In this document: positions 1 through 64,000 of the stretch, in pieces
Layout: each line of letters opens with the position of its first letter
Numbering within the stretch: the stretch's first letter is position 1
NCBI GenBank assembly: GCA_028716245.1
Contig: JAQUQW010000001.1
Location: forward strand, 388,322 to 452,321
Length of the DNA: 64,000 nucleotides
Reading direction: 5' to 3'
From: Candidatus Omnitrophota bacterium
GTDB lineage: Bacteria > Omnitrophota > Gorgyraeia > Gygaellales > Profunditerraquicolaceae
Position numbers and translations under genes: made by a program
The notes under the pieces: model-generated
What the model was told of the DNA's origin: nothing
What the model saw: only the letters and a program-made list of their open reading frames with translations
Database searches by the model: none

Positions 1-16
1 GTTATTCGCCTACTGG

Positions 17-529
17 ATGCGTTTTGTTTACCAGGAAAAAATGCGTTCCTTATCATTCGACGCTAAAAATCAGAAGGAAAAATTCCGCGATAATATCCAG
101 GAACTTATCCAGGAATTTTCCAGCCAATCCGTCAAGCCGCTGGCTAACCGCGTTAGCGAGCTGCTACAGCTTTTTGAAGATGACCTTATGCAGATCGAAC
201 GTAAAAAGGTCCGGCTTAATCATTTCCGCGAAGTAAAACCACTGGTATTTAATCATCGTTTTTTAAAAGAAGGCCTGCTGGGCCGTTCCAGCGACTCCCT
301 TTGGATTATGGCGATTAAATCCGACGCCCTTACCGAGCAGGATATTACTGAATTTGCCAAAGAATGCAAAAGATACCATCATAAATCGCAGCGAAAGATT
401 ATGGTTACTTTAAAAGAAGTTGATCCAAACGCGCGCTTAAGAGCGCTGGAAGAAAAAATCTGGACCTGGGATTTAAACAACCTGAATCAGATCTTGGATT
501 TATTTTCTAAACCCCGGGTAATCGCATGA
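17..529 (+). CDS. hypothetical protein, possibly 5'-truncated (frame is open back to the window edge)
   Basis: 170-aa ORF; no recognisable motif; no stop in frame between position 2 and the first ATG. Confidence 0.35.
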   Translation: MRFVYQEKMRSLSFDAKNQKEKFRDNIQELIQEFSSQSVKPLANRVSELLQLFEDDLMQIERKKVRLNHFREVKPLVFNHRFLKEGLLGRSSDSLWIMAIKSDALTEQDITEFAKECKRYHHKSQRKIMVTLKEVDPNARLRALEEKIWTWDLNNLNQILDLFSKPRVIA

Positions 530-1032
530 AAATAGGCGTAATCGCAGACACGCATATTCCGGATAAATGCGAGCATATTCCCGAAACAATCTTGAATGCC
601 TTTAAGCATGTAGATATGGTTGTGCATGCCGGAGATATGGTAGATCTGGGCGCAATTGATGAATTAAAGGTAATCTGCCCAAAAATAGTTGCCGTAGCAG
701 GAAATATGGATTCTCAAGCGGTGACGAAAAAGTTCCCGGTAAAACAAATTTTTGAAATTTCAGGCCGTAAGGTTGGCATTATGCACGGCTACGGAGCGCC
801 GTCGAATCTTATAAAAATCCTCAAGAATGCTTTTAAAAATGAGCACCCCGATGTAATTATTTTCGGGCATTCGCATAAATCCATGAATGAGGTTATTGAT
901 GGAATATTGTTTTTTAATCCGGGAAGCGCAACTGATCATTCCCTGGGATACGCTTCGTATGGTATAATCGAAATAAAAGATAAGCTGCAAGGCCATGGTT
1001 TGGCTATTGACGCTAAAATAATTAAAATTTAG
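526..1032 (+). CDS. YfcE/MJ0936-family metallophosphoesterase
   Basis: N-terminal GVIADTHIP and HAGD motifs and GNMD, typical of small calcineurin-like phosphodiesterases; ATGA overlap with upstream ORF. Confidence 0.7.
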   Translation: MKIGVIADTHIPDKCEHIPETILNAFKHVDMVVHAGDMVDLGAIDELKVICPKIVAVAGNMDSQAVTKKFPVKQIFEISGRKVGIMHGYGAPSNLIKILKNAFKNEHPDVIIFGHSHKSMNEVIDGILFFNPGSATDHSLGYASYGIIEIKDKLQGHGLAIDAKIIKI

Positions 1033-1034
1033 AT

Positions 1035-1505
1035 ATGGATAGGCTTTGGGCGCCATGGAGGATTAATTACGTAGGTAAAAAGAAAGAACAGAAGGGCTGT
1101 ATTTTTTGCCAGGCAAAAAAGAGCGCCCTTAATGATTACGTGATTTTTAAGACGGCAAAATCCATTTGTTTGCTCAACAGGTATCCGTACAATAACGGCC
1201 ATATAATGATTTGTCCGCTAAGGCATGTTCCGGACATATCCAGGCTTAAGGAGGATGAACTCCTTGATATTTTTAAATCTTTGGAGAAGGCAAAAGCATT
1301 GTTGCAAAAAGTTTTAAAACCCCGGGGTTATAATATCGGCCTTAACTTAGGCAGAGCTGCCGGAGCCGGAATCACCGGGCACCTGCATTTACATATTGTG
1401 CCTCGCTGGTTTGGGGATACCAATTTCATGCCCGCAGTTTCCGGCAACAGGGTGATTTCCCAATCCCTGGATGAGTTGGCTAAACGTTTAAAGAAGCATG
1501 CATAA
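1035..1505 (+). CDS. HIT (histidine triad) family protein
   Basis: C-terminal HLHLHIVPR histidine-triad motif; about 156 aa. Confidence 0.7.
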   Translation: MDRLWAPWRINYVGKKKEQKGCIFCQAKKSALNDYVIFKTAKSICLLNRYPYNNGHIMICPLRHVPDISRLKEDELLDIFKSLEKAKALLQKVLKPRGYNIGLNLGRAAGAGITGHLHLHIVPRWFGDTNFMPAVSGNRVISQSLDELAKRLKKHA

Positions 1506-2643
1506 AATTAACGAATACGAAGAAAAATTTCTTGCTCCTTACGCCAGCAAGAGCTTTAATTCACGGGGCCGGGTGCATAAAGAAGAGGAGCATCCTTACC
1601 GCTCATGCTATCAGCGCGACCGGGACCGGATTATCCACTCCGCGGCGTTTAGAAGATTGGAATATAAAACCCAGGTCTTTGTCAATCATGAAGGCGACTA
1701 TTACCGGACCCGCCTGACCCACAGCATCGAGGTCTCCCAGATTGCCCGCACGATTGCCTACGCCTTAGGTTTGAATATGGACCTGACCGAAGCCATTGCT
1801 TTGGCGCATGATTTAGGGCACACTCCTTTTGGCCACTCCGGGGAAGAAATACTCAATGAATTAATGGCTAAATCCGGAGGTTTCAACCATAATCTCCAGG
1901 GCTTAAGAGTAGTGGATTACCTGGAGGAGCGTTATCCGGAATTCCCGGGATTAAATTTAAGCTGGGAGGTAAGGGAAGGAATAGTAAAACATTCATCCGT
2001 TTTTGATATTGCGGTAAAGATTAAAGAGTTTTTACCCCGCTTGATGCCTTCACTGGAAACCCAGGTGGTTGATATAGCCGATGAGATAGCCTACGATAAC
2101 CATGATCTTGATGACGGCCTGACTTCAGGGCTGATAAAAGAAAGCGACCTTGAGGGTCTTGGGATCTGGAAAAAAATAAATCGCAAAATCGACCAGAAAT
2201 ATGCTAAAATTAATTCCAATTACCGTAAGTACCTGATTATCCGCGGCCTAATTGATTTACAGGTTACCGATCTTATCCAGCACACGCAATCAGAGCTTAC
2301 CCGGCTTAAGATTAAAAAATACACCGATCCGTATAAGGTGGGTTTTAAAATAGTAAATTTCAGCAAAGAGGTCAAAGAGCTAAGAAAACCGCTTCGGCAG
2401 TTTCTCATGCAAAAGCTTTATCACCATTACCGGGTAATGCGCATGAGCATAAAAGCCAAACGTTTTATCCGGGAGTTGTTCAATGAATACATTAAACGCC
2501 CGCAGCAGATGCCCGCTGAAATACAGCTTAAGATCCCTAAAGAGGGGGTAAAACGGGTAGTTTGTGATTATATCGCCGGAATGACTGACCGGTACGCCTT
2601 GGATGAATATAAAAAACTATTCAACCCCTACGAAAAAGTATAG
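1498..2643 (+). CDS. dgt: dGTPase-like dNTP triphosphohydrolase (HD domain)
   Basis: HD-domain motifs (HSIEVSQIAR, LAHDLGHTPFGH, DIADEIAYDNHDLDD) characteristic of the Dgt family; 381 aa. Confidence 0.8.
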   Translation: MHKINEYEEKFLAPYASKSFNSRGRVHKEEEHPYRSCYQRDRDRIIHSAAFRRLEYKTQVFVNHEGDYYRTRLTHSIEVSQIARTIAYALGLNMDLTEAIALAHDLGHTPFGHSGEEILNELMAKSGGFNHNLQGLRVVDYLEERYPEFPGLNLSWEVREGIVKHSSVFDIAVKIKEFLPRLMPSLETQVVDIADEIAYDNHDLDDGLTSGLIKESDLEGLGIWKKINRKIDQKYAKINSNYRKYLIIRGLIDLQVTDLIQHTQSELTRLKIKKYTDPYKVGFKIVNFSKEVKELRKPLRQFLMQKLYHHYRVMRMSIKAKRFIRELFNEYIKRPQQMPAEIQLKIPKEGVKRVVCDYIAGMTDRYALDEYKKLFNPYEKV

Positions 2644-3676
2644 GTTTTTAATCTCGGCGGTGCACAGTATTTACCGCCTGCTCAATTCTACTTATACTGT
2701 TAATGATTTGATCTGCCGCATGGGCCGCTTGTTTTGCCAATTTTTTAACGCCCAATATTGCCAGGTTATCCTATTAGATTCTAATAAGAAATATTCTATT
2801 GTTAAATGCACAATTGTCGATAATAAGAAATGCGATGTCCTTAAAAAGACCAGGGTCAGCGGCAGGGTCGAAGAAAAAATCCTTAAGCGCGCATCCGTAG
2901 TCAGGGAGAGCAACCTTTTGGGTATCCCGCTTATCTGCGAAGACCTGATCGGGCTGATTATTATAAAACGCTCCAAAACCAGCCAGCCGTTTGACATATT
3001 CGATCAAGAGATGCTGATGACCATGGCCGAACAGGCGGTTGTCGGGATCAAGAATCTGCAGCTTTATGAAGAGCAGCAAAGAATAGTTTTTGGCAGTATC
3101 AAATCGTTAGTTACGCTTTTGGATACCCGGGTTTCCAGGGAATACACGCATTCGCCGCATTTTAGCAAGTTGGTTTGTTCCCTGGGCTGCGAAATTCATT
3201 TGAATGAAAAACAGTTGGAAAGCCTTAAATATGCCAGCCTTTTGCACGATGCCGGAAAAGCGGGCATACCAGCTGAAATTTTAACCAAGACCACCAAACT
3301 TACAGCTGAAGAATATGATATTATTAAAAAACATCCGGTTAAGGGAGCGCAGATTTTAAGGCCTTTACAGGTTTTACGCCCGGTTATTCCGATTATTATG
3401 TATCATCATGAAAAATATAACGGAACAGGTTATCCGTCGCGCCTCAAAGGAAACCAGATTCCGCTTGGGGCCCGCATTATGGCGGTAGCCGATGCTTTTG
3501 AAGCCATGGTTTACGGACGGCCTTACCGGCAAAGAATGAACATCCAAGCGGCGATAAGGGAAATAAAGAAAAAGAGCGGAACGCAATTTGACCCTAAAAT
3601 CGTTGATGCTTTTTTGAAGGTAATCAAAAAGTTTAACAAAAGAATCTACTTGAAACAGGATAACCCTAAGTTATAA
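2603..3676 (+). CDS. GAF-like sensor fused to an HD-GYP phosphodiesterase (c-di-GMP hydrolase family)
   Basis: HD motif LLHDAGK and the HHEKYNGTGYP HD-GYP signature; the N-terminal 150 aa resemble a GAF fold; start overlaps the dgt end. Confidence 0.7.
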   Translation: MNIKNYSTPTKKYRFLISAVHSIYRLLNSTYTVNDLICRMGRLFCQFFNAQYCQVILLDSNKKYSIVKCTIVDNKKCDVLKKTRVSGRVEEKILKRASVVRESNLLGIPLICEDLIGLIIIKRSKTSQPFDIFDQEMLMTMAEQAVVGIKNLQLYEEQQRIVFGSIKSLVTLLDTRVSREYTHSPHFSKLVCSLGCEIHLNEKQLESLKYASLLHDAGKAGIPAEILTKTTKLTAEEYDIIKKHPVKGAQILRPLQVLRPVIPIIMYHHEKYNGTGYPSRLKGNQIPLGARIMAVADAFEAMVYGRPYRQRMNIQAAIREIKKKSGTQFDPKIVDAFLKVIKKFNKRIYLKQDNPKL

Positions 3677-3685
3677 TATTAGGTT

Positions 3686-4129
3686 ATGGCAGAAAAACAG
3701 GATTACTCGCAATCCGAACTTTTTACCCAGTCTTTAGATAACGGGCATTATAAGCCGCATATCCCAAAGAACCCTTTTTTTTTACGTATCCGAGGGTATG
3801 AAAAAGCTATGCTTTTGATAATGGGGCTGGTTTTAGTAAGCATTATTTCTTTTTCCATGGGAGTAGAAAACGGGAAAAGGGCGGCTTTTGCTAAAAACAG
3901 CGGGCAGGATCAAAACGGTTACACGATTCAGGTAGCATCTTTTAAAAACAAAGAACTTGCTTTGCGCTACGCCCAGTCATTAAAAAGTGACGGGTTGGCT
4001 CCGATGGTTTTTGCTAAAGGAAATTACATTATTTTGTGCGTAGGCAAATTTTCTAATCAAGAGAACGCGCAACCTTTACTCATTCAGCTGCAGAGGACCT
4101 ACGCTGGTTGCCGCATAAGGAGGTTATAA
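3686..4129 (+). CDS. SPOR-domain (peptidoglycan-binding) membrane protein
   Basis: Single TM, then C-terminal SPOR-like segment (YTIQVASFKNKELALRYAQSLK...ILCVGKF). Confidence 0.6.
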   Translation: MAEKQDYSQSELFTQSLDNGHYKPHIPKNPFFLRIRGYEKAMLLIMGLVLVSIISFSMGVENGKRAAFAKNSGQDQNGYTIQVASFKNKELALRYAQSLKSDGLAPMVFAKGNYIILCVGKFSNQENAQPLLIQLQRTYAGCRIRRL

Positions 4130-4132
4130 AAC

Positions 4133-4435
4133 ATGTCAATACATCCGTCGTTAACTATTTCGGAAAAGGACAAAAAGGTCCGCTCAGTATTATCGCGCAC
4201 CGAGCGCATAAGACAGATGCAGGAAAAGAGCAAATGGAAACAAGGGGATTCAGTCTACGGCTTACCGAAACTTAAAACCCTGAGGATTAAAATTAAAAAG
4301 GAGAAGGTCGAGAAAGCTGAGACTGCAGCAACTCCCGCAGCCGGAGGAGCAGCGCCGGCGGCAGGTGGCGGAACAAAAGAAGCTTCTAAGGCCGCTGCCC
4401 CTAAGGCCGCTGCTAAAGGACAGGAGAAAAAATGA
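4133..4435 (+). CDS. small basic protein with Ala/Pro/Gly-rich C-terminus, hypothetical
   Basis: 100-aa ORF with RBS; low complexity tail AAGGAAPAAGGG. Confidence 0.4.
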   Translation: MSIHPSLTISEKDKKVRSVLSRTERIRQMQEKSKWKQGDSVYGLPKLKTLRIKIKKEKVEKAETAATPAAGGAAPAAGGGTKEASKAAAPKAAAKGQEKK

Positions 4436-5202
4436 GGATAGCCAAGCTAATATCCACTTTCCTGATGGTAAGTTTGATTTTCTGCGCGCCTGTTTTTGCA
4501 GCTGCCTTTAGCGGGCAAATCAATGCGGACAATATAAACGCGCGGGTAGACGCGACAGTAGGTTCGGCTGTGATTTGCAGCCTTCCCAAAGGCCAATTGG
4601 TTGAAGTCGTCTCAGAAGCTTATGATTGGTACAAGATCCGCCTGCCGAAAGAAGCGCCATCATATGTAAAAAAAGATCTGGTCGAATGTATCAATCCCGA
4701 TCCTGTAACCAGCCCGGGAAAATGCCTTACTGCCAAGGTAATTAAAGACCGGATAAATATCCGGCTGGGGCCCAGTGAATCCACCTGGATCCTGGGGAAA
4801 GCGGATAAACTGACCGTAGTTAATATTTTGGCTCAAGAAAGCGGCTGGTATAAAATCCAGCCGATTTATCAAAGCTATGGCTGGGTAAATAAAAAATTTA
4901 TCAGCAAAGAAATAACGCTGCCTAAAAAGCAAAAAGCTGCGGAATTATCTGCCAAAGATATTCCATCCCATGGGGATCTTCTGGTTGTCGAAGGCACGGT
5001 TACTCCATATGGGGTAATTTTATGGCGCAAGGCAACGCATAAATTGGTTACTTCCGATAACAAGATTTATTTCCTAAAGGGTAACCGTAAAAGCTTAGAC
5101 AGCCTTAATTATCATAAGGTTAAAGTTACCGGAAAACTGATTAGCCCGGCCGCAAGCAAATACCCGATTATCCAGATCGACATTATCGAGGCATTAAGTT
5201 GA
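4432..5202 (+). CDS. secreted protein with tandem bacterial SH3-like domains
   Basis: Signal peptide; two repeats of the WYKI...GWV pattern typical of SH3b. Confidence 0.5.
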   Translation: MRIAKLISTFLMVSLIFCAPVFAAAFSGQINADNINARVDATVGSAVICSLPKGQLVEVVSEAYDWYKIRLPKEAPSYVKKDLVECINPDPVTSPGKCLTAKVIKDRINIRLGPSESTWILGKADKLTVVNILAQESGWYKIQPIYQSYGWVNKKFISKEITLPKKQKAAELSAKDIPSHGDLLVVEGTVTPYGVILWRKATHKLVTSDNKIYFLKGNRKSLDSLNYHKVKVTGKLISPAASKYPIIQIDIIEALS

Positions 5203-5828
5203 GTTTTTTAAGCCTGATTATCTCTTTTATCATATCCTTCGCGCTTTTGTTAATCGCGATGACTGTGCATGAATTCGCCCACGGTCTGGTTGCCTATAAG
5301 CGCGGGGATTCTACGGCCAGGTTAAGCGGACGGCTGACCCTGAATCCGCTGGCCCATATCGATCCGTTCTGGACGCTTCTTTTGCCGCTTATACTTTTCT
5401 TATCCACAGCCGGGCGTTTTGTTTTTGGCGCGGCCAAACCTGTTCCCATAAATTACTGGGCGCTGAAGAATCCCAAGAAAGACATTATTTGGATTGGTTT
5501 AAGCGGCCCGCTGGCTAACCTTATTTTAGCCTGGATTATTGCCGGCGTATTAAAATTTATCCCGCTCTCCGGTATCTTAGCCTACCTGCTGTTCCATTTG
5601 CTCACCATTAATGTCATTTTGGCAATATTCAACCTTATACCGATTCCTCCTCTTGACGGTTCGCGCGTTTTAATGGGCCTGTTACCGCCCGATCTTTCAG
5701 AGCAATACGCCAATTTAGAGCGTTATGGCTTTATTATTCTTTTTGCGCTTATCTGGCTGGGCATCTTTGACCGCATACTCTGGCCGCTGGTGGGACTGGT
5801 GATCAGAATGATGGGAGCGGGTTCTTAA
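5199..5828 (+). CDS. site-2 protease family (M50) integral membrane metalloprotease
   Basis: HEFAHG zinc motif in the first TM and the LDG motif (NLIPIPPLDGSRV); multi-TM. Confidence 0.65.
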   Translation: MSFLSLIISFIISFALLLIAMTVHEFAHGLVAYKRGDSTARLSGRLTLNPLAHIDPFWTLLLPLILFLSTAGRFVFGAAKPVPINYWALKNPKKDIIWIGLSGPLANLILAWIIAGVLKFIPLSGILAYLLFHLLTINVILAIFNLIPIPPLDGSRVLMGLLPPDLSEQYANLERYGFIILFALIWLGIFDRILWPLVGLVIRMMGAGS

Positions 5829-5829
5829 T

Positions 5830-6915
5830 ATGCCGAAAGTAAAAGTTAATTTAGGTAAACGGTCTTACGCGATAATTATCGGATGCGGCGTCCTCAATCA
5901 GCTTGGCGAAAATTTAGGTAAATTAAATCTCGGCACAGACGCCTTTATTATTACCAATAATTTCTTAAAAGATAAATACGGGGCAAAGTTATCCTGCGTT
6001 TTATCAAACGCCGGGTTTAATTGGCGTTTTAAGATTGTCGCGGATAGCGAGAAAAGCAAATCCATCCAAACAGCAAGCTCGGTAATTAAAGATCTAGCTA
6101 AATTCGACCGGAAGAAAAAAGTTTTTATTATAGCCTTCGGCGGGGGAGTAGTTGGGGACCTAGCCGGTTTTGTGGCTTCGGTTTATAAGCGGGGAACCAG
6201 TTACGTTCAGGTACCGACGACCCTGCTGGCTCAGGTAGATTCAGCTATCGGCGGAAAAACAGCGGTTGACCTGGATTCAGGCAAAAATTTAGTCGGCGCC
6301 TTTTATCAGCCAAGGCTTGTTTTTAGCGACATTGATTTTTTAAAAAGTTTAAATAAAGAACAGCTTTGTTCGGGAATGGCGGAGGTCATCAAATACGCGG
6401 TAATCAAAGATAAGGGGCTTTTTAATTTCCTGGAGAACAAACATAAGGAAGTAATTGCGGGCAAGGCATCCGCTCTTGAAACGATAATTTGTTCCTGCAG
6501 TAAGATCAAGGCAAAGATAACCAGCAGCGATGAAAAAGAAACTTTGGGGATAAGGACTATTCTTAACTTTGGGCATACGATAGGGCATGCAATCGAAGCC
6601 GCAGGCGGCTATCGCGGCTGTAATCACGGCCAGGCAGTTGGGTTAGGCATGATTGTTGCTGTCGATCTAAGCAGCAAACTTAACCTGATTGACGCCAAAT
6701 CCGCCGCCCGCATTGAAAATTTAATTAAACTTTACGGCTTGCCTGCCAAAATTAAAGGCCTGTCCACGGATAAGATTATTCAAGCCCATTATCACGATAA
6801 GAAATTTTCGGGTAAAGAAAATAAATTTGTGCTTATCCGCGGAATTGGCATACCTAAAATTATCCGTAATATTAGACTGGATTTAATAAAAGAGGCAATC
6901 GCAAGGATAGTTTAG
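5830..6915 (+). CDS. aroB: 3-dehydroquinate synthase
   Basis: GGGVVGDLAGF nucleotide-binding motif and HAIE metal-binding histidines; 361 aa. Confidence 0.85.
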   Translation: MPKVKVNLGKRSYAIIIGCGVLNQLGENLGKLNLGTDAFIITNNFLKDKYGAKLSCVLSNAGFNWRFKIVADSEKSKSIQTASSVIKDLAKFDRKKKVFIIAFGGGVVGDLAGFVASVYKRGTSYVQVPTTLLAQVDSAIGGKTAVDLDSGKNLVGAFYQPRLVFSDIDFLKSLNKEQLCSGMAEVIKYAVIKDKGLFNFLENKHKEVIAGKASALETIICSCSKIKAKITSSDEKETLGIRTILNFGHTIGHAIEAAGGYRGCNHGQAVGLGMIVAVDLSSKLNLIDAKSAARIENLIKLYGLPAKIKGLSTDKIIQAHYHDKKFSGKENKFVLIRGIGIPKIIRNIRLDLIKEAIARIV

Positions 6916-6930
6916 AACCTCACCTGTGGT

Positions 6931-7401
6931 TTATCTGCGGGTGGAAAGGGTAATAAGCTTTTCTTGGTTGTTAAGTTCTACGGTATTTGCAGCAATCTTC
7001 ATTACTTTGGCCCCGTCTACCGAATCATTCTCCCGGACAATTTGGTTGTTGATTAAAGCGTAGCCGTCGTTATCGGAAAAGAAAATTCCGTTTAAAACAA
7101 AAGCAGCTTCCGGGATATTCTTTTCTTCTTTTTTAGCTAAGGCAGGTTCTTCGGGCAGGGGAGCCAAAACAACGGGTTGCTGGAGGGCGATTGCAGTTTT
7201 ATTTGGCGCCTGCGCGGTTTTTATTTTATCTCCCAACAGGCTAAAAATAAAGCTGCTCAAGGAAATTCCTAAGAGTAGAATTAAGATATAGAGCAAGAAT
7301 GGCCTGGGACCGGATTTTTTATCCAGAAATGAATTCTTTTTCGCTTCATTTTGCTGGATGTACTGCTCGGTTTTCTTTAATGCTTCATTAATAATGCTCA
7401 T
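6931..7401 (-). CDS. gspB: general secretion pathway protein B-like (GspB/ExeB)
   Basis: Bitopic protein immediately downstream of the ExeA-like ATPase, overlapping its stop; C-terminal region resembles the GspB family. Confidence 0.45.
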   Translation of the reverse strand: MSIINEALKKTEQYIQQNEAKKNSFLDKKSGPRPFLLYILILLLGISLSSFIFSLLGDKIKTAQAPNKTAIALQQPVVLAPLPEEPALAKKEEKNIPEAAFVLNGIFFSDNDGYALINNQIVRENDSVDGAKVMKIAANTVELNNQEKLITLSTRR

Positions 7402-8228
7402 ATATTTTGGGCTACCGAGTAGCTATCCAATTCTTCAACACATTTTTTGATAATATTAAAATCTATCTGGCTGGTTTCGCTGACAAATCCGGCTAAAAGC
7501 GCGCGATCACAGATCATATTAATTAATCGGGGGGTGCCCCCGGAAAAACGGCTGATCATATCCACAGCTTCAGCGCTAAATTCAATTTGCGGCCTATTGT
7601 CTGCGCCGGCAATCTCAAGGCGCCAGTTAATATAACTGCTTATCTCAGCGTTATCTAGCGGCCCAATATGGTATCTGACCATGATTCTTTGGCGCAATTG
7701 CCTTAAATCGTAGAGATTAAGGCGTTGGTTTAATTCCGGCTGCCCCACTAAAATCACCTGCAATAGTTTATCTTTTTCGGTTTCTAGATTTGATAGCAGG
7801 CGTATCTGTTCGAGCAAACCGGGCTTCAGGTTCTGAGCTTCATCAACGATTAATACCAGGTTATTGCCGGCGGCGGATTCTCTAAGCAGGAAGTTATTTA
7901 GCTCCAGCACCATGCCTAATTTAGTTTTATCCTTAGTGTTTATTCCGAAATCCCTGATGATCGATTCTAACAGTTGGACTTCAGAAAAGGTGGGATTTAG
8001 AATGAAAGCGGTTTTAACGTTTTTACCGACCTGATTCAGGAAAAAACGGCAGATCGTTGTTTTACCTGTGCCGATTTCTCCGGTTAAGACGATAATTCCT
8101 TTTCTCTGGGAGACTCCGTAGAGCAAGTGAGAGATAGCTTCTTTATGTTTTTTACTGGAAAAAAAGAAAGCCGGATCGCTGGTAACATTAAATGGCCTTT
8201 CTTTTAATCCATAGTATTTACAGTACAT
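7398..8228 (-). CDS. gspA: ExeA/GspA-like AAA+ ATPase
   Basis: Walker A GEIGTGKTT and Walker B LVLIVDEAQNL; ExeA-like N-terminus (LTGEIGTGKTT); 276 aa, lacks a peptidoglycan-binding extension. Confidence 0.7.
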   Translation of the reverse strand: MYCKYYGLKERPFNVTSDPAFFFSSKKHKEAISHLLYGVSQRKGIIVLTGEIGTGKTTICRFFLNQVGKNVKTAFILNPTFSEVQLLESIIRDFGINTKDKTKLGMVLELNNFLLRESAAGNNLVLIVDEAQNLKPGLLEQIRLLSNLETEKDKLLQVILVGQPELNQRLNLYDLRQLRQRIMVRYHIGPLDNAEISSYINWRLEIAGADNRPQIEFSAEAVDMISRFSGGTPRLINMICDRALLAGFVSETSQIDFNIIKKCVEELDSYSVAQNI

Positions 8229-8338
8229 TTTTCACCCGCCATTATTATAACACAGAATCAGGGAACGTTTCTATTTTTTTTCAAAAAAAATAGAAAAAAA
8301 ATAGAAACGTTCCTGGTTTCTCGTTTTTAAAATATTTA

Positions 8339-8374
8339 TTGACAAATTGACAGTATTATTATAAAATTTATAAT
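8339..8374 (+). promoter_or_regulatory. sigma-70 type promoter (tandem TTGACA; -10 TAAAAT/TATAAT) for the guaB-like/guaA/dnaE operon
   Basis: TTGACAAATTGACA then 16-17 nt spacer to TATAAT, about 85 nt upstream of ATG 8461 (RBS AAGGAGAA). Confidence 0.5.
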
Positions 8375-8460
8375 CCTTTCATTAGTTTTCCCAAAGCGGG
8401 CGAAATATTCATAACTTATTACAAAACAACGGGTTAATACTATAATAAGGAGAATTTAAG

Positions 8461-9621
8461 ATGGCGGAGTGGATCGGTATAAACAGGCGCGCAAGAAGGT
8501 GCTATGGCTTTGATGAGGTTGCCCTGGTTCCCGGAGCGCAAACTGTAAATCCTAATGAAGTCGATACGAGCTTTGAATTTAACGGGAAAAAGTTTAAAAT
8601 ACCCATCCTGGCGGCGGCTATGGATGGAGTGGTCAACGTTAAGTTTGCAATTGAAATGTCCCGCTTAGGCGGAATCGCGGTCTTAAACCTCGATGGGATC
8701 CAAACCCGTTACGAAAATCCGGATGAAGTACTGGAAGAAATTGCCAAAGCTACACCGCAAAAAGCTACCGAATTAATCCAAGTAGTTTATACTACTCCCA
8801 TAAAAGAGAAACTGGTTACCAAAAGGGTAGCCGAAATTAAAAAAGCCAAAGCTATGGCTGTGGTCAGCTGCATCCCGGCTAATGCCGAAAAATTCTCAAA
8901 ATTAGCGGTTAGCGCTGGAGCGGACATCTTTATCATCCAATCCACAGTCACTACGATTAAACACGTCTCTACGCAATATAAAACGCTGAATTTAATAAAA
9001 TTCTGTAAATCCATGAAAATCCCCGTGCTCCTGGGAAACTGCGTAACCTATGAGACAACTTTAGAGCTTATGCAAACCGGAGCCAGCGGCTTACTTATTG
9101 GCGTGGGCCCGGGGGCGGCTTGTACAACGCGCGGGGTATTGGGTATCGGAGTTCCTCAGGTCACCGCTACTGTTGATGCTTCCGGCGCGCGCGATTTTCA
9201 TTATAAACGCACGGGAAAATACGTCTCCATTATTACTGACGGCGGAATGAACCGGGGAGGGGATATCTGCAAGGCATTTGCCTGCGGGGCCGACGCGGTG
9301 ATGATCGGTTCGAGTTTTGCCCGCGCCCAAGAAGCTCCCGGCAGAGGATTTCACTGGGGGATGGCCACTTCACATGTTAACCTGCCCCGCGGAACCCGGA
9401 TTCAAGTCGGCACAACCGGCTCATTAAAAGAAATTTTACTCGGTCCCGCAAAAGTAGATGATGGCTCACAAAACCTTTTAGGCGCTTTAAAAACCTCCAT
9501 GGGTTCATTGGGTGCCTCAAACTTAAAAGAAATGCATGACGTAGAAATCATTATCGCTCCTTCAATCCAGACCGAAGGGAAAATATTCCAAGTAGGCCAA
9601 AGAGTGGGAATGGGAAAATGA
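8461..9621 (+). CDS. guaB: IMP dehydrogenase family protein lacking the CBS pair (GuaB-like)
   Basis: IMPDH TIM-barrel with catalytic-loop Cys ([11 protein letters not shown]); 386 aa, so no CBS subdomain; ATGA coupling to guaA. Confidence 0.7.
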
Positions 9622-11159
9622 CCAGACAAACAATTTTAATCTTGGATTTCGGCTCACAATACACGCAATTAATCGCCCGCCGGGTACGGGAAAACAAAGT
9701 TTTTTCAATAATTATTCCTTACAATACCCCGGCAAAAGAGATCGCCGCCCTAAACCCCAAAGGTTTAATCCTTTCCGGCGGTCCGGCTTCGGTAGTGAAT
9801 AAAAAATCTCCTTATCCTGACCCGGGAATCTTTAAACTTGGGGTACCTATTCTAGGCATCTGCTATGGAATGCAGGTTATTTGCGAGCTCTTGGGAGGAA
9901 AAGTAAAACATACCCGTGAGCGCGAATATGGAAAAGTAGAATTATTTATTGATGACAACCGCGACCTTTTCAGCCACCTGCCGGGTAATTTTACCTGCTG
10001 GGCCAGCCACGGGGATTATGTAACGAAAATGCCGGCGGGTTTTCACACCTCAAGCCACACTACCAATACGCCGATTGCCGCAATATCCAATCAAAAAAGA
10101 AAAATATACGCGGTACAATTCCACCCTGAAGTGACCCACACGGAAAAAGGCAATCAAATATTAAGTAACTTTTTATTCAAAATTTGCGGTGCTTCGGGAA
10201 GATGGAACATGCAGTCATTTATTAAAGAATCCGTCGAACATATTAAAAAAACTATCGGTCGTGATAAGGTCGTGCTGGGGCTAAGCGGAGGGGTGGATTC
10301 TTCGGTTGCCGCTCTATTAATCCATAAAGCGATCGGTAAAAACCTGCGTTGTATTTTTATCGATAACGGCCTGCTGCGCAAAGGCGAAGCTGAACAGGTT
10401 AAAAGCGTTTTTAAAGATATGTACCATCTCAATCTCAGTTATGTCGACAGGAGCAAAAGATTCCTTGAGCGCCTGAAGGGAATAACTGACCCGGAAGAAA
10501 AAAGAAAAATAATCGGTGATGAATTCATCAAAGTATTCGAAGAAGAAGCAAAAAAGACAAAAGGGGCAAAGTTTTTAGGACAGGGGACCCTTTATCCGGA
10601 TGTTATTGAATCTGTTTCACCCACCGGAGGCCCCAGCAGAAAGATCAAAAGCCACCATAATGTCGGAGGGCTTCCGGCGCAAATGAAGCTTAAACTTATT
10701 GAGCCCTTAAGGGAATTATTCAAAGATGAAGCGCGCGAAATCGGAAGGCAGTTGGGATTACCTGAAAATATCATCCAGCGCCAGCCATTTCCCGGCCCGG
10801 GCCTGGCCGTCAGGATCATCGGAGAGATAGATATCCAACGCTTAAATCTTTTACGTGAAGCGGATAAACGGGTAATCGAAGAAATTTCAAAAGCCGGCCT
10901 ATATGAACAAATCTGGCAATCCTTTGCCGTATTATTACCGATAAAAAGCGTGGGAATAATGGGTGATGAACGCACATATGAAAATGTCGCAGCACTTCGC
11001 TGCGTCTCCAGCTTTGACGGTATGACCGCCGACTGGGTAAAACTTCCTTATGAAGTTATGGAAAAAATCTCCAATCGGATCATTAACGAAGTGAAGGGGA
11101 TCAACCGGGTTGTTTACGATATCAGTTCCAAACCTCCTGCAACCATCGAGTGGGAATAA
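9618..11159 (+). CDS. guaA: GMP synthase (glutamine-hydrolysing)
   Basis: GATase1 domain (GICYGMQ) plus PP-loop SGGVDSS and the conserved C-terminal dimerisation domain ending ATIEWE. Confidence 0.92.
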
Positions 11160-11185
11160 ATAAAGGGAACGCTCCCTAGTTTCCT

Positions 11186-14100
11186 ATGTCTTCTGAATTC
11201 GTTCACCTGCATTTACACACGCAATACAGCCTGCTTGACGGGGCCTGCCGTATACCTGAAATACTGTCCATCGCCAAAAGTTTCAAAATGGATTCTCTGG
11301 CCATCACCGACCATGGCAGTATGTTCGGGGCAATCGAATTCTACCTGGAAGCGCAAAAAACAGGAATCAAGCCAATTATCGGTTGTGAAGTTTACGTTGC
11401 TCCGCAAAGCCGGCTGGATAAAGGCGGAAGCGGTATTGAAGACGTGGCGAATCATTTAATCCTCTTGGCCCGCGATGAAGAGGGCTACCGCAACTTAATG
11501 AAACTGGTCTCCATCGGTTACTTGGAAGGTTTCTATTACCGTCCGCGCATCGACAAAGAGGTATTAGCTACGCACGCCAAAGGATTAATCGCATCAAGTG
11601 CCTGCCTTAAAGGAGAGATCCCATCCCTTATATTGCAAAAACGTTTCAATGACGCGCTCAAAGCAGCTGATACTTATCAGAATATCCTGGGAAAAGGGAA
11701 CTTCTACTTAGAGATCCAAAGCAATTCTATTGCCGAGCAACTTGTTGTAAATGAAGGGATGTTTAAAATTTCCAAGGAACTGGGGATATCCTTGGTCGCC
11801 ACTAACGACGTACATTACCCCACCAGGGATAAAGCCGCCGCTCATGAGGCATTACTTTGCATCCAAACACAATCCACCCTTGACGATCCCAAGCATATGC
11901 GTTTTCAAACGGATGAATTTTATTTCCGTTCCCCCGAAGAGATGAAAAAATTATTTAAGGACTGCCCGCAGGCCTTACAAAATACCGTTGAGATTGCCCG
12001 GCGCTGTAATCTGGAACTGGATTTTAGCAAAATGCACCTGCCTAAATACGTGCCTCCGGAAGGAAAAGATAAGGAAAAGTTCCTGTTTGAGCTTTGCGAA
12101 AAAGGGTTAACTGCTAAAAATTTAAAAAATAACCCCGAAGTGCAAAAACGACTGGATCATGAATTAAAAATTATCCAGGATATGGGTTTTATCAGCTACT
12201 TCCTGATTGTCTGGGATTTCATCCACTATGCCAAAAGCCAGGGGATCCCGGTGGGCCCGGGAAGAGGCTCAGCCGCCGGAAGCCTGGTCAGTTTTCTTTT
12301 GGGAATTACCGATTTAGATCCGTTAAAATACGGGCTGCTTTTCGAAAGGTTCCTTAATCCGCAGCGTATGGGGCTGCCGGATATTGATATCGACTTTTGT
12401 TATGAACGCCGGCAAGAGGTCATCGATTATGTTACCAATAAATACGGGCAGGATAATGTCGCCCAGATTATTACCTTTGGAACAATGCAGGCTCGCGCCG
12501 TAATCAGGGACGTCGGCCGGGTCATGGGCGTTGCTTACGCGGATGTTGACCGGCTGGCTAAAATGATCCCGGCTGAACTGGACATAACCCTTAAAAAAGC
12601 CCTGGAGAGTGAACCGGAATTAAACAACCTTTACCAGAATGACCCGCAAATAACCAAACTGATCAATATCGCTTTGTCCTTAGAGGGATTAAACCGCCAT
12701 GCCTCGGTACACGCCGCCGGCGTAATTATCACGGACAAGCCGTTAAATAACTACATGCCCATATTTAAAACCGCGGATGACCAGATTACCACCGGCTATA
12801 GCATGGGAACCCTGGAAAAAATCGGTTTACTTAAAGTTGATTTTCTGGGTTTAAGAACACTTACTGTAATCGATGAAACCCTAAAACTCATCAAGCAAAC
12901 CCGGAGCATCCAAATTGATATTGAAAAAATACCGTTGGATGATCAAAACACTTACGCGCTGTTATCTTCAAGCCATACTATTGGAATATTCCAGGTAGAA
13001 AGTTCAGGGATGCGCGATTTACTTAAAAAACTTATGCCTGAACGCTTTGAGGATTTAATCGCCCTTCTTGCGCTTTACCGGCCCGGGCCAATTGGCTCAG
13101 GAATGCTGGATGACTTTATGAAACGTAAACACGGAACAATTCCGATTAAATACGAACACGCAAAACTTGAGCCCATCCTCAAAGAAACTTACGGAATTAT
13201 GGTTTATCAGGAACAGATTATGCAGATTGCCTCAAGCCTTGCAGGATTTTCTCTTGCCCAGGCGGATATTCTGCGTAAAGCTATGGGTAAAAAGATCCCG
13301 GAAGTAATGGAGAAGGAGCGAAAAAATTTCATCAACGGCTGCATTAAAAACGGGATAAAAGAGAGCACCGCCAGTAAAATATTCGATCTGATTGAATATT
13401 TCTCCGGATACGGATTTAATAAGTCGCATTCAACCGCTTATGCCTTAATTTCATACCGCACCGCTTATTTAAAAGCGAATTATCCGGTGGAATTCATGAC
13501 TGCCCTGCTTACCTCCGAACGTGATAACACGGATAAAATCGTCGAATATGTTAATGAATCAGCCCGCATGGGTTTAAAAGTGCAGCCACCGGATATAAAT
13601 GAGAGCGAAGTGCTTTTTAAAGTCGAGAATGAACAGACAATCCGTTTTGGCCTAATCGCCATAAAAAATGTGGGCCGAGGCGCTGCTGAATCGATCGTCA
13701 AGGCCAGGGAAAGCCTGAAGTTTAAAACCTTAGATGAACTCTGCCAACACGTAGATTTAAGATTGGCCAACCGTAAAGTCCTGGAAAGCCTGATCAAATG
13801 CGGGGCGCTGGATTGCTTCGGGGCATCCCGAGCCGGAATGTTTGCCAGCCTGGATATAATTTTAGAAGGGGCACAAAGAAGCCAGAAGGAAAAATCCAGC
13901 GGCCAGCTTTCATTCTTCGACCAAGCCCAGAAAGAGAATGGGTTTAAGAAAACTGAAAATAATCTACCCGTTGTGAAGGAGTGGCCGGAACCCCAGCTGC
14001 TTGCTTTTGAAAAAGATATGCTGGGCTTCTATGTCAGCGGCCATCCTTTGGCCCGTTATGCCAAGCAACTTAAACGTTTTGTTTCCTGCTCAACCTCTAA

Positions 14101-14638
14101 TCTTCATGAATATAAAGATCAAGATACGGTCAAAATGGTCGGGTTAATCGTGAAAATCAAGCATACGGTTACCCGGGCAAAGCAAGAGAAAATGGCAATA
14201 TTAAAACTGGAGGACCTAGAGGGAGCAGTGGAGATCCTGGTCTTTCCGCGCGCTTTTGCCAGAATAAGCAGCTATATCCAGATGAATTCCATAGTCCATA
14301 TTCGCGGCATATTGGACCTCAAAGAAGAGACACCTAAAATAATCGTAGAAGACCTTTTTCCGTTTGAGGAGATTTACAAGTTAATCACGGCGATGAATAT
14401 TAATTTATCCGGGATAAAAGAAAATATCTTTGAATCCTTAAAAACCCTGCTTAGCGATTACCGCGGGAATATTCCTGTTTATTTACACCTGGACAGCGGG
14501 CTTACCGGCAAACAGGCGCAGGCGCGCTCCCGCGTGCAGTTAGTTGTCGGCGAAGGGCTCTATGTTTCGCCTAATGAAAAACTCATTCAGGACCTAGATG
14601 AATTATTAGGGGAAGAGCGTTTATCTCTTGTAATCTAG
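11186..14638 (+). CDS. dnaE: DNA polymerase III alpha subunit
   Basis: PHP domain start FVHLHLHTQYSLLDG, polymerase core and OB fold; 1150 aa. Confidence 0.95.
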   Translation: MSSEFVHLHLHTQYSLLDGACRIPEILSIAKSFKMDSLAITDHGSMFGAIEFYLEAQKTGIKPIIGCEVYVAPQSRLDKGGSGIEDVANHLILLARDEEGYRNLMKLVSIGYLEGFYYRPRIDKEVLATHAKGLIASSACLKGEIPSLILQKRFNDALKAADTYQNILGKGNFYLEIQSNSIAEQLVVNEGMFKISKELGISLVATNDVHYPTRDKAAAHEALLCIQTQSTLDDPKHMRFQTDEFYFRSPEEMKKLFKDCPQALQNTVEIARRCNLELDFSKMHLPKYVPPEGKDKEKFLFELCEKGLTAKNLKNNPEVQKRLDHELKIIQDMGFISYFLIVWDFIHYAKSQGIPVGPGRGSAAGSLVSFLLGITDLDPLKYGLLFERFLNPQRMGLPDIDIDFCYERRQEVIDYVTNKYGQDNVAQIITFGTMQARAVIRDVGRVMGVAYADVDRLAKMIPAELDITLKKALESEPELNNLYQNDPQITKLINIALSLEGLNRHASVHAAGVIITDKPLNNYMPIFKTADDQITTGYSMGTLEKIGLLKVDFLGLRTLTVIDETLKLIKQTRSIQIDIEKIPLDDQNTYALLSSSHTIGIFQVESSGMRDLLKKLMPERFEDLIALLALYRPGPIGSGMLDDFMKRKHGTIPIKYEHAKLEPILKETYGIMVYQEQIMQIASSLAGFSLAQADILRKAMGKKIPEVMEKERKNFINGCIKNGIKESTASKIFDLIEYFSGYGFNKSHSTAYALISYRTAYLKANYPVEFMTALLTSERDNTDKIVEYVNESARMGLKVQPPDINESEVLFKVENEQTIRFGLIAIKNVGRGAAESIVKARESLKFKTLDELCQHVDLRLANRKVLESLIKCGALDCFGASRAGMFASLDIILEGAQRSQKEKSSGQLSFFDQAQKENGFKKTENNLPVVKEWPEPQLLAFEKDMLGFYVSGHPLARYAKQLKRFVSCSTSNLHEYKDQDTVKMVGLIVKIKHTVTRAKQEKMAILKLEDLEGAVEILVFPRAFARISSYIQMNSIVHIRGILDLKEETPKIIVEDLFPFEEIYKLITAMNINLSGIKENIFESLKTLLSDYRGNIPVYLHLDSGLTGKQAQARSRVQLVVGEGLYVSPNEKLIQDLDELLGEERLSLVI

Positions 14639-14794
14639 TATTAAGATTTCCGGCTTTTGCTAGAGGCACAATTAGAAGATTTTCGGCAAAAGTGTGCGAG
14701 GAATTACGTTGAGCGCAGGCAATATTATTACGCGTAAGGAAACTGCGCTGCCGGAGCGAGACGTAAGCCGAAGCAAAAGACGGAAAGCTTGTTT

Positions 14795-14813
14795 CCTTGC
14801 GCTTCGCGCAAGG
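14795..14813 (+). terminator. GC-rich hairpin downstream of dnaE (CCTTGCGC-TTC-GCGCAAGG)
   Basis: Perfect 8-bp stem seen in sequence, nested inside a longer AAGGAAAC...GTTTCCTT inverted repeat (14736-14798); T-tract weak. Confidence 0.35.
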
Positions 14814-14851
14814 ATTTCGCTAGATCAAACTTTAAAGGTGCTTAATTTTTC

Positions 14852-14880
14852 TTGACACTGTAACGTTTTGCTGTTATTAT
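14852..14880 (+). promoter_or_regulatory. sigma-70 promoter for hup (TTGACA-17-TATTAT)
   Basis: Exact -35 hexamer, 17-nt spacer, near-consensus -10; predicted TSS just before the conserved leader motif. Confidence 0.55.
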
Positions 14881-14893
14881 ACTTAGCAAATAC

Positions 14894-14931
14894 ACCCGCG
14901 TTGCGCGGGTACGCCCTTGTGGGCTAGGAGG
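14894..14931 (+). promoter_or_regulatory. conserved 5'-leader motif copy 1 (CCCGCG-ttg-CGCGGG-tac-GCCC-ttgt-GGGC-t-AGGAGG)
   Basis: Two tandem hairpins ending in the SD 8 nt before the hup ATG; near-identical copies at 17823-17876 and 57384-57473. Confidence 0.5.
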
Positions 14932-14938
14932 ATTTAAA

Positions 14939-15211
14939 ATGACCAAAAAGGATATTGTCTTAAAAGTATCTGACGACAGCAATTTAAAACAAATAGACGT
15001 CAAGGAAGTAGTGCAAAAGACCTTCGATTGTATCGTTGAGGCTTTAGTCAGGGGCGAAAAGATTGAATTACGTAATTTCGGTGTTTTTAAAGTAAAACAA
15101 AGAAAAAGCCGCACTGGCAGAAATCCGCGCACTAATCAGGTTATCCCTGTCCCGCCAAGAAAAGTTGTCATCTTCAAAGCTGGCTTGGAAATGAAACAAA
15201 AAATAAAATAA
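14939..15211 (+). CDS. hup: DNA-binding protein HU
   Basis: 90 aa; conserved HU arm GRNPRTNQ.I..P and an N-terminal MTKKDIV-type start. Confidence 0.85.
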   Translation: MTKKDIVLKVSDDSNLKQIDVKEVVQKTFDCIVEALVRGEKIELRNFGVFKVKQRKSRTGRNPRTNQVIPVPPRKVVIFKAGLEMKQKIK

Positions 15212-16449
15212 TGTTCAAAAGAGTAGCAGGTACTAAAGATATTCTGCCTGAAGAAACGCCTTCCTGGCAAAGAATCGAACAAACAGCGCATAAGATATTC
15301 TCACTTTACAATTATCGGGAAATGCGCACCCCCATAATCGAAGAAGCATCGCTTTTTAACCGCACCCTGGGCATAACTGCCGAAATTGTACAAAAACAGA
15401 TGTTTCTCATCCATAACCAGGATGAGACTTACGCCCTGCGTCCGGAAGGCACCGCCTCAATCGTGCGCAGCTATCTGGAAAATAATTTAGATAAGGCCGC
15501 CGGTTTTACAAAGTTATATTATATCGGCCCGATGTTCCGCCTGGAGCGGCCGCAAAAAGGAAGATTACGCCAATTCCATCATGTCGGCTGCGAAGCAATC
15601 GGCTCCCAGGAGGCCGCACTTGACGTAGAGATAATCGCCTTAGCGGACCAGATGCTTAAGGCTTTTGGCATCATCGGTTATGAAATTAAGGCCAACAGCC
15701 TGGGTTGTTCCAAAGATAAAGAGGCTTTAGCTTTAAGTTTAAAAGAATGTTTGCAGAAAAAAACAAAAGAACTTTGCGCCGACTGCCAGCAGAGATTAAA
15801 AAATAACGTATTAAGGGTATTGGACTGTAAAAACGAAACTTGCCAGAAAATCGTTAGAACCGTCTGCCCGGATCAAGGGCACCTTTGCCCGGATTGCCTG
15901 GCGCATTTTGAAGAAGTAAAAAATGGATTAAATAACCTGGATATACCGTTTCAGGTCCACCCGCTTTTGGTGCGCGGACTGGATTACTACAACCGCACGG
16001 TATTTGAAATCACCCATGCCGGTTTAGGCAGCCAAGATGCTATTGGAGCAGGCGGCCGTTATAATAACTTAGTCCACCAGTTAGGCGGCCCGGATCTGGG
16101 AGGGATAGGTTTTGCTTTCGGCGTTGAAAGGCTGCTTTTGGCATCGCAAAACCTGGCCGAAAAATCGCAGAAAAAATTAGTATACTTGATCACCCTCGGA
16201 AAAGCCGCCAAATTAGCCGGCCTAAAATTACTAAACCAGCTGCGCAAATCCGAAATTACCTGCGACACGGATTACCTGAACAAATCATTAAAAGGAGCAA
16301 TGCGCGCCGCCAATGACGCGGGGGCAAATTTGGTTTTGATTTTAGGAGACGATGAATTAAAAAAGAATGTTGTCACCGTTAAAAACATGTCTGAAAGCAC
16401 CCAAAAAGAAATTTCGCTGGATAAGTTGATCGGAGAATTAAAATGTTAA
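15211..16449 (+). CDS. hisS: histidyl-tRNA synthetase
   Basis: Class II motifs; HisRS-specific GGRYD-like segment (GAGGRYNNL) and C-terminal anticodon-binding domain; TAATG overlap with hup. Confidence 0.9.
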   Translation: MFKRVAGTKDILPEETPSWQRIEQTAHKIFSLYNYREMRTPIIEEASLFNRTLGITAEIVQKQMFLIHNQDETYALRPEGTASIVRSYLENNLDKAAGFTKLYYIGPMFRLERPQKGRLRQFHHVGCEAIGSQEAALDVEIIALADQMLKAFGIIGYEIKANSLGCSKDKEALALSLKECLQKKTKELCADCQQRLKNNVLRVLDCKNETCQKIVRTVCPDQGHLCPDCLAHFEEVKNGLNNLDIPFQVHPLLVRGLDYYNRTVFEITHAGLGSQDAIGAGGRYNNLVHQLGGPDLGGIGFAFGVERLLLASQNLAEKSQKKLVYLITLGKAAKLAGLKLLNQLRKSEITCDTDYLNKSLKGAMRAANDAGANLVLILGDDELKKNVVTVKNMSESTQKEISLDKLIGELKC

Positions 16450-17837
16450 GGACTCATACCTGCGCCCAGCTCAATGCCGCTGATACTGGAAAACTGGTTA
16501 CGCTTTGCGGCTGGGTTGCCAATCGGCGCGACCACGGCAAGTTAATCTTTATTGATATCCGCGACCGCTACGGCCTCACCCAGGCCGTCTTTATCCCCAA
16601 AGAATCAGGGGAAGCTCATAAATTGGCGCAAGAACTAAGGAGTGAATTCGTAATTAAATTAAGCGGCCTGGTAAATAAGCGGCCGGCCGGAACCATTAAT
16701 CCAAAATTAGCAACCGGAGAAGTAGAAATTTTAGCTAAAGAGCTGGAAATATTGAATCCCAGCAATACCCCGCCGTTTGAAATCCAGGATGATATTGAAA
16801 TAACCGAAGAGATCCGCCTTAAATACCGCTACCTTGATTTAAGAAGAAGTAAAGTTTTTAAAAACCTGCTCTTACGAAGCAATCTCTATAAAGTTATCCG
16901 CTCTTATTTAGGAAACAAAGATTTCATCGAGTGCGAAACTCCGATACTGACCAAATCCACCCCTGAAGGCGCCCGGGATTATCTGGTCCCTTCACGATTA
17001 AGCATCGGCCAATTTTTTGCCCTTCCTCAATCTCCGCAATTATTCAAACAGATCCTGATGGTTGCCGGAATTGAAAAGTACTATCAGATTGCCAAATGTT
17101 TCCGCGATGAAGACCTGCGCGCCGACCGCCAGCCGGAATTTACCCAGCTGGATATCGAAATGTCCTTTATCAACCAGGAAGATATCTTTTCTTTAACTGA
17201 AGGATTAATGAAAATTATTTTCAAGGAATTAAAAAACATAGATCTACCCGCTCCATTTACCCGAATAAGCTATAAAGATGCCCTGGAAAAATATAAATCG
17301 GATAAACCTGACTTACGGCCTGAAACAAAAACAGAATTCGCTTTCTGCTGGATAGTGGATTTTCCGCTTTTCAAATTCAACGCCGAAGAAAAACGCTGGG
17401 AAAGCGAACATCATCCTTTTACCGCACCGAACGCCCAAGACCTTCCAAACCTGAAAGAATCCCCGGATAAAGTAAGATCCTGCTCATATGATTTGGTTTT
17501 AAACGGTATGGAACTGGGTTCAGGATCAATAAGGATCCACCGTCCGGAGCTTCAAGAAAAAATCTTTAAGATTATCGGTATAGACAAGGAAGAGGCCGCT
17601 AAACGTTTCGGCTTCCTGCTGGAGGCTTTTACATTCGGGGCGCCTCCCCATGGAGGGGTCGCTTTTGGGCTAGACAGGCTCTTAGCCATACTTTGTGCGG
17701 AATCAAGTATACGTGAAGTCATTACTTTTCCTAAAACCTCGGCCGCGTTCTGCCCGTTAACTAACGCGCCTTCGGATGTTGCAGATAAGCAATTAAAAGA
17801 ACTGGGTATAACCATTATTAACACCCCGCGCTCATAA
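16443..17837 (+). CDS. aspS: aspartyl-tRNA synthetase, short form lacking the GAD insertion domain
   Basis: N-terminal OB fold, bacterial-type QSPQLFKQ and FRDEDLRADRQPEFTQLD motifs, motif 3 GAPPHGGVAFGLDRL; only 464 aa. Confidence 0.8.
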   Translation: MLRTHTCAQLNAADTGKLVTLCGWVANRRDHGKLIFIDIRDRYGLTQAVFIPKESGEAHKLAQELRSEFVIKLSGLVNKRPAGTINPKLATGEVEILAKELEILNPSNTPPFEIQDDIEITEEIRLKYRYLDLRRSKVFKNLLLRSNLYKVIRSYLGNKDFIECETPILTKSTPEGARDYLVPSRLSIGQFFALPQSPQLFKQILMVAGIEKYYQIAKCFRDEDLRADRQPEFTQLDIEMSFINQEDIFSLTEGLMKIIFKELKNIDLPAPFTRISYKDALEKYKSDKPDLRPETKTEFAFCWIVDFPLFKFNAEEKRWESEHHPFTAPNAQDLPNLKESPDKVRSCSYDLVLNGMELGSGSIRIHRPELQEKIFKIIGIDKEEAAKRFGFLLEAFTFGAPPHGGVAFGLDRLLAILCAESSIREVITFPKTSAAFCPLTNAPSDVADKQLKELGITIINTPRS

Positions 17838-17876
17838 GGAATTGCGCGGGTACGCCCTTGTGGGCGAAAGGAGGGA
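17823..17876 (+). promoter_or_regulatory. conserved 5'-leader motif copy 2
   Basis: CACCCCGCG...GCGCGGGTACGCCCTTGTGGGCGAAAGGAGGG; the aspS stop codon lies in the loop of stem 1; 6 nt before ATG 17883. Confidence 0.5.
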
Positions 17877-17882
17877 AGTAAA

Positions 17883-18422
17883 ATGGACGGATTTAGATTA
17901 GCAGGAATTTGCGTATTGGCATCGACAATGGCACTATCAGGATGCGTGGCCAGGACCTACAACTTAACCCGCGATAGAGTTGACCAGGATTTATCTTCCG
18001 CCTCAGGAAACCGCGGTTACCTTACTGGCCAGGCCCCTGAACCAAAAGAAAGAGCAACTACCCGCACCGTCAGAGTCTTTGAGATAGAATTAGGAAAAAC
18101 TAAAAAATCTAATGTCAGCTGCCCGGCAACTACCCCACTAGGAACTAATATCGAAGAATCGACCGCCGGTCTTCAGGAAACGCTAAGCGAACCGGCCCAG
18201 GGCTTTGAGAAATACTCGGTAGCCAAAAACGATACCTTACAAAAAATTTCTAAAAAATTTTATGGCACAACCAAAAAATGGATGAAGATTTATAATGCCA
18301 ATAAAAATGTTTTATCCGCTCCGGACAAACTTTATCCCGGGCAAACTTTAAATATCCCTTCTGCCCCCGCATCAAAAACTGGAACTGAAAAAACGGCAGA
18401 AATAAAAGAAAACCTCAAGTAA
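17883..18422 (+). CDS. LysM-domain lipoprotein
   Basis: Lipobox LSGC; C-terminal LysM (YSVAKNDTLQKISKKFYGTTKKWMKIYNANKNVL...LYPGQTLNIP). Confidence 0.6.
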   Translation: MDGFRLAGICVLASTMALSGCVARTYNLTRDRVDQDLSSASGNRGYLTGQAPEPKERATTRTVRVFEIELGKTKKSNVSCPATTPLGTNIEESTAGLQETLSEPAQGFEKYSVAKNDTLQKISKKFYGTTKKWMKIYNANKNVLSAPDKLYPGQTLNIPSAPASKTGTEKTAEIKENLK

Positions 18423-18434
18423 GCCAGTCATTAA

Positions 18435-19385
18435 ATGGATAAAATAATTAAGCTGCAGTCCCAGGCAGAAGCGCAGAGCCTGATTGGGACCCAGGATACC
18501 AATATTAAAATCATCGAAAAAGAATTTAAGGTCAGGCTTATCCTGCGCGGCGAACACCTAAAATTAAGCGGCTCAGCCAGCAATATTAAGAAAGCAAACC
18601 AGCTGATTGAACATCTACTTACAGGGATCCGCTCGAAAACCCCGGAGATCAGCCAGAGCGATTTAAATTATTTAATTGCCAATCTAAAAAAAGGCAAAAA
18701 ATCATCGCCAATAGCGCAATTAGATACCGGAATCACGCGTTCCTGCGCGGGTAAACAGATCGGGCCAAAAACTACCGGGCAAAGAGAATACGTCCAGGCA
18801 ATCCAGGAACATGATATTGTTTTTGGCATTGGCCCGGCCGGAACAGGGAAAACTTACCTGGCGATGGCCTGCGCGGTGGAAGAGTTAAAAAAACAGCAGG
18901 TACGCCGGATTATCCTGACCCGGCCGGCGATTGAAGCAGGGGAGTCGCTGGGATTTCTTCCCGGAGATATGCAAGCCAAAATCTCACCCTATTTACGCCC
19001 GCTTTATGACGCCTTATACGATATGATGGAAGGCCAACGCATTGAAAAATATATCGAAACCGGGATTATTGAAGTTGCCCCGCTTGCCTATATGCGCGGC
19101 AGGACCTTAAACGATGCCTTTATTATCCTTGATGAAGCTCAAAATTGCACTGCCGAACAAATGAAAATGTTTTTGACCCGCCTGGGTTTTGATTCCAAAG
19201 CGGTAATTACCGGCGATATTACTCAAAGCGACTTGCCGGGGGCTAATCCTATCGGCCTGCTTCAGGCGCAAGATATACTTAAAGAAATCCAAGGTATAAA
19301 ATTTATTTACTTCAGCGGAGCCGATGTTGTCCGGCACTCGCTGGTGCAAAGGATAATCGAAGCTTATGAAAAAACTATTCGCTAA
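18435..19385 (+). CDS. phoH: PhoH-like ATPase
   Basis: Walker A GPAGTGKTYLA and PhoH family body; 316 aa; conserved phoH-yqfF-ybeY synteny. Confidence 0.85.
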   Translation: MDKIIKLQSQAEAQSLIGTQDTNIKIIEKEFKVRLILRGEHLKLSGSASNIKKANQLIEHLLTGIRSKTPEISQSDLNYLIANLKKGKKSSPIAQLDTGITRSCAGKQIGPKTTGQREYVQAIQEHDIVFGIGPAGTGKTYLAMACAVEELKKQQVRRIILTRPAIEAGESLGFLPGDMQAKISPYLRPLYDALYDMMEGQRIEKYIETGIIEVAPLAYMRGRTLNDAFIILDEAQNCTAEQMKMFLTRLGFDSKAVITGDITQSDLPGANPIGLLQAQDILKEIQGIKFIYFSGADVVRHSLVQRIIEAYEKTIR

Positions 19386-20676
19386 AATAGGAATAGGTAT
19401 TTTTATATTTTTATTCAGCTACTACATCATCGGCCTGAATCCGGCAATACCATTCCTTTTAATCATCCTTTATTTGTGTTTTTATGAAAATTTTTCTAAG
19501 ATAAAAAGCGCGACCCTGGCTAATTTAAGCTTACTTTATCTGGTTTCTTTCTCAATCGGCTATACTCTGCTCAAAAACGGAATAACCATTTACCTTATTC
19601 CGATCACGATTATCCCGATGCTGGGGGTTCTTTTATTCAATAATCTGGCGATAGCTTACTTTTTATCATTAGGCACCTGCCTATCCCTGGCAATCCTAAG
19701 TCCGGAGCCATTTAAGGCGGGGTTTGTTTTAATGACCTCATGCGTAGGCGCAATACTCTGGGTAAAAGGAGCCCGTAAACGCACAAAGGTAATCCAGGCA
19801 GGGGCAATTGCCGGGATCCTGCAGTTGGCCAGCTTAATCCTTCTTGAACACTTGTGGATCAATCAACCGCAGCGGTATTTAATAATTTTAATTAACGGCC
19901 TGCTTTGCGGAGTGGTTACCTTGGGCGTTCTTCCGCTATTTGAATATCTCCTGCAGAGAGTAACCAACATCAGCTTGCTGGAACTGGCTGATTTTAACCA
20001 ACCGCTCTTACAACGCATGATCCTTGAAGCACCCGGTACTTATCACCACAGCCTGGTTGTCGGTAATCTTGCAGATACCGCTTCCGTCGCCATCGGGGCC
20101 AACGGCTTGTTGGCCAGAATCGGAGCATATTATCACGATATAGGAAAATTGCAGAAACCGGAATATTTTATCGAAAACCAAGATATAAGAAAAAACGCGC
20201 ATGATACTCTTTCTCCGACCATGAGTAAATTAATTATTATGAACCATGTCAAAGAAGGGCTGGAACTTGCCAAAAAATACTCATTAACCCCTGTACTACG
20301 GGATTTTATCCAACAGCATCACGGCAGCAGCCTGGTTTATTATTTTTACCGCCGGGCCCTGGAAGGCAAAGAAGAGGACCAGGAGGTAACCGAAGAGGGA
20401 TTCCGATATCCGGGCCCAAAACCGGAAACTTTAGAAACGGCAATCGTGCTATTAGCCGACTCCGTAGAGGCGGCCACCCGCTCCCTGAAAGACCCCGCTC
20501 CGGATAAAATCGAAGAGATGGTGCATAAAATAATAAATAATAAATTTATTGACGGCCAGCTTGATGAATGCGAATTGACCTTAAAAGATATCGAGAAGAT
20601 ATCCAGCGTTTTTACTAAAATATTAAGCGGCATATACCACAGCCGGCTAAATTACCCTCAAGAACCAGAGAAATGA
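19366..20676 (+). CDS. 7TM receptor with intracellular HD/HDIG hydrolase domain (YqfF-like)
   Basis: 7 predicted TM helices followed by the HD motif HHSLVVGNLA...YYHDIGK. Confidence 0.75.
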   Translation: MKKLFAKIGIGIFIFLFSYYIIGLNPAIPFLLIILYLCFYENFSKIKSATLANLSLLYLVSFSIGYTLLKNGITIYLIPITIIPMLGVLLFNNLAIAYFLSLGTCLSLAILSPEPFKAGFVLMTSCVGAILWVKGARKRTKVIQAGAIAGILQLASLILLEHLWINQPQRYLIILINGLLCGVVTLGVLPLFEYLLQRVTNISLLELADFNQPLLQRMILEAPGTYHHSLVVGNLADTASVAIGANGLLARIGAYYHDIGKLQKPEYFIENQDIRKNAHDTLSPTMSKLIIMNHVKEGLELAKKYSLTPVLRDFIQQHHGSSLVYYFYRRALEGKEEDQEVTEEGFRYPGPKPETLETAIVLLADSVEAATRSLKDPAPDKIEEMVHKIINNKFIDGQLDECELTLKDIEKISSVFTKILSGIYHSRLNYPQEPEK

Positions 20677-21086
20677 AAATAACCATAAAAAACCTGCAGA
20701 ATAAAATAGCTGTTCATCCGAAAAAAATAAAAAATTTAATCCATAAGGTCCTTAAGGGAGAACGGGTAAAAGAATCGGGCTGGATAAATATTTGTTTTGT
20801 AAATAATTCGCTGATTAAAAAATTCAACGCAAAATTCCTGAAAACCAACAGCGCAACCGATGTTTTGGCCTTTAACTTAGGATATGGAAAAAAAATTATC
20901 TTAGCCGATATTATGATCTCTACCGATACCGCAATAGAACAGGCCGCTGTTTTTAAAACCACTCCTGATTATGAATTACTGCTCTACATAGTCCACGGCA
21001 TATTGCATATATTAGGTTACAACGACCGCACTCAACCCCAGACCAAGCTGATGCGCAAAAAAGAAAGCCAATATGTCGATAGATAA
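20673..21086 (+). CDS. ybeY: rRNA maturation endoribonuclease YbeY
   Basis: H..HG.LH..GY zinc-binding motif (HGILHILGYNDRT); 137 aa. Confidence 0.8.
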   Translation: MKITIKNLQNKIAVHPKKIKNLIHKVLKGERVKESGWINICFVNNSLIKKFNAKFLKTNSATDVLAFNLGYGKKIILADIMISTDTAIEQAAVFKTTPDYELLLYIVHGILHILGYNDRTQPQTKLMRKKESQYVDR

Positions 21087-21831
21087 AGCCCAGGGCATCG
21101 TATTGAACAAGCGTGATTTACGGGAAACCTCGATAATTGCCGATTTTTATACCAAAGAATTCGGAAAAATAAGCGGGATACTCAAAGGGATCCGGACTGA
21201 GCCGGAAAAATTTGCCTCAAACTTAGAACCATTTTCTTTGAATGAAATCATCTTCTACAGAAAAACTAATTCCAACTTACATTTGATAAGCCAGGCGGAT
21301 AAACTAGATAACTTTACCTGTGCCCGGCAAAGTATCGACCGGACAACCACCGCCGGCTTTATGGTCGAACTGATCAATTCCATAATGCAACCTGAGGACA
21401 AAAATGAGGAGATCTTTAATCTGGCCCTGGCCAGCCTTAAAGAACTGGAAACCAACTATAACCCGGAAAAAATCGCAACTATTTTTAAAATAAAGATACT
21501 GAGCCTTTCCGGGTTTAAACCGCATTTTGACTCCTGTGTTTGCTGCATGGATAAAATAATGGGCCAATCCAAGTTCAGCCTTTCTTTAGGCGGGCTGCTT
21601 TGCCCGCGCTGCATGCCAAAAGATCCTAGCAGCCGTGCGATCTTCCGGGGAACCATCGCCACAGTTTTACATATCGAAAGAAACAGCTTTACCAGCAGCC
21701 TTAGCCTGGGAATGAACCCGCAGATAAAAAAGGAGCTGGATTTAATCCTGAATTCATTCTTAAACTTTCATCTTGGCCGTGAACTGAAATCGCAGAAACT
21801 GATTAATAAATTAGAGGTCGCCGTAGGATAA
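21073..21831 (+). CDS. recO: DNA repair protein RecO
   Basis: N-terminal OB fold (GIVLNKRDLRETS) and a C-terminal CxxC...CxxC zinc motif; conserved position after ybeY. Confidence 0.75.
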   Translation: MSIDKAQGIVLNKRDLRETSIIADFYTKEFGKISGILKGIRTEPEKFASNLEPFSLNEIIFYRKTNSNLHLISQADKLDNFTCARQSIDRTTTAGFMVELINSIMQPEDKNEEIFNLALASLKELETNYNPEKIATIFKIKILSLSGFKPHFDSCVCCMDKIMGQSKFSLSLGGLLCPRCMPKDPSSRAIFRGTIATVLHIERNSFTSSLSLGMNPQIKKELDLILNSFLNFHLGRELKSQKLINKLEVAVG

Positions 21832-21846
21832 ACAAGGATAAAGCAT

Positions 21847-22773
21847 ATGAAAATTGTCGTTGTCGGTTCAGGAGCAATGGGATCACTTTTTGCCGCCTTT
21901 TTAACCAAGTCAAAAGAGGAACTCTGGCTCCTGGATAAAAATAAAGAGAGTGCCGCCAAAATAAACGCGTCCGGGATCTCTTTAGAAGGGGTGTCGGGAT
22001 CCTGGCAGGCAAAAGTAAAAACTACAGCCAATACCGAAGATATCGGCAAGGCCGATTTAGTGCTGATCTGCGTAAAGGCATTCAATACCAAATCCGCGGT
22101 TGAACAAATCAAGCCCATCCTTGGCCAAAATACCAAAATCTTAACCTTGCAAAACGGGATTGGAAATGTCGAAATTATTTCCGAAATAGCCGGAGAACAA
22201 AGGGTGATTGCCGGAATAACCAGCCAAGGCGCAACCCTGATTGAAACCGGAAAAATCCGCCACGCCGGAAGCGGTGAGACCATCATCGGGGCAATCGACG
22301 GCAAAACCCCGGTTGAACTGCGGGCAATCCGCGAAATATTTAATAAGGTTGGCCTTGAAACTAAAATGTCCCGCGATATAAAAAGCCTGATCTGGTCGAA
22401 ATTAATTATTAACGTAGGCATTAATGCCCTCACGGCAATTACCCGGCTGCCCAATGGGAAGCTGCCTGAATACGAAGGGACAAAAAGAATCCTAAGAGAC
22501 GCGGTCACCGAAGCCGCGCGCATCGCTAAAAGAAAACGCATAAAATTAATCTTTGATGACCCCCTGGCAAAAGTTGAAGCTGTTTGCGAGGGCACATCGG
22601 ATAATCTTTCATCGATGCTCCAGGATGTATTAAGAAAAAAACGTACCGAGATTGACTTTATTAACGGAGTAATCGTGCGTTTAGGGCAAGAGATGGGCAT
22701 CAGCGTGCCAACCAATAAACTCCTGCTGGATTTAATAAAGACTATTGAATCAAGCTACGAGTATTCAGCATAG
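21847..22773 (+). CDS. panE: 2-dehydropantoate 2-reductase
   Basis: N-terminal Rossmann IVVVGSGAMGS and the ApbA/KPR C-terminal domain; 308 aa. Confidence 0.8.
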   Translation: MKIVVVGSGAMGSLFAAFLTKSKEELWLLDKNKESAAKINASGISLEGVSGSWQAKVKTTANTEDIGKADLVLICVKAFNTKSAVEQIKPILGQNTKILTLQNGIGNVEIISEIAGEQRVIAGITSQGATLIETGKIRHAGSGETIIGAIDGKTPVELRAIREIFNKVGLETKMSRDIKSLIWSKLIINVGINALTAITRLPNGKLPEYEGTKRILRDAVTEAARIAKRKRIKLIFDDPLAKVEAVCEGTSDNLSSMLQDVLRKKRTEIDFINGVIVRLGQEMGISVPTNKLLLDLIKTIESSYEYSA

Positions 22774-22875
22774 ATCTTAAGATGGCTTTTAGTTCAAAAA
22801 CCCGCAAGTATTTAGTAGTTTTTTTAATAACCGGCTGGCTGGTCAGTTTAATTTATTTTATTTTTAAGAACAAAT

Positions 22876-23700
22876 ATGGACATTAAAGATATCCTGGAAT
22901 TAAAAAATAAACGTAAAATTACCATGCTCACTGCTTACGACTATCCTACCGCTAATCTAGTCGATAAGGCGGGAATAGACATGGTCCTGGTCGGAGACTC
23001 ACTGGCTAATGTTGTGCTTGGCCTGGAATCAACTACCCAAGTGGGCATGGCTGAAATGCTGCATCATACCAAAGCCGTAAGGCGCGCTGTTAAAAGCGCC
23101 CTGCTTATCGCGGATATGCCTTTTGACTCTTATCAGGCTAATCCGCAAGATGCGGTAAAAAACGCAAAACGATTTATTGAAGAAACCGGAGCTCAGGCAG
23201 TTAAATTAGAATGGTTTGCGCTCTGCCCGGAAATAACCAAACAGATCATTAACGCGGGTATACCGGTTATGGGCCATATCGGCTTGACTCCCCAGACTGC
23301 GGATAAAATCGGAGGATTTAAAGTGCAAGGCAAGGACGCCCAAGCCGCCCAAAAGCTGATTGATCAAGCTGTGGCATTAGAAAAATTGGGGTGCTTTGCT
23401 GTTGTTTTAGAGTGCGTGCCTGATAAAATATCCGAGTTGATTACTAAAAAAATTAAAATACCGACTATCGGAATTGGAGCAGGGGTACATTGCGATGGGC
23501 AGGTCCTGGTTATTAACGATATGCTGGGCCTCTTTGAACGCTATACCCCGAAATTTGTCAAAAAATACGCTCATCTTTCTGAGATAATTCTAAAAGCTGT
23601 TGAGGATTTTAAAGACGAAGTTATCCGAGAAAAATTCCCGGATTTAGAGCATTCTTTTACGATCAAAGAAGAGGAATTTAAAAAACTACATGGCAACTAA
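22876..23700 (+). CDS. panB: 3-methyl-2-oxobutanoate hydroxymethyltransferase
   Basis: KPHMT family (MLTAYDYPTA, VGDSLANV, MGHIGLTPQ); 274 aa. Confidence 0.9.
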   Translation: MDIKDILELKNKRKITMLTAYDYPTANLVDKAGIDMVLVGDSLANVVLGLESTTQVGMAEMLHHTKAVRRAVKSALLIADMPFDSYQANPQDAVKNAKRFIEETGAQAVKLEWFALCPEITKQIINAGIPVMGHIGLTPQTADKIGGFKVQGKDAQAAQKLIDQAVALEKLGCFAVVLECVPDKISELITKKIKIPTIGIGAGVHCDGQVLVINDMLGLFERYTPKFVKKYAHLSEIILKAVEDFKDEVIREKFPDLEHSFTIKEEEFKKLHGN

Positions 23701-24418
23701 ACGGTTTTTCAAATATTTAATCGGTATAATTGTGCTTAGTTTAAGTTTGGCTTTTGTAATCAAGTTTGCCGGGCCAAATATCCTAAAGCAGTATATCTCC
23801 TACGGCATAGGAAATTGTAAAAACATCCCTATTCTCTGCATGCAGCCGCAAGATACTACCTTTAAGCCTGAAATTAATAAAGAATATCTGGACACCTTAA
23901 TTCCGCAGAATTTCCCGAAAATGTCGGTTGCGGTACCCAGGGGCTTTACCCTGGTGCAGGAATTAATCAAACGGGTCTACTACAAAAAAAATCATTTTAA
24001 TAATCACACCAATAATAAAGCGGTTATTTATCTTTTGTTCCAGGAACCGGGGGCATTTATCAAGCTTTACCCGGACGTGCGAAAACAGGGGATAAAGGAT
24101 AATGCCGAATTCCTCCGCCGCCTTATGCGTGCCAATCTTGACCAAGTTAATAATATCACCGACGCCTTCTTTGTGATTATGAAAAGCGTATTTACTCCTG
24201 ATATCGGAAACCAAAGCACGGCTAAAATGATCAAATTCGAATTAGGCCAGATTAAAGGTTTCATCAATTACACAATGGCAAAACCGGATAATTATTTTGA
24301 TTGCAATGTCCTTGATGAAAAAGACAACTTTTTTAAAGTATATATAAAAGATGGCGGAGCGCGCCTGGACCTAAACAACGTATTTGCAATAATCTCAACG
24401 CTAAAGCCGATTAAATAA
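23690..24418 (+). CDS. membrane-anchored hypothetical protein
   Basis: N-terminal TM or signal anchor; no recognisable domain. Confidence 0.4.
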   Translation: MATKRFFKYLIGIIVLSLSLAFVIKFAGPNILKQYISYGIGNCKNIPILCMQPQDTTFKPEINKEYLDTLIPQNFPKMSVAVPRGFTLVQELIKRVYYKKNHFNNHTNNKAVIYLLFQEPGAFIKLYPDVRKQGIKDNAEFLRRLMRANLDQVNNITDAFFVIMKSVFTPDIGNQSTAKMIKFELGQIKGFINYTMAKPDNYFDCNVLDEKDNFFKVYIKDGGARLDLNNVFAIISTLKPIK

Positions 24419-24426
24419 TTATAAAA

Positions 24427-27030
24427 TTGACCAAAGAACAATTAACCATGGATATTTTTAAAACAAAAAATAATGTAATAAATATCGGCCCAAAAAACCA
24501 GATATTGGATTTTGATTATCTGGGATGCGCTAAAGAGGTCCTTTTTGATAAATTAAAAACTTCGCAAAAAGGGATTACGGAACAAGAGGCCAAAAAACGG
24601 CTTCTGGAGTATGGGCTCAATGAGCCAGCCAAGAAAAAGAAACGCAACATACTTAAAGAAATTTTTTCCAAGTTCCTTAACCCTCTGGTTATAGTATTGC
24701 TGGTTATTTGCGCTTTTTCGTTGTTTTTCGGCGAGAAAATCAGCGCCCTGATCGTTTTCCTTATGGCGGTGATGAGCGTGATGCTTGCTTTTATCCAAGA
24801 GCACCGCGCCAGTAAAGCCGCCGAAAAACTCAGCGAAATGGTGCGCACTACCGCCACGGTGCTGCGTAACGGAAAATCCAAAGAAATAAGCATCCGGGAA
24901 ATCGTCCCCGGGGATATAGTTGACCTTTTCGCAGGAGACATGATCCCTGCCGACTTAAGGATCATATCCTGCAAAGACCTGTTCATCAATCAGGCTTCTT
25001 TGACCGGCGAATCCTTCCCAATCGAAAAAATATGCGTACCCATTACGCCAAAAAATAATTCCATAACCGAATTGACCAATATCGCTTTTATGGGCTCAAG
25101 CGTGGTCAGCGGGACCGCCCTGGCGGTAGTCATCAAAACCGGTATCGCTACTCAATTCGGCGAACTTTCCCGCAAACTGGCAACCATGCGCATTGAAACC
25201 AGTTTTGATAAAGGTGTAAACAAATTTACCATGCTCATGGTCAAAGCAATGGTTTGTATGGTGGTATTTATTTTTGCGATCATCGCCTTGCGGCACGGAA
25301 ATTTTATCGAAGCCCTGCTTTTTTCATTGGGCGTGGCCGTCGGGCTTGCCCCGGAGATGCTGCCGATGATCGTAACCTTAAATCTTTCTAAAGGCGCTAT
25401 CGCCATGTCCAAAAAAGATGTGATCGTTAAACGCCTTAATTCCATCCAGAATTTCGGCGCCATGGATGTCTTATGCACGGATAAGACCGGCACCCTGACC
25501 ATGGATAAGATTATCTTAGAAAAACATTGCGATGTGGTCAGAAAAGAAGACGCCGATACCTTACGTTACGCTTATATTAATAGTTTTTATCAGACCGGAC
25601 TGAAAAACCTCTTAGACCGGGCAATCCTTAAACATGAAAAATTACTGGTTCAGGAATATACAAAAATAGATGAGATACCTTTTGATTTCTCCAGGAAAAT
25701 CATGTCGGTAGTGGTGGCGGCAGAAGACAAGCACAAAATTATTTCCAAGGGCGCTCCGGAAGAGATTTTCAAAAGATGCCTGCAATATGAATTGGACGGA
25801 GAAATTTTTGACATCGACCCGCTGATTATTTCGGATTTAAAGGAAGAATTCGATTCTTTAAGCGCCGACGGTTTCCGGGTTTTGGCCATTGCCTATAAAA
25901 ATTTCGAAAATAATAAAGAGGCCTATTCAAAAGACGATGAAAAAGAATTGATCCTTAAAGGCTATATCGCTTTTCTTGACCCTCCCAAACCCAGCGCCAG
26001 AAGGGCAATCCAAGCGCTTAAAAAGTTAGGAATAGATTTTAAGGTCTTAACCGGAGACAACGAACTGGTTACCAAAAAAATATGCAGTGAGGTTGGCTTG
26101 GACGTTAAGGGGCTGGTTACCGGGGAGCGGGTCGAAAAATCAGATGATCTCCAATTGCGGGAATTAGTAAAAACAACCAATATTTTTGCCCGGCTGTCGC
26201 CGATGCAAAAGGAAAGAGTGATTGCCGCTCTCCATGTAAACGGCCACATTGTGGGGTATCTGGGTGACGGCATAAACGACGCTCCGGCTTTAAAAACTTC
26301 GGATGTCGGCATTTCGGTGAATAACGCCGTAGATATCGCCAAAGAATCAGCGGATATCATCCTGCTTAAAAAGAGCCTGATGGTCTTAGAGGACGGGGTA
26401 ATCGAAGGCAGGAAAACATTCGGAAATATCGTTAAGTACATTAAAATGGGCTCGAGCTCCAACTTCGGCAATATGTTCAGTATGACCGGCGGCAGCCTGT
26501 TTCTGCCTTTCTTGCCGATGCTGCCGATCCAGATACTTCTCAATAATTTCCTTTATGATGTGTCGCAGATAGCCATACCTACGGATCAGGTTGATAAAGA
26601 ATACGTGATTAAACCCCGGCCCTGGAATATTAAGTATATCCGGAATTTTATGGTAATTATCGGGCCAATCAGCTCGATATATGACTTTCTTACTTACGGG
26701 GTGATGTTATTTATTTTTCACGCCCAAGCCGAGCTTTTTCATACCGGGTGGTTTATCGAATCATTGTGCACCCAGACCTTGGTGATCCATATAATCCGGA
26801 CGGGAAAAATCCCTTTTATCGAGAGCCGGCCAAGCCGGTTCTTAATGTTCATGTCGGTGATCATCGTTTCCATAGGCATGGCCATACCGTTTACTCCGCT
26901 GGCTAAACCTTTTGGATTTGTCAAACCGCCTCCGATGTACTTCCTAGCCTTATTCATTATGGTAGTTACGTATTTATTTTTTGTGCAAGCAGTCAAAAAA
27001 TGGTTTATCCGAAAATACGGTTATGAATAA
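24427..27030 (+). CDS. mgtA: magnesium-translocating P-type ATPase
   Basis: DKTGTLT phosphorylation motif, TGES, GDGINDAPAL; MgtA-like N-terminus and 10-TM layout; 867 aa. Confidence 0.85.
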   Translation: MTKEQLTMDIFKTKNNVINIGPKNQILDFDYLGCAKEVLFDKLKTSQKGITEQEAKKRLLEYGLNEPAKKKKRNILKEIFSKFLNPLVIVLLVICAFSLFFGEKISALIVFLMAVMSVMLAFIQEHRASKAAEKLSEMVRTTATVLRNGKSKEISIREIVPGDIVDLFAGDMIPADLRIISCKDLFINQASLTGESFPIEKICVPITPKNNSITELTNIAFMGSSVVSGTALAVVIKTGIATQFGELSRKLATMRIETSFDKGVNKFTMLMVKAMVCMVVFIFAIIALRHGNFIEALLFSLGVAVGLAPEMLPMIVTLNLSKGAIAMSKKDVIVKRLNSIQNFGAMDVLCTDKTGTLTMDKIILEKHCDVVRKEDADTLRYAYINSFYQTGLKNLLDRAILKHEKLLVQEYTKIDEIPFDFSRKIMSVVVAAEDKHKIISKGAPEEIFKRCLQYELDGEIFDIDPLIISDLKEEFDSLSADGFRVLAIAYKNFENNKEAYSKDDEKELILKGYIAFLDPPKPSARRAIQALKKLGIDFKVLTGDNELVTKKICSEVGLDVKGLVTGERVEKSDDLQLRELVKTTNIFARLSPMQKERVIAALHVNGHIVGYLGDGINDAPALKTSDVGISVNNAVDIAKESADIILLKKSLMVLEDGVIEGRKTFGNIVKYIKMGSSSNFGNMFSMTGGSLFLPFLPMLPIQILLNNFLYDVSQIAIPTDQVDKEYVIKPRPWNIKYIRNFMVIIGPISSIYDFLTYGVMLFIFHAQAELFHTGWFIESLCTQTLVIHIIRTGKIPFIESRPSRFLMFMSVIIVSIGMAIPFTPLAKPFGFVKPPPMYFLALFIMVVTYLFFVQAVKKWFIRKYGYE

Positions 27031-27132
27031 TGTACGCTCTTATAGCGGGTGACGATGACTGGATTCGACGACGCTTCAGGCGGAGGAGAAACAGTCATCG
27101 GCAGGACCCGCGCATATAATCTCACTTGACTT

Positions 27133-27151
27133 TTAACTTAATTTAAGTTAA
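27133..27151. promoter_or_regulatory. 19-bp perfect palindrome TTAACTTAA-T-TTAAGTTAA upstream of glyQS
   Basis: Seen in sequence, 13 nt upstream of ATG 27164; candidate operator. Confidence 0.3.
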
Positions 27152-27163
27152 AAATAAAAGACT

Positions 27164-28468
27164 ATGGCAGAAAACTTAATGGATAAGATTGCTTCCCTGT
27201 GCAAACGCAGGGGATTTATTTTCCAGGGAAGCGAAATTTACGGCGGCTTAAGCAATACCTGGGATTACGGCCCCTACGGCGTAGAATTAAAAAATAGCCT
27301 TAAACGCGCCTGGTGGAAGGCTTGCGTCTATGAGAGAAATGATGTCTTAGGCATGGATGCCGCCATTCTTATGCACCCTAAGGTCTGGGAAGCCAGCGGA
27401 CATGTTGAAAATTTCTTTGATTTAAAAAGCGACTGCAAGGTATGTAAAAAACGTTTTAAGACCGCGGATTTAAAAGATAGATCTATTTGCCCCGAATGTT
27501 CCGGTGAACTTACCGAATCCCGCCCGTTTAATTTAATGTTTAAGACTCACCAGGGCCCGATAGAAGATGCCTCTAACTCAATCCACCTGCGTCCGGAAAC
27601 TGCCCAGGGTATGTTTGTAAATTTCCAGAATATCCTGGATTCAAAACACCCCAAACTCCCTTTTGGCTTAGCCCAAATCGGAAAATCTTTTCGCAATGAA
27701 ATCACTCCGGGAAACTTTACCTTCCGCACCCGCGAATTTGAACAGATGGAGATTGAATATTTTGTTAAACCGGCTGATGCCGAAAAAGCTCATCAAGAAT
27801 GGGTCAAAAACCGCTTCGACTGGTATCTGGGGCTGGGAATTAAAAAAGAAAACTTGCGGCTGCGCCAGCATGGTAAAGATGAACTAGCGCATTATGCCCA
27901 TGCCTGCCTGGATATTGAATATAATTTTCCTTTTGGCTGGTCGGAGCTGGAGGGGATCGCCAACCGCTCGGATTTTGATTTAAAGCAGCACGCCCGATAC
28001 AGCGGCAAAGACCTGCAATTCTTCGATGACTCCACAAAAGAAAAATTTTATCCTTATATAATCGAGCCTTCCGGCGGCGTTGACCGGGCAGTCTTGGCTT
28101 TTCTAATTGACGCTTATCATGAAGAAAAAGTCAGGGAAGATACCCGGGTGGTCTTAAAATTAAACAAAGAACTTTCACCTGTTAAAGTCGCGGTGCTGCC
28201 GCTTCTGAGAAACCGGCCGGAGATTGTTGAGCTGGCTAAAAAAATCACCCAGGAGCTGAAAAAAATTACGATTGCAGTTTATGATGATACCGGCTCAATC
28301 GGCAAGCTTTACCGCCGGCAGGATGAAGTAGGCACTCTTTACTGCCTAACTGTGGATGTGCAAACACTGGAAGATAAACAGGTAACCGTGCGCGATCGCG
28401 ACACTATGCAGCAAGTAAGGATTTCAATCGATAAATTAAAAGAATATTTGATCAACCAACTAACTTAA
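27164..28468 (+). CDS. glyQS: glycyl-tRNA synthetase (alpha2 dimeric type)
   Basis: Class II core with a Zn-knuckle-like insertion (CKVCKK...CPEC) and C-terminal anticodon-binding domain; 434 aa. Confidence 0.9.
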   Translation: MAENLMDKIASLCKRRGFIFQGSEIYGGLSNTWDYGPYGVELKNSLKRAWWKACVYERNDVLGMDAAILMHPKVWEASGHVENFFDLKSDCKVCKKRFKTADLKDRSICPECSGELTESRPFNLMFKTHQGPIEDASNSIHLRPETAQGMFVNFQNILDSKHPKLPFGLAQIGKSFRNEITPGNFTFRTREFEQMEIEYFVKPADAEKAHQEWVKNRFDWYLGLGIKKENLRLRQHGKDELAHYAHACLDIEYNFPFGWSELEGIANRSDFDLKQHARYSGKDLQFFDDSTKEKFYPYIIEPSGGVDRAVLAFLIDAYHEEKVREDTRVVLKLNKELSPVKVAVLPLLRNRPEIVELAKKITQELKKITIAVYDDTGSIGKLYRRQDEVGTLYCLTVDVQTLEDKQVTVRDRDTMQQVRISIDKLKEYLINQLT

Positions 28469-28494
28469 TTAGGAAAGGAAGGGTTTAAAAAGTA

Positions 28495-31227
28495 ATGGCA
28501 AAGAAATATGTTTACTCTTTCGGGGGCGGTAAAGCAGACGGTAATGAGAGCATGAAGAATCTTTTGGGTGGCAAAGGCGCCAACCTCGCGGAGATGGCCG
28601 GAAATAAAGATTTATTGCTGCCTGTGCCTCCAGGTTTTACCTGCACCACTGAAGTCTGCACATATTATTATCAGAATAAAAAGAAATACCCCAAAGAATT
28701 AAAAGCTCAAGTTATGGCCGCCCTGGAAAAGGTGGAGAAACTAATGGGCAGAAAATTCGGAGATGCCAATAATCCGCTTCTATTTTCAGTGCGCTCCGGA
28801 GCAAGAAAATCCATGCCCGGAATGATGGAGACAGTTTTAAATGTCGGCCTGACTGAAAAAACTATACCCGGCCTGGTTAAACAAAGCGGCTCAAACAGCC
28901 GTTTTGTTTATGATGCTTACCGCCGGCTGATTATGATGTACTCTGATGTCGTTATGGAAAAAGCCGCCGGTATCGAACCTAAAGGAGAAGAGGGAATCCG
29001 TAAGCAGTTGGAAGTTATTATGGCCCAGCTTAAAAAATCCAAAAACTATACCAGCGATACGGATTTAAATGTCGACGACCTCAAAAAACTCTGCGGACAG
29101 TTTAAAATCAGGATCAAAGAAGTCCTGGGCAAAGAATTCCCCGATGAACCTGTGGAGCAATTGTGGGGCGGGATTGGCGCGGTATTTTCTTCCTGGAACG
29201 GAAAACGCGCGATCAGCTATCGCCGCATCGAAAATATCCCGGATGAATGGGGCACAGCCGTAAACGTGCAGACCATGGTCTTCGGAAATATGGGAGATGA
29301 TTCGGCAACCGGAGTTGCCTTTACGCGTAACCCGGGAAATGGAGAAAATAATTTCTACGGTGAATATTTAATTAACGCGCAGGGTGAAGACGTAGTTGCC
29401 GGTATCCGCACTCCTGCTCCGATCAATGAATATTCAACCTCAAGCCACAATAAAGAACTGCTTACTTTGGAAAAAGCAATGCCCAGGATTTACCAAGAAC
29501 TGTATTCCATCCAGAACCGGCTGGAAAAACATTACCATGATATGCAGGATATTGAGTTTACCATTGAAAAAGGCAGGCTCTTTATGCTCCAATGCCGCGT
29601 GGGTAAACGCAACGGCCCGGCAGCCGTACGCATGGCAGTAGATATGGTCAAAGAAAAAATGATTAAAAAGGAACAGGCGGTAATGCGGGTAACTCCATCA
29701 CAGCTTGATGAATTACTGCACCCGATTATCGACCCTAAAACAGAATTAACGGTCAAGCCTTTTGCCAAAGGATTGCCGGCAGGACCGGGAGGAGCAAGCG
29801 GACAGATTGTCTTTTCATCCAATGACGCGGTAGAATGGGCTAAAGCCGGAAAAAAAGTAATCCTGGTGCGCGAAGAGACCAATCCTGAAGATGTTGAAGG
29901 AATGCGGGCATCCCAGGCGATCCTTACCGCCCGGGGAGGAATGACCAGCCACGCGGCTTTAGTTGCCCGCGGTTGGGGCAAATGCTGTATTGTCGGCTGC
30001 AACGCGATGCATGTTGATACCGAAAATAAATTGGTGCATATGGATAATAAAACCCTTAAAGAAGGGGACTGGGTTACCTTAAACGGAACCAAAGGCAATG
30101 TTTATGAAGGCAAGCTGCCGATGATGGATGCCTCCGAAGAAAATATGATTCTTTCGGCGTTTTTAAAGCTGTGCGACGGAGTAAGAAAATTAGGTGTTCG
30201 TACCAATGCGGATACCCCGGATGATGCCAAAAAAGCATTGCAGTTTGGAGCCGAAGGTATCGGGCTTTTCCGCACCGAACATATGTTCTACGGCCGTGGC
30301 GCTGATCAACCATTATTCCTGCTGCGTAAAATGATTGTTTCCAATACGCTTGAGGAACGGCAAAAAGCCTTGGATGAATTATTCCCGTTTGTGAAAAAAG
30401 ATATTAAGGGAACGATCGAAGCCATGGATGGATATCCTGTGGTTATCCGTTTGCTTGACCCGCCGCTGCATGAATTTGTGCCGCGCGAGCAGGCAAAGCT
30501 TGAGCAGCTGGCAGCCGACTTAAAGATCAGTATGCAGGAGTTATCCAAGAGGGCCGAAGGCCTGCATGAATCCAACCCGATGATGGGGCATCGCGGAGTG
30601 CGCCTGGGAATTACCTATCCGGAAGTAAGCGCTATGCAGATCCGCGCGATTTTAGAAGCAGCCGCGGAATTAGTTAAAGAAGGCAAAGATCCGTATCCGG
30701 AAATTATGATCCCGGTGGTCTGCGATGTAAAAGAACTGGAGGATCAATTTGCCATTGCCGAAAAGATTTATAAGGAAGTGCTGGCAAAATACGGATTGAA
30801 GAAATTGAAATTTCTACTGGGAACCATGATTGAGATCCCCCGCGCGGCTTTTGTCGCCGATAAACTGGCAAGTATCGCCAAATTCTTCTCCTTTGGGACC
30901 AATGATATGACCCAGATGGGTTTTGGTTTTTCAAGAGACGATATCGGCGGTTTTCTGCCGGAATACCTTAAAAAAGAAATCTTGCCTGAAGACCCGTTCC
31001 AAAGCATCGATCAGGAAGGCATCGGCGAGCTGATTAAATTAGGTATCAAGCGCGGACGCTTAACCAATAAAAAATTAGAAGTGGGAATCTGCGGGGAACA
31101 CGGCGGTGAGCCTAAATCCGTGGAGTTCTGCCATAATATAGGTATGGATTATGTCAGCTGCTCGCCTTTTAGGGTCCCGATCGCAAAATTAGCCGCAGCG
31201 CAAGCTGTATTGAAAAACAAAAAGTAA
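28495..31227 (+). CDS. ppdK: pyruvate, phosphate dikinase
   Basis: ATP-grasp N-terminus, phosphohistidine domain (GGMTSHAALVARGWGK), PEP-utilising C-terminus with catalytic Cys (ICGEHGG); 910 aa. Confidence 0.95.
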   Translation: MAKKYVYSFGGGKADGNESMKNLLGGKGANLAEMAGNKDLLLPVPPGFTCTTEVCTYYYQNKKKYPKELKAQVMAALEKVEKLMGRKFGDANNPLLFSVRSGARKSMPGMMETVLNVGLTEKTIPGLVKQSGSNSRFVYDAYRRLIMMYSDVVMEKAAGIEPKGEEGIRKQLEVIMAQLKKSKNYTSDTDLNVDDLKKLCGQFKIRIKEVLGKEFPDEPVEQLWGGIGAVFSSWNGKRAISYRRIENIPDEWGTAVNVQTMVFGNMGDDSATGVAFTRNPGNGENNFYGEYLINAQGEDVVAGIRTPAPINEYSTSSHNKELLTLEKAMPRIYQELYSIQNRLEKHYHDMQDIEFTIEKGRLFMLQCRVGKRNGPAAVRMAVDMVKEKMIKKEQAVMRVTPSQLDELLHPIIDPKTELTVKPFAKGLPAGPGGASGQIVFSSNDAVEWAKAGKKVILVREETNPEDVEGMRASQAILTARGGMTSHAALVARGWGKCCIVGCNAMHVDTENKLVHMDNKTLKEGDWVTLNGTKGNVYEGKLPMMDASEENMILSAFLKLCDGVRKLGVRTNADTPDDAKKALQFGAEGIGLFRTEHMFYGRGADQPLFLLRKMIVSNTLEERQKALDELFPFVKKDIKGTIEAMDGYPVVIRLLDPPLHEFVPREQAKLEQLAADLKISMQELSKRAEGLHESNPMMGHRGVRLGITYPEVSAMQIRAILEAAAELVKEGKDPYPEIMIPVVCDVKELEDQFAIAEKIYKEVLAKYGLKKLKFLLGTMIEIPRAAFVADKLASIAKFFSFGTNDMTQMGFGFSRDDIGGFLPEYLKKEILPEDPFQSIDQEGIGELIKLGIKRGRLTNKKLEVGICGEHGGEPKSVEFCHNIGMDYVSCSPFRVPIAKLAAAQAVLKNKK

Positions 31228-31231
31228 ATAA

Positions 31232-31263
31232 CAGGGGACGGTTCTCTAAAGAGAACCGTCCCC
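31232..31263 (+). terminator. REP-like hairpin copy B (CAGGGGACGGTTCTCT..AGAGAACCGTCCCC) between ppdK and the sigma factor gene
   Basis: 14-bp GC-rich stem seen in sequence, followed by AATAAAAAC; only 10 nt before the ATG at 31274, which has no SD, so more likely an attenuator or processing hairpin than a full terminator. Confidence 0.45.
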
Positions 31264-31273
31264 AATAAAAACG

Positions 31274-32089
31274 ATGGAAGCGTTAAAAACATATCTTAAA
31301 GAAGTCCGGCAGATACCTCTTTTGACTGCCAAGCAGGAGATCGAGTTAAATAAGCGGATCCGCAAGGGGGATGAAATGGCGCGCAAAGAAATGATTCGCG
31401 CCAATCTGCGTTTAGTAATTAATATCGCCAAGAGATACATGCGCCTGGGGACACCTTTTCTTGATCTGATCGAAGAAGGGAACCTAGGGCTGATGAAGGC
31501 GGTTGAAAAATTCGATCACCGTAAGGGTTTTCGTTTCTCAACTTACGCTGCCTGGTGGATCAAACAGGGAATTACCCGCTCAATCAGCGAACAAGGAAAG
31601 ATGATTCGCGTCCCGGTGTATATGAACGACTTGATCACCAAATGGAAAAAGAACAAAGAGAGCTTAAGCCAAAAATTAAAACGCGTCCCTTCAAATGAAG
31701 AGATCGCCAAGAAATTAAAACTTTCCCCTGAAAAAATGGACCAGATTAATTTCTGGATGTCCAGCACCACTTCCTCCTTGGAAGCGCCAATCGGGGAAAC
31801 CGATGAAAATCAGATATCGGACTTAGTGGAAGATAAAAATGCCGTGCCGCCGGACGCCGGCATCCAACGGCTGCTTAACCGGGAAAGGCTGGATAACCTT
31901 TTAGAAATTATGTCAGAGCGGGAAAAGGAAATTTTAAACCTGCGTTTTGGCCTGGCTAACGATAAACCGCAGACCTTGGCTGAGGTTGCCAAAAAACTGG
32001 GAGTTTCCCGCGAGAGGATCCGCCAGATTGAAGAGACGGCTTTAAGGAAACTAAGGAAATTCGTCGTCAGCCAGGAAAAGGAGCTTTAG
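31274..32089 (+). CDS. RNA polymerase sigma factor, sigma-70 family (regions 1.2, 2, 3, 4)
   Basis: Region 2 (LIEEGNLGLMKAVEKFD...FSTYAAWWIKQ) and region 4 HTH (TLAEVAKKLGVSRERIRQIE); 271 aa, so alternative (RpoS/RpoH-size) rather than primary. Confidence 0.8.
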   Translation: MEALKTYLKEVRQIPLLTAKQEIELNKRIRKGDEMARKEMIRANLRLVINIAKRYMRLGTPFLDLIEEGNLGLMKAVEKFDHRKGFRFSTYAAWWIKQGITRSISEQGKMIRVPVYMNDLITKWKKNKESLSQKLKRVPSNEEIAKKLKLSPEKMDQINFWMSSTTSSLEAPIGETDENQISDLVEDKNAVPPDAGIQRLLNRERLDNLLEIMSEREKEILNLRFGLANDKPQTLAEVAKKLGVSRERIRQIEETALRKLRKFVVSQEKEL

Positions 32090-32620
32090 ATGAATAATTC
32101 TCTGTTGGAAAAATCCATAAGAAACATTCCTGATTTCCCTAAACCGGGAATTCTTTTCCGCGATGTCACTACTTTAATTCAAAATAAAGAAGCTTTTAAA
32201 AAAGCCGTTGATTTGTTAGCCAAGAGGTACAAAGCAAAGGGGTTTGATAAAGTCGTCGGGGTGGAGGCGCGGGGATTTATTTTTGGAGCCGCAGTCGCCT
32301 ATAAAATCGGCGCGGGGTTTGTGCCGGTGCGCAAAAAAGGAAAACTCCCCTCTAAGACAATTTCTACGACTTACCAGCTGGAATACGGCACGGATACTTT
32401 GGAAATCCACCAAGACGCGATTGCTCCCGGTGAAAAAGTTTTAATTATCGATGACCTTTTGGCTACCGGCGGAACGGTTAAGGCGGCAACTGAGCTGGTC
32501 AGCCAGTTGGGAGGAAATATCGCAGAAATTGCTTTTGTCATAGAGTTGGTGGATTTAAAAGGAAAAGATAAGCTCAAAGAGTATCCGGTGTATTCTTTGA
32601 TTAAGTTTAAAGGAGAATAA
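32090..32620 (+). CDS. apt: adenine phosphoribosyltransferase
   Basis: PRPP-binding motif [13 protein letters not shown]; 176 aa; ATGA overlap with the sigma gene stop. Confidence 0.9.
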
Positions 32621-32623
32621 TCT

Positions 32624-32697
32624 GCCCCTGTAGCTCATAAGGATAGAGCAGCAGTTTCCTAAACTGCGTGCGGCAGGTTCGATTCCTGCCAGGGGCA
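32624..32697 (+). tRNA. tRNA-Arg(CCT)
   Basis: 74-nt cloverleaf folded by eye: acceptor GCCCCTG/CAGGGGC, D-arm GCTC/GAGC, anticodon stem GCAGT/ACTGC with loop TTCCTAA (anticodon CCT), T-arm GCAGG-TTCGATT-CCTGC; CCA not encoded. Confidence 0.9.
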
Positions 32698-32706
32698 CTT
32701 AACTTT

Positions 32707-33360
32707 ATGTATAACTTACACGCGCACACATTTTTAAGCGACGGTGACCTGCTCCCGTCAGAGGTAGCGGTACGCTATCAGGATAAAGGTTATAAGGTGA
32801 TCGCCATCACCGACCATGCCGACTATAGCAACATCAAACAAACCGCAAAAGCAATTGTGGAATTTTGTAAACGCTGGCCGAAGAATTCCGGAATTAAAGT
32901 TTTACCGGGAATCGAATTAACCCACCTGCCTCCTGAACAGTTTAAACCGCTGGCATCCCTGGCCAGAAAAGAAGGAATTAAAATTATTATTGCTCACGGA
33001 GAAACTCCGGTTGAGCCTGTTGCAAAAGATACTAATCATTTAGCCTTAATGGCTGATATTGATATTTTGGCCCACCCCGGATTAATTACTGATGAAGATA
33101 CAAAACTTGCCAAAGAACGCGGGGTGTTTCTGGAAATCACCAGCCGCCGCGGCCATAAAGAAACAAATACCCACGTAATCAATCAGGCCAGAAAATTCGG
33201 GGCAAAATTAATTTTAAACAACGACAGCCATACTCCGGAAGATATTATTACCCCGGGCCAATTAATCAAGGAAGGCTTGGATTCCGGATTAACCCAAACT
33301 GAAATTAACACAATTTATCAAAATATAAAAGAACTCTTAGCCAAAAAGGAGGTAAAATGA
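32707..33360 (+). CDS. PHP-domain metal-dependent phosphoesterase
   Basis: LHAHTFLSDG...ITDHADY PHP motifs; the track ORF start (32668) lies inside the tRNA, so start reassigned to the internal ATG (MYNLHAHT). Confidence 0.6.
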   Translation: MYNLHAHTFLSDGDLLPSEVAVRYQDKGYKVIAITDHADYSNIKQTAKAIVEFCKRWPKNSGIKVLPGIELTHLPPEQFKPLASLARKEGIKIIIAHGETPVEPVAKDTNHLALMADIDILAHPGLITDEDTKLAKERGVFLEITSRRGHKETNTHVINQARKFGAKLILNNDSHTPEDIITPGQLIKEGLDSGLTQTEINTIYQNIKELLAKKEVK

Positions 33361-33821
33361 AGTTTGCAAAACCTTTTTCCTTTATCTCTATAAGCTGCCT
33401 GCTGGCTATTGCCCTGTTAGGCTGCTCGACTTTTTCCGATAATCCAAAATCCCTAAACTCGGGAGCGCTTGAACCTCAGGCAATTTTAAAATTCAGCGAT
33501 GTGCCGGTGCCTGTAGGCTTAAAATCCCTGCCCCAGGCATCATATTCTTTTGAAAGCTCGGGGGTGCGCGTAGGAGTTTTAAAATACCAGGGCAAAGCCA
33601 ATGCCGACCAGGTAATTGGTTTCTATAAGGAGCAAATGGCGATATACAACTGGAACCTGGTAAACATCGTCGAGTACGGGCAGAGGTTGATCAACTTCGA
33701 ACGTGAAAATGAAACCTGTATTATCACTATAGAACCCAAAGGTAATACCGTAATTTTAACTATTTCTCTTGGCCCAAAATCACAAAATTTGGCTAAAAAG
33801 GCCAGGGCGCCGGTAAAATAA
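33357..33821 (+). CDS. lipoprotein, hypothetical
   Basis: Lipobox LLGCS; ATGA overlap with the PHP gene. Confidence 0.45.
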   Translation: MKFAKPFSFISISCLLAIALLGCSTFSDNPKSLNSGALEPQAILKFSDVPVPVGLKSLPQASYSFESSGVRVGVLKYQGKANADQVIGFYKEQMAIYNWNLVNIVEYGQRLINFERENETCIITIEPKGNTVILTISLGPKSQNLAKKARAPVK

Positions 33822-33971
33822 ACTAAACCGGACCCTGTTTTAAAAAAACTCTTGACAAATATAGAGTTATGTGCAAAAATTATTCAAATGAAATTATCCT
33901 AGGCAATAAGATTATTAGCCTAGTTAACCATATATCCATAAACAGTTAACAAAAAAAGGAGGAGTAAAAAA

Positions 33972-35303
33972 ATGGGTAAACGCTTGATTTTAGTATTAGC
34001 GCTTGCTTTACTAGTCGGCCTGACATTTAGCGCCGCCTACGCAGAAGTGCAGAATGTAAAGGTATCCGGAGACATTTTAGTAAGTGGCGTAGACAGAAAT
34101 CACTTTAACTTAATTAATTCAAATCCGGGAGACAAAAGTGTTCTAAAGCAGAACTTTTTAATGTCTCAGGTCAGATTACGTATTGACGCAGATCTTACAG
34201 ATAACGTCATCGCGACAGTAAGACTGATCAATGAAAGAATCTGGAACGGACAGATGGATTCCGGAGCTGCTAGTACCAATAACCAAAATATTGATGTCGA
34301 CCTCGCTTATGCTACTATGAAAGAATTTTTGTATTCGCCTTTAACTCTAACTGTCGGCCGCCAGGAAATTAAATTCGGCAACGGTTTGGTTATTGGTAAT
34401 TCAAAAATTGCCGGTAGTTCATCAAGCATTCCTAATGACTTAACGGAACAAAAAGCTTTTGATGCAATCCGCGCAACCTTAAACTATGATCCATTAATTG
34501 TGGACTTAGTTTATGCTCAAGTCAAACAAAGTAATTCAGTTGACAGAAACACTGTCAGCCTAACTGGTATGAATGCCGCATATGCTTTAAACAAGAAGAC
34601 TGATGTTTCTGTCTATTATTGGCTTAAGGATAATAACAACAATGCTGCTATCGGTACCAGCAGAGATGATAAACTCTCTACAGTTGGCGCTTTAATTTCC
34701 AACTCTTCGATTGAGAATTTAGCCGCTTCTTTAGAAGCTGCCTATCAGTTTGGCAAAAATACTGAAATGGCTAGCGCAAAAAGGCATGATGCCTGGGCTT
34801 TACAAGCAATGGCAGATTATACTTTTGCCAAAGTTAAGACAACTCCTAAGATCGGTGCTTCTTATACTTTTCTTTCCGGATCTAACACCGGTGGCACCAG
34901 AAATCAGGGTTGGGATCCTATGTTCTACGATCAAAAACTCAACAGTATAGTTTACACGCTGCTACCTTTTTCAAATATGAATGCTTATAATTTAAGAGGC
35001 AGCATGAAACCGGTTGATGATGTTACAGTATCCTTAGTTTATGGATACTATGATGTAGCACAAAAGAATAGCGCGGCATTTACTGCTCCATTCACCTATG
35101 ATAATGGAATTGCATACCTAGGATCTACAGCATATACCGGAAAAAGACATCTGGGTAGTGCGCTGGACGGGTCTATAACTTATGATTACACTGAAGATGT
35201 CCAGTTTGGTTTAACCGGCGGTTATTTTACAGCAGGTGACGCGCTCACCACTAAAACAGCCAATGCAACCCAGTTAATCGGATCAATGAAAGTAATATTC
35301 TAA
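33972..35303 (+). CDS. outer-membrane beta-barrel protein (porin-like)
   Basis: Signal peptide (AAYA-EV), alternating amphipathic beta-strand pattern, C-terminal aromatic residue (..MKVIF); 443 aa. Confidence 0.5.
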   Translation: MGKRLILVLALALLVGLTFSAAYAEVQNVKVSGDILVSGVDRNHFNLINSNPGDKSVLKQNFLMSQVRLRIDADLTDNVIATVRLINERIWNGQMDSGAASTNNQNIDVDLAYATMKEFLYSPLTLTVGRQEIKFGNGLVIGNSKIAGSSSSIPNDLTEQKAFDAIRATLNYDPLIVDLVYAQVKQSNSVDRNTVSLTGMNAAYALNKKTDVSVYYWLKDNNNNAAIGTSRDDKLSTVGALISNSSIENLAASLEAAYQFGKNTEMASAKRHDAWALQAMADYTFAKVKTTPKIGASYTFLSGSNTGGTRNQGWDPMFYDQKLNSIVYTLLPFSNMNAYNLRGSMKPVDDVTVSLVYGYYDVAQKNSAAFTAPFTYDNGIAYLGSTAYTGKRHLGSALDGSITYDYTEDVQFGLTGGYFTAGDALTTKTANATQLIGSMKVIF

Positions 35304-35326
35304 TACAACTTATGTAGAAACACTTG

Positions 35327-35361
35327 AAACCCTCGGGGGAGAAATCCTCCGAGGGTTTTTT
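35327..35361 (+). terminator. rho-independent terminator after the porin gene
   Basis: AAACCCTCGG-loop-CCGAGGGTTT followed by TTTTTT. Confidence 0.75.
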
Positions 35362-35376
35362 CTTGATACTTAAATC

Positions 35377-36924
35377 ATGTTAAATCTTGCCTTTATCTTT
35401 CATATGCACCAGCCGTATTATAAGGACCTCTTAACGCAAGAGAGTGATCTTCCCTGGGTCAGGTTACACGGCGTTAAGGATTACCTGGATATGGTACAGA
35501 TCCTGGAAAAATTCCCTAAGATCAAACAAACCTTTAATGTTGTGCCGTCTTTATTCGAGCAGGTCGAAGATTATAATAATGGAAAAGTAAGCGATAAATA
35601 TCTTGAGTTAAGTAAAAAACCGGCAGCGGAATTATCCAAACATGATCAGGAATTTGTCCTGCAGAATTTCTTTTCCATAAACAACGAAAAAGTGATCTCC
35701 ACTTTTCCGCGTTATTACCAACTCCACTTCAAAAAACACCATCGCCTGGAATTCTTGACCCAGGATTACCTGGACTTGCAGCTTTTGTTTAATCTGGCCT
35801 GGATCGATCCGTCTTTCCGGCAGAATATCCCTGAACTTAAAAAAATAGTCTTAAAGGAAAGATTCTTTAATGAACAGGATAAGGCAACTGTCCTGGATAA
35901 ACAGTTAAGCATCTTAAAAGAAATTATCCCTGCCTACTGCCTTTTTAAACAGAATAACCAGATTGAGATCAGCGTTACTCCTTATTATCATCCCATCTTG
36001 CCGCTTCTTTGCTCGACGAACACCGCCAAAGAAGCAAACCATAAAACAATCTTGCCCAAAGAAGAGTTTCGCTATCCGCAAGACGCAAAAGATCAAATTG
36101 ACAGCGCAGTAAAATATTATCGGGAGAGGTTTGGCTGTCCGCCGCACGGTATGTGGCCGTCGGAAGAAGGAGTAAGCGAAGAGATCCTGCCGTTTATTAT
36201 TAAATCCGGGATAAAGTGGGTAGTTACCGACGAGGCAATTTTATTTAAATCTTTAAAGATAAAAAAACGTGACACTAAGCTCCTTTATCAGCCTCACCTG
36301 TTAAAAAGGAAGGAGGGGGAGCTGAATATTGTTTTTCGCGACCGCAACCTCTCGGATTTAATCGGTTTCTCTTATCACAAGATGAAAGAAACTGAGGCGG
36401 TAAATAACTTTATGGCGCATTTGGAAAATATCCACAAAACCTTCAAAAACAAGGATATCCTGGTAACCGTAGCCATGGACGGAGAAAACGCCTGGGAATA
36501 TTTCCGCAATGACGGCCATGATTTCCTGGAATTATTTTATAAACATCTATCCGAAGCGCCTTTTGTAAAAACTACCACCGTCAGCGAATATTTAAAAAAT
36601 AACCCGCCGGAAAAATCAGAAATAAAACACTTAAGCGCGGGCAGCTGGATCTATGGAGAATTCGGCAAATGGATCGGCAGCCCCTATAAAGTAAAAGCCT
36701 GGGAGTGGCTGACGCAGGCGCGCAAAGCAATAAAAGAAACTAAAGAACCAGGCGAGCTGGCCTGGAAGCAAATGTATATCTTAGAGGGCAGTGATTGGTT
36801 CTGGTGGGCAGGAGAAGACCCGGATGGCTCATTTGACCGGCTGTTCAGGCTGCACCTGACTAACTTTTATAAGCTAATTGACAAAGAGCCGCCGGCATAT
36901 CTCTCCAAGCCCTTAACCCCTTGA
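35377..36924 (+). CDS. glycoside hydrolase family 57 (alpha-glucan branching/amylase type)
   Basis: GH57 N-terminal signature FHMHQPYY and a typical 515-aa length. Confidence 0.85.
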   Translation: MLNLAFIFHMHQPYYKDLLTQESDLPWVRLHGVKDYLDMVQILEKFPKIKQTFNVVPSLFEQVEDYNNGKVSDKYLELSKKPAAELSKHDQEFVLQNFFSINNEKVISTFPRYYQLHFKKHHRLEFLTQDYLDLQLLFNLAWIDPSFRQNIPELKKIVLKERFFNEQDKATVLDKQLSILKEIIPAYCLFKQNNQIEISVTPYYHPILPLLCSTNTAKEANHKTILPKEEFRYPQDAKDQIDSAVKYYRERFGCPPHGMWPSEEGVSEEILPFIIKSGIKWVVTDEAILFKSLKIKKRDTKLLYQPHLLKRKEGELNIVFRDRNLSDLIGFSYHKMKETEAVNNFMAHLENIHKTFKNKDILVTVAMDGENAWEYFRNDGHDFLELFYKHLSEAPFVKTTTVSEYLKNNPPEKSEIKHLSAGSWIYGEFGKWIGSPYKVKAWEWLTQARKAIKETKEPGELAWKQMYILEGSDWFWWAGEDPDGSFDRLFRLHLTNFYKLIDKEPPAYLSKPLTP

Positions 36925-36959
36925 CATAGATAGGGTTTTGTGTTATAAGATATATTCAA

Positions 36960-37532
36960 ATGAATAAGAAAGAAATCTACGAACATCTGGCGAATATTTA
37001 TCTGGATGCCTCTTCTAAATCATCAAAGAAAAAAAATAAATTCAGCCCTTATCCTAAAGCAATATGGGGCATCGTAATTTTGGGATTGGTAACCGCCTTA
37101 GGTTTAGGCAGCGCGGTTACTTATTTCCATATTAATAACCGCAGTCCCAAAGGGCAAATCGCCTTATTTTTATATCAAGATTCGGCTAAAATAAATTTTA
37201 ACTTTGATCCCGCCAAAAGAGAAACTTTTTCCATCAACCTTAAACAATTAAATTTATCCAAATATAAAGCCTTGGCCTTTAGCGTAAGAAAAACTAACTC
37301 TAAAGATATAATTTCATTAAGGGTGGAATTTATTAACCGCTTTAATGAAAAATCCGAAGTTTACGTGAAAGATATTTCCGGTAAATGGACGCAGGAAAAC
37401 TTGGATTTTAGCCGTTTTGCTAAAATGAACGACTGGACCCAGATGAAGGCATTGGCTTTTAGCATTGAAGAATGGAACGCCCGCGAAAAATCAGGCATAG
37501 TTTATCTTGATAATATAAAGGTAATCAAATAA
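36960..37532 (+). CDS. membrane-anchored protein with internally repeated beta-rich ectodomain (possible carbohydrate-binding module)
   Basis: Basic N-terminus, one TM, two repeats (KYKALAFSVRK / QMKALAFSIEE); ends in a CBM-like ..IVYLDNIKVIK. Confidence 0.35.
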   Translation: MNKKEIYEHLANIYLDASSKSSKKKNKFSPYPKAIWGIVILGLVTALGLGSAVTYFHINNRSPKGQIALFLYQDSAKINFNFDPAKRETFSINLKQLNLSKYKALAFSVRKTNSKDIISLRVEFINRFNEKSEVYVKDISGKWTQENLDFSRFAKMNDWTQMKALAFSIEEWNAREKSGIVYLDNIKVIK

Positions 37533-37547
37533 TAAGAAGGAGGATGA

Positions 37548-38642
37548 ATGCGCATAATTTCAATTGCTAATCAAAAAGGCGGCTGCGGCAAAACAACTAC
37601 ATCCATAAATTTAGCTGCCTCACTGGCATCCAATAGCCGCCGCGTCCTGCTTATTGATCTTGACCCGCAAGCCCATGCCACCAGCGGCTTAAACATCAAA
37701 GCGGAATTAAGTATCTACAATGTCCTTTCTAAAATCACGCATAAAAAAGCAAGGATTGACGAAATTATCCAGAACATCGGAGTTAATTTTGATATCGCCC
37801 CATCTTCGATTATTTTAAGCACGCTGGAACAGGAGTTAAGCGGTGAAATCGGAAGAGAGAGCCGCCTTTGGGATATCTTAAAAAGTTTTCAGAACAACTA
37901 CGATTACATTTTAATCGATTGCCCTCCAAACCTGGGGATCCTGACCATTAACGCCTTGCGGGCGGCAAACGAAATTATTATTCCGGTTGAAGCCAGCAGG
38001 TTCTCCTTAGAAGGGGTAAGCCAGTTAACCAGCATTATTAACCTGGTCAAAGAAAGGTTAAACCATAGCGTGGATTTCCGGATCCTGGTAACCAACTTTG
38101 ATTCCCGGCTGCAGCATTCGTTTAAAATGCTTGAGAAAATCAAGACTGACTACAAAAACAGAATGTTCTCTAACATTATCCACGTGAATGTAAAATTAAA
38201 GGAAGCCCAAAACGAAGGCCTGCATATACATGTTTACGATAAATACTGCCGGGGGGCAAAAGATTATTTCTCGCTTTCCCGTGAAATTATCACCCAGGAA
38301 AATACGCCTCCTGCGCCTGTTCCGCCAACAGAAAAAAACCTGGAAAAACGCATGCAAGATATCCTTAAGGAGAACCTGCCAAAATTAAATGAAACTGTTC
38401 TTTCGGTTAAAGCTCCTGATGCAAAAGAAGTTTATTTGGCGGGAGAATTCAACAACTGGAAGCTTGATGAACACAGCCGCATGGAGCAGAATAACGGCTG
38501 TTGGACCAAACACCTGGCCTTAAATAAGGGTAAATACCGTTACCGTTTCGTAATCGATGGAAATTGGGCCGAAGACCCGGAGAACCCATCAAGGCAAATG
38601 AATGCTTACGGCACCATGGATTCGTTGATTGAAATTAATTAG
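37548..38642 (+). CDS. ParA/MinD-family ATPase fused to a C-terminal CBM48 (AMPK-beta glycogen-binding) domain
   Basis: Deviant Walker A KGGCGKTTT and ParA body (about 250 aa), a Pro-rich linker, then CBM48 signature VYLAGEFNNWK...GKYRYRFVIDGNWAEDPENP. Confidence 0.75.
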   Translation: MRIISIANQKGGCGKTTTSINLAASLASNSRRVLLIDLDPQAHATSGLNIKAELSIYNVLSKITHKKARIDEIIQNIGVNFDIAPSSIILSTLEQELSGEIGRESRLWDILKSFQNNYDYILIDCPPNLGILTINALRAANEIIIPVEASRFSLEGVSQLTSIINLVKERLNHSVDFRILVTNFDSRLQHSFKMLEKIKTDYKNRMFSNIIHVNVKLKEAQNEGLHIHVYDKYCRGAKDYFSLSREIITQENTPPAPVPPTEKNLEKRMQDILKENLPKLNETVLSVKAPDAKEVYLAGEFNNWKLDEHSRMEQNNGCWTKHLALNKGKYRYRFVIDGNWAEDPENPSRQMNAYGTMDSLIEIN

Positions 38643-38666
38643 CAGGTAAAAAATAGGAGAGTTAGT

Positions 38667-38993
38667 ATGTCTGCTCTGGAAAATGAACAAGAGATACGTG
38701 ATGGAAAATTTTTTGCCATAATTTCGTACGTTTCTTTTCTGTGCATCATTACTTTAATCTTAAAAAAAGACAATAAATTCGCCCTTTATCATGCTAAGCA
38801 GGGGCTGGTGCTTTTTGTAATGGAAGTTGTGGCATTTATACTTTCGATTATACCTTTATTAGGCTGGTTAATCGGAGTTCTTGGGTATGCGTTATTCCTG
38901 CTGGTTTCTCTATGGGGAATTATGCAGGCTTTTCTGGGTATTTACTGCCGGATCCCGGTTATAACTAAGATATCTGAGAAAGTCGTCATCTAA
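38667..38993 (+). CDS. small integral membrane protein (DUF4870-like)
   Basis: 108 aa with 2-3 TM helices; strong RBS AGGAGAG. Confidence 0.45.
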   Translation: MSALENEQEIRDGKFFAIISYVSFLCIITLILKKDNKFALYHAKQGLVLFVMEVVAFILSIIPLLGWLIGVLGYALFLLVSLWGIMQAFLGIYCRIPVITKISEKVVI

Positions 38994-39004
38994 GCAAGGA
39001 GGGC

Positions 39005-39415
39005 TTGTCAATGGCTTTAAAAAAGTTGAGCACCAATAAAAAAATAGCGAAATCCTCGCGCTTAGCGCGAGGAAAAAAGAAAATTACCAAAAAAGCTGTT
39101 AAAAAAACCAAAAAGAAACTGATCAAGAAGATGCCTGTAGCCAAGAAAAAACCGGCTGCTAAGAAAAAAGAAGGCAACCTTATCGGCACAGTCACGCATT
39201 ATTTTCCCCATGTGCAAGCCGCGGTAATCAAATTAAAAGGGCCTCTGGCAATGGGAGATACGGTAAAAATAAAAGGGCACACCACCGACCTTACCCAGGC
39301 GGTAACTTCAATGCAAATCGACCGGGTAGTGATTTCAAATGCCAAAAAAGGGGATGAAATCGGGCTGCAGGTAAATTCCCGGGTCAGGCAAGGCGATAAA
39401 ACTTATAAATTATAA
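39005..39415 (+). CDS. lysine-rich histone H1-like N-terminal tail fused to an EF-Tu domain-2-like beta-barrel
   Basis: N-terminal 60 aa are KKAVKKTKKKLIKK-type repeats; C-terminus shows a GTV...GD.VKIKG....GDEIGLQV pattern like translation-factor domain II. Confidence 0.4.
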   Translation: MSMALKKLSTNKKIAKSSRLARGKKKITKKAVKKTKKKLIKKMPVAKKKPAAKKKEGNLIGTVTHYFPHVQAAVIKLKGPLAMGDTVKIKGHTTDLTQAVTSMQIDRVVISNAKKGDEIGLQVNSRVRQGDKTYKL

Positions 39416-39517
39416 CTTCTAAGGGCCTGTTAAGCACAAAGCAGGCCCTAAAAAACGCCTATTTATAAGTAGGTACTCATAATAAATACGGCGTTAAACT
39501 TGGGTAAATCTAGGTAA

Positions 39518-39844
39518 ATGCGCTTGCGAGGAAGGCCGAAAAAATACAGGATAGTCAAAGTTGACCCTAAAATCAGCTATTTTAGCCCTAGAGGCCGGCC
39601 GGGAAGGCCTGATGAAGTCCAGATAAAAATGGATGAATTTGAGGCCTTAAGGCTGGCTGATTACCAAGGATTAGGCCAAAAAGAATCAGCCAAGTCTATG
39701 CGCATATCCCAGCAAACCTTTAGCCGGATATTAAAGAAGGCGCGCAAGCAAGTAGCTAAGGGAATTACTACCGGATCAACCATAAGAATCCAGGGTGGCC
39801 AATACGTGTTGCTTCCCGGGAGCAGAAATGAGAAAATTAGCTGA
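39518..39844 (+). CDS. DUF134/UPF0251 family predicted DNA-binding protein
   Basis: Characteristic N-terminus RGRPKK...V...P....F.P and C-terminal HTH (ESAKSMRISQQTFSRILKKAR). Confidence 0.7.
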   Translation: MRLRGRPKKYRIVKVDPKISYFSPRGRPGRPDEVQIKMDEFEALRLADYQGLGQKESAKSMRISQQTFSRILKKARKQVAKGITTGSTIRIQGGQYVLLPGSRNEKIS

Positions 39845-40670
39845 CTTAACTAAGGAAAAGTTAATCGATTTATATCTAAATGAAAGAAAATCCTTGGGTG
39901 ATATAGCTAAAATCTATAGCGTTTCCCGGACAGCAATATATAAAAAACTTAACACTCATGGTATAAAACAACGCTCTAAATCAGAGGCAAGAATTGAAGC
40001 GCAGAAACAAAATAAGGTTCCACAGCAATTTTATGATATAGATGAGGATTTTTTCAGTACTTGGTCACCTGAAATGGCGTACGTTTTTGGCTTAATTCTT
40101 ACTGATGGATGTATTTCTGATAACGGAGTGATATCGCTTTGTATAAACGACAGAGAATTACTAGAAAAGGTTAAAAAAGCATTGCAATCCGAACATAAAA
40201 TAACACTGTCTAAGCATCAAGAAGGCTTGCATTATTTTCATTTTGCCAGGGAAAAACTTGTGGCGGACTTAGCAAAACTTGGTGTTTTACCCAGAAAAAG
40301 TCTTACGGTCAAATTCCCAAAGATTCCAGAAAGCTTCCTAGTTGATTTCATAAGAGGAGTTTTTGATGGCGATGGAAGTGTTTTCTTTGATAAACGCCGA
40401 ATAAACTGTCCATTAAGGTCTAAATTTGTTAGTGGCTCCTGTGATTTTATAGCCGGTTTACAACAAAAGTTAGAATCTTTGAATATGCCCGAAAGAACAA
40501 TCTATAAACAAAAAACCAAAAATGGATGGAGTTATATGTTTATATATGATCATAAAGATAGCTTAAAGTTATTTGAAATTTTATATAAAAATATCCAAAA
40601 TAAGCTATTTTTAGAACGCAAATATAGGCGGTTTTTAGAAGGTATAAAAGGCATTAAGGCAAAAACATAG
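39828..40670 (+). CDS. free-standing LAGLIDADG homing endonuclease with N-terminal HTH
   Basis: Two LAGLIDADG motifs (FGLILTDGCI and FIRGVFDGDGSV) after an HTH (SLGDIAKIYSVSRTAIYKKL); start moved to ATG 39828 (RBS GGGAGCAG); visibly AT-rich versus neighbours. Confidence 0.7.
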   Translation: MRKLADLTKEKLIDLYLNERKSLGDIAKIYSVSRTAIYKKLNTHGIKQRSKSEARIEAQKQNKVPQQFYDIDEDFFSTWSPEMAYVFGLILTDGCISDNGVISLCINDRELLEKVKKALQSEHKITLSKHQEGLHYFHFAREKLVADLAKLGVLPRKSLTVKFPKIPESFLVDFIRGVFDGDGSVFFDKRRINCPLRSKFVSGSCDFIAGLQQKLESLNMPERTIYKQKTKNGWSYMFIYDHKDSLKLFEILYKNIQNKLFLERKYRRFLEGIKGIKAKT

Positions 40671-40693
40671 GGAAATAAGCAAGGAGGTTTTTT

Positions 40694-40990
40694 ATGAATA
40701 CCCAAATAGAATTAGAATATTTAAAACAACTAACTCAAAAATACGGTAGCCGCTATATAAAGAGTTATTTTGGTTTTACTATGAGAGATTTTGCAAGAAG
40801 AATGGGCATTGCAGATAATACTTTTAGCCAAATATTAAAAGGCGTACGTAAAATGCAGGAGAAATATGAACAAGCATTCTTACAGGCTTTTAAAGATTTG
40901 CAGGTAGAGGAAAAATCAAAGGGTTTCAAAGAAACCCCAAATCAGGTACAAATGAAACAGCTCTATCAAAAAAAGAACAGCTTATTCTGA
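40694..40990 (+). CDS. small HTH-containing hypothetical protein
   Basis: 98 aa; RBS AAGGAGG; HTH-like FTMRDFARRMGIADNTFSQILKG; AT-rich. Confidence 0.4.
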   Translation: MNTQIELEYLKQLTQKYGSRYIKSYFGFTMRDFARRMGIADNTFSQILKGVRKMQEKYEQAFLQAFKDLQVEEKSKGFKETPNQVQMKQLYQKKNSLF

Positions 40991-41666
40991 ATACAGGACA
41001 TCTTTGGGAACTGGATATAATATATCTTATGTTAACTTGTCTATCTTGGCTAAGTGTACTTAACCCTATATGAGACAATAAGTTATTAAGAGATGTTTTT
41101 AACCTGTGGAAAAGGTAATTCTTGTTTACTTAAACTTACCGCTTTATTTTATTCCTAACAATTCAGGCAAAATTTATGAATCATCTTCCCTGGATTTTTT
41201 GCTTTTAATTAAAGATTTTATTTATGAACCTGGCCGGGTTAAAACAGTAATTGCGGGATAAATTGACCTCTCTCCGAAGCGGTTATTAACGCGGTCTAGA
41301 GCCTAAATAAGGCCTTCCCTGCGGATTTCTTCCTAAGTAAACTATTAAGAGATGCCCATAGCAAGTGACCCCGATTGCCCGATTTCCGGGCCGTTTAGCC
41401 AAAGATACACCACATTGCGCTGACTAAATTTTGCTGCCTGAGCCTTGTAGCCACCATTTCAGACAACAGCCTGATCCAAGCTGGATAACCTGGGGGTTTA
41501 TTTGAGCTCTAGGTAAAGTATATGGATGGCTGATTGACTTGGGTTTTCACTGGACTTACCGGAACTTTCCTCAAACTTACCACAGTTACCATAACTCTCA
41601 TTAAAAAAATGCAGTAATGTTAAAGTTTGCACAGATTCTCTCGTGGAATTATCATCTGATCCATAT

Positions 41667-42270
41667 TTAATATTTCCTGATTACGGTGATGAGCTTGCCG
41701 ATTACCTCAAACTCTTCAAAGATTGGCGCGTAATTTGGATTAGCCGCTTCTAAATGAAACTTACCGGCTTTACTGCGCAGCCTTTTTAAAGTCACCTCAT
41801 TATTGTCTAAAAGTGCGGCAACTATATCATTATTGTCGGCATGGGGGCGTTTCTTGATAATGGCAATATCGCTATCTAGTATCCCGGCATCAATCATGCT
41901 GTCGCCTTTAACCTTTAAAGCGAAAACATCATCAAAACCCAGGCGGCCAAGAAATAAATCATCAGCATCAACATAACCCTGAATTTCTTCATAAGCTAAA
42001 TCCGGCTTACCGGCCATGATCGTACCGATTATGGGAATTTTAAAAGACGCGCGCTGCGTTAACCCGATTGCCCGTGATTTATTATTCATCCGCCTCACCA
42101 AACCTTTCTGTATTAGGGCCTTTAAATAGTCCCTGACTGTCCCGGTAGATTTAAACCCCAGCTCCTCTCCTATTTCTCTAATTGTAGGAGGGAGCCTCTC
42201 CCCTATCCGTTTGCGGATAAAATTAAGCACCTTTTCCTGCTTTGGCGTCAAATACGGCTTCTTTTCCATG
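41667..42270 (-). CDS. lexA: LexA repressor (SOS regulator, S24 peptidase)
   Basis: N-terminal wHTH (LTPKQEKVLNFI...GEELG), Ala-Gly cleavage site (IMAGKPD), Ser/Lys dyad (GDSM...KRL); start set to the internal Met MEKKPYLT rather than the track start 42290. Confidence 0.85.
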
Positions 42271-42282
42271 GCTATAGATATA

Positions 42283-42298
42283 CCACACATTTGTGTGG
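42283..42298. promoter_or_regulatory. candidate LexA operator: perfect palindrome CCACACA-TT-TGTGTGG
   Basis: Seen in sequence 13 nt upstream of the lexA start; autoregulated lexA genes typically carry their own operator here. Confidence 0.45.
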
Positions 42299-42333
42299 TT
42301 TGTCAAGAAAAATTAAAGGGGCGCCTCTAAAAT

Positions 42334-42381
42334 AAAGGGGACGGTTCTATTCCTTGGTTAAAAAATAGAACCGTCCCCTTT
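42334..42381 (-). terminator. REP-like hairpin copy C (AAAGGGGACGGTTCTAT-loop-ATAGAACCGTCCCCTTT)
   Basis: 17-bp stem with A/T-rich flanks, between the zinc-ribbon sORF and lexA on the minus strand. Confidence 0.55.
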
Positions 42382-42389
42382 ATTCTTAT

Positions 42390-42554
42390 TTAACGGCTTT
42401 GCCCCTTGCTCTTTTGATAACACTCTCTGCATAATATCGGTTTGCCGCCCTCTCTGGGTTTAAAAGGCACTTCGCATTCTTTTTTGCACTCTGCGCAAAT
42501 TGCCTTGTGCATTTCCCGGGGCCCGCCAAATCCACCACCTTGTTGATACGCCAT
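42390..42554 (-). CDS. 54-aa zinc-ribbon protein (CxxC-x17-CxxC)
   Basis: Below the 60-aa track threshold; translated by hand: MAYQQGGGFGGPREMHKAICAECKKECEVPFKPREGGKPILCRECYQKSKGQSR; perfect SD AAAGGAGGAAAC before the ATG; hairpin follows. Confidence 0.55.
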   Translation of the reverse strand: MAYQQGGGFGGPREMHKAICAECKKECEVPFKPREGGKPILCRECYQKSKGQSR

Positions 42555-42620
42555 GTTTCCTCCTTTTAGTTACTTAAATAATTATATAACTTTCTAAAAT
42601 AATCTCAAGTATTTTTAGTA

Positions 42621-42653
42621 AGGGGCTGGATAATCAAATCCAGCCCCTTTTTT
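42621..42653 (+). terminator. hairpin AGGGGCTGGAT-aatcaa-ATCCAGCCCCT plus TTTTT
   Basis: 11-bp stem with T-tract on the plus strand and A-tract on the minus; sits after the msrBA/sORF unit (minus) and could act in both directions. Confidence 0.5.
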
Positions 42654-42670
42654 AACCTATACAAATAAAC

Positions 42671-42727
42671 TTATTTCTTTTTCTTCTTTGCCTTTTTCTT
42701 CGGTTTCTTGCAGCTTCCGCAGCTCAT
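42671..42727 (-). CDS. 18-aa lysine-rich sORF (MSCGSCKKPKKKAKKKKK), possible micropeptide or leader
   Basis: Consensus SD AAAGGAGGTG 5 nt upstream, placed directly after the msrBA TGA stop; hand-translated. Confidence 0.25.
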   Translation of the reverse strand: MSCGSCKKPKKKAKKKKK

Positions 42728-42739
42728 ACCCACCTCCTT

Positions 42740-43639
42740 TCATCTTTTAGGTATATGGCAAGCCGGCTTTAAACCGTGTTTTATATAATAATCCTGATGA
42801 TAGCCTTCAGCTTTATAGAAATCTCCGGCTGCGATAATTTCGGTGGTAATCGGCTTTTTGTATCTGCCGGATTTCTCCAGCTTCTCCTTGGAAGCCAAGG
42901 CCGATTTTTTCTGCTCAGGCGTGTAATAAAATATCACTGAACGATACTGGCTGCCGATATCCGGGCCCTGTTGGTTTGGCGTGGTAGGATCATGGATATC
43001 CCAGAAAATATCCAGCAGCTTCTCATAAGCAACAACCTGAGGGTTAAACTCTAGCTCTACCGTTTCCGCATGCCCGGTCTTATCCGTACAGACATCTGCA
43101 TAACTGGGATTTTTCAGTTTTCCACCAGCGTAACCAGCTGTAGTTTTAACCACGCCTTTTATTCCTGTAAATGCTGCCTGGACGCCCCAGAAACATCCGG
43201 CGGCAAAAGCAGCTTTTTCGAGTTCTTCTTTTTTCGGCAGATTAATTTTGGCAAATTTAAGCGCTGCCGCATTAATACAATAACGTTTGCCGGTTGGCGG
43301 CGGGCCATCGTCAAAAACATGGCCCAGATGCGCGTCGCAACGGGCGCAAAGCACTTCCACCCTGGATGCCCCCAAAGTATTATCGATTCGTGTTTTGATA
43401 TTTAATTCAGAAACCGGTTCCCAGAAACTCGGCCAGCCGGTGCCGGATTCAAATTTGGTAGTAACTAAAAATAAATCCGTGCCGCAACAAATGCATTTAT
43501 ATACACCCTGCTCATTCTTCTTGGGCAGAACGCAGTGGCCGCTAAAAGGTACTTCCGTTACTTTAAGCCTGGTAACCCTGTATTGTTCAGGAGTAAGGAT
43601 CTTCTTCCATTGGGCATCGGTTTTATAGACCCGCTCCAC
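42740..43639 (-). CDS. msrAB: bifunctional peptide methionine sulfoxide reductase MsrB-MsrA
   Basis: N-terminal MsrB (two CxxC pairs, RYCINAAAL) and C-terminal MsrA (GCFWG); the track start is a GTG. Confidence 0.85.
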
Positions 43640-43766
43640 TTCCTCAACTTGGCCGTTGCAAGATTAAAGATTTTAACCTTTTCTGGTTCTTTTGAAGAAA
43701 CTTCCATCTGCCCTCCAAGTAACAATATAAATCCAACTAACATCACAATTATACTGCTATACTTAT

Positions 43767-44189
43767 TCATCTTTTGACTTTACGCGGCGCCACCATTTTT
43801 GCATCCTTTAAAACATCATACATAAAACTGATCATGGATATTTCCGTTTTGGGTATTTCTTCATTTATTTTATTTACGCCATAATCCAGAGCCCTGACAG
43901 TACGGAAACTATCGGTTACGGTTATAACCACCGCTTCGTTTCTTTCTAATTCCTTGATCCCTTCAAGAACAAACATAAGTTTCTGGTATTCGGTCAGCTG
44001 ATTCCAGTTTTTATTAGTAAGTTTATAGCCATCCCATTTTGCCTGGGCCTTAGGAAAAAAACAAATATGCGGGGTCTGGTTATACCGGTAAATATTGCCT
44101 GAATTTTTAATACCCGGACCGGATGTTGAAGCGCAGCCGTTTAACAGGAATACTGCGGTTAAAACAGAAATCACCGATCCTATTTTCAT
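43767..44189 (-). CDS. lipoprotein, hypothetical
   Basis: Lipobox LLNGCAS; 140 aa. Confidence 0.45.
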   Translation of the reverse strand: MKIGSVISVLTAVFLLNGCASTSGPGIKNSGNIYRYNQTPHICFFPKAQAKWDGYKLTNKNWNQLTEYQKLMFVLEGIKELERNEAVVITVTDSFRTVRALDYGVNKINEEIPKTEISMISFMYDVLKDAKMVAPRKVKR

Positions 44190-44818
44190 TTTTGATCTCC
44201 TTTCCAGGAATCGATAAATCTCTTAACCTCCCGGCCAATTGCGGAGAAATTTTTGGCGGCCAACCATTCTTTTCTAAAAACACTGGCGCCAAAAGAAACC
44301 GCACTAGCCCCACTGGCAAAGTAGTCCTTCAGGTCATCCGCAGTTACTCCGGAGCAGGCCAAAAGTTCTATTTGATTAAAAGGCCCTTTGATCTCCCGAA
44401 AATACTCCGGCCCAAAAAATTTTGCCGGAAACACTTTGACCATCGTTGCCCCTGCCTCCCAGGCATAATAGATCTCCTGAGGGCTAAGGGCTCCGGGAAA
44501 TACCGGAATTTTATTTTTCACGCAATATTTCACAACATCATTGACTAAAACCGGCATCACGATAAAAGTCGCTCCACTCTTGAGAGCAATTTTTAAATCT
44601 TGCAAAGTAAGCACTGTGCCTGCGCCTAAAATCAAACGGCCTCGAGATACTTGCTTTGCCTTTTTAATTAAATCCGAAACTCCAGAAGTATTCATGGTAA
44701 TTTCTAAAGTTTCAAGCCCAGCCTCAATTACCGTTTCAACTAAAGGCTCAATCTGACTTACTTCGACACCCCGAAGAATCCCAAGAATAGGTTTTTCCTT
44801 AAATTTTATTATATCCAT
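44186..44818 (-). CDS. eda: KDPG / 4-hydroxy-2-oxoglutarate aldolase
   Basis: Eda family TIM barrel (GILRGV...LEITMNT...GAGTVLT, Schiff-base Lys region KVFPA); 210 aa. Confidence 0.75.
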   Translation of the reverse strand: MDIIKFKEKPILGILRGVEVSQIEPLVETVIEAGLETLEITMNTSGVSDLIKKAKQVSRGRLILGAGTVLTLQDLKIALKSGATFIVMPVLVNDVVKYCVKNKIPVFPGALSPQEIYYAWEAGATMVKVFPAKFFGPEYFREIKGPFNQIELLACSGVTADDLKDYFASGASAVSFGASVFRKEWLAAKNFSAIGREVKRFIDSWKGDQK

Positions 44819-44864
44819 ATAGAAACTTATTTAAGGGTGTCCCCTTTCAGGACGTCCCCCTTAT

Positions 44865-45815
44865 TTATTCTTCAACCTCCCCGACTAAATTCTCGTAAAA
44901 CTCACGGTAATTTTCTTTTTTATCGCTCCCCCGCAGGGCAATTGCCGTGCGCGGATGCTCATTAAGGATCCCGGTAATCGCGTAAGGGATAAAGTATCCC
45001 CATTCTATCTTTTTCTGCAAAGGGATAAACTCCTTGGAAATCACATCCAGGATCGGCCGGATATCATATTTAGGGTTCTTCAGAAATCCCAGGATCAACT
45101 CAGTGGGACAATTGCCCGCTGCCCTGCCTAAACCAAAGATGCTCGTATCCACGTAATTGGCCTCATGAATAATAGCCTCGATGGTATTGGCAAAGGCAAG
45201 CTGCTGATTATTATGCGCGTGCATCCCGACTTCCTTGCTTTTCAAAATACCTTTTGCTTTCTTGATCAGAAATTCCGTGGTTTCCTGATACAATGAGCCG
45301 AAGCTGTCCACGATATTGATTATCTTGGCCTTACATTCTTTTTCAAGCTGCTGCAGGCATTCGGTAAGTTCATTATCCAGCGCCCGGGATATGGCCATAA
45401 TATTTACCGCGGTTTCATAACCTTTATCCGCAAAGTGATTTGCCAGAAGGATCGCCTTATCCACATCCTTGACATAAGTAGCCACCCTGACCATATCAAC
45501 CGGGCTGTCTTGCTTAGGTAAAATATCGTCGATATCCACCCTGTCCACATCCACCATCACCGAGATCTTGGTCCGGGAAGCAATCCCCTCAACTACTTTC
45601 TTGATATCCTGATCCTCGCAAAATTTCCATTTACCAAACTCTTTGGGATTAAAAATCCGTTTGGAATTCTTATAGCCAATCTCCATATAATCTATACCCG
45701 CCTCAGAGAGCGCCTTATAAACTTCGCGCACAAAACGCAGGTCAAAATCATGATTATTCATTAATCCGCCGTCCCTGATCGTGCAGTCCAAAACCTTAAT
45801 CTTTTCCCTAAACAT
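44865..45815 (-). CDS. HMGL-like (DRE-TIM metallolyase) aldolase/synthase family protein
   Basis: N-terminal IKVLDCTIRDGG and downstream HxH (GMHAHNN) metal site; 316 aa. Confidence 0.6.
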   Translation of the reverse strand: MFREKIKVLDCTIRDGGLMNNHDFDLRFVREVYKALSEAGIDYMEIGYKNSKRIFNPKEFGKWKFCEDQDIKKVVEGIASRTKISVMVDVDRVDIDDILPKQDSPVDMVRVATYVKDVDKAILLANHFADKGYETAVNIMAISRALDNELTECLQQLEKECKAKIINIVDSFGSLYQETTEFLIKKAKGILKSKEVGMHAHNNQQLAFANTIEAIIHEANYVDTSIFGLGRAAGNCPTELILGFLKNPKYDIRPILDVISKEFIPLQKKIEWGYFIPYAITGILNEHPRTAIALRGSDKKENYREFYENLVGEVEE

Positions 45816-45826
45816 CAGCTCCTCCT

Positions 45827-46870
45827 TTAATCCCTGTTAATAACACCAACCATCTGGCAAAGCCGGCCGTAATCGCGCAGATTAAAGTTCATGATCAGCC
45901 GGGGCAACTGCGGATACTCCCCCTTTTGGATCTCCTCTTCGGTGGGAGGAGAAAAACAAATTTCGCCGCTTGCCAGAATATCTTTAAATTCCCGGTTGAT
46001 CAGATCCAAAGTTTTATCGGAAATTTTTTTATTCAGCCGCATTACCGTCAAACCGGCAACATACCTGATCGAGTGGTAGATCCGATAAAAATCTTCGATA
46101 TATTTGATTGCTTCATCGATGCTTTTAGCCATGTAAAAAAGGTTAAAATCCTCTTTTTTCACAAAGTCATTTTTAAACAGCTGGTTATTTATGAAACGCT
46201 TCCAATCAACCCAATAGGTAGAGCCTTTAGGTTCCATTAAAACTATCGGCCGGGGCTTGGATTTTCCGGTTTGAATGAGCGTAAGCATTTCAAAGCCTTC
46301 GTCATTTGTGCCAAACCCGCCCGGAAATAAAGCGGTGGCGTCGGTTTCTTTGACAAAAACCAGCTTTCTGGTAAAAAAATATTTAAAATTAATCAACCTC
46401 TCTTTTTCATCGATATAAGGATTGGGCTTTTGCTCAAAAGGCAGGCGGATGTTTAAGGCGAAATCTTTTCCAGCCAATGCCCCCTTATTGCCGGCCTCCA
46501 TAATCCCGGGGCCGCCTCCGGTTACCACCATATAGCCTTTTTCAGTTAGCTTCCTTGAAAATTCTTCAGCCATCTTATATTCAGCTGATGCTTTTTTAGA
46601 TCTAGCTGAACCAAAGATAATTACTTTTTTAATATTTCTATAGGGAGAAAACACCCTAAAGGAATAGCGTAATTCTTTAAGCACGTTATTTACAAGCTTA
46701 AGGTCACCCTTATCATCAGACTCCCTGCCTAATTTAACCGCGGTGGTGATTATTTCCCTTAACAAATGCGCGCTTTCCGCAGAGCTGATTTTTTTAACCA
46801 GCTCATCGATTAAATTATCTATGGCTTTGTCGCCAATTTCATAATCTTTTGCTATCCTGGCCATAACCAA
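45827..46870 (-). CDS. LOG-family (TIGR00730) nucleotide 5'-monophosphate nucleosidase with N-terminal extension
   Basis: IIFGSARS...VVTGGGPGIMEA and PGGFGT..E LOG motifs. Confidence 0.7.
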   Translation of the reverse strand: MVMARIAKDYEIGDKAIDNLIDELVKKISSAESAHLLREIITTAVKLGRESDDKGDLKLVNNVLKELRYSFRVFSPYRNIKKVIIFGSARSKKASAEYKMAEEFSRKLTEKGYMVVTGGGPGIMEAGNKGALAGKDFALNIRLPFEQKPNPYIDEKERLINFKYFFTRKLVFVKETDATALFPGGFGTNDEGFEMLTLIQTGKSKPRPIVLMEPKGSTYWVDWKRFINNQLFKNDFVKKEDFNLFYMAKSIDEAIKYIEDFYRIYHSIRYVAGLTVMRLNKKISDKTLDLINREFKDILASGEICFSPPTEEEIQKGEYPQLPRLIMNFNLRDYGRLCQMVGVINRD

Positions 46871-46888
46871 CCCTTCTTTACCCGATAC

Positions 46889-47284
46889 TTATTTTTTATC
46901 CTTCTGGACAAAATCCCTTATCGCGGCTTTATCTTCCTCTGAAATTTTATCAAAACGAATCCCGATCCTATGGCTTTCATCAGGCATAACCGAATTCGAC
47001 ATGACCTGCGCGATAACCTCAATACGCCTCAAACGCTTTTCGCCAACCAAACGCAAATTCATGAGATTAAATTTTACCCGAAGAAGCGTTCCTAACGGTA
47101 TGTCGTACTTAGTAATAATCGCCGCGCCCAGATCGCTTAAGTCCCGCATTAAAGCGCCGGTTTCATCGGGTAACCCCAAAGTAATGCGTAATTCAAACGG
47201 CTTCTCTATGCTATAGCTAAGCGTAAAAGCAGCCTCAGTACGAGCGGACTTGCGGTGATTTTGGCCATTCTTGCCATTTTCCAT
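46889..47284 (-). CDS. PilZ-domain protein (c-di-GMP receptor)
   Basis: RKSAR (RxxxR) and DLSDLGA (DxSxxG) motifs. Confidence 0.6.
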   Translation of the reverse strand: MENGKNGQNHRKSARTEAAFTLSYSIEKPFELRITLGLPDETGALMRDLSDLGAAIITKYDIPLGTLLRVKFNLMNLRLVGEKRLRRIEVIAQVMSNSVMPDESHRIGIRFDKISEEDKAAIRDFVQKDKK

Positions 47285-47298
47285 ACCCGCCCCCCCCT

Positions 47299-48366
47299 CT
47301 ACAATTCGATTAACTCATAATCAAGGCTGCCCAGCCCTATTTCCTGGGCGTATTTAAGCTGCTTCATCCCGTCTTGCTCAGGATGCGTTGCTTTAAAGAT
47401 ATCCGTGCCGCTTGCTTTATTCACCAAATCAAAACTTGCTTTGTCGATACTTACCGGGTCAAGCGATGCCAATATCCCGACATCAGGGGCAATCCGCGGA
47501 TTTTCCATTCCCCAGTAATCACATTCCTTATTAATTTTTACGGCAAAATTTATGAAACCGGATTTATTTTCTTTTCCTTTGAGCACTGCCAGGATATATT
47601 CTGCCATCTTCTCCTGCACCTTATCCCCCGCCTTAAAATCGATGAACATCGCCATAGTCGGACATACCGCCAGGCAGCTGGCGCAGCCAATGCACTTTGA
47701 ACTATCTACCACGGATTTTTTATTCTCAAGGTGAATCGCCTTTACCGGACAAACTATTTGGCACTCACCGCAGCCGATACATCTTTCTGTATGGACAACC
47801 GGCGCCACATCGCAATGCTGGGCAAGTTTCCCCTGCCTGGAAGCGCACCCCATACCGATATTTTTTAGCGCTCCGCCAAAACCGGTTAGAATATGCCCCT
47901 TGAAATGGCTGACCGCGACAATTGCCTCCGCATCGATAAAAATGCGCATTAGGCTGGCGCTTTTGATAAATTTTTGATTAATCGGTATGGCAACCACATT
48001 TTCTTTTTTTGTATCATCCGGTATGATCACATCCGCGCCGGTGACCACCTTGGTAAATCCGTGCTCATAAGCTAACTTCAGATGATCGCTGGAATTCAGG
48101 CGTTTTCCCCGATACAGAGTGTTGGCATCCGCTAAGAAAGTGTTTGCCCCGCATCTTATAATTGCATCGCAGACCGGACGTAAATGCTCTGGCCTCACAA
48201 AACCCGTATTTCCTTCTTCCCCGAAATGAAGCTTGACTGCAACTTGATCATTTTTATGGATAAAATCTAAAACCTTGCTCTCTTCAATCAATCTTTTGAG
48301 CTTTTGGTTAACCGACTGAAGATCATTAGAGTCATTTACCGGGATAAAATATACCTTGCTTTTCAT
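47299..48366 (-). CDS. DUF362-domain protein with two 4Fe-4S ferredoxin clusters
   Basis: CIGCGECQIVCP and CIGCASCLAVCP motifs inside a DUF362-like body; 355 aa. Confidence 0.65.
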   Translation of the reverse strand: MKSKVYFIPVNDSNDLQSVNQKLKRLIEESKVLDFIHKNDQVAVKLHFGEEGNTGFVRPEHLRPVCDAIIRCGANTFLADANTLYRGKRLNSSDHLKLAYEHGFTKVVTGADVIIPDDTKKENVVAIPINQKFIKSASLMRIFIDAEAIVAVSHFKGHILTGFGGALKNIGMGCASRQGKLAQHCDVAPVVHTERCIGCGECQIVCPVKAIHLENKKSVVDSSKCIGCASCLAVCPTMAMFIDFKAGDKVQEKMAEYILAVLKGKENKSGFINFAVKINKECDYWGMENPRIAPDVGILASLDPVSIDKASFDLVNKASGTDIFKATHPEQDGMKQLKYAQEIGLGSLDYELIEL

Positions 48367-48367
48367 T

Positions 48368-48943
48368 TTATGCGCAAACCTTCTGCATAAGCCAAGCCAT
48401 GTTCTTGCCCAATATGCTCATCGTATTCAAACCTTCTTCGTCTTTTTCTACTTCTCCGATTTGGCGGCCAATCCCGATATTCCAATATAATGAACCCACA
48501 ATGATCATCTCCCCTATTGTAAAAAAATGATTGATCGTATCAAAAACATGGATTGCCCCGCCGCGCCTTACCGCAACAACTGCGGCGCCGATCTTACGCA
48601 TGAACATATTATCATTGGCTCTGGCTACCATACCCGCGCGTTCAATTAAGGCTTTGGCATTGGCCGTGCAATCGGCAAAATAAGTCGGTGAGCCAATAAT
48701 GATCCCGTCTGCCGCAATCATCTTGGCGATATACGCATTAACCGGATCATTATTCACGGCGCACTTTTTATTTTTTTTCGTAAAACACACCCCGCAACCG
48801 GCGCACCCCTGAATTTTCTCACCGGCCAACTGGATGAGCTCAGTTTCAATTCCTTTATTTTCCAATTCCTTAAAAACTTTCTTGATAAGAATCGCAGTAT
48901 TGCCGTCTTTGCGGGCGCTGGTGTTAAAAGCAACCACTTTCAT
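48368..48943 (-). CDS. iron-sulfur flavoprotein / NADPH-dependent FMN reductase family
   Basis: Flavodoxin-like fold (MKVVAFNTSARKDGNT), compact Cys cluster CAGCGVC...C, GSPTYF motif. Confidence 0.65.
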   Translation of the reverse strand: MKVVAFNTSARKDGNTAILIKKVFKELENKGIETELIQLAGEKIQGCAGCGVCFTKKNKKCAVNNDPVNAYIAKMIAADGIIIGSPTYFADCTANAKALIERAGMVARANDNMFMRKIGAAVVAVRRGGAIHVFDTINHFFTIGEMIIVGSLYWNIGIGRQIGEVEKDEEGLNTMSILGKNMAWLMQKVCA

Positions 48944-50568
48944 AGATTTACCCCCTTATATAACTGGTGGCGCTGCTCTTTAATTTGCTCATTGGCCAGA
49001 TATTCATCAAAGGTGGTGCTGATGCGATCAATGTATCCTCTGGGAGTGATCTCAATAATACGGTTGGCTACAGTCTGGATTAATTCGTGGTCATGCGAAG
49101 AAAATAAAATTGTCCCGGGAAATTTGTTCAGGCCCCGGTTTAAAGAAGTGATTGATTCTAAGTCCAGGTGGTTAGTCGGCTCATCTAAAATAAGGACGTT
49201 TGGCTGGATAACCATCATCCGCGTAAACATACAGCGGGCCTTTTCCCCTCCGGATAAAACATTCACCGGCTTAAGCGCTTCTTCCCCTGAAAAAAGCATA
49301 CGGCCTAAAAAAGATCGGATATACTCCTCTTCGGTATTGAGTGAATATGTTTTAAGCCAATCAGGAATATTTAATGGTGAATTAAAAAATTTAGAATTGT
49401 CCTTTGGAAAATAAGCCCGGCGGGTGGAAACCCCCCATTTAAAAGTTCCGCCATCAGCCGGAGTTTCATTCATCAGGATTTCAAAAAGCATGGTCTTAGC
49501 AAGGTCATCGGGCCCGACAAAAGCGACTTTATCCCCCTTGTGGATAGTAATATTAAGCCGCTCAAACATAGTCTCCCCGTCTGAGCGCTTAAACAGGTTA
49601 TTTATACTTAAAAGGTCATTACCGGCTTCCCGCTCCGGCTCAAAATTAATATACGGGTATTTACGCGAGGAAGGCTGGATATCTTCAACGGTAAGTTTTT
49701 CCAGGATCTTTTTACGGCTGGTTGCCTGGCGCGATTTAGCGGCGTTATTGGCAAAACGCATGATAAAATTCTTTAAGTCTTTGCGTTTTTCTTCTATTTT
49801 TTTATTGGTTTCGCTGCGCTGGCGGGCGGCAAGCTGGCTGGCTTCTGACCAAAAAGAATAATTACCGGCGTAAAGATGGATTTTAGAAAAATCAATATCG
49901 GCAATATGCGTACAGACTTTATCCAAAAAATGCCGGTCGTGCGAAACAACGATAGCGATATTTTGGAAATCACAAAGGAATTCCTCAAGCCACATACTCG
50001 ATTCCACATCTAAATGGTTAGTCGGTTCATCCAGAAGCAGGATATCCGGGGTGCCGAATAATGCCTGCGCTAATAAAACGCGAAATTTCAGCCCGGCTTC
50101 CAACTGGCTCATCTGCGCCGCGTGCAAAGATTCTTCGATACCCAAATCACTTAAAAGCTTGGCCGCGTCAGACTCGGCATTCCAGCCTCCCAATTCGTTA
50201 AACTCTTCCTCCAGCTTCGAAGCATGCATGCCATCTTCATCGGTAAACGGGGCCTTGGAATAAATAGCCTCCTTCTCAGCCATAATTTCATAGAGCCTTT
50301 TATGGCCCATAATAACCGTAGTCAAAACTGTATATTGGTCAAAAGCAAACTGGTCCTGCTTTAAGACTGAAATCCGCTTTCCCGGAGATACGTTAACTTC
50401 CCCGCTGGTCGAATCAATCTCGCCTGAGAGAATTTTTAAAAAAGTGGATTTACCCGAACCATTGGCGCCGATTAAACCATAGCAATTACCGGGGGAGAAA
50501 ACGATATTTACGTTTGAGAAGAGTTTGCGCTGGCCAAATTGCAGTGATACGTTATTTACGGAAATCAT
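48940..50568 (-). CDS. ABC-F family ATPase (tandem ABC domains, no TMD)
   Basis: Two Walker A (GANGSGKST, GPDDLAKTML-like), two ABC signatures (LSGG) and an inter-domain linker; 542 aa. Confidence 0.85.
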   Translation of the reverse strand: MISVNNVSLQFGQRKLFSNVNIVFSPGNCYGLIGANGSGKSTFLKILSGEIDSTSGEVNVSPGKRISVLKQDQFAFDQYTVLTTVIMGHKRLYEIMAEKEAIYSKAPFTDEDGMHASKLEEEFNELGGWNAESDAAKLLSDLGIEESLHAAQMSQLEAGLKFRVLLAQALFGTPDILLLDEPTNHLDVESSMWLEEFLCDFQNIAIVVSHDRHFLDKVCTHIADIDFSKIHLYAGNYSFWSEASQLAARQRSETNKKIEEKRKDLKNFIMRFANNAAKSRQATSRKKILEKLTVEDIQPSSRKYPYINFEPEREAGNDLLSINNLFKRSDGETMFERLNITIHKGDKVAFVGPDDLAKTMLFEILMNETPADGGTFKWGVSTRRAYFPKDNSKFFNSPLNIPDWLKTYSLNTEEEYIRSFLGRMLFSGEEALKPVNVLSGGEKARCMFTRMMVIQPNVLILDEPTNHLDLESITSLNRGLNKFPGTILFSSHDHELIQTVANRIIEITPRGYIDRISTTFDEYLANEQIKEQRHQLYKGVNL

Positions 50569-50571
50569 GGG

Positions 50572-51240
50572 TTAAAAATAATATATGCCTTTCCAATAAT
50601 CCATATATTCGGCTTCGGATATTTTGCCATCCTTATTCTTGTCCATTTGCTTAAAGTATTCGCTAAATTGCAAACTGGATTCATCCTTGGTAATTTTACC
50701 GTCTTTATCTTTATCGGCATTTTTAAGCATTTTTGTATTATCAACTGCCAGTTCTTTTGAGTCAATAACCCCATTTTTATCTTTGTCTAATTTCTCAAAT
50801 TTTCCGGCTTGATACGCCTGCATTTCTTTTGAGCTAATGAACCCGTCTTTATTCGTATCCATTTTCTGAAACTCCGGCTTAATTACCGCAAGCATATCCG
50901 CCTGTCCGGCAAAAGCATTAACGCCGCTGAATAAAATTATACAGAAAAATAAAGTAACGGCCCTGGATGAATTCAGCATCATTTTCTCCTTTCGTTTTTT
51001 CGATCTAGACAATTCTACTTTTTTCTTTGGCGGCAGGCGCTTGATCGCAGCTTCCCGTTTTAAAGCAGCAGACCTGCTTGCGGCTTTTTCAGCGTGCACC
51101 AATTTTACCGGAGCTCTGCCCCTGGTAAACCTGCAGCCGCATCCAGCATTATGCTCTTTTATCCTGCGGGCTAAATCTGTGGTGATGCCGGTATATAACA
51201 AAGCGCCCTTACACTTGATGATATAAATATACCAGGGCAT
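50572..51240 (-). CDS. in-frame fusion: GIY-YIG (YhbQ/UPF0213-like) nuclease domain, then signal peptide and four EF-hand calcium-binding motifs
   Basis: N-terminal YIYIIKCKGALLYTGITTDLARRIKEHN (GIY-YIG); after about 95 aa an internal MMLNSS..signal peptide, then DTNKDG, DKDKNG, DKDKDG, DKNKDG loops. Confidence 0.5.
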   Translation of the reverse strand: MPWYIYIIKCKGALLYTGITTDLARRIKEHNAGCGCRFTRGRAPVKLVHAEKAASRSAALKREAAIKRLPPKKKVELSRSKKRKEKMMLNSSRAVTLFFCIILFSGVNAFAGQADMLAVIKPEFQKMDTNKDGFISSKEMQAYQAGKFEKLDKDKNGVIDSKELAVDNTKMLKNADKDKDGKITKDESSLQFSEYFKQMDKNKDGKISEAEYMDYWKGIYYF

Positions 51241-51248
51241 AAATTAAG

Positions 51249-51782
51249 CTACTTCTTTTGATATAAGCCGACTAACTGGGCCTGATCCAAAATATGGCCG
51301 GTCATAGCAAACTCTAAATTCGTTTTACTTATTCCGGCCTTTAAATTCAACAGTGTATCTAAGGCGTATATTTTAAAAAAATAACGGTGGACTCCGGCGG
51401 GCGGACAGGGGCTGACATAACCTGACTTACCCAAAGAATTAACACCCTGTTTTCCAAAAACACTGTTTTCTTCTACGCGGCTAGTAACCGGTGCGTCATA
51501 GACCACCCAGTGCACAAAATCACCGCCCGGAGCATCGGGGTCATCGACAATTAAGGCCAGGCTCTTGGTTTCTTTGGGCAACCCTTCAATAGATAGGGGC
51601 GGATTTACACCCTTACCTTGACAAGTGAATTTTACAGGAATAAAGGCATTATGTTCAAATGCCGGACTGGATATGCGCATATTAGCACCCTCCTCTGCCT
51701 TAGATTCGATATTTAAGGCTAATGATATTAATCCTAACAACAATATAATAAATGGTATTTTGATTCTCAAATTATGCACCAT
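51249..51782 (-). CDS. YbhB/YbcL (PEBP/Raf-kinase-inhibitor-like) family protein, secreted
   Basis: Signal peptide; PEBP motifs DPDAP...HWVV and GY.GP.PP.G.HRYFF. Confidence 0.7.
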   Translation of the reverse strand: MVHNLRIKIPFIILLLGLISLALNIESKAEEGANMRISSPAFEHNAFIPVKFTCQGKGVNPPLSIEGLPKETKSLALIVDDPDAPGGDFVHWVVYDAPVTSRVEENSVFGKQGVNSLGKSGYVSPCPPAGVHRYFFKIYALDTLLNLKAGISKTNLEFAMTGHILDQAQLVGLYQKK

Positions 51783-51795
51783 CTTATGGATTAAA

Positions 51796-51975
51796 TTAAT
51801 AAAGAGTCAACTCTCTAATCTTCTTTTCAATCAGTACTTTATGCTTCTCTTCTTCGGTTAGTAAAAACGAGAGCAGTTCTTTTAAGCCGGGATGGTCCAC
51901 CAACATCTTTTGGTAGGTTTCAATCGAGTTGTTTTCTCTGGATAACGCAATTTTAAGCGCTTCAAGATCGATCAT
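51796..51975 (-). CDS. 59-aa hypothetical protein (sub-threshold ORF)
   Basis: Hand-translated MIDLEALKIALSRENNSIETYQKMLVDHPGLKELLSFLLTEEEKHKVLIEKKIRELTLY; strong SD AAAGGAGGGC; packed between gpmA and the PEBP gene. Confidence 0.45.
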   Translation of the reverse strand: MIDLEALKIALSRENNSIETYQKMLVDHPGLKELLSFLLTEEEKHKVLIEKKIRELTLY

Positions 51976-52011
51976 TTAGCCCTCCTTTAAGCGTTAAGAG
52001 ATTTTAACCCT

Positions 52012-52779
52012 CTATTTTGCCTTACCCTGATTCGCTACTGCCTCCATAGCTTTCTTTACTTCTTCTGGATCACCTAAATAATAACTTTTGATCGGCTTTA
52101 GATTATCATTCAACTCATAGACCAAAGGCAAACCGGTGGGAATATTTAAATTTACAATTTTTTCATCAGAGATATGATCAAGGTATTTCACTAAAGCCCG
52201 CAGTGAATTTCCGTGCGCGGCAATGATCACCCGCTTTCCGGCTTTTACGCTGGGGGCGATTGTTTTATACCAATACGGCAGGAACCTGGCAACGGTGTCC
52301 TTTAAACATTCGGTAAGCGGCAGCTCTTTAGGCTTAAGTTCTTTATAACGCCGGTCGTTACCCGGATAACGCGGGTCATTTTTTTCTAATGCCATCGGAG
52401 GGACATCATAGCTTCTTCTCCAAATCAAAACCTGCTCTTCTCCATATTTTGCGGCAGTTTCTGATTTATTCAAACCCTGCAGCGCCCCGTAATGCCTTTC
52501 ATTGAGCCGCCAGGAATTATATACCGGTATCCACATTAAATCCATTTCATCAAGAGTTATCCAAAGCGTGCGGATTGCCCTCTTTAATACCGAAGTATAA
52601 GCTACATCAAACACAAAACCCTCTTTTTTAAGCACCTCTCCGGCCTTCCCGGCTTCCTGCAATCCTTTTTCCGATAAATCAACATCAGTCCAGCCGGTAA
52701 AACGGTTCTCTTTATTCCAGGCGCTTTCACCGTGCCTGAGTAAAACTATTTTTTTCATCAAGCCCCCCCTCTTAATCAT
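52012..52779 (-). CDS. gpmA: 2,3-bisphosphoglycerate-dependent phosphoglycerate mutase
   Basis: LLRHGES.WN catalytic His motif and AHGNSLRAL second His motif; 255 aa. Confidence 0.9.
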
Positions 52780-52884
52780 TAATTTAGGATATTATTTTAA
52801 CTCTTAAAAAGCTTTTTAGCAAGTGCAAATAAATCTTGTATTATCGAATAATTTTGCTAAAATACAAATTGAAAGGAGGTTTCT

Positions 52885-53199
52885 ATGAAAAAAATAAGTT
52901 TTATTGTTTTAGTATTGTTTCTGGCGGTAATGCTTAACGGTTGCGCCACACCATATCCTATGGGGGCATTCTACACCGAAATTAAAGCTCCTGTAGCTGC
53001 CGGTGACGGAACAATGTCTTACAGCAAAGTCGGAACATCTAAAGCTACCTCTATATTAGGATTAGTTGCTACAGGCGACTGCAGTATTAAAACCGCTGCG
53101 GCAAACGGCGGGATCAAAAATATTAAATATGTTGACTATGACGCCAGGAATATCTTGGGCATCTACGGCGAATACACCACTACTGTTTACGGAGATTAA
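52885..53199 (+). CDS. TRL-like family lipoprotein
   Basis: Lipobox MLNGCA; short Gly/Thr-rich beta protein ending TTTVYGD. Confidence 0.5.
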   Translation: MKKISFIVLVLFLAVMLNGCATPYPMGAFYTEIKAPVAAGDGTMSYSKVGTSKATSILGLVATGDCSIKTAAANGGIKNIKYVDYDARNILGIYGEYTTTVYGD

Positions 53200-53221
53200 T
53201 AGCCGTCAGGGTAGCTGATAA

Positions 53222-53263
53222 AATAATAATGCCGGTATCTAAAAAAGATGCCGGCATTATTAT
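53222..53263. terminator. bidirectional terminator (18-bp stem AATAATAATGCCGGTATC / GATGCCGGCATTATTATT)
   Basis: Between convergent genes ending at 53199 and 53273; A/T tracts on both sides. Confidence 0.7.
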
Positions 53264-53272
53264 TTTAATAAA

Positions 53273-53821
53273 TTACGCGGATTTTTCTAAGTCAATCGTG
53301 CGGGTATCGCCGTGGATTGCCATTGATTCAACCTTGCTTAGCTTCGACATCCTCTCCATAACGTCGCGGATTTTTTGAAAATTATTATGCATAGTCTCAA
53401 TCCTATTGCGGGTCTTTTCGTTTAGTTCAATATGTTTAAGTTCGAGTTCAAGCAACTCAAGGTTTCCGCTAATAGCCAAAAGCGGATTATTCACCTGGTC
53501 CCCTAAAGCAAGCGCGGTTTCGGTAATTGCCGCCAGGCGGCTCTTTTCAATCAATTCCTGCTGCATAAGCAGGATCTTACGGTTATCGTCGATTAATTTA
53601 AAAATTACCGACATCAGCATCCTTCTGCCGACGACAATCCCCATAATAAAAACGCCGATGGTCGCCAACACAATATAGCCGGCCTCTGCGGCTAAAAGAT
53701 TAAAATTAGCAAACTTATCCACGATCAAATAGATAAATACCAAGAGAGGAATAATACCGACAAGGCTTAATGCGCGGTTAAAATCTTTTTTGATATTATA
53801 GGTGAATTGTCTTACTTCCAT
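53273..53821 (-). CDS. 2-TM protein with a degenerate HisKA-like dimerisation domain (no phosphoacceptor His, no ATPase domain)
   Basis: Two N-terminal TMs, then a coiled coil and H-box-like LALGDQVNNPLLAISGNLELLE with D/Q where His is expected. Confidence 0.4.
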   Translation of the reverse strand: MEVRQFTYNIKKDFNRALSLVGIIPLLVFIYLIVDKFANFNLLAAEAGYIVLATIGVFIMGIVVGRRMLMSVIFKLIDDNRKILLMQQELIEKSRLAAITETALALGDQVNNPLLAISGNLELLELELKHIELNEKTRNRIETMHNNFQKIRDVMERMSKLSKVESMAIHGDTRTIDLEKSA

Positions 53822-54278
53822 ATAAATTCCTCCTGATTATTAAGAGGGTTATTAGGTAACAAAGCGCCCCTAAAACTAAACCGATAACCAGATAGCCGGT
53901 GATAACCGGCAGAAGCACCTCAAAAAATGAAAGTTTAAAAAATTTAAACCAGGTAAAATCCTGCACCAGGCCTTGCGCTTTCTGCTGCACCTGCCGCCAA
54001 TCCATTTTAAGTATAACAGAACCGGCTTTTATTGCCAAGATAAAAGTTACCAGGCTTAACCAGGTATTGGTAAGTAAACTGCCGAATAATGCCGCGGCGC
54101 GGTTGGCCCGAAAAATAAAAGCCAAAAATACCGCGGCAACCGGACCGGTTCCGGGCATCAGGCCGCTAAATACGCCAAGGCCGGCGCCCAAAGCAATTTT
54201 TTGCGCGGAATCATTGATCTTAAAAAGCCTGGAAAAAATAAAATTGATGATTTTCTTAAATCCGGATTCTTCGGCCAT
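53796..54278 (-). CDS. small polytopic membrane protein, hypothetical
   Basis: 160 aa with 4 predicted TM helices. Confidence 0.4.
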   Translation of the reverse strand: MAEESGFKKIINFIFSRLFKINDSAQKIALGAGLGVFSGLMPGTGPVAAVFLAFIFRANRAAALFGSLLTNTWLSLVTFILAIKAGSVILKMDWRQVQQKAQGLVQDFTWFKFFKLSFFEVLLPVITGYLVIGLVLGALCYLITLLIIRRNLYGSKTIHL

Positions 54279-54280
54279 AT

Positions 54281-55240
54281 TTAAATAGGTTTAATATTTA
54301 CTCCGGCAAATCTCTCCTGGCCGTAGGACTCCTGGATCCAACCGTTAAGCAAATGGTATTTTTCCAATATCCGCCTGGCTTCTGCATACTCCCCAGCTTT
54401 GAGGCGACGATTGACTTTAGGATTGCCGGATGCTTTATGATAAGGCAAATACTGGCTCATTAAGCTTATATAAACGTTTTCGGATAATTCTTCGGCGATA
54501 AATTCCATTACCTTCTCGGTTGCGCAAATCCGGTTGGGCAATACCAAGTGCCGGATAATTAAGCCCTTCCTGATTAGTCCGTCTTCGCTAAACCCAGCCG
54601 GCTCCACCTGCCTGTACATTTCCTTAAGCGCTGCCTGATTAAATTCCACGTAATCGTCAGCTTGTGATAATTCCTTGGCAATCAGGTTATCCCCATAGCG
54701 GCTATCGGCAAGATAAATATCAACGATGCCCTCGAGTAATTTAATAATTTCGGCTAATTCATAACCACTGGTGTTGTAAACCAGCGGAATCTTTAATCCT
54801 TGGGGGATAGCTAATTCTAAACTTTTAAGTATCTGCGGTAAAACATGGGTTGGGGTAACCAGATTAATATTATGGCAGCCTAAACCCTGTAACTCCAGCA
54901 TAATTTGCGCCAATTGCTCAAAAGTATATTCTTTACCGGCCCCCAGCTGGCTAAACTCATAATTCTGACAATACAGGCAGGCCAGATTACAATGACTAAA
55001 AAATATCGTCCCGCTTCCTTTTGTGCCGGAAACCGGCGGCTCTTCGCCATAATGGGGCATAAAACTGTAAATCTTAGGAAGTTGAGCGGTTTTACAAAAA
55101 CCGATTTTATTCTCTAACCGGTTGACCTTACAACGGCGCGGGCAAATCTGGCAGGATTTAAGAGAAGTAAACAACTGTTGAGATATCTTCTTTAATCTGC
55201 CGCTTTTATAAGCGCTAAGATATGCTGGATACTCTGGCAA
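54281..55240 (-). CDS. radical SAM protein (PFL-activating-enzyme-like)
   Basis: CNLACLYCQN CxxxCxxC cluster motif; 319 aa. Confidence 0.75.
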   Translation of the reverse strand: MPEYPAYLSAYKSGRLKKISQQLFTSLKSCQICPRRCKVNRLENKIGFCKTAQLPKIYSFMPHYGEEPPVSGTKGSGTIFFSHCNLACLYCQNYEFSQLGAGKEYTFEQLAQIMLELQGLGCHNINLVTPTHVLPQILKSLELAIPQGLKIPLVYNTSGYELAEIIKLLEGIVDIYLADSRYGDNLIAKELSQADDYVEFNQAALKEMYRQVEPAGFSEDGLIRKGLIIRHLVLPNRICATEKVMEFIAEELSENVYISLMSQYLPYHKASGNPKVNRRLKAGEYAEARRILEKYHLLNGWIQESYGQERFAGVNIKPI

Positions 55241-55246
55241 TTTATT

Positions 55247-55759
55247 TTACGGTGTATAGAGTTTCCTGATCTGGTTGAAAATATCGATATACTCTTTACT
55301 GCGGTAATCCGGATAAGTCCAGTCATTGCCGGAAAATGAATTGTCCCTGAAAGAAAGGGTCACCTCGGCAAAAATACCTTTACGTAAGAATATCCTGTGG
55401 GCGTAATCCTTGGTGGAAGCAAGTACCAGCTTAGCCGAATCTAGATATCCCGGATCAAGATTTAGCTGCCGCGATTTGGAAATGGATAATTTTCCCTCAA
55501 GCCTGTTGGTATAAAGTTTGATGCGGTATAAATCCTGCATCGGGATCAGCTTATGAAAGCTGATGAACCTCCTTTTTAACCCTGCGCCCATCTCTGCTTC
55601 ATAATAATCGGTGTAGTTAAAATCAATCTGTCCTGATTCAAAATCGATTTTCCCGAATTTTCTTGCTAATTTATTCCTAGCTTTGATAAAAACAGCTTCA
55701 TCTTTGTAGATGAAGCCGATAATTAACTTAACCGGATTATATTTTCTGATTTTTCCCAA
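55247..55759 (-). CDS. DUF4416-like protein (tentative)
   Basis: 170 aa; N-terminal PVKLIIGFIY pattern recalled from DUF4416; family assignment not verifiable here. Confidence 0.4.
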   Translation of the reverse strand: MGKIRKYNPVKLIIGFIYKDEAVFIKARNKLARKFGKIDFESGQIDFNYTDYYEAEMGAGLKRRFISFHKLIPMQDLYRIKLYTNRLEGKLSISKSRQLNLDPGYLDSAKLVLASTKDYAHRIFLRKGIFAEVTLSFRDNSFSGNDWTYPDYRSKEYIDIFNQIRKLYTP

Positions 55760-55766
55760 TGATTTT

Positions 55767-56114
55767 TTAAGGCAAGAGCTTGCTTATATAGCGGGCGATC
55801 TTTTTACGCTGTTCATCGCGCATTTCGTTAAAAAATATGGCCAGGTTAAATCCGCCGTTGGCTTCATCCTCAGTCCTTACCACCACCCCCCGGCATTCAA
55901 CAATCGTGCCTTTACCGGGCTGGTCCTTATCAGGCAGGCTCAACTTTACGGAAATCTTGGTAAACGGCGGCATATATTTATCCAAGTGGCAATAAGCGCC
56001 CACGCAGCTGATATTACGCGTTGAGGTGGAAAAATGATAACCGTCTACCGCCAGATTAAGCGGTAACTTCTGGTCTAATCGCGGATGTAACCTGCGTTCC
56101 TTGATACTTTTCAT
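55767..56114 (-). CDS. PilZ-domain protein
   Basis: RRLHPR (RxxxR) and NISCVGA (DxSxxG-like) motifs. Confidence 0.6.
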   Translation of the reverse strand: MKSIKERRLHPRLDQKLPLNLAVDGYHFSTSTRNISCVGAYCHLDKYMPPFTKISVKLSLPDKDQPGKGTIVECRGVVVRTEDEANGGFNLAIFFNEMRDEQRKKIARYISKLLP

Positions 56115-56302
56115 TATTTTTTCTCTTCTGCCTTTGATTTTTTAATAAATTCCCGCCAGCATTTCTTGCTGCAGTAGTATTTACCGTTTCGGTAATACCT
56201 TTTCAGCTTCTTAACCACTTTATTACAAGCCAGGCAATTAACGCGTTTATCCGCCTTGGGCTTTGCTTCTGCTTCTTTTACTTTGGGTGCTTCCGGTGCC
56301 AT
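56114..56302 (-). CDS. small zinc-ribbon protein (CxxC...CxxC), lysine-rich
   Basis: 62 aa; NCLACNK ... YCSKKCW; overlaps the PilZ start by 1 nt. Confidence 0.5.
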   Translation of the reverse strand: MAPEAPKVKEAEAKPKADKRVNCLACNKVVKKLKRYYRNGKYYCSKKCWREFIKKSKAEEKK

Positions 56303-56324
56303 GACTTATCTTCCTTTCATTTAG

Positions 56325-56690
56325 TTAAATTTGCCCAAGTTGCATATTGATAAAATCTTTAAGGTATATTTGTTCGTGCAGATTAAACTCGACAAACTCT
56401 ATACCCATTTGATTGCGATTAGAATGCGACAGGGGCGTTGACCAGGCTATTTTACCAACAGGCCTGAGTACGCGGTTTAAAACATTAATTTCAAGCATTA
56501 CCGCGGTAGAAGTGGGAACAAACCTGTCGTTAGTAAACCTTAAACCGCCGCAGCTTATGTCATTAGTGAGAGCGCTATTAAAATCCGGCTTGCCTCTGAT
56601 CTGATACTGTATCTTTGAATGAAAATCTATCCGGGGAAAACAACGATTTTCTTTCTGTCTTGCCAAAAACACCATAAAAAAATATAACAC
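56325..56690 (-). CDS. PilZ-domain protein
   Basis: RCFPR and DISCGG motifs; the true start may be Met6 (56675), which coincides with the predicted TSS. Confidence 0.6.
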   Translation of the reverse strand: MLYFFMVFLARQKENRCFPRIDFHSKIQYQIRGKPDFNSALTNDISCGGLRFTNDRFVPTSTAVMLEINVLNRVLRPVGKIAWSTPLSHSNRNQMGIEFVEFNLHEQIYLKDFINMQLGQI

Positions 56691-56709
56691 ATATTCGTAA
56701 ATATGTCAA
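56681..56709 (-). promoter_or_regulatory. sigma-70 promoter (TTGACA-17-TATATT) for the PilZ/zinc-ribbon/DUF4416/radical-SAM operon
   Basis: Read on the minus strand: TTGACATATTTACGAATATGTGTTATATT. Confidence 0.45.
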
Positions 56710-56730
56710 TACTTTACAAAAGGTGCAATA

Positions 56731-56770
56731 AAAAGGCCTCCTTTTAAATCTCAAAAAGAGGCCTTTTATT
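56731..56770 (-). terminator. rho-independent terminator (AAAGGCCTC...GAGGCCTTT plus TTTTATT)
   Basis: Follows the stop of the minus-strand gene at 56789. Confidence 0.7.
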
Positions 56771-56788
56771 AATATCTAAAAAAATAAA

Positions 56789-57235
56789 TTAGTTCTGGTT
56801 TTCGATTGAGACTAGGCTCAGCTCATCCCCAACCTGCTTGGCAGTAACGGTTACCTGTAACTTGCTGTCAGCTACTTTAAGAAACTCTGCAACTTTGGCG
56901 TTGGAATTTTTATCGAATTTGTAAAGCTTGCCGTCTGCAAAAATAGAATAACCACTCTCAATGCATCCGGGTTTTAAAGCACACTCCTTGGTATGTGTCT
57001 TGACAAATTCAGCCAGAGTGTCTTTATTAGCGCCTGCGCACATATTGTCGATAACATCGCCCTTTAACGTCAAAACTTCAGGAGTAACGGCAACTGTAGT
57101 CGCAGTAGCGGTTGTCGCAGCTGTAGCCTCAGTAGCAGTTGTAGCAGCAGGCACAGCGGTATCCTCAGCAAAAGCTAAAGAGCTTACAAAACAAAAAGCA
57201 ATAAGCACAAAAAATATCTTTTTCATTTTATTCAC
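56789..57235 (-). CDS. secreted Thr/Ala-rich protein with a Cys-containing C-terminal domain, hypothetical
   Basis: Signal peptide; low-complexity ATTATEATAATTATATT linker; 148 aa. Confidence 0.45.
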   Translation of the reverse strand: MNKMKKIFFVLIAFCFVSSLAFAEDTAVPAATTATEATAATTATATTVAVTPEVLTLKGDVIDNMCAGANKDTLAEFVKTHTKECALKPGCIESGYSIFADGKLYKFDKNSNAKVAEFLKVADSKLQVTVTAKQVGDELSLVSIENQN

Positions 57236-57349
57236 CTCCTTTCATTTAATTAAATTTTGAAACAAAAAATGGAAACAATTTCTATAATCATAACAAGGTG
57301 ATTGCCGCCTGTCAATAAATAAAATGCCGCCATCAAAAAAGTAAAATTA

Positions 57350-57376
57350 TTGACAGGCAATCAATTGTGGTATAAT
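57350..57376 (+). promoter_or_regulatory. sigma-70 promoter (TTGACA, extended -10 TGgTATAAT)
   Basis: Exact hexamers; the -35 lies inside an inverted repeat TTGCCGCCTGTCAATAA...TTATTGACAGGCAA. Confidence 0.55.
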
Positions 57377-57383
57377 TAATTGT

Positions 57384-57473
57384 CACCCCGCACTATAAGG
57401 CGCCCGGCGCAATAGGTATGCGCTTAGCATGCGCTTGTGCGCTAGCGCGGGTGTGCCCTTGTGGGCTAGGAGG
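57384..57473 (+). promoter_or_regulatory. conserved 5'-leader motif copy 3 (extended version)
   Basis: CACCCCGC...GCGGGTGTGCCCTTGTGGGCTAGGAGG with extra internal palindromes (GCGCTAGCGC; GCGC-TTGT-GCGC). Confidence 0.5.
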
Positions 57474-57478
57474 CCGAA

Positions 57479-57799
57479 ATGAATAAAATCTGCATTATTC
57501 TGCTGTTTATCGCCTTAAATCTCTTAGTTACCAATACTCCTGCCAAAGCAAACAATGATAATTCAAATCAACAAAAACCTCCTAGCGGCATGGAAATTAT
57601 AACTGTCGGAGATGGTCAACAGTTAATTCTCCCTAAAGGGACAAAGATGCGTAAAATAGGCGCCCAATTAATTATTGAGGACAATGCCGAATACGTATCG
57701 GAACGAATTTGGGATTTAGAGAAGCGCATAAAGAGATTGGAATCAGCCAATGAAGAACTTAAAAAACAGATACAGGAATTGAAAAATCCAGCCCCCTAA
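57479..57799 (+). CDS. secreted coiled-coil protein, hypothetical
   Basis: Signal peptide; C-terminal heptad-repeat segment (RIWDLEKRIKRLESANEELKKQIQELK). Confidence 0.5.
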   Translation: MNKICIILLFIALNLLVTNTPAKANNDNSNQQKPPSGMEIITVGDGQQLILPKGTKMRKIGAQLIIEDNAEYVSERIWDLEKRIKRLESANEELKKQIQELKNPAP

Positions 57800-58275
57800 G
57801 GTGCTTTACCTGCTTTTGTCGCCTTTTTTAACACAGAAACCCTGCTTAACTCAGAATCTATATTTTTGTTCAATTCGCTAAAATCGCTCCTTAATCTTTC
57901 TTTACAAACTTTCGTCTTAGGCTCAAGCGTTTGTGTTACTGCATCCAAACTCTTAATATTCAATTCGCTTGTGCTCTTGATTATCTTGAGCCAATTAATC
58001 AGATAATTGACAGCATCTTCATTGGGGATTTTTACACTGTTAAAAATCCCTACCATATAAAAATAAGCATCCAGCTGCATCATCGTCATAACAGAAGAAT
58101 CCCACATACTGCTCATCAAGACTATATCTTTTGACTGTAGGAACAAGGCTTTTATCTGTTTTGATTCCAAGGATATTTTATTACGCATTTCAAAAAGACC
58201 ATTCTCCAAAGCATAGCTGCGAACACTAAAAAATATAAATAAAATCAACAAAATTGAAATTTTCTTTTTCATCAC
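57796..58275 (-). CDS. secreted hypothetical protein, last gene of the pseudopilin operon
   Basis: Signal peptide; 159 aa; starts just downstream of the GspM-like gene. Confidence 0.4.
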   Translation of the reverse strand: MMKKKISILLILFIFFSVRSYALENGLFEMRNKISLESKQIKALFLQSKDIVLMSSMWDSSVMTMMQLDAYFYMVGIFNSVKIPNEDAVNYLINWLKIIKSTSELNIKSLDAVTQTLEPKTKVCKERLRSDFSELNKNIDSELSRVSVLKKATKAGKAP

Positions 58276-58312
58276 TTCCTCCTCGCCATTCTGCCCCTTT
58301 ATAAAATCAAAA

Positions 58313-58870
58313 CTAAAGAGTAATTATTTTAGAGATAACCATACTGCAGATTGCTACACTGGATTCTTTAGCCTTTGGGCTGATCTGGCATTTTTCAATG
58401 GTTAAAAGCTCCTTAGAGTTTTCTATATTATACATGAAGCGGATTAATTGCTCCATCTGTGCTTCGCAGTTTAAATTTATCAAATATTTTTTTGATGCCC
58501 CTGTTTCTTTCATACTTGCAGGCTTCATGTCAACTAAATAAACCGAAGCTTTATCAGCGTAATTTTCAATCTCTTTCATTAAAGAAGCCGCCTGGTCTTC
58601 GCCGGATTCAGGAGTATTTAAGAAAGAGCTATATCTGGCATTTTCAGCTAAAATCCTATCCTTCTGAGCTAATATGCGTAAATTCTTCTTAACCTCCGAT
58701 TCTTTCAATCGAATCTCTTTATCCAGGGATTTCATCCTAGAAAATACCGGAGATATTATTAAACGGTCCAAAACCACTAAAGAGATAAAGAAAATCACAA
58801 CATAAAGAATAAATTTTTCTTTTTTAGGTAAACGCGTAAAAGCTGCATAAAGGGACGGGGCCTTAAACAT
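58313..58870 (-). CDS. gspM: GspM/PilO-like bitopic inner-membrane protein
   Basis: Short cytoplasmic N-terminus, one TM, coiled coil plus periplasmic domain; follows the GspL-like gene. Confidence 0.5.
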   Translation of the reverse strand: MFKAPSLYAAFTRLPKKEKFILYVVIFFISLVVLDRLIISPVFSRMKSLDKEIRLKESEVKKNLRILAQKDRILAENARYSSFLNTPESGEDQAASLMKEIENYADKASVYLVDMKPASMKETGASKKYLINLNCEAQMEQLIRFMYNIENSKELLTIEKCQISPKAKESSVAICSMVISKIITL

Positions 58871-58876
58871 CCTATT

Positions 58877-60358
58877 TTATCTAGCCTCCTTATTCAACAA
58901 AGCAGTTATTTCAAAATCTGTCAGATCCTTATAACCATCTTTTCTTTTTGTAGTATATTTAGTTTTAACATCTTGAAAATATTTTAATTTTTTCATGCTG
59001 TCAACGAATGAAAAAACTATGGACATCGACTCTGCGGTGCCCCTGACGGAAAATTTATCCTGCTCATCAAAACGAATATCATTTAGTTCTAAATCCAAGG
59101 GGCTGATATTGTGTAATTCGGTTAATGCCTCCAAGAAGAAACCGCGGCTGGATAGATAATTCCTTACTGTTTTTACCTTTAAAGATTCCTTTTCTAATTT
59201 TTGCGACTCTTGATCTAGTGTTTGATATTTATTACTTAACTCCTTAAGATATACGCTCTTAAAATAAATCTTGCTTAGCAATATAAAGAATAATAAAATA
59301 AAAATCGTAAGCGTAAAGACCCCTATCTTTATCAGGTCATTGCCTCTTTCCTCAAGCGACCTCTTTATTTTTATCTCCTCAGGGATAAAGCTGACCCGCA
59401 TCTCTTCCAAGCTAAATAAAGGGGCAATTACATTTAGGAATGACGAATATCTGGTCTTAAACGCTGCCTTCAAGGGCTCATCCGGAATTATCAAATTACT
59501 CAAATAGGCTACTATCTTGACGGATAAATGCAAGTTATTATTTAAAATAGTCTCTACGTCTTTTAATTCTTCTATGGCGCCGGTCAAAAAGAGCGTTTTA
59601 GGATAACTCTCGATCTCCTCGGCCTGATAGGCCTCTAAAGACCTCTTTATTTCTTCTATAAATTTCACCACAAACTTTTCCTTTTCATCCAAAAGGCTGC
59701 GGGCGCCGATAGGAATGCTCCTTATGAATAAAACTTTACTTTTAAAAACAATGGAAAAATCTGTGCAGCTTTCATCGATATGGAGAATGCCTACCGGTGC
59801 GTTTTCAGTTTCAATTTTTAATATTCTAGAGATAGACCGGGCAAGCCCCTCAGGGGCAAGAAACACATTTGTTAATTTAAGCCCGGCTTTTTCCAGTATT
59901 TCAAATTGCCTTTTTATGACATTGCGCGCAACAATCACCAAAAGAATCTTGGTATAAGTATGTTTATAAGTGCATATATCAATATAATCACTGATTATTT
60001 CTTCCCGGGAATACGGAGTATGCCGGGGCGCCTGTAAATCTATGATCTTCTTTATGACACCGTGGTCGATAGATGGTATCTCGATATTTTTAGTCAAGAT
60101 CAAATGTGACGCAACGGTATTGACAATATTGGCATCTTTTACCGTTAAATTATTAAAACAAGCACGGATGACTTTAGAAATTTCGGCATCAGGCAGGCCG
60201 GTAATATCGCAGCTTTTGATATTAACTATCTTTCTTTTATTAGCAAGGCCTCTGGCGTGGACAAGCTTTAAAGTATTGGAACTAAAATCTATCCCGACAA
60301 AATCCCGTTTGCCGTTATCAGCCAAAAATTTTAATCTTCCGATATTCATTCCCAACAT
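58877..60358 (-). CDS. gspL: GspL-like protein (PilM-like actin-fold cytoplasmic domain, TM, PilN-like periplasmic domain)
   Basis: 493 aa; single TM near residue 350 (IKIGVFTLTIFILLFFILL) followed by a coiled coil. Confidence 0.6.
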   Translation of the reverse strand: MLGMNIGRLKFLADNGKRDFVGIDFSSNTLKLVHARGLANKRKIVNIKSCDITGLPDAEISKVIRACFNNLTVKDANIVNTVASHLILTKNIEIPSIDHGVIKKIIDLQAPRHTPYSREEIISDYIDICTYKHTYTKILLVIVARNVIKRQFEILEKAGLKLTNVFLAPEGLARSISRILKIETENAPVGILHIDESCTDFSIVFKSKVLFIRSIPIGARSLLDEKEKFVVKFIEEIKRSLEAYQAEEIESYPKTLFLTGAIEELKDVETILNNNLHLSVKIVAYLSNLIIPDEPLKAAFKTRYSSFLNVIAPLFSLEEMRVSFIPEEIKIKRSLEERGNDLIKIGVFTLTIFILLFFILLSKIYFKSVYLKELSNKYQTLDQESQKLEKESLKVKTVRNYLSSRGFFLEALTELHNISPLDLELNDIRFDEQDKFSVRGTAESMSIVFSFVDSMKKLKYFQDVKTKYTTKRKDGYKDLTDFEITALLNKEAR

Positions 60359-60361
60359 ACC

Positions 60362-61366
60362 TTAAGACTCCCGCCAATATAGTATATTTCCGTTACGGTT
60401 AATCACGCAAATCAATTCCACGGTATCTACTCTGTTGTTTAATTTAGCAGACGCCTTGATCATAAAATTTTTAGAATTTGCAACCAAGTATTGGTCAACT
60501 ACCGCACTAAGCTCTGCCAGCTCAGAAACACTCAGATGATAAGACTGGCTAAGTTTTGGGATTATATTAGCAGTTGTATCGAAAATTTTATCGTCGGCAG
60601 TAGCCATAACCCCATCTTCACCTGCCCTAAAAGACATAATATCACCTGCAATATTATCATCTAAGCCTAAAGCCAGAAGCACCGGCCTTGAAGCAGTATT
60701 GATATTAACCCTGCCGCTGCTATAAATAGTAACATAATCCTTGATTTTTTCAAAGATATCCTTGTTCATCCCTTTAACCAGAAGAATTTCATCCAGAACT
60801 TCAAAATCCTGGTTCCTTGCTTCATAAGGATATTGCATGCTTCTGTAATCAAAATTCTCGGCACTGCCCAAAGGTATTGATAATTGGCTATCGCTGTCCC
60901 TCCAGTCAATTATGCAAGCCGCCAGCTCCTGAGCGCCTGTTTCATCCAGACCAGCGACAATCTGAAAAAGATGCTTAAGCACCGGCATCCCTGCTTTATT
61001 AATATTTATTTTTCTTTCTTCATCAACCAGCCCATACCGGGTTTGGCAAATTCCTGATTTCTCGTCTATATAACCATATGAAATATCGACCTCGCCATCG
61101 CCTATAGCCATCCCTTTAAAGGCGCCAAGATTATTGCTCCAGGTATCCCCTAAAGCATCATAAGGCTTCTCTTCTTCTTTTTTCAATTCCACGATTGCTT
61201 TCATTACCGCAGCCTGGGCAATAAAATGTAATTTGCTTTTTTCATCCAGCCTTTGGGCTAAGGTTAATTTCTGCCTGACTTGATATCCTAAAACCACGCT
61301 AAAAATAGTTAACAGGCAAACCGTCCACAAAGAGATAAACAATATGCTGCCGCCTTTAGTCTGCAC
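60362..61366 (-). CDS. gspK: GspK-like minor pseudopilin
   Basis: Hydrophobic N-terminal helix without the conserved Glu5, large periplasmic domain; 334 aa; follows gspJ. Confidence 0.6.
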   Translation of the reverse strand: MQTKGGSILFISLWTVCLLTIFSVVLGYQVRQKLTLAQRLDEKSKLHFIAQAAVMKAIVELKKEEEKPYDALGDTWSNNLGAFKGMAIGDGEVDISYGYIDEKSGICQTRYGLVDEERKININKAGMPVLKHLFQIVAGLDETGAQELAACIIDWRDSDSQLSIPLGSAENFDYRSMQYPYEARNQDFEVLDEILLVKGMNKDIFEKIKDYVTIYSSGRVNINTASRPVLLALGLDDNIAGDIMSFRAGEDGVMATADDKIFDTTANIIPKLSQSYHLSVSELAELSAVVDQYLVANSKNFMIKASAKLNNRVDTVELICVINRNGNILYWRES

Positions 61367-61392
61367 GCTGGCCTTTTAAATAATCCATTAAA

Positions 61393-61980
61393 TTAATTGC
61401 TAACCGGAATACTGACCGTTTTAACAAACTCACTGCTTTGCCTGCCCTGGCCTAAACTCAACTCTACCCTTACCGCCAAAGGCAACCCATCTTTTGACCA
61501 CTCATCAAGCCAAAGATACTCTTTTATCCCTTGGTCATAGAAATAATATTGGAATCTCAATGATTCCACATTCCTTACTAATTGTTGAGTTAGGCCTGCG
61601 CTGCCCTCGTAAATTTGGCTATAATCCAAAGAAGATCTGCTTATTATCCTTGACTCCGGATCATAAAGATAGATAACTTTGCCTACCGTATTCTTCTGCA
61701 TTCTCTGGCTATCTACAAGAGTAATGAATTCAACCTGTTTTTCTTTCCCTGAGAAATTGTACCCGCTGAATTTAAAAGCATTTCTTAAATCTAAAACAAA
61801 CTTCTCAAAGAAAATATCCAAATCCTCTTCAACTGCCTGCTCATTTATTTTCTGCCAAATTTTTATACCATTGTTAAAAGTGGCATATATTGCCAGGGAT
61901 ACAACGGCTAAAAGCGCCGTAACAATAAGCAATTCAACCAGGGTAAAAGCTTCTTTATTCCTTCTTCTTATACTCTGCAT
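61393..61980 (-). CDS. gspJ: GspJ-like minor pseudopilin (prepilin-type N-terminus)
   Basis: KEA-FTLVELLIVTALLAVV class-III signal with Glu5; start set to the internal Met (MQSIRRRNKEAFTLVEL) rather than the track start 62058. Confidence 0.55.
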   Translation of the reverse strand: MQSIRRRNKEAFTLVELLIVTALLAVVSLAIYATFNNGIKIWQKINEQAVEEDLDIFFEKFVLDLRNAFKFSGYNFSGKEKQVEFITLVDSQRMQKNTVGKVIYLYDPESRIISRSSLDYSQIYEGSAGLTQQLVRNVESLRFQYYFYDQGIKEYLWLDEWSKDGLPLAVRVELSLGQGRQSSEFVKTVSIPVSN

Positions 61981-62344
61981 ATGCGCTTCTTGATAGCCCC
62001 GCTTTTCTTTGGCCTTGTTGCCAATAAAGATCCAGGTCGATTTTGTATAAACCACCATCGATCAAGCTGTAATTTAGGCCCCAGCTAAAAGTCTTACCCG
62101 ACTTTTGAAATTCACCTGTTGTTTGCAGCTGGGCCAAAGCGCCAAACTTATTCAAACCATCCTGCGCCTGCCAAAGCTGTTCATCCATCCACGGAATAAG
62201 GTTGAGATAATTGGTGTAACGGTTAAAGGCATCTAAGGAAGTAAAAAATGCCCCATATATCAGAACAGTCCCCAGAGACAAAACCACTGTGGTAACCATT
62301 ACCTCTATAAGGGTAAACCCTTTATTCCCAATTTTTAACGTCAT
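61955..62344 (-). CDS. gspI: GspI-like minor pseudopilin
   Basis: KG-FTLIEVMVTTVVLSLG prepilin signal; start ambiguous (62344, 62365 or 62389). Confidence 0.55.
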   Translation of the reverse strand: MTLKIGNKGFTLIEVMVTTVVLSLGTVLIYGAFFTSLDAFNRYTNYLNLIPWMDEQLWQAQDGLNKFGALAQLQTTGEFQKSGKTFSWGLNYSLIDGGLYKIDLDLYWQQGQRKAGLSRSAYAEYKKKE

Positions 62345-63083
62345 CCTCGGTTCCTTCTTGGCCATCCCTTCCCAATGAATACAGATCATAATCGGCCCGA
62401 TGGTTACCCGGTGATTTATATTTATACTCTCTTCCCCAGGGGTCCAGGGGCTGCTTCTCTAAATAAGGGCCGTTCCATTTTCGGCTGGAAGCCGGCTTAT
62501 TCAACAAAGCATTTAAACCTTCTTCGGTGGTAGGAAAAATACCATTATCTAACTCGTAAAGTTTTAAAGCAGTGGCAATATTGGCGCGGATATCGGCTTC
62601 GGCGGTAGCCACGCGTGCCTGCTCGGTCCTTCCGGTAAGCCGAGGCATTACCATTGCGACCAAGGCTCCAATGATTATAACCACCAGCATCAGTTCAATC
62701 AGAGTAAAACCCTTAGGCGCCGTTACTTTTTCAATAGCCGATATGACCGTATCTATTTCTACCGGTTTAGTGATATAATCCAGTACCCCTAACTCATAAG
62801 CCTTAAGCTTATCTGCGTCCTTACTCAAAGCAGAAAGAATTATTATGGGGGTTTTACTGCCCACAGGATCACTGTTGAGCAGCTGGCAGGCATCCATACC
62901 TCCTATATCCGGCATAAGCAAATCAAGCAATAAACAATCGGGCTTATATTTATCTACTTGCGCGACAATATCTTTAGCGTTGGATAAAGCAATCACTTCA
63001 TAACCTTTACCTTCCAGGTTCAGTTGCAATATTCTCAAGAAATCTACCTCATCGTCAACCAGCATTATCTTCTTTTTCTTCAT
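62322..63083 (-). CDS. gspG: response-regulator receiver (REC) domain fused in frame to the major pseudopilin GspG
   Basis: Residues 1-120 are a complete REC (DD at 11-12, phospho-Asp in LLLDLLMPD, ILSALS, ITKP Lys), followed directly by TAPKG-FTLIELMLVVIIIGALVA (prepilin cleavage/methylation signal) and a GspG body with C-terminal Ca-binding loop DYDLYSLGRDGQEGTEDDV; no internal start or SD before the pilin part. Confidence 0.8.
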   Translation of the reverse strand: MKKKKIMLVDDEVDFLRILQLNLEGKGYEVIALSNAKDIVAQVDKYKPDCLLLDLLMPDIGGMDACQLLNSDPVGSKTPIIILSALSKDADKLKAYELGVLDYITKPVEIDTVISAIEKVTAPKGFTLIELMLVVIIIGALVAMVMPRLTGRTEQARVATAEADIRANIATALKLYELDNGIFPTTEEGLNALLNKPASSRKWNGPYLEKQPLDPWGREYKYKSPGNHRADYDLYSLGRDGQEGTEDDVKNWE

Positions 63084-64000
63084 GTTGTCCTTTCCTCCCC
63101 TATCTTAAAACTAAGAACCGCCTTAGTAAACTTGCCTTCCTGGCTAACTATATCAATGACCCCTCTATGCATCAGCATAATATTACGCGTAACTGACAGG
63201 CCTAAACCCAGTCCTTTATTGGGGCCTTTGGTGGTAAAAAAGGGCAGAAAAAGCTTATCCGTATTCTCTTTAGAAATACCTGTCCCTGTATCTTCTATTT
63301 CTACAATCAGGGCCTCTTCCCCTAAGGCAAACATATCGCTTTTTCTCTTGCCCACTCCATTTTTTATTTCATCGAGTTTTTTTGAATAAACGCGGATAAA
63401 GATCTTGCCGCCACCCGGCATTGCTTCAATGGCATTTAATAAGATATTCACCAGCGCCTGTTCAATTTTTTGCCGGTCAACAAAGATTTTAGGTAAATCT
63501 GCCTGGAATTGCCTGCTGATTTCAATATTACCCAGCTTAATTTTATGCTCAACCAGGACCAAAGAACTTTCTAATATAGATTCTATACTCTCATTTTGCT
63601 TGGATAACTCTGTTTTTCGGGAAAAACTAAATATTCCATCAATAATATTGTCGCTTCTTTTGACATTATCCTTAATCATATTCAAGGTATCAGAAATATT
63701 CCGAGGGCAAGGCTTAAGCTTGCCTTCTAAAAAATTCACCCCCTGCAAAATTACAGCTAAAGGATTCCTTATTTCATGGGCCACACCGCTGGCCAAAACA
63801 CCTACCGCGGCTAATTTTTCCGAATCCATCAACTCTGTCTGGACCTTATGTAATTCTACATAGGCCCTCTTTAGCTCCTCCGCCTTTTGCTGGCGTTCGG
63901 TAACATCCCGGCTAATGTGGACAAATTCATTAATCTGGTTTTTTTCATCCACAAGAGGATAAACGCTTACTTCAAAAAATCTTGGGTGGTTATTATTATC
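63080..64000 (-). CDS. PAS-domain sensor histidine kinase (HisKA + HATPase_c), 5'-partial
   Basis: H-box HEIRNPL, N/G1/F/G2 boxes (LLNAIEAM, EDTGTGI, GLGLGLS); the frame stays open beyond position 64000 with PAS-like sequence; its TGA overlaps the ATG of the REC-GspG gene (ATGA). Confidence 0.8.
   Translation of the reverse strand, partial: DNNNHPRFFEVSVYPLVDEKNQINEFVHISRDVTERQQKAEELKRAYVELHKVQTELMDSEKLAAVGVLASGVAHEIRNPLAVILQGVNFLEGKLKPCPRNISDTLNMIKDNVKRSDNIIDGIFSFSRKTELSKQNESIESILESSLVLVEHKIKLGNIEISRQFQADLPKIFVDRQKIEQALVNILLNAIEAMPGGGKIFIRVYSKKLDEIKNGVGKRKSDMFALGEEALIVEIEDTGTGISKENTDKLFLPFFTTKGPNKGLGLGLSVTRNIMLMHRGVIDIVSQEGKFTKAVLSFKIGEERTT

Follow-up and report, generated by a model that had tools for sequence, protein, structure and literature searches.

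The closest described relatives of the enzyme reported here, by sequence and by fold, are the homing endonucleases I-DmoI / I-Tsp061I, PI-PfuI, and TliVMA. Like it, they carry two LAGLIDADG motifs in one chain, each closed by an Asp, on an alpha-beta-beta-alpha-beta-beta-alpha fold that is present twice. Enzymes of the I-DmoI / I-Tsp061I type are found in archaeal introns and inteins, whereas the one studied here is free-standing on a bacterial chromosome, is 14–22% identical to them, and has an additional N-terminal helix-turn-helix (HTH) and basic helix. The framework for free-standing endonucleases, including co-conversion and autorepression by I-TevI, is set out in PMC2988022. The gene lies next to a predicted dif site in a 64,000-nucleotide stretch of an Omnitrophota genome, the whole of which is referred to below as the window. 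dif is the site where replicated chromosomes are untangled (dimer resolution), and the mobile elements that are known to us to exploit it all do so by hijacking XerCD. Full-text literature searches brought up no paper whose title or abstract connects dif or Xer with a gene of the LAGLIDADG or homing endonuclease kind. Analysis of the locus and its relatives suggests that it is probably an active free-standing homing endonuclease cassette, with a putative target that overlaps or adjoins dif. The features of the locus are collected in Table 1.

Table 1. Features in and around the endonuclease cassette, in coordinates of the window.
Feature	Position	Strand	Basis or detail
DUF134 (UPF0251) HTH gene	39518..39844	+	Native last gene before dif by comparison of loci; PF02001, 89.3 bits; GC 0.474
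Left cassette junction with GGGAG Shine-Dalgarno sequence of the endonuclease gene	39818..39827	+	Homology between filled and empty loci stops here
HTH-LAGLIDADG homing endonuclease gene, 280 aa	39828..40670	+	Pfam, PHROG, AlphaFold, Foldseek, dN/dS
N-terminal three-helix HTH, residues 9–43	39852..39956	+	AlphaFold helices 9–18, 23–30, and 34–43
Near-invariant basic segment QRSKSEARIEAQKQ, residues 48–61	39969..40010	+	Columns invariant or nearly so in 42 sequences
LAGLIDADG motif 1 (AYVFGLILTDGC)	40077..40112	+	Catalytic Asp93 codon at 40104–40106
LAGLIDADG motif 2 (FIRGVFDGDGSV)	40347..40382	+	Catalytic Asp182 codon at 40371–40373
Small HTH partner gene, 98 aa, window-type variant	40694..40990	+	DUF134-like HTH; RBS AAGGAGG at 40681–40687
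Right cassette end (ATCTTTGGGAACTGGA)	41000..41015	+	Holds altered outer half of XerC arm; common to L009 and L160 only
Predicted chromosomal dif site (ACTGGATATAA-TATATC-TTATGTTAACT)	41010..41037	+	Similarity to confirmed dif, GC skew switch, uniqueness
Conserved noncoding element in filled and empty loci	41038..41219	+	nhmmer profile matches 95/169 sequences
Possible intrinsic terminator	41160..41200	+	Stem 41160–41167 / 41189–41196, then T-run
dinB remnant (pseudogene), C-terminal half	41234..41623	-	Host context, outside the cassette
lexA, convergent host gene on the other replichore	41667..42290	-	LexA_DNA_bind and Peptidase_S24

A preliminary description of the locus had reported three ORFs, all of which are present, on the plus strand; a longer form of the endonuclease ORF opens at 39795. 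ATG 39828 is almost certainly the start codon, because the GGGAG Shine-Dalgarno sequence lies 5 nt upstream and all relatives begin with M-x-K-L. Given this start, the gene opens inside the 3′ end of DUF134, as had been described, with an overlap of 17 nt (DUF134 stop codon at 39842–39844) that recurs in relatives. The two motifs read from the sequence in that description, LILTDGC and VFDGDGS, do belong to a single-chain LAGLIDADG enzyme. A Pfam profile search gives a PF14528 (LAGLIDADG_3) match of 46.3 bits in two stretches, against a cut-off of 22.5 bits. PHROG 4645 ('endonuclease') matches with an E-value of 3e-48, and full-length phage relatives carry the annotation 'endonuclease'. No other part of the family is as well conserved as these motifs. 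Among 42 relatives that are 60–90% identical to the window enzyme, T92, D93, and G94 of motif 1 and F179, D180, G181, D182, and G183 of motif 2 are invariant, including both catalytic acidic residues, D93 and D182.

The AlphaFold model of the protein (pLDDT 87, pTM 0.73) consists of two alpha-beta-beta-alpha-beta-beta-alpha halves. Its best Foldseek matches are I-Tsp061I (E 3.9e-10), the TliVMA and PI-PfuI intein endonuclease domains, and I-DmoI, with a probability of 1.00 for I-Tsp061I, PI-PfuI, and I-DmoI. The proposed N-terminal HTH is borne out by three helices in the model; its profile matches, to YlxM/UPF0122 structures and HTH_7, are weak. The basic segment QRSKSEARIEAQKQ is modeled as a helix at residues 51–60, followed by a flexible linker (pLDDT 63–73). 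The dN/dS ratio of the gene is 0.10–0.15 (0.145 for the closest pair), which shows, at the level of sequence divergence, that the endonuclease is under purifying selection. These data indicate that the gene product is a genuine, intact, single-chain LAGLIDADG homing endonuclease, for which cleavage is predicted. A defense system was rejected; PADLOC gave weak 'homing endonuclease' matches only. Free-standing bacterial LAGLIDADG genes had been called uncommon, a statement that the data do not support. At E ≤ 1e-3, 20,877 clusters (50% identity) match, many of them over the full length, and the combination of an HTH with a double LAGLIDADG domain is thus not rare. The placement of the gene outside any intron or intein was correct: DUF134 matches PF02001 nearly full-length (profile positions 1–96 of 98), no host gene is split, and the intron/intein reading was rejected on these grounds. 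In Rfam searches of the window, a single tRNA was the sole match, and no group I/II intron appeared.

Alignment of filled loci with cassette-free (empty) ones delimits what has moved. Filled and empty alleles can be aligned up to ...AGTTCCCG, at ~39818, and homology with empty sites resumes at 41016. The right junction thus falls between 41015 and 41016, inside the XerC arm of dif. From this comparison, the LAGLIDADG gene and the small HTH gene are a 1.2-kb cassette (window ~39818/39822–41015), and the mobile unit is these two genes only. DUF134 is the native, GC-normal neighbor whose last codons have been rewritten by the insertion: its 3′ end from ~39818 derives from the cassette, and its orthologs, with 69–88% identity, are present in 51 cassette-free loci. 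The cassette replaces the 70–110-nt spacer that separates the 3′ end of DUF134 from dif in empty sites. Other cassettes terminate in ATGTCGCACT plus 6 nt, an end that goes with a 68-aa type of the partner protein. Neither terminal repeats nor the target-site duplication envisaged in the preliminary description was found flanking the cassette, no transposase was detected among the neighboring ORFs tested, and a transposon was rejected on this basis. The same ORFs include no detectable recombinase.

All three genes had been described as AT-rich and, from this, as horizontally acquired. Low GC is found only in the LAGLIDADG gene (0.327), the small ORF (0.320), and the next 300 nt (0.329), whereas DUF134 lies above the window mean of 0.425. 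Moreover, the GC content of the endonuclease gene is low in all five homologous loci tested. Low GC is therefore characteristic of the gene and does not by itself point to recent transfer, and AT-richness was rejected as a sign of it. The proposed horizontal origin stands for the LAGLIDADG and small HTH genes, for which the comparative data below point to mobility, but it stands neither on composition nor for DUF134.

The protein encoded by the small gene matches the DUF134 profile with a probability of 92.8% (E 3.9e-7) in hhalign, which supports its earlier description as an HTH protein, although its Pfam HTH matches are sub-threshold. It also matches the excisionase-type HTH_17 weakly. In nearly all relatives, the endonuclease gene has a small ORF directly adjoining or overlapping it. 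An XafT-like identity was rejected, as the protein has no match to DUF3653, which we take to be the domain of XafT. The sequence AAGTTAACAT corresponds to part of the XerD arm in reverse complement. In one subclade, it coincides in part with the −35 box of the endonuclease gene's own promoter, and five of its only six occurrences in 1.77 Mb sit at that promoter position. A scan for consensus promoters and terminators gave no excess over shuffles. A role beneficial to the host would likewise be compatible with the strong purifying selection, with the tight coupling to DUF134 in an operon, and with the very long time that the gene has been associated with one locus.

The distribution of the cassette among relatives is patchy. 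Among 52 metagenomic loci that are orthologous by DUF134 and have sufficient flanking sequence, only 1 carries it, and 21 of the 22 loci that rank highest by ParA identity (all ≥ 80%) are empty. In the ParA tree, the window and locus L009 are non-sisters within a crown clade that is otherwise empty (they are exclusive sisters in 3 of 100 bootstraps), yet their endonuclease genes are 92% identical. For this pair, dS is 0.27 in the endonuclease gene, 0.79 in DUF134, and 2.4 in ParA. Nucleotide identity is ~77% in the flanks, 83% in DUF134, 91–95% in the LAGLIDADG gene, and 84–92% in the small ORF, declining downstream. Values of dS below those of the flanks are seen in several pairs; composition inflates synonymous identity, however, because AT-rich codon usage raises its baseline (~0.50 vs 0.44), and part of the excess similarity is therefore compositional. 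In the close pair L008 and L028, dS is alike for the endonuclease gene and the flanks (0.36, 0.30, 0.55), which fits plain vertical descent. Decayed copies are found in L028, L037, L038, and L046, and frameshifts and internal deletions occur. This comparison of loci indicates that the cassette is mobile. A purely vertical core gene, which was the first impression from 580 uniform homologs, was rejected on the basis of the ParA tree and the survey of empty sites. The relatives searched revealed no vector of phage or plasmid type, and such a vector was rejected, the phage and viral relatives being at most 38% identical.

The preliminary description had offered two readings, an active selfish element or a domesticated DNA-binding regulator. 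The selfish option is favored by the patchy presence and absence, the excess similarity relative to the flanks, the decayed copies, and the kept catalytic residues. A domesticated LAGLIDADG protein would have a host role at the terminus, as a WhiA-like regulator, a dif- or terminus-binding factor, or a Xer modulator, and would be inherited vertically in the DUF134 operon and lost repeatedly. Such a role is in keeping with a dN/dS of ~0.1 and with a protein identity at least as high as that of housekeeping neighbors. The operon layout is conserved, with genes overlapping or abutting, the position next to dif is constant across 54–92% protein identity, and endonuclease divergence correlates with that of DUF134 (r = 0.84). 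The LAGLIDADG domain of WhiA is also among the fold matches (E 3.5e-6). However, the empty orthologous sites (51 of 52) and the empty loci close by ParA identity argue against domestication, as do the window and L009, two non-sister carriers in which the cassette seems far younger than the sequence around it, and the existence of frameshifted and internally deleted copies. The proteins nearest in fold are active homing endonucleases, and neither catalytic Asp varies, in contrast to WhiA, in which the catalytic LAGLIDADG residues have been lost. A domesticated host factor is thus an unlikely explanation of the locus, and an active homing cassette accounts better for these observations.

The dif site itself was identified by several features. 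Its empty-site form, ACTTCCTATAATATATCTTATGTTAACT, is identical to B. subtilis dif at 25 of 28 positions, and the copy in the window at 22 of 28 (comparison sequence from PMC3025954); the XerD arm of the empty-site form matches that of E. coli at 10 of 11 positions. The 2011 survey of dif sites in PMC3025954 covered 16 phyla and reported a failure of prediction for Planctomycetes. The site is single in the 64-kb window, with 0 chance matches. GC skew switches at dif, with left exceeding right in 54 of 54 loci (p 1.6e-10); around the site in the window, it changes from +0.039 to −0.129. The large genes lie on the plus strand before dif, with two minus-strand ORFs of at least 270 aa among them, and on the minus strand after it. 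By these sequence features, positions 41010..41037 are the chromosomal dif at the replication terminus, and Xer recombination is predicted to occur there. Among 10 mid-size ORFs tested in the window, none is a Xer recombinase gene. Independent of any cleavage by the endonuclease, dif and the replication terminus are thereby located for a clade of Omnitrophota.

In every filled locus with a detected dif-like site, the cassette adjoins dif, and this includes loci without DUF134. The outer XerC arm reads ACTTCC in 62 of 63 empty sites and has 23 different forms in 31 filled sites, a contrast that is partly confounded by phylogeny because filled loci were found via the endonuclease and empty ones via DUF134 similarity to the window. 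Empty loci L165 and L168, which lie outside the crown clade, also carry ACTTCC.

A junction in this position could also be produced by a Xer-dependent integrative element (IMEX or 'dif module'), which would have entered by XerC/XerD recombination of its own dif-like site with the chromosomal dif. The endonuclease and the small HTH protein would then be cargo or accessory, the latter, for example, a directionality or activation factor. Indeed, the right junction lies exactly at the boundary between the outer and inner XerC arm, and filled sites have a different XerC arm on an unchanged core and XerD arm, as XerC-side exchange would give. The cassette has no recombinase of its own, the partner protein has its weak HTH_17 match, and one subclade has the inverted XerD-arm-like 10-mer at the left cassette end. 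However, a second Xer-like site was not found at ≤7/28 mismatches in 31 distinct filled loci, whether at the left junction or up to 1.5 kb upstream, and ATAA-N6-8-TTATG was absent from the left junction and from the 1.5 kb upstream in these loci. Filled loci do not keep the 70–110-nt spacer of empty sites but have the cassette in its place, and a translational fusion joins the endonuclease gene to the 3′ end of DUF134. The cassette is very small (1.2 kb), without replication or transfer genes, and the partner protein lacks the DUF3653 match. Catalytic residues conserved under selection would be unexplained if the nuclease were mere cargo. Entry by Xer recombination is therefore judged quite improbable. 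Very improbable is an immobile relic, a homing endonuclease gene fixed here with its target gone from the population and awaiting decay: several relatives are visibly decaying and no vector or transfer route was identified, but the copy in the window is undamaged and keeps every invariant residue, even the closest pair has a low dN/dS, and related genomes offer plentiful empty sites with an intact, near-invariant candidate target.

On its other side, dif is followed by a conserved element found in filled and empty loci alike. A protein-coding gene was rejected for this element, which has no codon 3-periodicity, as was a structured RNA (MFE z-scores of +0.21 and −0.85). It has no Rfam match, and RNAalifold shows no structure beyond the dif dyad. 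The stem of a possible intrinsic terminator within it has 77.5% of cells paired versus 73.6% in shuffles (0/500), is best in register, and shows covariation reached by 3 of 500 shuffles, evidence that is weak, since one of the tested sequences itself supplied the stem. Farther along, a dinB remnant was recognized by tblastn with residues 200–366 of the L008 DinB (29% identity, E 4e-8), which also detected a further piece in a different reading frame, and lexA is 87–93% identical in cassette-free relatives.

The comparison of loci allows a mechanism to be proposed for an active homing cassette at this site. The unit, a gene for a single-chain HTH-LAGLIDADG nuclease translationally coupled to a gene for a small DNA-binding partner, occupies the spacer between DUF134, the last gene of one replichore, and dif. 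Cassette-free chromosomes would be cut at or next to dif, as the position of the junction and the differences between alleles suggest. The likeliest target would include the outer XerC arm, which reads ACTTCC in nearly all empty sites and has altered forms where the cassette is present. Homologous recombination from a cassette-bearing copy, with the 3′ end of DUF134 and the dif-proximal element as arms, would then repair the break, copy the cassette in, and co-convert the flanks ('intronless homing'). More speculatively, the N-terminal HTH may be anchored to ATGTTAACTT, an invariant sequence of the XerD arm, with the LAGLIDADG core extending to the XerC arm, and the partner protein may bind the cassette end beside dif, for regulation or self-protection. 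We suggest only tentatively that the endonuclease recognizes and cuts dif itself, with the HTH on the XerD arm and the core over the XerC arm. dif would then be exploited by homing and not by Xer recombination, carriers would be spared via their altered XerC arm and/or the partner protein beside dif, and dimer resolution might be affected. As a single-copy, highly conserved sequence of ~28 bp that is hard for cells to change, dif is the type of target that homing endonucleases favor. An enzyme that cuts it would be a natural meganuclease with a target once per chromosome, from a little-studied phylum. A conflict between the selfish nuclease and dimer resolution would also be predicted in that case, visible as the scrambled XerC arm in carriers.

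Several described systems share parts of this arrangement. The seg and mob genes of T-even phages likewise lie in variable intergenic spacers, are patchy among relatives, and replace the spacer without repeats, and the identity gradient between the window and L009 may be a counterpart of co-conversion in their flanks (PMC2988022). However, the T4 seg and mob enzymes are GIY-YIG or HNH nucleases and are phage-borne, whereas the cassette enzyme is a LAGLIDADG protein encoded on the chromosome, at dif, together with a small DNA-binding partner dedicated to it. I-TevI resembles the cassette enzyme in combining HTH, flexible linker, and nuclease modules, and the subclade with putative-target sequence over its own promoter recalls the I-TevI operator (PMC2988022). 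I-TevI belongs to another catalytic family and has another domain order, and operator binding by the cassette enzyme is only inferred. WhiA also combines a LAGLIDADG scaffold with an HTH in the bacterial chromosome. Its HTH is C-terminal, its catalytic residues are lost, and its near-universal inheritance is vertical, whereas the cassette enzyme has an N-terminal HTH, invariant Asp residues, and a patchy distribution. IMEX (CTX-phi, TLC-phi, and the gonococcal island) and the pdif modules of Acinetobacter are, like the cassette, located directly at dif and have no recombinase of their own. However, these elements have two Xer sites and are moved by XerCD, whereas the cassette has a single dif, with no second site in 31 loci, and intact catalytic residues. 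If its enzyme cuts dif, the cassette would represent a second, mechanistically different class of dif-exploiting element.

Three open reading frames, all in one direction, occupy positions 39518-40990, and the endonuclease gene begins inside the 3' end of the DUF134 gene, as the preliminary description had reported. ORF 2, the endonuclease gene, almost certainly starts at ATG 39828 rather than at the called GTG, because a GGGAG sits 5 nt before it and every one of the 41 aligned relatives begins there with M-x-K-L. This start gives a 17-nt overlap with the end of DUF134, stop codon included, that is seen again in relatives. An AT-rich block spans 39850-41300 (GC 0.327 in the LAGLIDADG gene, 0.320 in the small ORF, and 0.329 in the following 300 nt). 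The further claim that all three ORFs are AT-rich does not hold, as DUF134 has a GC content of 0.474, above the window mean of 0.425. The contrast between a GC-rich DUF134 and a GC-poor endonuclease gene is kept in five of five homologous loci tested; low GC is thus inherent to the endonuclease gene and conserved with it.

Table. Features of the window, in positional order
Feature	Position	Strand	Remarks
515-aa ORF	35377-36924		counterpart in L008, a homologous locus, carries Glyco_hydro_57
Intervening gene	36960-37532		
ParA-CBM48 gene	37548-38642	+	ParA/MinD-type ATPase fused to a C-terminal glycogen-binding module (AMPK1_CBM / CBM48)
136-aa protein	39005-39415	+	N-terminal half very lysine-rich
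ORF 1, DUF134/UPF0251	39518-39844	+	complete, 108 aa; PF02001 89 bits, profile positions 1-96 of 98
ORF 2, HTH-LAGLIDADG endonuclease gene	39828-40670 (ORF call from GTG 39795)	+	LAGLIDADG_3 46.3 bits
ORF 3, small partner	40694-40990	+	98 aa; strong RBS; HTH matches sub-threshold only
Predicted dif site	41010-41037		XerC arm, 6-bp core, XerD arm
Non-coding segment	41038-41219		~180 nt
dinB remnant	41234-41623	-	frameshifted; C-terminal half
54-aa ORF	42390-42554	-	two CxxC pairs (zinc-ribbon-like); just past lexA

Profile searches bear out the LAGLIDADG assignment: ORF 2 matches LAGLIDADG_3 in two stretches and PHROG 4645 'endonuclease' over its full length (E 3e-48). Across 42 aligned family members (60-90% identity to the window protein), T92-D93-G94 and F179-D180-G181-D182-G183 are invariant; both catalytic aspartates, whose conservation had been proposed as a check, are present throughout. 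The basic stretch QRSKSEARIEAQKQ, C-terminal to the HTH, is nearly invariant. A confident AlphaFold model (pLDDT 87, pTM 0.73) predicts, in order, a three-helix HTH (residues 9-43), a helix (51-60), a lower-confidence linker, and two alpha-beta-beta-alpha-beta-beta-alpha halves. Among solved structures, I-Tsp061I is the top match by both sequence (E 9e-7) and fold (E 3.9e-10). The other best fold matches are the TliVMA and PI-PfuI intein endonuclease domains and I-DmoI, and the WhiA LAGLIDADG domain is also among the matches (E 3.5e-6). Free-standing bacterial LAGLIDADG genes had been described as uncommon; the HTH plus double-LAGLIDADG architecture is in fact very common, with 20,877 clusters at 50% identity matching at E <= 1e-3, many over full length. 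Phage relatives are at most 38% identical, and some carry the annotation endonuclease or intron-encoded endonuclease.

The close family numbers at least 580 proteins of uniform length (62-90% identity), and all those with an organism name are Omnitrophota. DUF134 lies directly upstream of the endonuclease gene in about two-thirds of species-level loci, and a small DNA-binding ORF abuts or overlaps it downstream in nearly all. Closer relatives retain the outer synteny (GH57, ParA-CBM48 ... LexA), and endonuclease divergence correlates with DUF134 divergence (r = 0.84). Family uniformity and the conserved neighbourhood gave a first view of a vertically inherited core operon, which was overturned by comparing the window with L009, a homologous locus, and by a scan for empty sites.

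The window and L009 share ~77% nucleotide identity in their flanking genes; the value is 83% in DUF134, 91-95% in the endonuclease gene, and 84-92% in the small ORF, falling off downstream. The corresponding dS values are 0.27 for LAGLIDADG, 0.79 for DUF134, and 2.4 for ParA, bearing in mind that dS near saturation is noisy and that AT-rich codon usage lifts baseline synonymous identity. In the close pair L008/L028, dS is similar for the three genes (0.36, 0.30, 0.55), so the endonuclease gene does not have a uniformly slow clock. Scanning metagenomes with a DUF134 alignment yielded 80 loci with orthologs 69-88% identical, and prevalence was counted in the 52 whose downstream sequence reached 900 nt or more. 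One of these (L160) has both the endonuclease gene and the small ORF; the other 51 lack the cassette, and most still have ParA and/or LexA in their 4-kb flanks. This comparison reveals the presence or absence polymorphism that the preliminary description had suggested looking for, with prevalence figures that apply to the window's clade, as filled loci were found through the endonuclease and empty ones through DUF134. Among the 22 loci top-ranked by ParA identity (all at least 80%), 21 are empty. Most of the sequences compared are metagenome-assembled. The ParA tree places the window and L009 within a 22-sequence crown clade (window counted) whose other 20 members are all empty. The window pairs with one of these, L101, and not with L009; exclusive sisterhood of window and L009 appears in 3 of 100 bootstraps.

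Intact copies are under purifying selection (dN/dS 0.10-0.15 against three relatives), and copies decayed by frameshifts or internal deletions occur in L028, L037, L038, and L046. Patchiness, copies that look younger than the sequence around them, purifying selection where copies are intact, and decay elsewhere add up to the signature expected of a homing-endonuclease life cycle. A domesticated LAGLIDADG protein would account for the purifying selection but leaves the distribution, the discordant ages, and the retained catalytic residues unexplained.

The cassette junctions were placed by aligning filled and empty alleles. Homology continues through the DUF134 3' end to ~39818 (...AGTTCCCG) and restarts at 41016 (TATAATATATCTTATGTTAACTTG...). 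Between these points, empty alleles have a variable 70-110-nt spacer and filled alleles have the 1.2-kb cassette instead. A conserved element of ~205 nt, detected in 95 of 169 sequences, begins at the right junction. It lies directly 3' of the small ORF in every filled locus in which it was detected, DUF134-less ones included, and 100-140 nt past DUF134 in empty loci. Its first 28 nt in empty sites, ACTTCCTATAA-TATATC-TTATGTTAACT, agree with the experimentally confirmed dif of B. subtilis at 25 of 28 positions, and the XerD arm matches that of E. coli at 10 of 11 (both dif sequences quoted in PMC3025954). Cumulative GC skew of the window peaks at ~41 kb, with values over 20 kb per side of +0.039 (left) and -0.129 (right); skew is higher left of the site in 54 of 54 non-redundant loci (means +0.058 vs -0.074; Wilcoxon p 1.6e-10). 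Large genes are almost all on the + strand before the site and all on the - strand after it, and the 22-nt dif core is unique in the window (0 chance matches in 100 shuffles). Skew, gene orientation, and uniqueness all fit a dif site located at the replication terminus. Given this identity and the junction alignment, the cassette adjoins the chromosomal dif, with its junction within the XerC-binding arm. The non-coding segment right after dif shows stronger conservation than the neighbouring genes, includes the invariant blocks CTGTGGAAAAG, TTTACTTAAACTTACCG, and GGATTTTTTGC, and is present in cassette-bearing and cassette-free relatives alike. No coding signal, Rfam match, or consensus fold was found in it, and a terminator-like stem with a T-run near its end is weakly supported.

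The dif core and XerD arm are nearly invariant in filled and empty sites alike. In 62 of 63 distinct empty sites the XerC arm has ACTTCC as its outer six bases, whereas 31 distinct filled sites show 23 versions of this hexamer, a contrast partly confounded by phylogeny; the lone filled site with ACTTCC has an altered inner arm instead. From the position of the junction, and from an arm that is invariant in empty sites but scrambled in filled ones, we infer a cleavage site overlapping the XerC arm. The evidence fits best with a free-standing LAGLIDADG homing endonuclease cassette that would spread via double-strand-break repair, a route termed 'intronless homing' for free-standing endonuclease genes (PMC2988022). 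Homology arms for this repair would come from the 3' end of DUF134 and the dif-proximal element. Xer-mediated integration at dif would also account for the junction position but does not pass the two-site test: filled loci with a match have one dif-like site each, ~1.0-1.3 kb downstream of the endonuclease start, and even a loose pattern turned up no further Xer-type site in filled loci, whether at the left junction or in the 1.5 kb upstream. No recombinase or transposase is encoded among 10 neighbouring ORFs, and a search for a duplicated target nearby found no direct or inverted repeats flanking the cassette. A full-text literature search for homing endonuclease or LAGLIDADG genes in connection with dif, XerC, XerD, or Omnitrophota found reviews and unrelated studies and, going by titles and abstracts, no paper linking an endonuclease gene to dif.

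Partner protein type and partner-to-dif DNA vary together in filled loci. The 68-aa HTH type is paired with cassette end ATGTCGCACT, the window-type 98-aa partner with TGGGAA[CG]TGGA, and the RHH type with other ends. The HTH of the 98-aa partner resembles that of DUF134 (hhalign probability 92.8%), a likeness absent from the common 68-aa partner of other cassettes, which suggests that, in the window's cassette lineage, the partner gene was rebuilt out of DUF134 or recombined with it. The HTH-coding DNA at 40802-40839 (partner) and 39698-39735 (DUF134) is 71% identical over 38 nt.

Several neighbouring features were also recorded. The 136-aa lysine-rich gene, which relatives such as L102 also keep upstream of DUF134, has no Pfam or NCBIfam match. 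The arrangement of the 515-aa ORF and ParA-CBM48, one gene apart, is kept in relatives, and the ParA-CBM48 protein could be a positioning ATPase for glycogen granules. At the dinB position, relatives carry an intact lexA / 102-aa gene / dinB operon; the window has neither the 102-aa gene nor dinB's N-terminal half. L102 has lost dinB as well, apparently independently. One MAG (L029 and L063; contigs CAYSSS010000003.1 and CAYSSS010000057.1) has both a dif-adjacent endonuclease and, on the other contig, a distant HTH-LAGLIDADG paralog (26% identity).

In L001, a cassette-bearing genome with no DUF134 upstream of the endonuclease gene, the 90-nt endonuclease leader (5910-6000) contains three palindrome-like motif copies (AAGACCCGGTCTT / AAGACCGGGTCTT / AAGACCGGGACTT), an array that looks like an operator. 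One subclade has a predicted near-consensus promoter dedicated to the endonuclease gene; TTGACA-N17-18-TATxxT is conserved 17-68 nt upstream of the gene's start in L023, L025, L026, L027, L029, and L032. Overlapping the -35 box is the 10-mer AAGTTAACAT, which corresponds to a portion of the XerD arm in reverse complement. Of its six occurrences in 1.77 Mb, five are at these subclade promoters; it could be a target-mimicking operator or an inverted Xer half-site. Its position over the endonuclease promoter recalls the I-TevI operator (PMC2988022).

Follow-up and report, generated by a model that had tools for sequence, protein, structure and literature searches.

The stretch at 40991-41666 lies within a 64,000-nucleotide segment of DNA that was analysed as a whole (the window). 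The window is part of a Candidatus Omnitrophota chromosome; its LexA protein shares 81-94% amino acid identity with those of Candidatus Omnitrophota MAGs. An ORF scan of both strands showed that no ORF in the stretch reaches 60 aa, the longest overlapping ORFs being of 50 aa (40926-41078, minus strand), 51 aa (41106-41261, plus strand) and 44 aa (41498-41632, minus strand). The flanking genes converge: a 98-aa gene on the plus strand stops at 40990 and lexA, on the minus strand, stops at 41667. An earlier note on this DNA had described just such a gene-free stretch between convergent genes, and the scan bears it out. Its further statement that gaps elsewhere stay under 150 bp holds roughly, but 42291-42739 is likewise poor in ORFs.

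We compared the stretch with 53 genome loci around LexA and with 121 metagenome loci obtained in a later pattern scan, 87 of which carry the dif and flank element described below. By blastn, window positions 41016-41650 are found at 70-85% DNA identity in ~45 genome loci, matching the conservation of the lexA coding sequence. Gene order is conserved in genome and metagenome loci alike: genes for a ParA-like protein, a 108-aa protein, a 136-aa protein and a DUF134 protein, then dif with its flank, followed on the opposite strand by a polymerase gene, a small ORF and lexA. We consider it highly probable that 40991-41666 is a replication-terminus intergenic zone that holds a polymerase pseudogene, a chromosomal dif and a conserved flank of that dif.

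A polymerase pseudogene downstream of lexA

The lexA gene (Pfam LexA_DNA_bind and Peptidase_S24) was placed at 41667-42290 on the minus strand, its true start probably being the ATG at 42269. The palindrome CCACAC-N4-GTGTGG lies in its promoter, at 42283-42298. In relatives, lexA is followed on one strand by an ORF of ~100 aa and then by an ORF of 367 aa. The latter encodes a Y-family (DinB/Pol IV-like) DNA polymerase: the orthologue at L013:7108-8211 matches Pfam IMS (5.8e-41) and IMS_C (3.9e-12), bears the catalytic motifs DMDAFFAS and SIDE, and matches the NCBIfam DNA polymerase IV models below their cut-off (196 versus 256-399 bits). The polymerase gene is intact (367 aa) downstream of lexA in 41 related genome loci, where it is the last gene of a lexA-small ORF-polymerase operon.

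A tblastn search of the window with this intact orthologue returned a match (E=3e-18) in pieces spread over three frames and interrupted by in-frame stops. Together with a four-way DNA alignment, it places a polymerase pseudogene at 41222-41650 on the minus strand. The retained pieces are codons ~120-134 (41650-41608), 207-276 (41592-41383) and 314-367 with the stop (41382-41222). Thus the window piece ERICANFNITA equals orthologue residues 123-133, and the run PKSISHPYTLPRAQINPQVIQ / AWIRLLSEMVATRLRQQNLVSA / LWLNGPEIG / RAIGVTC / EEIRREGLI*ALDRVNNRFGERSIYPAITVLTR corresponds to residues ~200-367. Relative to the intact genes, the alignment shows deletions of ~850, ~215 and ~105 bp, the largest of which extends from just past the lexA stop to polymerase codon ~120 and has removed the small ORF too; the stop carries a 9-nt insertion, and there are small indels as well. 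Whereas the orthologue carries IMS and IMS_C in one frame, the window copy is split over three frames and lacks codons 1 to ~120 and two internal pieces; with its catalytic N-terminal third gone, and with frameshifts and stops in the remainder, it cannot make a polymerase. Given ~1.2 kb of deletions, it is very unlikely that the frameshifts are assembly errors.

GC content is 44-48% in 41200-41600 compared with 30-35% in 40900-41200. The GC-rich segments reported earlier therefore do stand above the neighbouring spacer, but coding GC across the window is ~43%, so that their level is that of ordinary coding sequence rather than an unusual enrichment. Both the higher local GC and the protein-like fragments of the minus strand are explained as leftovers of polymerase coding sequence. 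The quoted GC-rich strings and peptide fragments are indeed present in the stretch; the strings, which had been read as structured RNA, are polymerase codons (...NPQVIQAWIRLLSEMVATRLRQQNL... and ...WLNGPEIG...RAIGVTC). Likewise, the suggestion of a decayed gene was right for about two thirds of the stretch, but the gene is a Y-family polymerase and not an IS or integrase remnant, and it belongs to the lexA operon rather than to the LAGLIDADG block with which it had been associated.

Decay of the polymerase is not confined to the window. The copy in locus L027 is similarly shortened, with deletion junctions that differ from those of the window, which points to independent decay; L016 and L051 retain only residues 307-367, and almost nothing is left in L003. 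Comparison of these loci indicates that the polymerase has been lost repeatedly and independently among the relatives, which documents repeated loss of a LexA-linked translesion polymerase. The orthologues resemble DinB/Pol IV of LexA-controlled operons in having IMS, IMS_C, DMDAFFAS and SIDE, and in their position downstream of lexA, whose promoter has a palindromic operator-like site. They differ in scoring below the NCBIfam cut-offs and in carrying a variable, repeat-containing linker (NPGKF/PGKS), and the window copy differs in being a pseudogene without the catalytic domain.

The dif site and the island at its XerC arm

Chromosome dimers are resolved by the recombinases XerC and XerD at a 28-bp target, dif. 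On the strength of its sequence, we identify 41010-41037 (plus strand) as the chromosomal dif. This 28-bp site has the 11-6-11 layout, with an XerC arm ACTGGATATAA at 41010-41020, a central region TATATC at 41021-41026 and an XerD arm TTATGTTAACT at 41027-41037, and contains the inner ATAA...TTAT dyad. Conservation past the polymerase stop runs for ~200 nt and, in most loci, ends sharply at window position 41016. The clade consensus is ACTTCCTATAA-N6-TTATGTTAACT, in which the arms are invariant and the 6-nt centre is variable. When compared with experimentally defined sites, the consensus dif ACTTCCTATAATATATCTTATGTTAACT is identical at 25/28 positions to B. subtilis dif ACTTCCTAGAATATATATTATGTAAACT and at 20/28 to E. 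coli dif GGTGCGCATAATGTATATTATGTTAAAT, with 10/11 in the XerD arm (reference sequences from Kono et al. 2011, PMC3025954); none of 200 shuffles reached the B. subtilis match. The window copy itself matches B. subtilis dif at 22/28 positions, with three outer positions of its XerC arm changed relative to the clade consensus (TCC to GGA). ACTTCCTAKAA-N6-TTATGTWAACT occurs exactly once per locus in 113 of the 174 loci, and the exact XerD arm has a single match in the 64-kb window, so that the single-copy evidence applies at the scale of windows and contigs.

The position of the site agrees with this assignment. Genes in 1-40990 are essentially all on the plus strand and those in 41667-64000 on the minus strand (~41 kb versus ~23 kb). 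GC skew is positive up to ~41 kb and negative beyond, AT skew flips as well, and cumulative GC skew peaks at ~40-42 kb. According to Kono et al., dif lies at the GC-skew shift point (PMC3025954), and at the scale of the window the same is found here. Convergence of genes and the change of skew sign at dif are a replication-terminus signature. A crude motif search of the 64-kb window found no tyrosine recombinase gene (xerC/xerD); ftsK is conserved across the PVC superphylum, including Ca. Omnitrophota (PMC12283558). We infer that recombinases of the XerC/XerD type would bind and recombine at 41010-41037. Our literature search found no paper describing dif in Omnitrophota, and the consensus given here is supplied for that phylum.

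Sites of the same type are frequent in viral contigs. Those of IMG/VR hold at least 120 matches to TATAA-N6-TTATGTTAACT. The hexamer just before these matches shows a strong bias to nnTTCC, and nnTTCC-TATAA-N6-TTATGTTAACT is over-represented in these contigs, as one would predict were such Xer sites being exploited by mobile elements. The dif-like sites in viral contigs do not have the conserved flank, described below, beside them.

On the XerC side, the window dif adjoins an island at 39828-40990 (plus strand). It consists of a gene for an HTH+LAGLIDADG endonuclease at 39828-40670 (LAGLIDADG_3; phrog_4645 'endonuclease', E=3e-48), with its real start at 39828, and the gene for a 98-aa HTH protein at 40694-40990, both on the plus strand. 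Most relatives are without the island; in these, ~100-130 nt separate the DUF134 gene from the XerC arm. Content varies among those that have one: the window and L123 hold both genes, L024 and L035 the 98-aa gene alone, as L003 does as far as its contig reaches, and the endonuclease gene is found in L065, L073 and L100 (L065 with a different, 61-aa HTH gene beside dif as well) and in L136 and L082. In every island allele the outer XerC arm is changed, reading ACTGGATATAA, AGTGGATATAA, ATTGCCTATAA or AGTGCCTATAA. The island has no recombinase gene of its own, and no Xer activation factor domain was detected in it. No second dif-like site was detected at the far (left) border in the window, L123, L065 or L100.

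These features fit either Xer-integrated elements whose second site has decayed or insertions by a homing endonuclease that targets the neighbourhood of dif. Integrative mobile elements exploiting Xer (IMEX) include CTX-phi, TLC-phi and GGI. The islands resemble them in being small, lacking an integrase and lying exactly at dif, and in having the adjoining arm swapped for a sequence resembling an XerC arm; moreover, many dif-like sites of this type are found in viral contigs. They differ from IMEX in having no second dif-like site at the other border, and in a cargo that consists of a LAGLIDADG endonuclease and/or a small HTH protein, with no detectable Xer activation factor domain.

The conserved flank and its alternative readings

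A flank of fixed length, which together with dif was unforeseen in the earlier note, extends from 41038 to ~41173 on the XerD side. Between it and the polymerase stop lies a variable stretch that leads to a T-run, GGATTTTTTGC (41174-41206, plus strand; T-run at 41192-41202). The distance from the XerD arm to the T-run is exactly 179 nt, without indels, in 44 of 46 genome loci. Mean pairwise identity is 100% in the XerD arm, 60% in columns 11-66, 81% in columns 67-115, 47% in columns 134-164 and 84% in columns 165-179, as compared with 42% to the left of the XerC arm and 63% at third codon positions of lexA. In divergent metagenomic lineages where a radical-SAM gene or a toxin-antitoxin pair replaces the polymerase and lexA, columns 1 to ~146 stay by dif; therefore the flank goes with dif, and with the DUF134 gene, and not with the polymerase. 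The T-run part is absent in lineages that have no polymerase beside dif. This pattern of conservation indicates that the flank, ~135 bp kept at its exact length beside the XerD arm across 120 distinct sequences, is under purifying selection.

DnaA boxes are 9-mers with the consensus TTATNCACA, relaxed to TTWTNCACA. The flank holds a single DnaA-box-like motif, TGTGGAAAA (the reverse of TTTTCCACA), at 41105-41113. In the general form TGTGGAWAA, the reverse complement of TTWTCCACA, it occupies the same column in 117 of the 120 distinct sequences; the same number differ from TTATCCACA by at most one mismatch, and the relaxed TTWTNCACA is matched exactly by 110. A single 9-mer of this kind should turn up by chance several times in 64 kb, and it is the invariance of the motif alone that argues for a function. 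A further conserved block, TTTACTTAAACTTACCGC, lies at 41125-41142; in some divergent lineages it takes the form of a direct repeat of 10 nt, GACTTACTTG.

Other signals were sought in the flank. A small ORF of 34 codons (MLTCLSWLSV...) was dismissed because stops interrupt its frame in 14 of 44 loci, and no ORF is conserved among the 120 distinct sequences, the longest stop-free run being 20 codons. No second dif-like site was found in the flank; a similarity to the XerC arm in the variable stretch was attributed to chance, as only some loci show it. Control of the flank by the SOS system was likewise discarded, as the CCACAC-N4-GTGTGG operator-like site is found at the lexA promoter only.

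A motif is shared between the flank and its neighbours. The flank block TTTACTTAAACTTACCG matches, at 15/17 positions and inverted in the genome, the codons that specify YLNLP in the polymerase linker, and it persists where the polymerase is not adjacent. The linker contains two to three copies of the complementary CCGGTAAGTYT (PGKF/PGKS), and the 3' end of lexA contains one. Of the window's 13 GGTAAGT heptamers, four are found on the minus strand within 41140-41765. The shared block is possibly a common protein-binding motif, a means of long-range pairing in the lexA-polymerase transcript, or the trace of an old inverted duplication. ACTTACC occurs 17 times in the window against 4.7 expected, a modest enrichment, for much of which Gly-Lys-Phe codons account. 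The idea of a genome-wide REP-like repeat was set aside.

Several other readings of the stretch were weighed against dif, flank and pseudogene. That the GC-rich part at ~41220-41600 is a structured non-coding RNA gene, as the earlier note proposed, would accord with its GC above that of the neighbouring spacer and with strong DNA conservation across relatives. The conserved DNA, however, aligns codon for codon with the intact polymerase ORF of the 41 genome loci. Folding energy of 41200-41540 is that of shuffled sequences (z = -0.06 and +1.0, one per strand). A search with Rfam 15, the check that the note had proposed, found nothing in the stretch: the sole feature of the window above its gathering score is a tRNA at 32624-32697, and at E<=10 the region 40600-42000 gives two chance-level matches, both outside 40991-41666. 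DNA similarity to phages was likewise not found. The RNA gene has no support from these results, and we regard this reading as scarcely credible. A sigma-70 promoter, or a chance look-alike, in place of a recombination site at the 28-mer also seems very improbable. The 28-mer does contain a consensus -10 hexamer (TATAAT), so that judged by sequence alone the same bases may serve as a promoter, and the motif search of the window found no xer gene. Against this stand the 25/28 identity to an experimentally defined dif, for which chance expectation is near zero, as the 200 shuffles illustrate, and conservation over the 11 nt downstream of the '-10 plus 6' and the 5 nt upstream, as dif arms predict. 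The 28-mer also sits at the switch of skew and gene orientation, and the same arm types recur in viral contigs. A homing site for the LAGLIDADG endonuclease, comprising the stretch or its left end, with the altered XerC arm protecting island alleles from cleavage, is a more serious contender that we nonetheless hold to be unlikely. Full-length, free-standing HTH+LAGLIDADG genes lie between the DUF134 gene and the XerC arm in several lineages (the window, L123, L065, L073, L100, L136 and L082), the outer arm is changed in all island alleles, and the far border lacks the second dif-like site that a classical Xer-integrated element would leave. Yet the islands of L024 and L035, with the small HTH gene and no endonuclease, share the altered arm, and the replacement arms AGTGCCTATAA and ATTGCCTATAA are still XerC-like, which fits Xer-mediated integration better. 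Of the earlier suggestion of a homing target for the endonuclease, what stands is that a site-specific recombination target, dif, directly adjoins an endonuclease/HTH island, so that the idea of a mobile-element target in the stretch came close.

A reading compatible with dif is that 41028 to ~41206 is a plus-strand sRNA gene or 3'UTR element acting by base-pairing. Such an element would run from close to the dif core as far as the T-run and might, for example, pair with GGUAAGU repeats in the mRNA of lexA and the polymerase. In its favour, the invariant TATGTTAACTT is preceded, 7 nt upstream, by a perfect TATAAT, and the conserved T-run GGATTTTTTGC follows the variable stretch, where the base of the preceding stem shows real double changes, a weak covariation seen there only. 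U-G-compatible changes favour the plus strand (columns 3-8/128-133), and UUAAACUUACCG has 12 nt of complementarity to the polymerase linker sequence CGGUAAGUUUGA, repeated two to three times. There is also a precedent in the small RNA Rcd, which is encoded inside the plasmid Xer site cer (PMC5357621). Against this reading, dif fully accounts for the TATAAT, for the 6 variable nt and for the invariant 11-mer, and the stem that precedes the T-run does not exceed shuffled sequences in stability (-5.45 versus -4.96 +/- 2.7 kcal/mol). RNAalifold predicts 0 pairs on the flank, hence no consensus structure, and in a RIBOSUM-derived candidate structure 79.8% of cells are paired versus 77.5% in shuffles. 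Mutual-information analysis of the 120 sequences detected no stacked Watson-Crick covariation, and a local palindrome around CTGTGGA is not maintained. Furthermore, divergent lineages that retain the remainder lack the T-run part, and island-bearing alleles have no conserved -35 box. We rate this reading as a minor possibility, although a base-pairing sRNA without structure, or an element of a 3'UTR, would give the same picture as a DNA element. A promoter, a 179-nt sRNA and a terminator had for a time been the leading model; it was given up when the invariant TATAAT-N6-TATGTTAACT proved to be dif.

Mainly from the absence of detectable RNA and coding signals, we conclude that the flank most likely acts as DNA, with putative protein-binding sites held at a fixed distance from the crossover point. 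It would then be a lineage-specific set of such sites, one of which is the DnaA-box-like motif. More tentatively, and with the balance of probability still against it, the flank, with its invariant DnaA-box-like motif and its block of ACTTAC repeats, may be a lineage-specific terminus control region, consisting of protein-binding sites or an Rcd-like short RNA, that regulates Xer recombination or couples it to replication or SOS status.

Comparison with known dif and plasmid Xer sites

The main content of the stretch is ordinary, namely a polymerase pseudogene and a recognisable dif, which marks the replication terminus of these uncultivated Omnitrophota genomes. The site resembles the B. subtilis-type chromosomal dif (CodV/RipX) in its 28 bp, the 11-6-11 layout, the inner ATAA/TTAT and the 25/28 identity of the clade consensus. 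At the scale of windows and contigs it occurs once in each locus, at a GC-skew switch and between convergent genes, and its six central nucleotides vary among species. It differs in the three outer changes of the window XerC arm, associated with an inserted island, and in having beside its XerD arm a conserved flank of ~135 bp whose length is fixed. At the XerC arm, the endonuclease/HTH islands that recur there offer a small, tractable case of mobile DNA exploiting dif. We know of no such flanking control region described for a chromosomal dif, and there is some chance that the flank represents a new kind of dif-associated control region.

The nearest analogy for the flank is with the plasmid sites cer (ColE1) and psi (pSC101). 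In cer and psi, accessory sequences of ~180 bp adjoin the XerC arm, are bound by PepA together with ArgR or ArcA, and serve FtsK-independent plasmid resolution. The likeness is in ~150-180 bp of non-coding DNA with fixed spacing that abuts an Xer core. In contrast, the flank described here is on the XerD side of a chromosomal site, in a phylum in which ftsK is present, and no ARG box or ArcA box was successfully identified in it. With the flank on the XerD side, it does not qualify as an accessory sequence of the cer/psi type, and we claim a resemblance, not membership. Should it prove true that the flank controls dimer resolution or the terminus, it would be a chromosomal counterpart of the accessory sequences of plasmids.

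Loss of the LexA-linked polymerase

The LexA-linked Y-family polymerase gene is truncated or lost in the related loci L027, L016/L051, L003 and L023 and in the window, where it persists as a pseudogene (41222-41650, minus strand), and the deletion junctions differ. Judged from these sequences, truncation or loss in several related genomes is a set of independent events. The small ORF that lies between lexA and the polymerase in relatives, and which weakly matches DUF6504, disappeared together with the polymerase in the window and in L027.

The lexA promoter and neighboring repeats

The lexA promoter reads TTGACA-AACCACACAAATGTGTGGTATA (42269-42310), and the interval between its -35 and -10 elements holds the palindrome CCACAC-N4-GTGTGG (42283-42298). 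This palindrome occurs once per locus (43 loci) and is a candidate LexA operator of this Omnitrophota clade. The true start of lexA is probably the ATG at 42269 (MEKKPY...) rather than 42290.

A REP-like palindromic repeat of the form GGGGACGGTTCT...AGAACCGTCCCC is found in the window, with 5 matches against 0.13 expected (31234-31263 and 42337-42378), and in relatives' loci. L104 carries 9 copies, L024 a tandem stack in the interval between lexA and the small ORF (L024:6627-6744), and L031 one copy located in-frame within the polymerase linker (L031:4380-4391).

The dif site, its flank and its islands

The conserved flank on the XerD side of the predicted dif site (41010-41037) contains a 17-nt block (41125-41141) that is identical at 15 of 17 positions, in inverted orientation, to the YLNLP codons of the polymerase; the linker was compared, for example, at L013:7701-7760. 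The complementary motif CCGGTAAGTYT is present in 2-3 copies in the linker, and the 3' end of lexA has a single copy. The window segments compared with the block were 41554-41581 and 41757-41766.

Islands recur in the interval that separates the XerC arm from the DUF134 gene (window 39828-40990; L123, L065, L073, L100, L136, L082, L024 and L035); they contain a small HTH gene, a free-standing gene for an HTH+LAGLIDADG endonuclease, or both. The outer XerC arm is altered in every island-bearing allele, and a search of the far island border for a second dif-like site found none. Also in this region, a ParA/MinD-type ATPase gene (37548-38642) encodes a fused C-terminal glycogen-binding module (AMPK1_CBM/CBM_48), and its near-terminus synteny is kept in most loci.

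Related sites in viral contigs

The sequence TATAA-N6-TTATGTTAACT is present in at least 120 IMG/VR viral contigs (L175-L294), none of which carries the Omnitrophota dif flank. The six bases upstream of TATAA are non-random (nnTTCC), with C at position -2 in 83/120. These sites are of the same type as the window's dif, and their sequences suggest that many mark Xer-exploiting elements or prophage borders.

What the first reader, a model, noticed from the sequence alone, without database searches (positions are those of the whole stretch)
50572..51240. Read-through fusion of a cytoplasmic GIY-YIG (YhbQ-like) nuclease domain to a secreted four-EF-hand calcium-binding protein
The first 95 aa or so are a complete YhbQ/UPF0213 GIY-YIG domain ending in a basic tail. 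With no stop, the frame continues into MMLNSSRAVTLFFCIILFSGVNAFAGQ, a classical signal peptide, and four DxDxDG EF-hand loops. An internal signal peptide after a folded cytoplasmic domain is topologically odd. Either the downstream protein is translated independently from the internal ATGs and the stop of the GIY-YIG gene has been lost, or the assembly has an error, or this is a real signal-anchor fusion.
Basis: seen in the sequence. Interest (0 to 1): 0.5.

Follow-up and report, generated by a model that had tools for sequence, protein, structure and literature searches.

The report
Frameshift fused nuclease and calcium-protein genes
Two neighbouring bacterial genes, a small cytoplasmic GIY-YIG nuclease and a secreted lanmodulin-like calcium-binding protein, were joined into one reading frame by one extra base in a run of A's; the join is real and inherited in three related Omnitrophota genomes, but it is an ordinary evolutionary accident, not a new kind of protein machine.

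Summary
The 222-codon ORF at 50572-51240 (minus strand) is real. Residues 1-78 are a complete UPF0213/YhbQ-type GIY-YIG domain, 79-86 a basic tail, 87/88-111 a classical signal peptide (AFA|GQ), and 112-222 four EF-hand loops. It is not an assembly error: two other Omnitrophota genomes (L001/L002 and L008, 88-90% nt identity over 8-10 kb) carry the same 222-codon fusion. Relatives show the ancestral state. In L007 and L018 the GIY-YIG gene (86-87 aa) ends at a TGA inside the EF-hand gene's ATGATG/GTGATG start. In six further loci it has its own stop and another gene follows. Other loci lack it. The fused clade has a net +1 nt in the A-run 50995-51000, just 5' of the EF-hand gene's AAGGAG Shine-Dalgarno. 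That ribosome-binding block is identical in fused and unfused relatives and the signal peptide is unaltered, so the secreted protein is most likely still made from its own start. The GIY-YIG domain can only be made as a fusion, yet is still under purifying selection (pN/pS 0.21-0.45). The fate of the fused product is inferred. At least three other read-through fusions of this GIY-YIG family onto exported proteins exist. The mechanism is ordinary and the interest modest.

The parts
51249..51782 (-). Upstream gene: PEBP/YbhB-family protein with its own N-terminal signal peptide. Its TAG stop lies 8 nt before the GIY-YIG ATG.
   Evidence: ORF list. Pfam PBP 132.6 bits. Same position in L001, L008, L007, L022, L029, L032 and L045.
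51007..51240 (-). GIY-YIG (UPF0213/YhbQ-type, Slx1-like) nuclease domain, codons 1-78. No Shine-Dalgarno core before its ATG.
   Evidence: Pfam PF01541 60.2 bits. PDB 1zg2 E 1.9e-16 and 1ywl E 2.3e-15 over aa 2-78. No SD core at 9 of 9 GIY-YIG starts. pN/pS 0.21-0.45 within the fused clade.
50983..51006 (-). Basic tail that now acts as linker, codons 79-86 (SRSKKRKE-K). From the A-run onward it is read in a different frame from the ancestral ...K(R)KSERRK* tail.
   Evidence: Junction alignment of window, L001, L008, L007 and L018.
50995..51000 (-). A6 run holding the net +1 nt relative to the two-gene relative L007 (window tcgAAAAAAcg, L007 aggAAAAGcg). This extra base puts the GIY-YIG frame into the EF-hand frame.
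   Evidence: L001 has A7 and L008 has A6 at the same place with the same total length. The outgroup L018 keeps the two-gene frame.
50986..50992 (-). Shine-Dalgarno of the EF-hand gene (AAAGGAG), now inside the fused ORF where it encodes K-E.
   Evidence: The block GAAAGGAGAAAATGATG is identical in window, L001, L008 and L007. It is present, with changes only between the SD and the start codons, in L018 and in L003, which has no GIY-YIG gene.
50977..50982 (-). ATGATG: two in-frame starts of the EF-hand gene (codons 87 and 88). The +1-frame TGA at 50979-50981 is the relic of the ancestral GIY-YIG stop.
   Evidence: In L007 the GIY-YIG ORF (151-411) ends at this TGA. L018 has GTGATG with the same overlap.
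50908..50979 (-). Signal peptide of the EF-hand protein (M88-A111): n-region with R93, h-region AVTLFFCIILFSGV, c-region N-A-F-A with predicted cleavage before G112. In the fused polypeptide this would act as an N-in signal-anchor.
   Evidence: Hydropathy and charge. It aligns with the N-termini of 18 stand-alone orthologues. Low pLDDT helix in the model. Cleavage and topology are inferred.
50575..50907 (-). Mature secreted domain with four EF-hand loops (50824-50859, 50752-50787, 50680-50715, 50608-50643) separated by 12-residue spacers. Lanmodulin-type fold. Stop codon TAA at 50572-50574.
   Evidence: AlphaFold2 pLDDT 85. Best Foldseek PDB matches are lanmodulins 8fns, 8dq2 and 8fnr.
48940..50568 (-). 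Downstream gene: ABC-F type ATPase. Its ATG lies 3 nt after the TAA of the fused ORF. It is the conserved right-hand neighbour in all related loci.
   Evidence: Synteny in L001, L003, L008, L009, L018 and L039.

Best explanation
This is a real, inherited gene fusion made by a one-base frameshift.

In the ancestor, a small SD-less GIY-YIG nuclease gene and a gene for a secreted four-EF-hand protein were translationally coupled. The nuclease ORF ended at the TGA inside the ATGATG start of the next gene, and its last codons (…E-R-R-K) spelled that gene's Shine-Dalgarno sequence.

In the common ancestor of three Omnitrophota lineages (the window, L001/L002 and L008), a net +1 nt arose in the A-rich tract just upstream of the SD. 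This moved the nuclease frame into the EF-hand frame and produced one 222-codon ORF.

Shown: the fusion exists in three diverged genomes; the two-gene state exists in the outgroups; the ribosome-binding site, start codons and signal peptide of the EF-hand gene are unchanged; both halves remain under purifying selection.

Inferred:
- Most EF-hand protein is still made from its own strong SD/ATG and exported normally.
- Ribosomes that start at the weak, coupled GIY-YIG ATG make a GIY-YIG–basic linker–signal peptide–EF-hand polypeptide.
- That polypeptide inserts N-in (positive-inside rule). Signal peptidase I probably cuts it after AFA. This would release the normal periplasmic protein and leave the nuclease domain on a short membrane stub.
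- The fusion is therefore tolerated rather than adaptive.
For: - ORF and domains.
- The same 222-codon fusion is in L001/L002 (89% aa) and L008 (83% aa). The surrounding 8-10 kb is only 88-90% nt identical and dS within the clade is 0.13-0.42, so these are separate lineages and not one assembly artefact.
- Two-gene state with TGA inside ATGATG/GTGATG in L007 (86.5% nt) and in the distant L018 at the same syntenic locus.
- GIY-YIG as a separate 79-90 aa gene in L015, L016, L022, L029, L032 and L045.
- The net +1 nt maps to the A-run 50995-51000.
- The SD+start block GAAAGGAGAAAATGATG is identical in fused and unfused relatives. Every EF-hand start has AAGGAG and 0 of 9 GIY-YIG starts has an SD core.
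- The signal peptide matches those of 18 stand-alone orthologues.
- Purifying selection within the fused clade: GIY-YIG domain pN/pS 0.21-0.45 (P 0.006-0.015), mature EF-hand domain 0.20-0.30.
- An exhaustive search finds no other cluster covering both halves, and stand-alone proteins of 90-130 aa are the norm for the GIY-YIG family.
- Similar relics of start/stop overlap occur in three other read-through fusions of this family.
- The literature already regards sporadic fusions of Slx1-like GIY-YIG domains as possibly non-functional: PMC1564403.
Against: - No expression data exist. Internal initiation, membrane insertion and signal-peptidase cleavage of the fused product are all inferred.
- The GIY-YIG domain is under purifying selection although it can only be made as a fusion. 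The fused polypeptide is therefore not mere junk, and 'tolerated by-product' may understate it.
- The persistence of the fusion in three lineages, and the recurrence of GIY-YIG fusions onto exported proteins, could reflect some advantage.
- The raw reads of the window itself could not be inspected.
- The selection tests rest on only 12-37 substitutions per pair, and the pairs are not independent.
Confidence: 0.8

Rival explanations
1. Adapted bitopic protein. The fusion is kept because a membrane-anchored, N-in GIY-YIG nuclease with a periplasmic calcium-binding domain does something useful. Examples would be tethering the nuclease at the membrane, or coupling periplasmic Ca2+ to nuclease activity.
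For: - The fusion has persisted through dS of about 0.13-0.42 in three lineages.
- The GIY-YIG domain is still under purifying selection although it is obligately fused.
- The charge distribution fits N-in insertion.
- At least three other fusions of this GIY-YIG family onto signal-peptide proteins exist.
Against: - The signal peptide, the A-x-A cleavage motif and the internal SD/ATG are unchanged compared with stand-alone orthologues.
- Only about five codons separate the indel from the ATG, so keeping the frame open needs no selection.
- The fusion is confined to one small clade among billions of proteins searched.
- The partner proteins in the other fusions are unrelated. Two of those cases come from single metagenome contigs, and the hit list is biased towards long proteins.
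Confidence: 0.12
2. Sequencing or assembly error: a homopolymer miscount in the A-run creates a fusion that does not exist, and the organism really has two genes.
For: The frame change lies in an A6/A7 homopolymer, a classic site for indel errors. The reads could not be checked.
Against: - The same frame is found in the window, in an NCBI MAG and a separate Logan assembly that hold an identical gene (L001, L002), and in a MAG from a different project (L008).
- The sequence around the run differs among them (tcgA6c, ttA7c, ttA6g), yet the total length is the same.
Confidence: 0.03
3. Recoding. Ribosomal frameshifting or transcriptional slippage at the A-run restores a free GIY-YIG protein, so the 'fusion' is a programmed two-product gene.
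For: L001 (A_AAA_AAA) and L008 (A_AAA_AAG) have canonical -1 slippery heptamers in the correct frame (read). Deleting one A from the mRNA would restore the ancestral …ERRK* end.
Against: - The window itself has the imperfect G_AAA_AAA.
- The ancestral stop needs a +1 shift, not a -1 shift. By direct reading of the sequence, a -1 shift gives an unrelated tail of about 26 residues.
- There is no stable downstream RNA structure (MFE z = +0.99).
- From general knowledge, A6-A7 runs are shorter than the runs of about 9 or more that are known to give efficient transcriptional slippage.
- The A-richness is explained simply by the lysine-rich tail.
Confidence: 0.04
4. Decaying gene. The GIY-YIG part is a pseudogene remnant that merely extends the 5' end of the EF-hand ORF.
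For: Many related genomes have lost the GIY-YIG gene from this locus altogether (L003, L009, L039). It has no SD of its own.
Against: - The domain is full length.
- The GIY/YIG motif residues, the Arg pair and the Glu are intact in all three fused genomes (alignment).
- pN/pS of 0.21-0.45 is significantly below 1.
- The lack of an SD is the norm for this gene, including where it is clearly a separate gene.
Confidence: 0.03

Closest known systems
UPF0213 / YhbQ-type (prokaryotic Slx1-like) GIY-YIG proteins, e.g. Bacillus halodurans BH0048 (PDB 1zg2) and Enterococcus faecalis EF2693 (PDB 1ywl)
   Same: Residues 2-78 align end to end with these proteins, with the family's conserved motifs. Relatives of the window's gene are stand-alone proteins of 79-130 aa.
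   Different: [quoted passage not shown] The biochemical role of the bacterial family is itself unknown; it has only been predicted to act in double-strand-break repair (PMC1564403).
Sporadic domain fusions of Slx1-like GIY-YIG domains described by Dunin-Horkawicz, Feder and Bujnicki 2006 (PMC1564403)
   Same: A small GIY-YIG module joined to an unrelated neighbour in a narrow lineage, while close relatives keep separate genes. The authors caution that such single fusions may not be functionally relevant.
   Different: The partner here is an exported protein, so the two halves belong in different compartments. The event can also be traced to a single-base change at an overlapping stop/start.
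Lanmodulin (LanM) of Methylorubrum extorquens and Hansschlegelia quercus (PDB 6mi5, 8fns, 8dq2)
   Same: A small periplasmic protein with a signal peptide and four EF-hand loops 12 residues apart. It is the best sequence match in the PDB (6mi5, E 6.9e-13) and the best structural match for the model (8fns, TM 0.66 normalised to the target, 2.9 Å, 38% identity).
   Different: It scores 65.7 bits against an NCBIfam LanM cut-off of 135. It has no proline at loop position 2 (T, K, K, K instead), the feature tied to lanthanide selectivity (PMC13172409; PMC9260416). No lanthanide or methanol-dehydrogenase genes lie nearby. It is most likely a Ca2+ binder.
Translationally coupled gene pairs with ATGA/GTGA overlapping stop-start, and their conversion to fusions by frameshift (general bacterial genetics; own knowledge)
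   Same: The ancestral arrangement in L007 and L018 is exactly such an overlap. One indel upstream merges the frames.
   Different: Nothing unusual, except that the downstream gene encodes a signal peptide, which ends up in the middle of the polypeptide.

Membership tests
UPF0213/YhbQ-type GIY-YIG nuclease (Pfam PF01541) | Matches the GIY-YIG profile above the curated threshold | tested here: met
   60.2 bits against a cut-off of 22.6, aa 3-69
UPF0213/YhbQ-type GIY-YIG nuclease (Pfam PF01541) | Full-length similarity to solved UPF0213 proteins | tested here: met
   1zg2 E 1.9e-16 (aa 2-78) and 1ywl E 2.3e-15
UPF0213/YhbQ-type GIY-YIG nuclease (Pfam PF01541) | Conserved motif residues (Y-x-Y of 'GIY', Y-T-G of 'YIG', Arg pair, His, Glu in ...KREAAIK...) | tested here: met
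   Present in the window, L001 and L008 by inspection of the alignment. Which residues are catalytic is taken from general knowledge of the superfamily.
UPF0213/YhbQ-type GIY-YIG nuclease (Pfam PF01541) | Stand-alone single-domain protein of about 80-130 aa | tested here: not met
   In the window it has no stop and is fused. The feature is met in relatives L007, L018, L022, L029, L032 and L045 and in most library hits.
UPF0213/YhbQ-type GIY-YIG nuclease (Pfam PF01541) | Nuclease activity | not testable with these tools
   Needs biochemistry.
Lanmodulin (NCBIfam NF053806) | Score at or above the equivalog cut-off | tested here: not met
   65.7 bits against a cut-off of 135
Lanmodulin (NCBIfam NF053806) | Four EF-hand loops separated by short spacers of 12-13 residues, and a compact fold | tested here: met
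   Loops at 128-139, 152-163, 176-187 and 200-211. The model's top three PDB matches are lanmodulins.
Lanmodulin (NCBIfam NF053806) | Proline at position 2 of the EF-hand loops | tested here: not met
   Position 2 is T, K, K, K. The feature is described in PMC13172409 and PMC9260416.
Lanmodulin (NCBIfam NF053806) | Lanthanide selectivity, or a lanthanide-utilisation gene context | tested here: not met
   Neighbours within about 6 kb are PEBP, a gpmA-like gene, ABC-F, FMN reductase, DUF362/Fer4 and LOG-like genes. Metal selectivity itself cannot be tested here.
Sec-type secreted protein with cleavable signal peptide | N-terminal n-h-c signal peptide with small residues at -3 and -1 | tested here: inconclusive
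   The motif is present (R93; h-region 94-107; A109-F-A111) and is N-terminal in 18 orthologues. In the annotated 222-aa ORF it is internal and becomes N-terminal only if translation starts at M87/M88. No dedicated predictor was available.
Signal-anchored (type II, N-in) membrane protein | One hydrophobic span with positive charge on the N-terminal side and no signal-peptidase site | tested here: not met
   The span and the positive-inside charge are present (10 K/R in aa 70-94). However, the A-x-A cleavage motif of the stand-alone orthologues is retained unchanged.
Programmed frameshift / transcriptional slippage site | In-frame slippery motif, plus a stimulatory element, plus a defined product in the shifted frame | tested here: not met
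   The heptamer is imperfect in the window. There is no stable downstream structure (z +0.99). A -1 shift gives an unrelated tail, and the ancestral stop needs +1.

The most novel reading that the evidence does not exclude
The fused polypeptide is a functional, membrane-tethered GIY-YIG nuclease. Its domain faces the cytoplasm and it either keeps or sheds a periplasmic lanmodulin-like Ca2+-binding domain. On this reading, the repeated, independent read-through fusions of this nuclease family onto exported proteins (EF-hand, DUF3108, and the partners in P0021 and P0054) reflect a selective benefit of anchoring the nuclease at the inner membrane in Omnitrophota, not mere tolerance.
Probability: 0.1. 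Interest if true: 0.55.

Novelty: new member of a known kind. Interest (0 to 1): 0.3.

Why it matters
**Annotation.** Gene callers will report a 222-aa 'GIY-YIG/EF-hand' protein. In practice the locus is best read as a nuclease ORF that has lost its stop, overlapping a normally initiated gene for a secreted protein.

**An example of a mechanism.** A lysine-rich, A-rich gene tail that also encodes the next gene's ribosome-binding site is one indel away from a fusion. This case shows all the stages in living relatives: no nuclease gene, separate genes, overlapping genes and fused genes. It also shows why fusion onto a signal-peptide protein may be unusually harmless, since internal initiation and signal-peptidase cleavage could both regenerate the native secreted product.

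**Domain-architecture inference.** It is a warning against 'guilt by association' functional inference for GIY-YIG fusions.

**Side result.** Omnitrophota encode a conserved family of lanmodulin-fold periplasmic EF-hand proteins without the lanthanide-selective proline signature.

Tried and rejected
1. **Indel in the first A6 run.** My first guess was that the frameshift sat in the first A6 run (51019-51024), which is followed by out-of-frame TAGs at 51015-51017 and 51005-51007. The alignment with L007 rejects this: the frames agree through …KKVEL and diverge only at the second A-run, 50995-51000.

2. **Recent mobile insertion.** L003 has PEBP followed directly by the EF-hand gene, which suggested that the GIY-YIG gene was a recent mobile insertion between them. 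This is rejected. The gene is an old resident of the neighbourhood in many Omnitrophota, often with a YajQ-like or other gene between it and the EF-hand gene, and it is present at the same locus in the distant L018. No other copy exists in the window.

3. **Structure model of the whole fusion.** This was abandoned because MAFFT placed the stand-alone GIY-YIG homologues under the EF-hand columns (alignment A1). Only the EF-hand protein was modelled.

4. **Fusions as the norm for the family.** The hit list suggested that most GIY-YIG relatives are fusions. This is an artefact of that list, which contains nothing shorter than 122 aa. The exhaustive library shows that stand-alone proteins of 90-130 aa are the norm.

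5. **Enrichment for exported partners.** About four of roughly ten partner types are exported proteins. I make no claim from this, because the number is small and my query included a signal peptide, which biases the ranking.

6. **Literature.** 'YhbQ' with 'GIY-YIG' returned no papers. 'UPF0213' returned one irrelevant paper.

7. **More fused loci.** The metagenome scan found none.

8. **Transcription signals.** The promoter/terminator scan shows nothing notable inside the ORF.

9. **Frameshift stimulator.** None was found.

Full report
**1. The observation**

The window has a 222-codon ORF on the minus strand from 51240 to 50575, with a TAA stop at 50572-50574 and no internal stop.

- Pfam finds one GIY-YIG domain (aa 3-69, 60.2 bits, cut-off 22.6) and four EF-hand stretches.
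- A motif scan puts the 12-residue loops at 128-139 (DTNKDGFISSKE), 152-163 (DKDKNGVIDSKE), 176-187 (DKDKDGKITKDE) and 200-211 (DKNKDGKISEAE), each 12 residues from the next.
- Between the two halves lies a basic stretch (10 K/R against 2 D/E in aa 70-94). It is followed by MMLNSSRAVTLFFCIILFSGVNAFA|GQ, the most hydrophobic part of the protein.

The nuclease part is 86 codons, not about 95, and two loops have N where D was stated.

**2. The junction**

In coding orientation the junction reads:

…CCA AAG AAA AAA GTA GAA TTG TCT AGA TCG AAA AAA CGA AAG GAG AAA ATG ATG CTG…

- A strong Shine-Dalgarno (AAGGAG, 50986-50991) sits 3 nt before ATG1 and 6 nt before ATG2.
- The +1 frame contains a TGA inside the ATGATG (50979-50981).
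- An A6 run (50995-51000) lies immediately 5' of the SD.

**3. Is it an artefact?**

No. A database search returned one full-length 222-aa homologue at 89% identity (P0001). It is encoded in an NCBI Omnitrophota MAG (L001) and in a separate Logan assembly with an identical gene (L002). A scan of one genome per species returned a third genome, MAG STD1_64 (L008), with the same 222-codon ORF at 83% identity.

Over 8-10 kb of shared synteny the three are only 88-90% identical in nucleotides, and dS within the gene is 0.13-0.42. They are therefore separate lineages.

The bases around the run differ (tcgA6c, ttA7c, ttA6g), but the total length, and hence the frame, is the same.

**4. What relatives show**

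- **L007** (86.5% nt identity) has a GIY-YIG gene of 86 codons ending …K-S-E-R-R-K-TGA. The TGA lies inside the ATGATG of a separate 135/136-codon EF-hand gene.
- **L018**, a distant Omnitrophota genome (73.9% nt), has the same arrangement at the same syntenic locus: gpmA-like, then a 152-aa gene, then GIY-YIG of 87 aa ending …E-R-R-K-TGA inside GTGATG, then EF-hand, then ABC-F.
- **L015, L016, L022, L029, L031 and L032** have the GIY-YIG gene (79-90 aa where complete, with its own stop) after PEBP, but a YajQ-like or other gene lies between it and the EF-hand gene. **L045** has PEBP followed by a GIY-YIG gene with a stop, at the end of the contig.
- **L003/L010, L009/L020 and L039** have no GIY-YIG gene, and the EF-hand gene follows PEBP or YajQ directly.

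Two separate, translationally coupled genes are therefore the ancestral state. The fused clade differs from L007 by a net +1 nt in the A-run just before CGAAAGGAG. L007 is an outgroup to the three fused genomes (dS 0.39-0.72 against 0.13-0.42), so a single event in their common ancestor is the simplest reading.

**5. Which products are made (inference from sequence)**

- The block GAAAGGAGAAAATGATG is identical in the window, L001, L008 and the unfused L007. It is present with changes only between the SD and the start codons in L018 and in L003, which has no GIY-YIG gene.
- Every EF-hand start examined has AAGGAG. None of the 9 GIY-YIG starts has an SD core, and each lies within about 12 nt of the upstream gene's end (a gap of 5-12 nt, or a 4-11 nt overlap in L048-L053), which suggests weak, coupled initiation.
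- The signal peptide and its A-x-A motif align with the true N-termini of 18 stand-alone orthologues and show no remodelling.
- The junction RNA is not structured (z = +0.99).

I conclude that the secreted protein is still produced mainly from its own start.

The nuclease domain has no stop, so it can only be made as the N-terminal part of the long polypeptide. It is nevertheless intact and under purifying selection inside the fused clade (pN/pS 0.21-0.45; P 0.006-0.015 for an excess of synonymous changes). The long polypeptide is therefore probably made and its nuclease domain used.

The basic linker before the hydrophobic span fits N-in insertion. The retained AFA|GQ motif suggests cleavage that would free the normal mature EF-hand protein and leave the nuclease on a membrane stub. 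None of these steps has been observed.

**6. Identity of the halves**

- **N-terminal half.** It belongs to the UPF0213/YhbQ group, the prokaryotic Slx1-like GIY-YIG proteins (1zg2 E 1.9e-16, 1ywl E 2.3e-15). These are normally stand-alone proteins of 90-130 aa and have no established function (PMC1564403).
- **C-terminal half.** It is closest to lanmodulin by sequence (6mi5 E 6.9e-13; NCBIfam LanM 65.7 bits, below the 135 cut-off). It is also closest by predicted structure (pLDDT 85; top Foldseek hits 8fns, 8dq2 and 8fnr), and it shares the 12-residue spacers. It lacks the loop-position-2 proline linked to lanthanide selectivity and any lanthanide gene context. It works like a small periplasmic metal-binding EF-hand protein, most likely for Ca2+, and it is not a lanmodulin by the family's own criteria.

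**7. A wider pattern, noticed in passing**

Other members of the same GIY-YIG family also read straight into exported proteins, and each keeps a relic of a stop/start overlap at the boundary.

- **GIY-YIG::signal peptide::DUF3108.** Two variants at 91% identity in four contigs (L048, L050-L052). A +1-frame TAG lies just before the internal ATG, next to an A6/A7 run.
- **P0054 / L049.** A-TGA-TT at the internal ATG.
- **P0021 / L053.** G-TGA-TC at an internal GTG.

Fusions to cytoplasmic partners also exist: DUF2461, HU and a DNA alkylation repair protein.

This fits the 2006 comment that isolated GIY-YIG fusions need not be functional. It also suggests that the A-rich tail, overlapping the next gene's initiation region, makes this gene prone to read-through fusion. 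I do not claim enrichment for exported partners, because the sample is small and biased by my query.

**8. Rivals**

- Assembly error is rejected, because three genomes carry the fusion.
- Recoding is unlikely: the heptamer is imperfect in the window, the direction of shift is wrong for the ancestral stop, and there is no stimulator.
- Pseudogene decay is contradicted by the selection test and the intact motifs.
- An adapted signal-anchored nuclease cannot be excluded, but no feature specific to the fused clade supports it.

**9. Verdict**

This is a real, clade-restricted read-through fusion produced by a single-base gain at an overlapping stop/start. It is mechanistically ordinary, and it is a new example of a known kind of event. 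It is of modest interest as a fully documented series of evolutionary stages and as an annotation caveat.

Noticed in passing
window 50575-50979 (-); alignment A2: Omnitrophota carry a conserved family of secreted proteins of about 133 aa with four EF-hands. Loop spacing and predicted fold match lanmodulin, but the lanthanide-linked proline at loop position 2 is absent and there is no lanthanide gene context.
   Followed up: partly
L048 168-1070; L050 1418-2353; L051 621-1556; L052 78-1013; L049 3001-3825; L053 230-928: Other members of the same GIY-YIG family are fused in frame onto unrelated exported proteins (DUF3108, a redoxin-like protein and an unknown protein). Each has a relic of a stop/start overlap (TAG..ATG, ATGA, GTGA) at the boundary, and in the DUF3108 case an A6/A7 run just upstream.
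   Followed up: partly
window 51240-51265 (-); L001, L007, L008, L018, L022, L029, L032, L045 GIY-YIG starts: None of the 9 GIY-YIG genes examined has a Shine-Dalgarno core. Each begins 5-12 nt after the stop of the upstream gene, as if expressed only by translational coupling.
   Followed up: partly
P0022 and about 35 related clusters: A 323-aa GIY-YIG::DUF2461 (TIGR02453) architecture is widespread (one source names Gemmatimonadales). It has an internal Met where DUF2461 begins, so it may be an old read-through fusion of the same kind.
   Followed up: no
L015 526-1020; L016 2026-2649; L029 1819-2313; L032 1935-2429; L039 1022-1516: A YajQ-like (DUF520-type) 164-aa gene is variably present between the GIY-YIG (or PEBP) gene and the EF-hand gene. 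This intergenic position is therefore a hotspot of gene gain and loss.
   Followed up: no
window 51005-51024 (-): A first A6 run is followed by TAG stops in both alternative frames (51015-51017 and 51005-51007). Any indel upstream of this point would end the nuclease ORF cleanly. It is not the site of the actual frameshift.
   Followed up: yes
L009 3038-3427; L015 9-248: In some relatives the gene upstream of this neighbourhood encodes repeats of the type NPPGPKGGPGxxWENKPGPQGGPGASPNRK. Part of it is masked as N in L009.
   Followed up: no
P0121 (5801 aa), P0125, P0131 and others: Giant proteins of 1,700-5,800 aa have 13-14 separate stretches matching the EF-hand half, which suggests very long arrays of lanmodulin-spaced EF-hand units.
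   Followed up: no
window 51796-51975 (-): A 59-codon ORF lies between the gpmA-like and PEBP genes (MIDLEALKIALSRENNSIETYQKML…). Its function is unknown and it was not examined.
   Followed up: no
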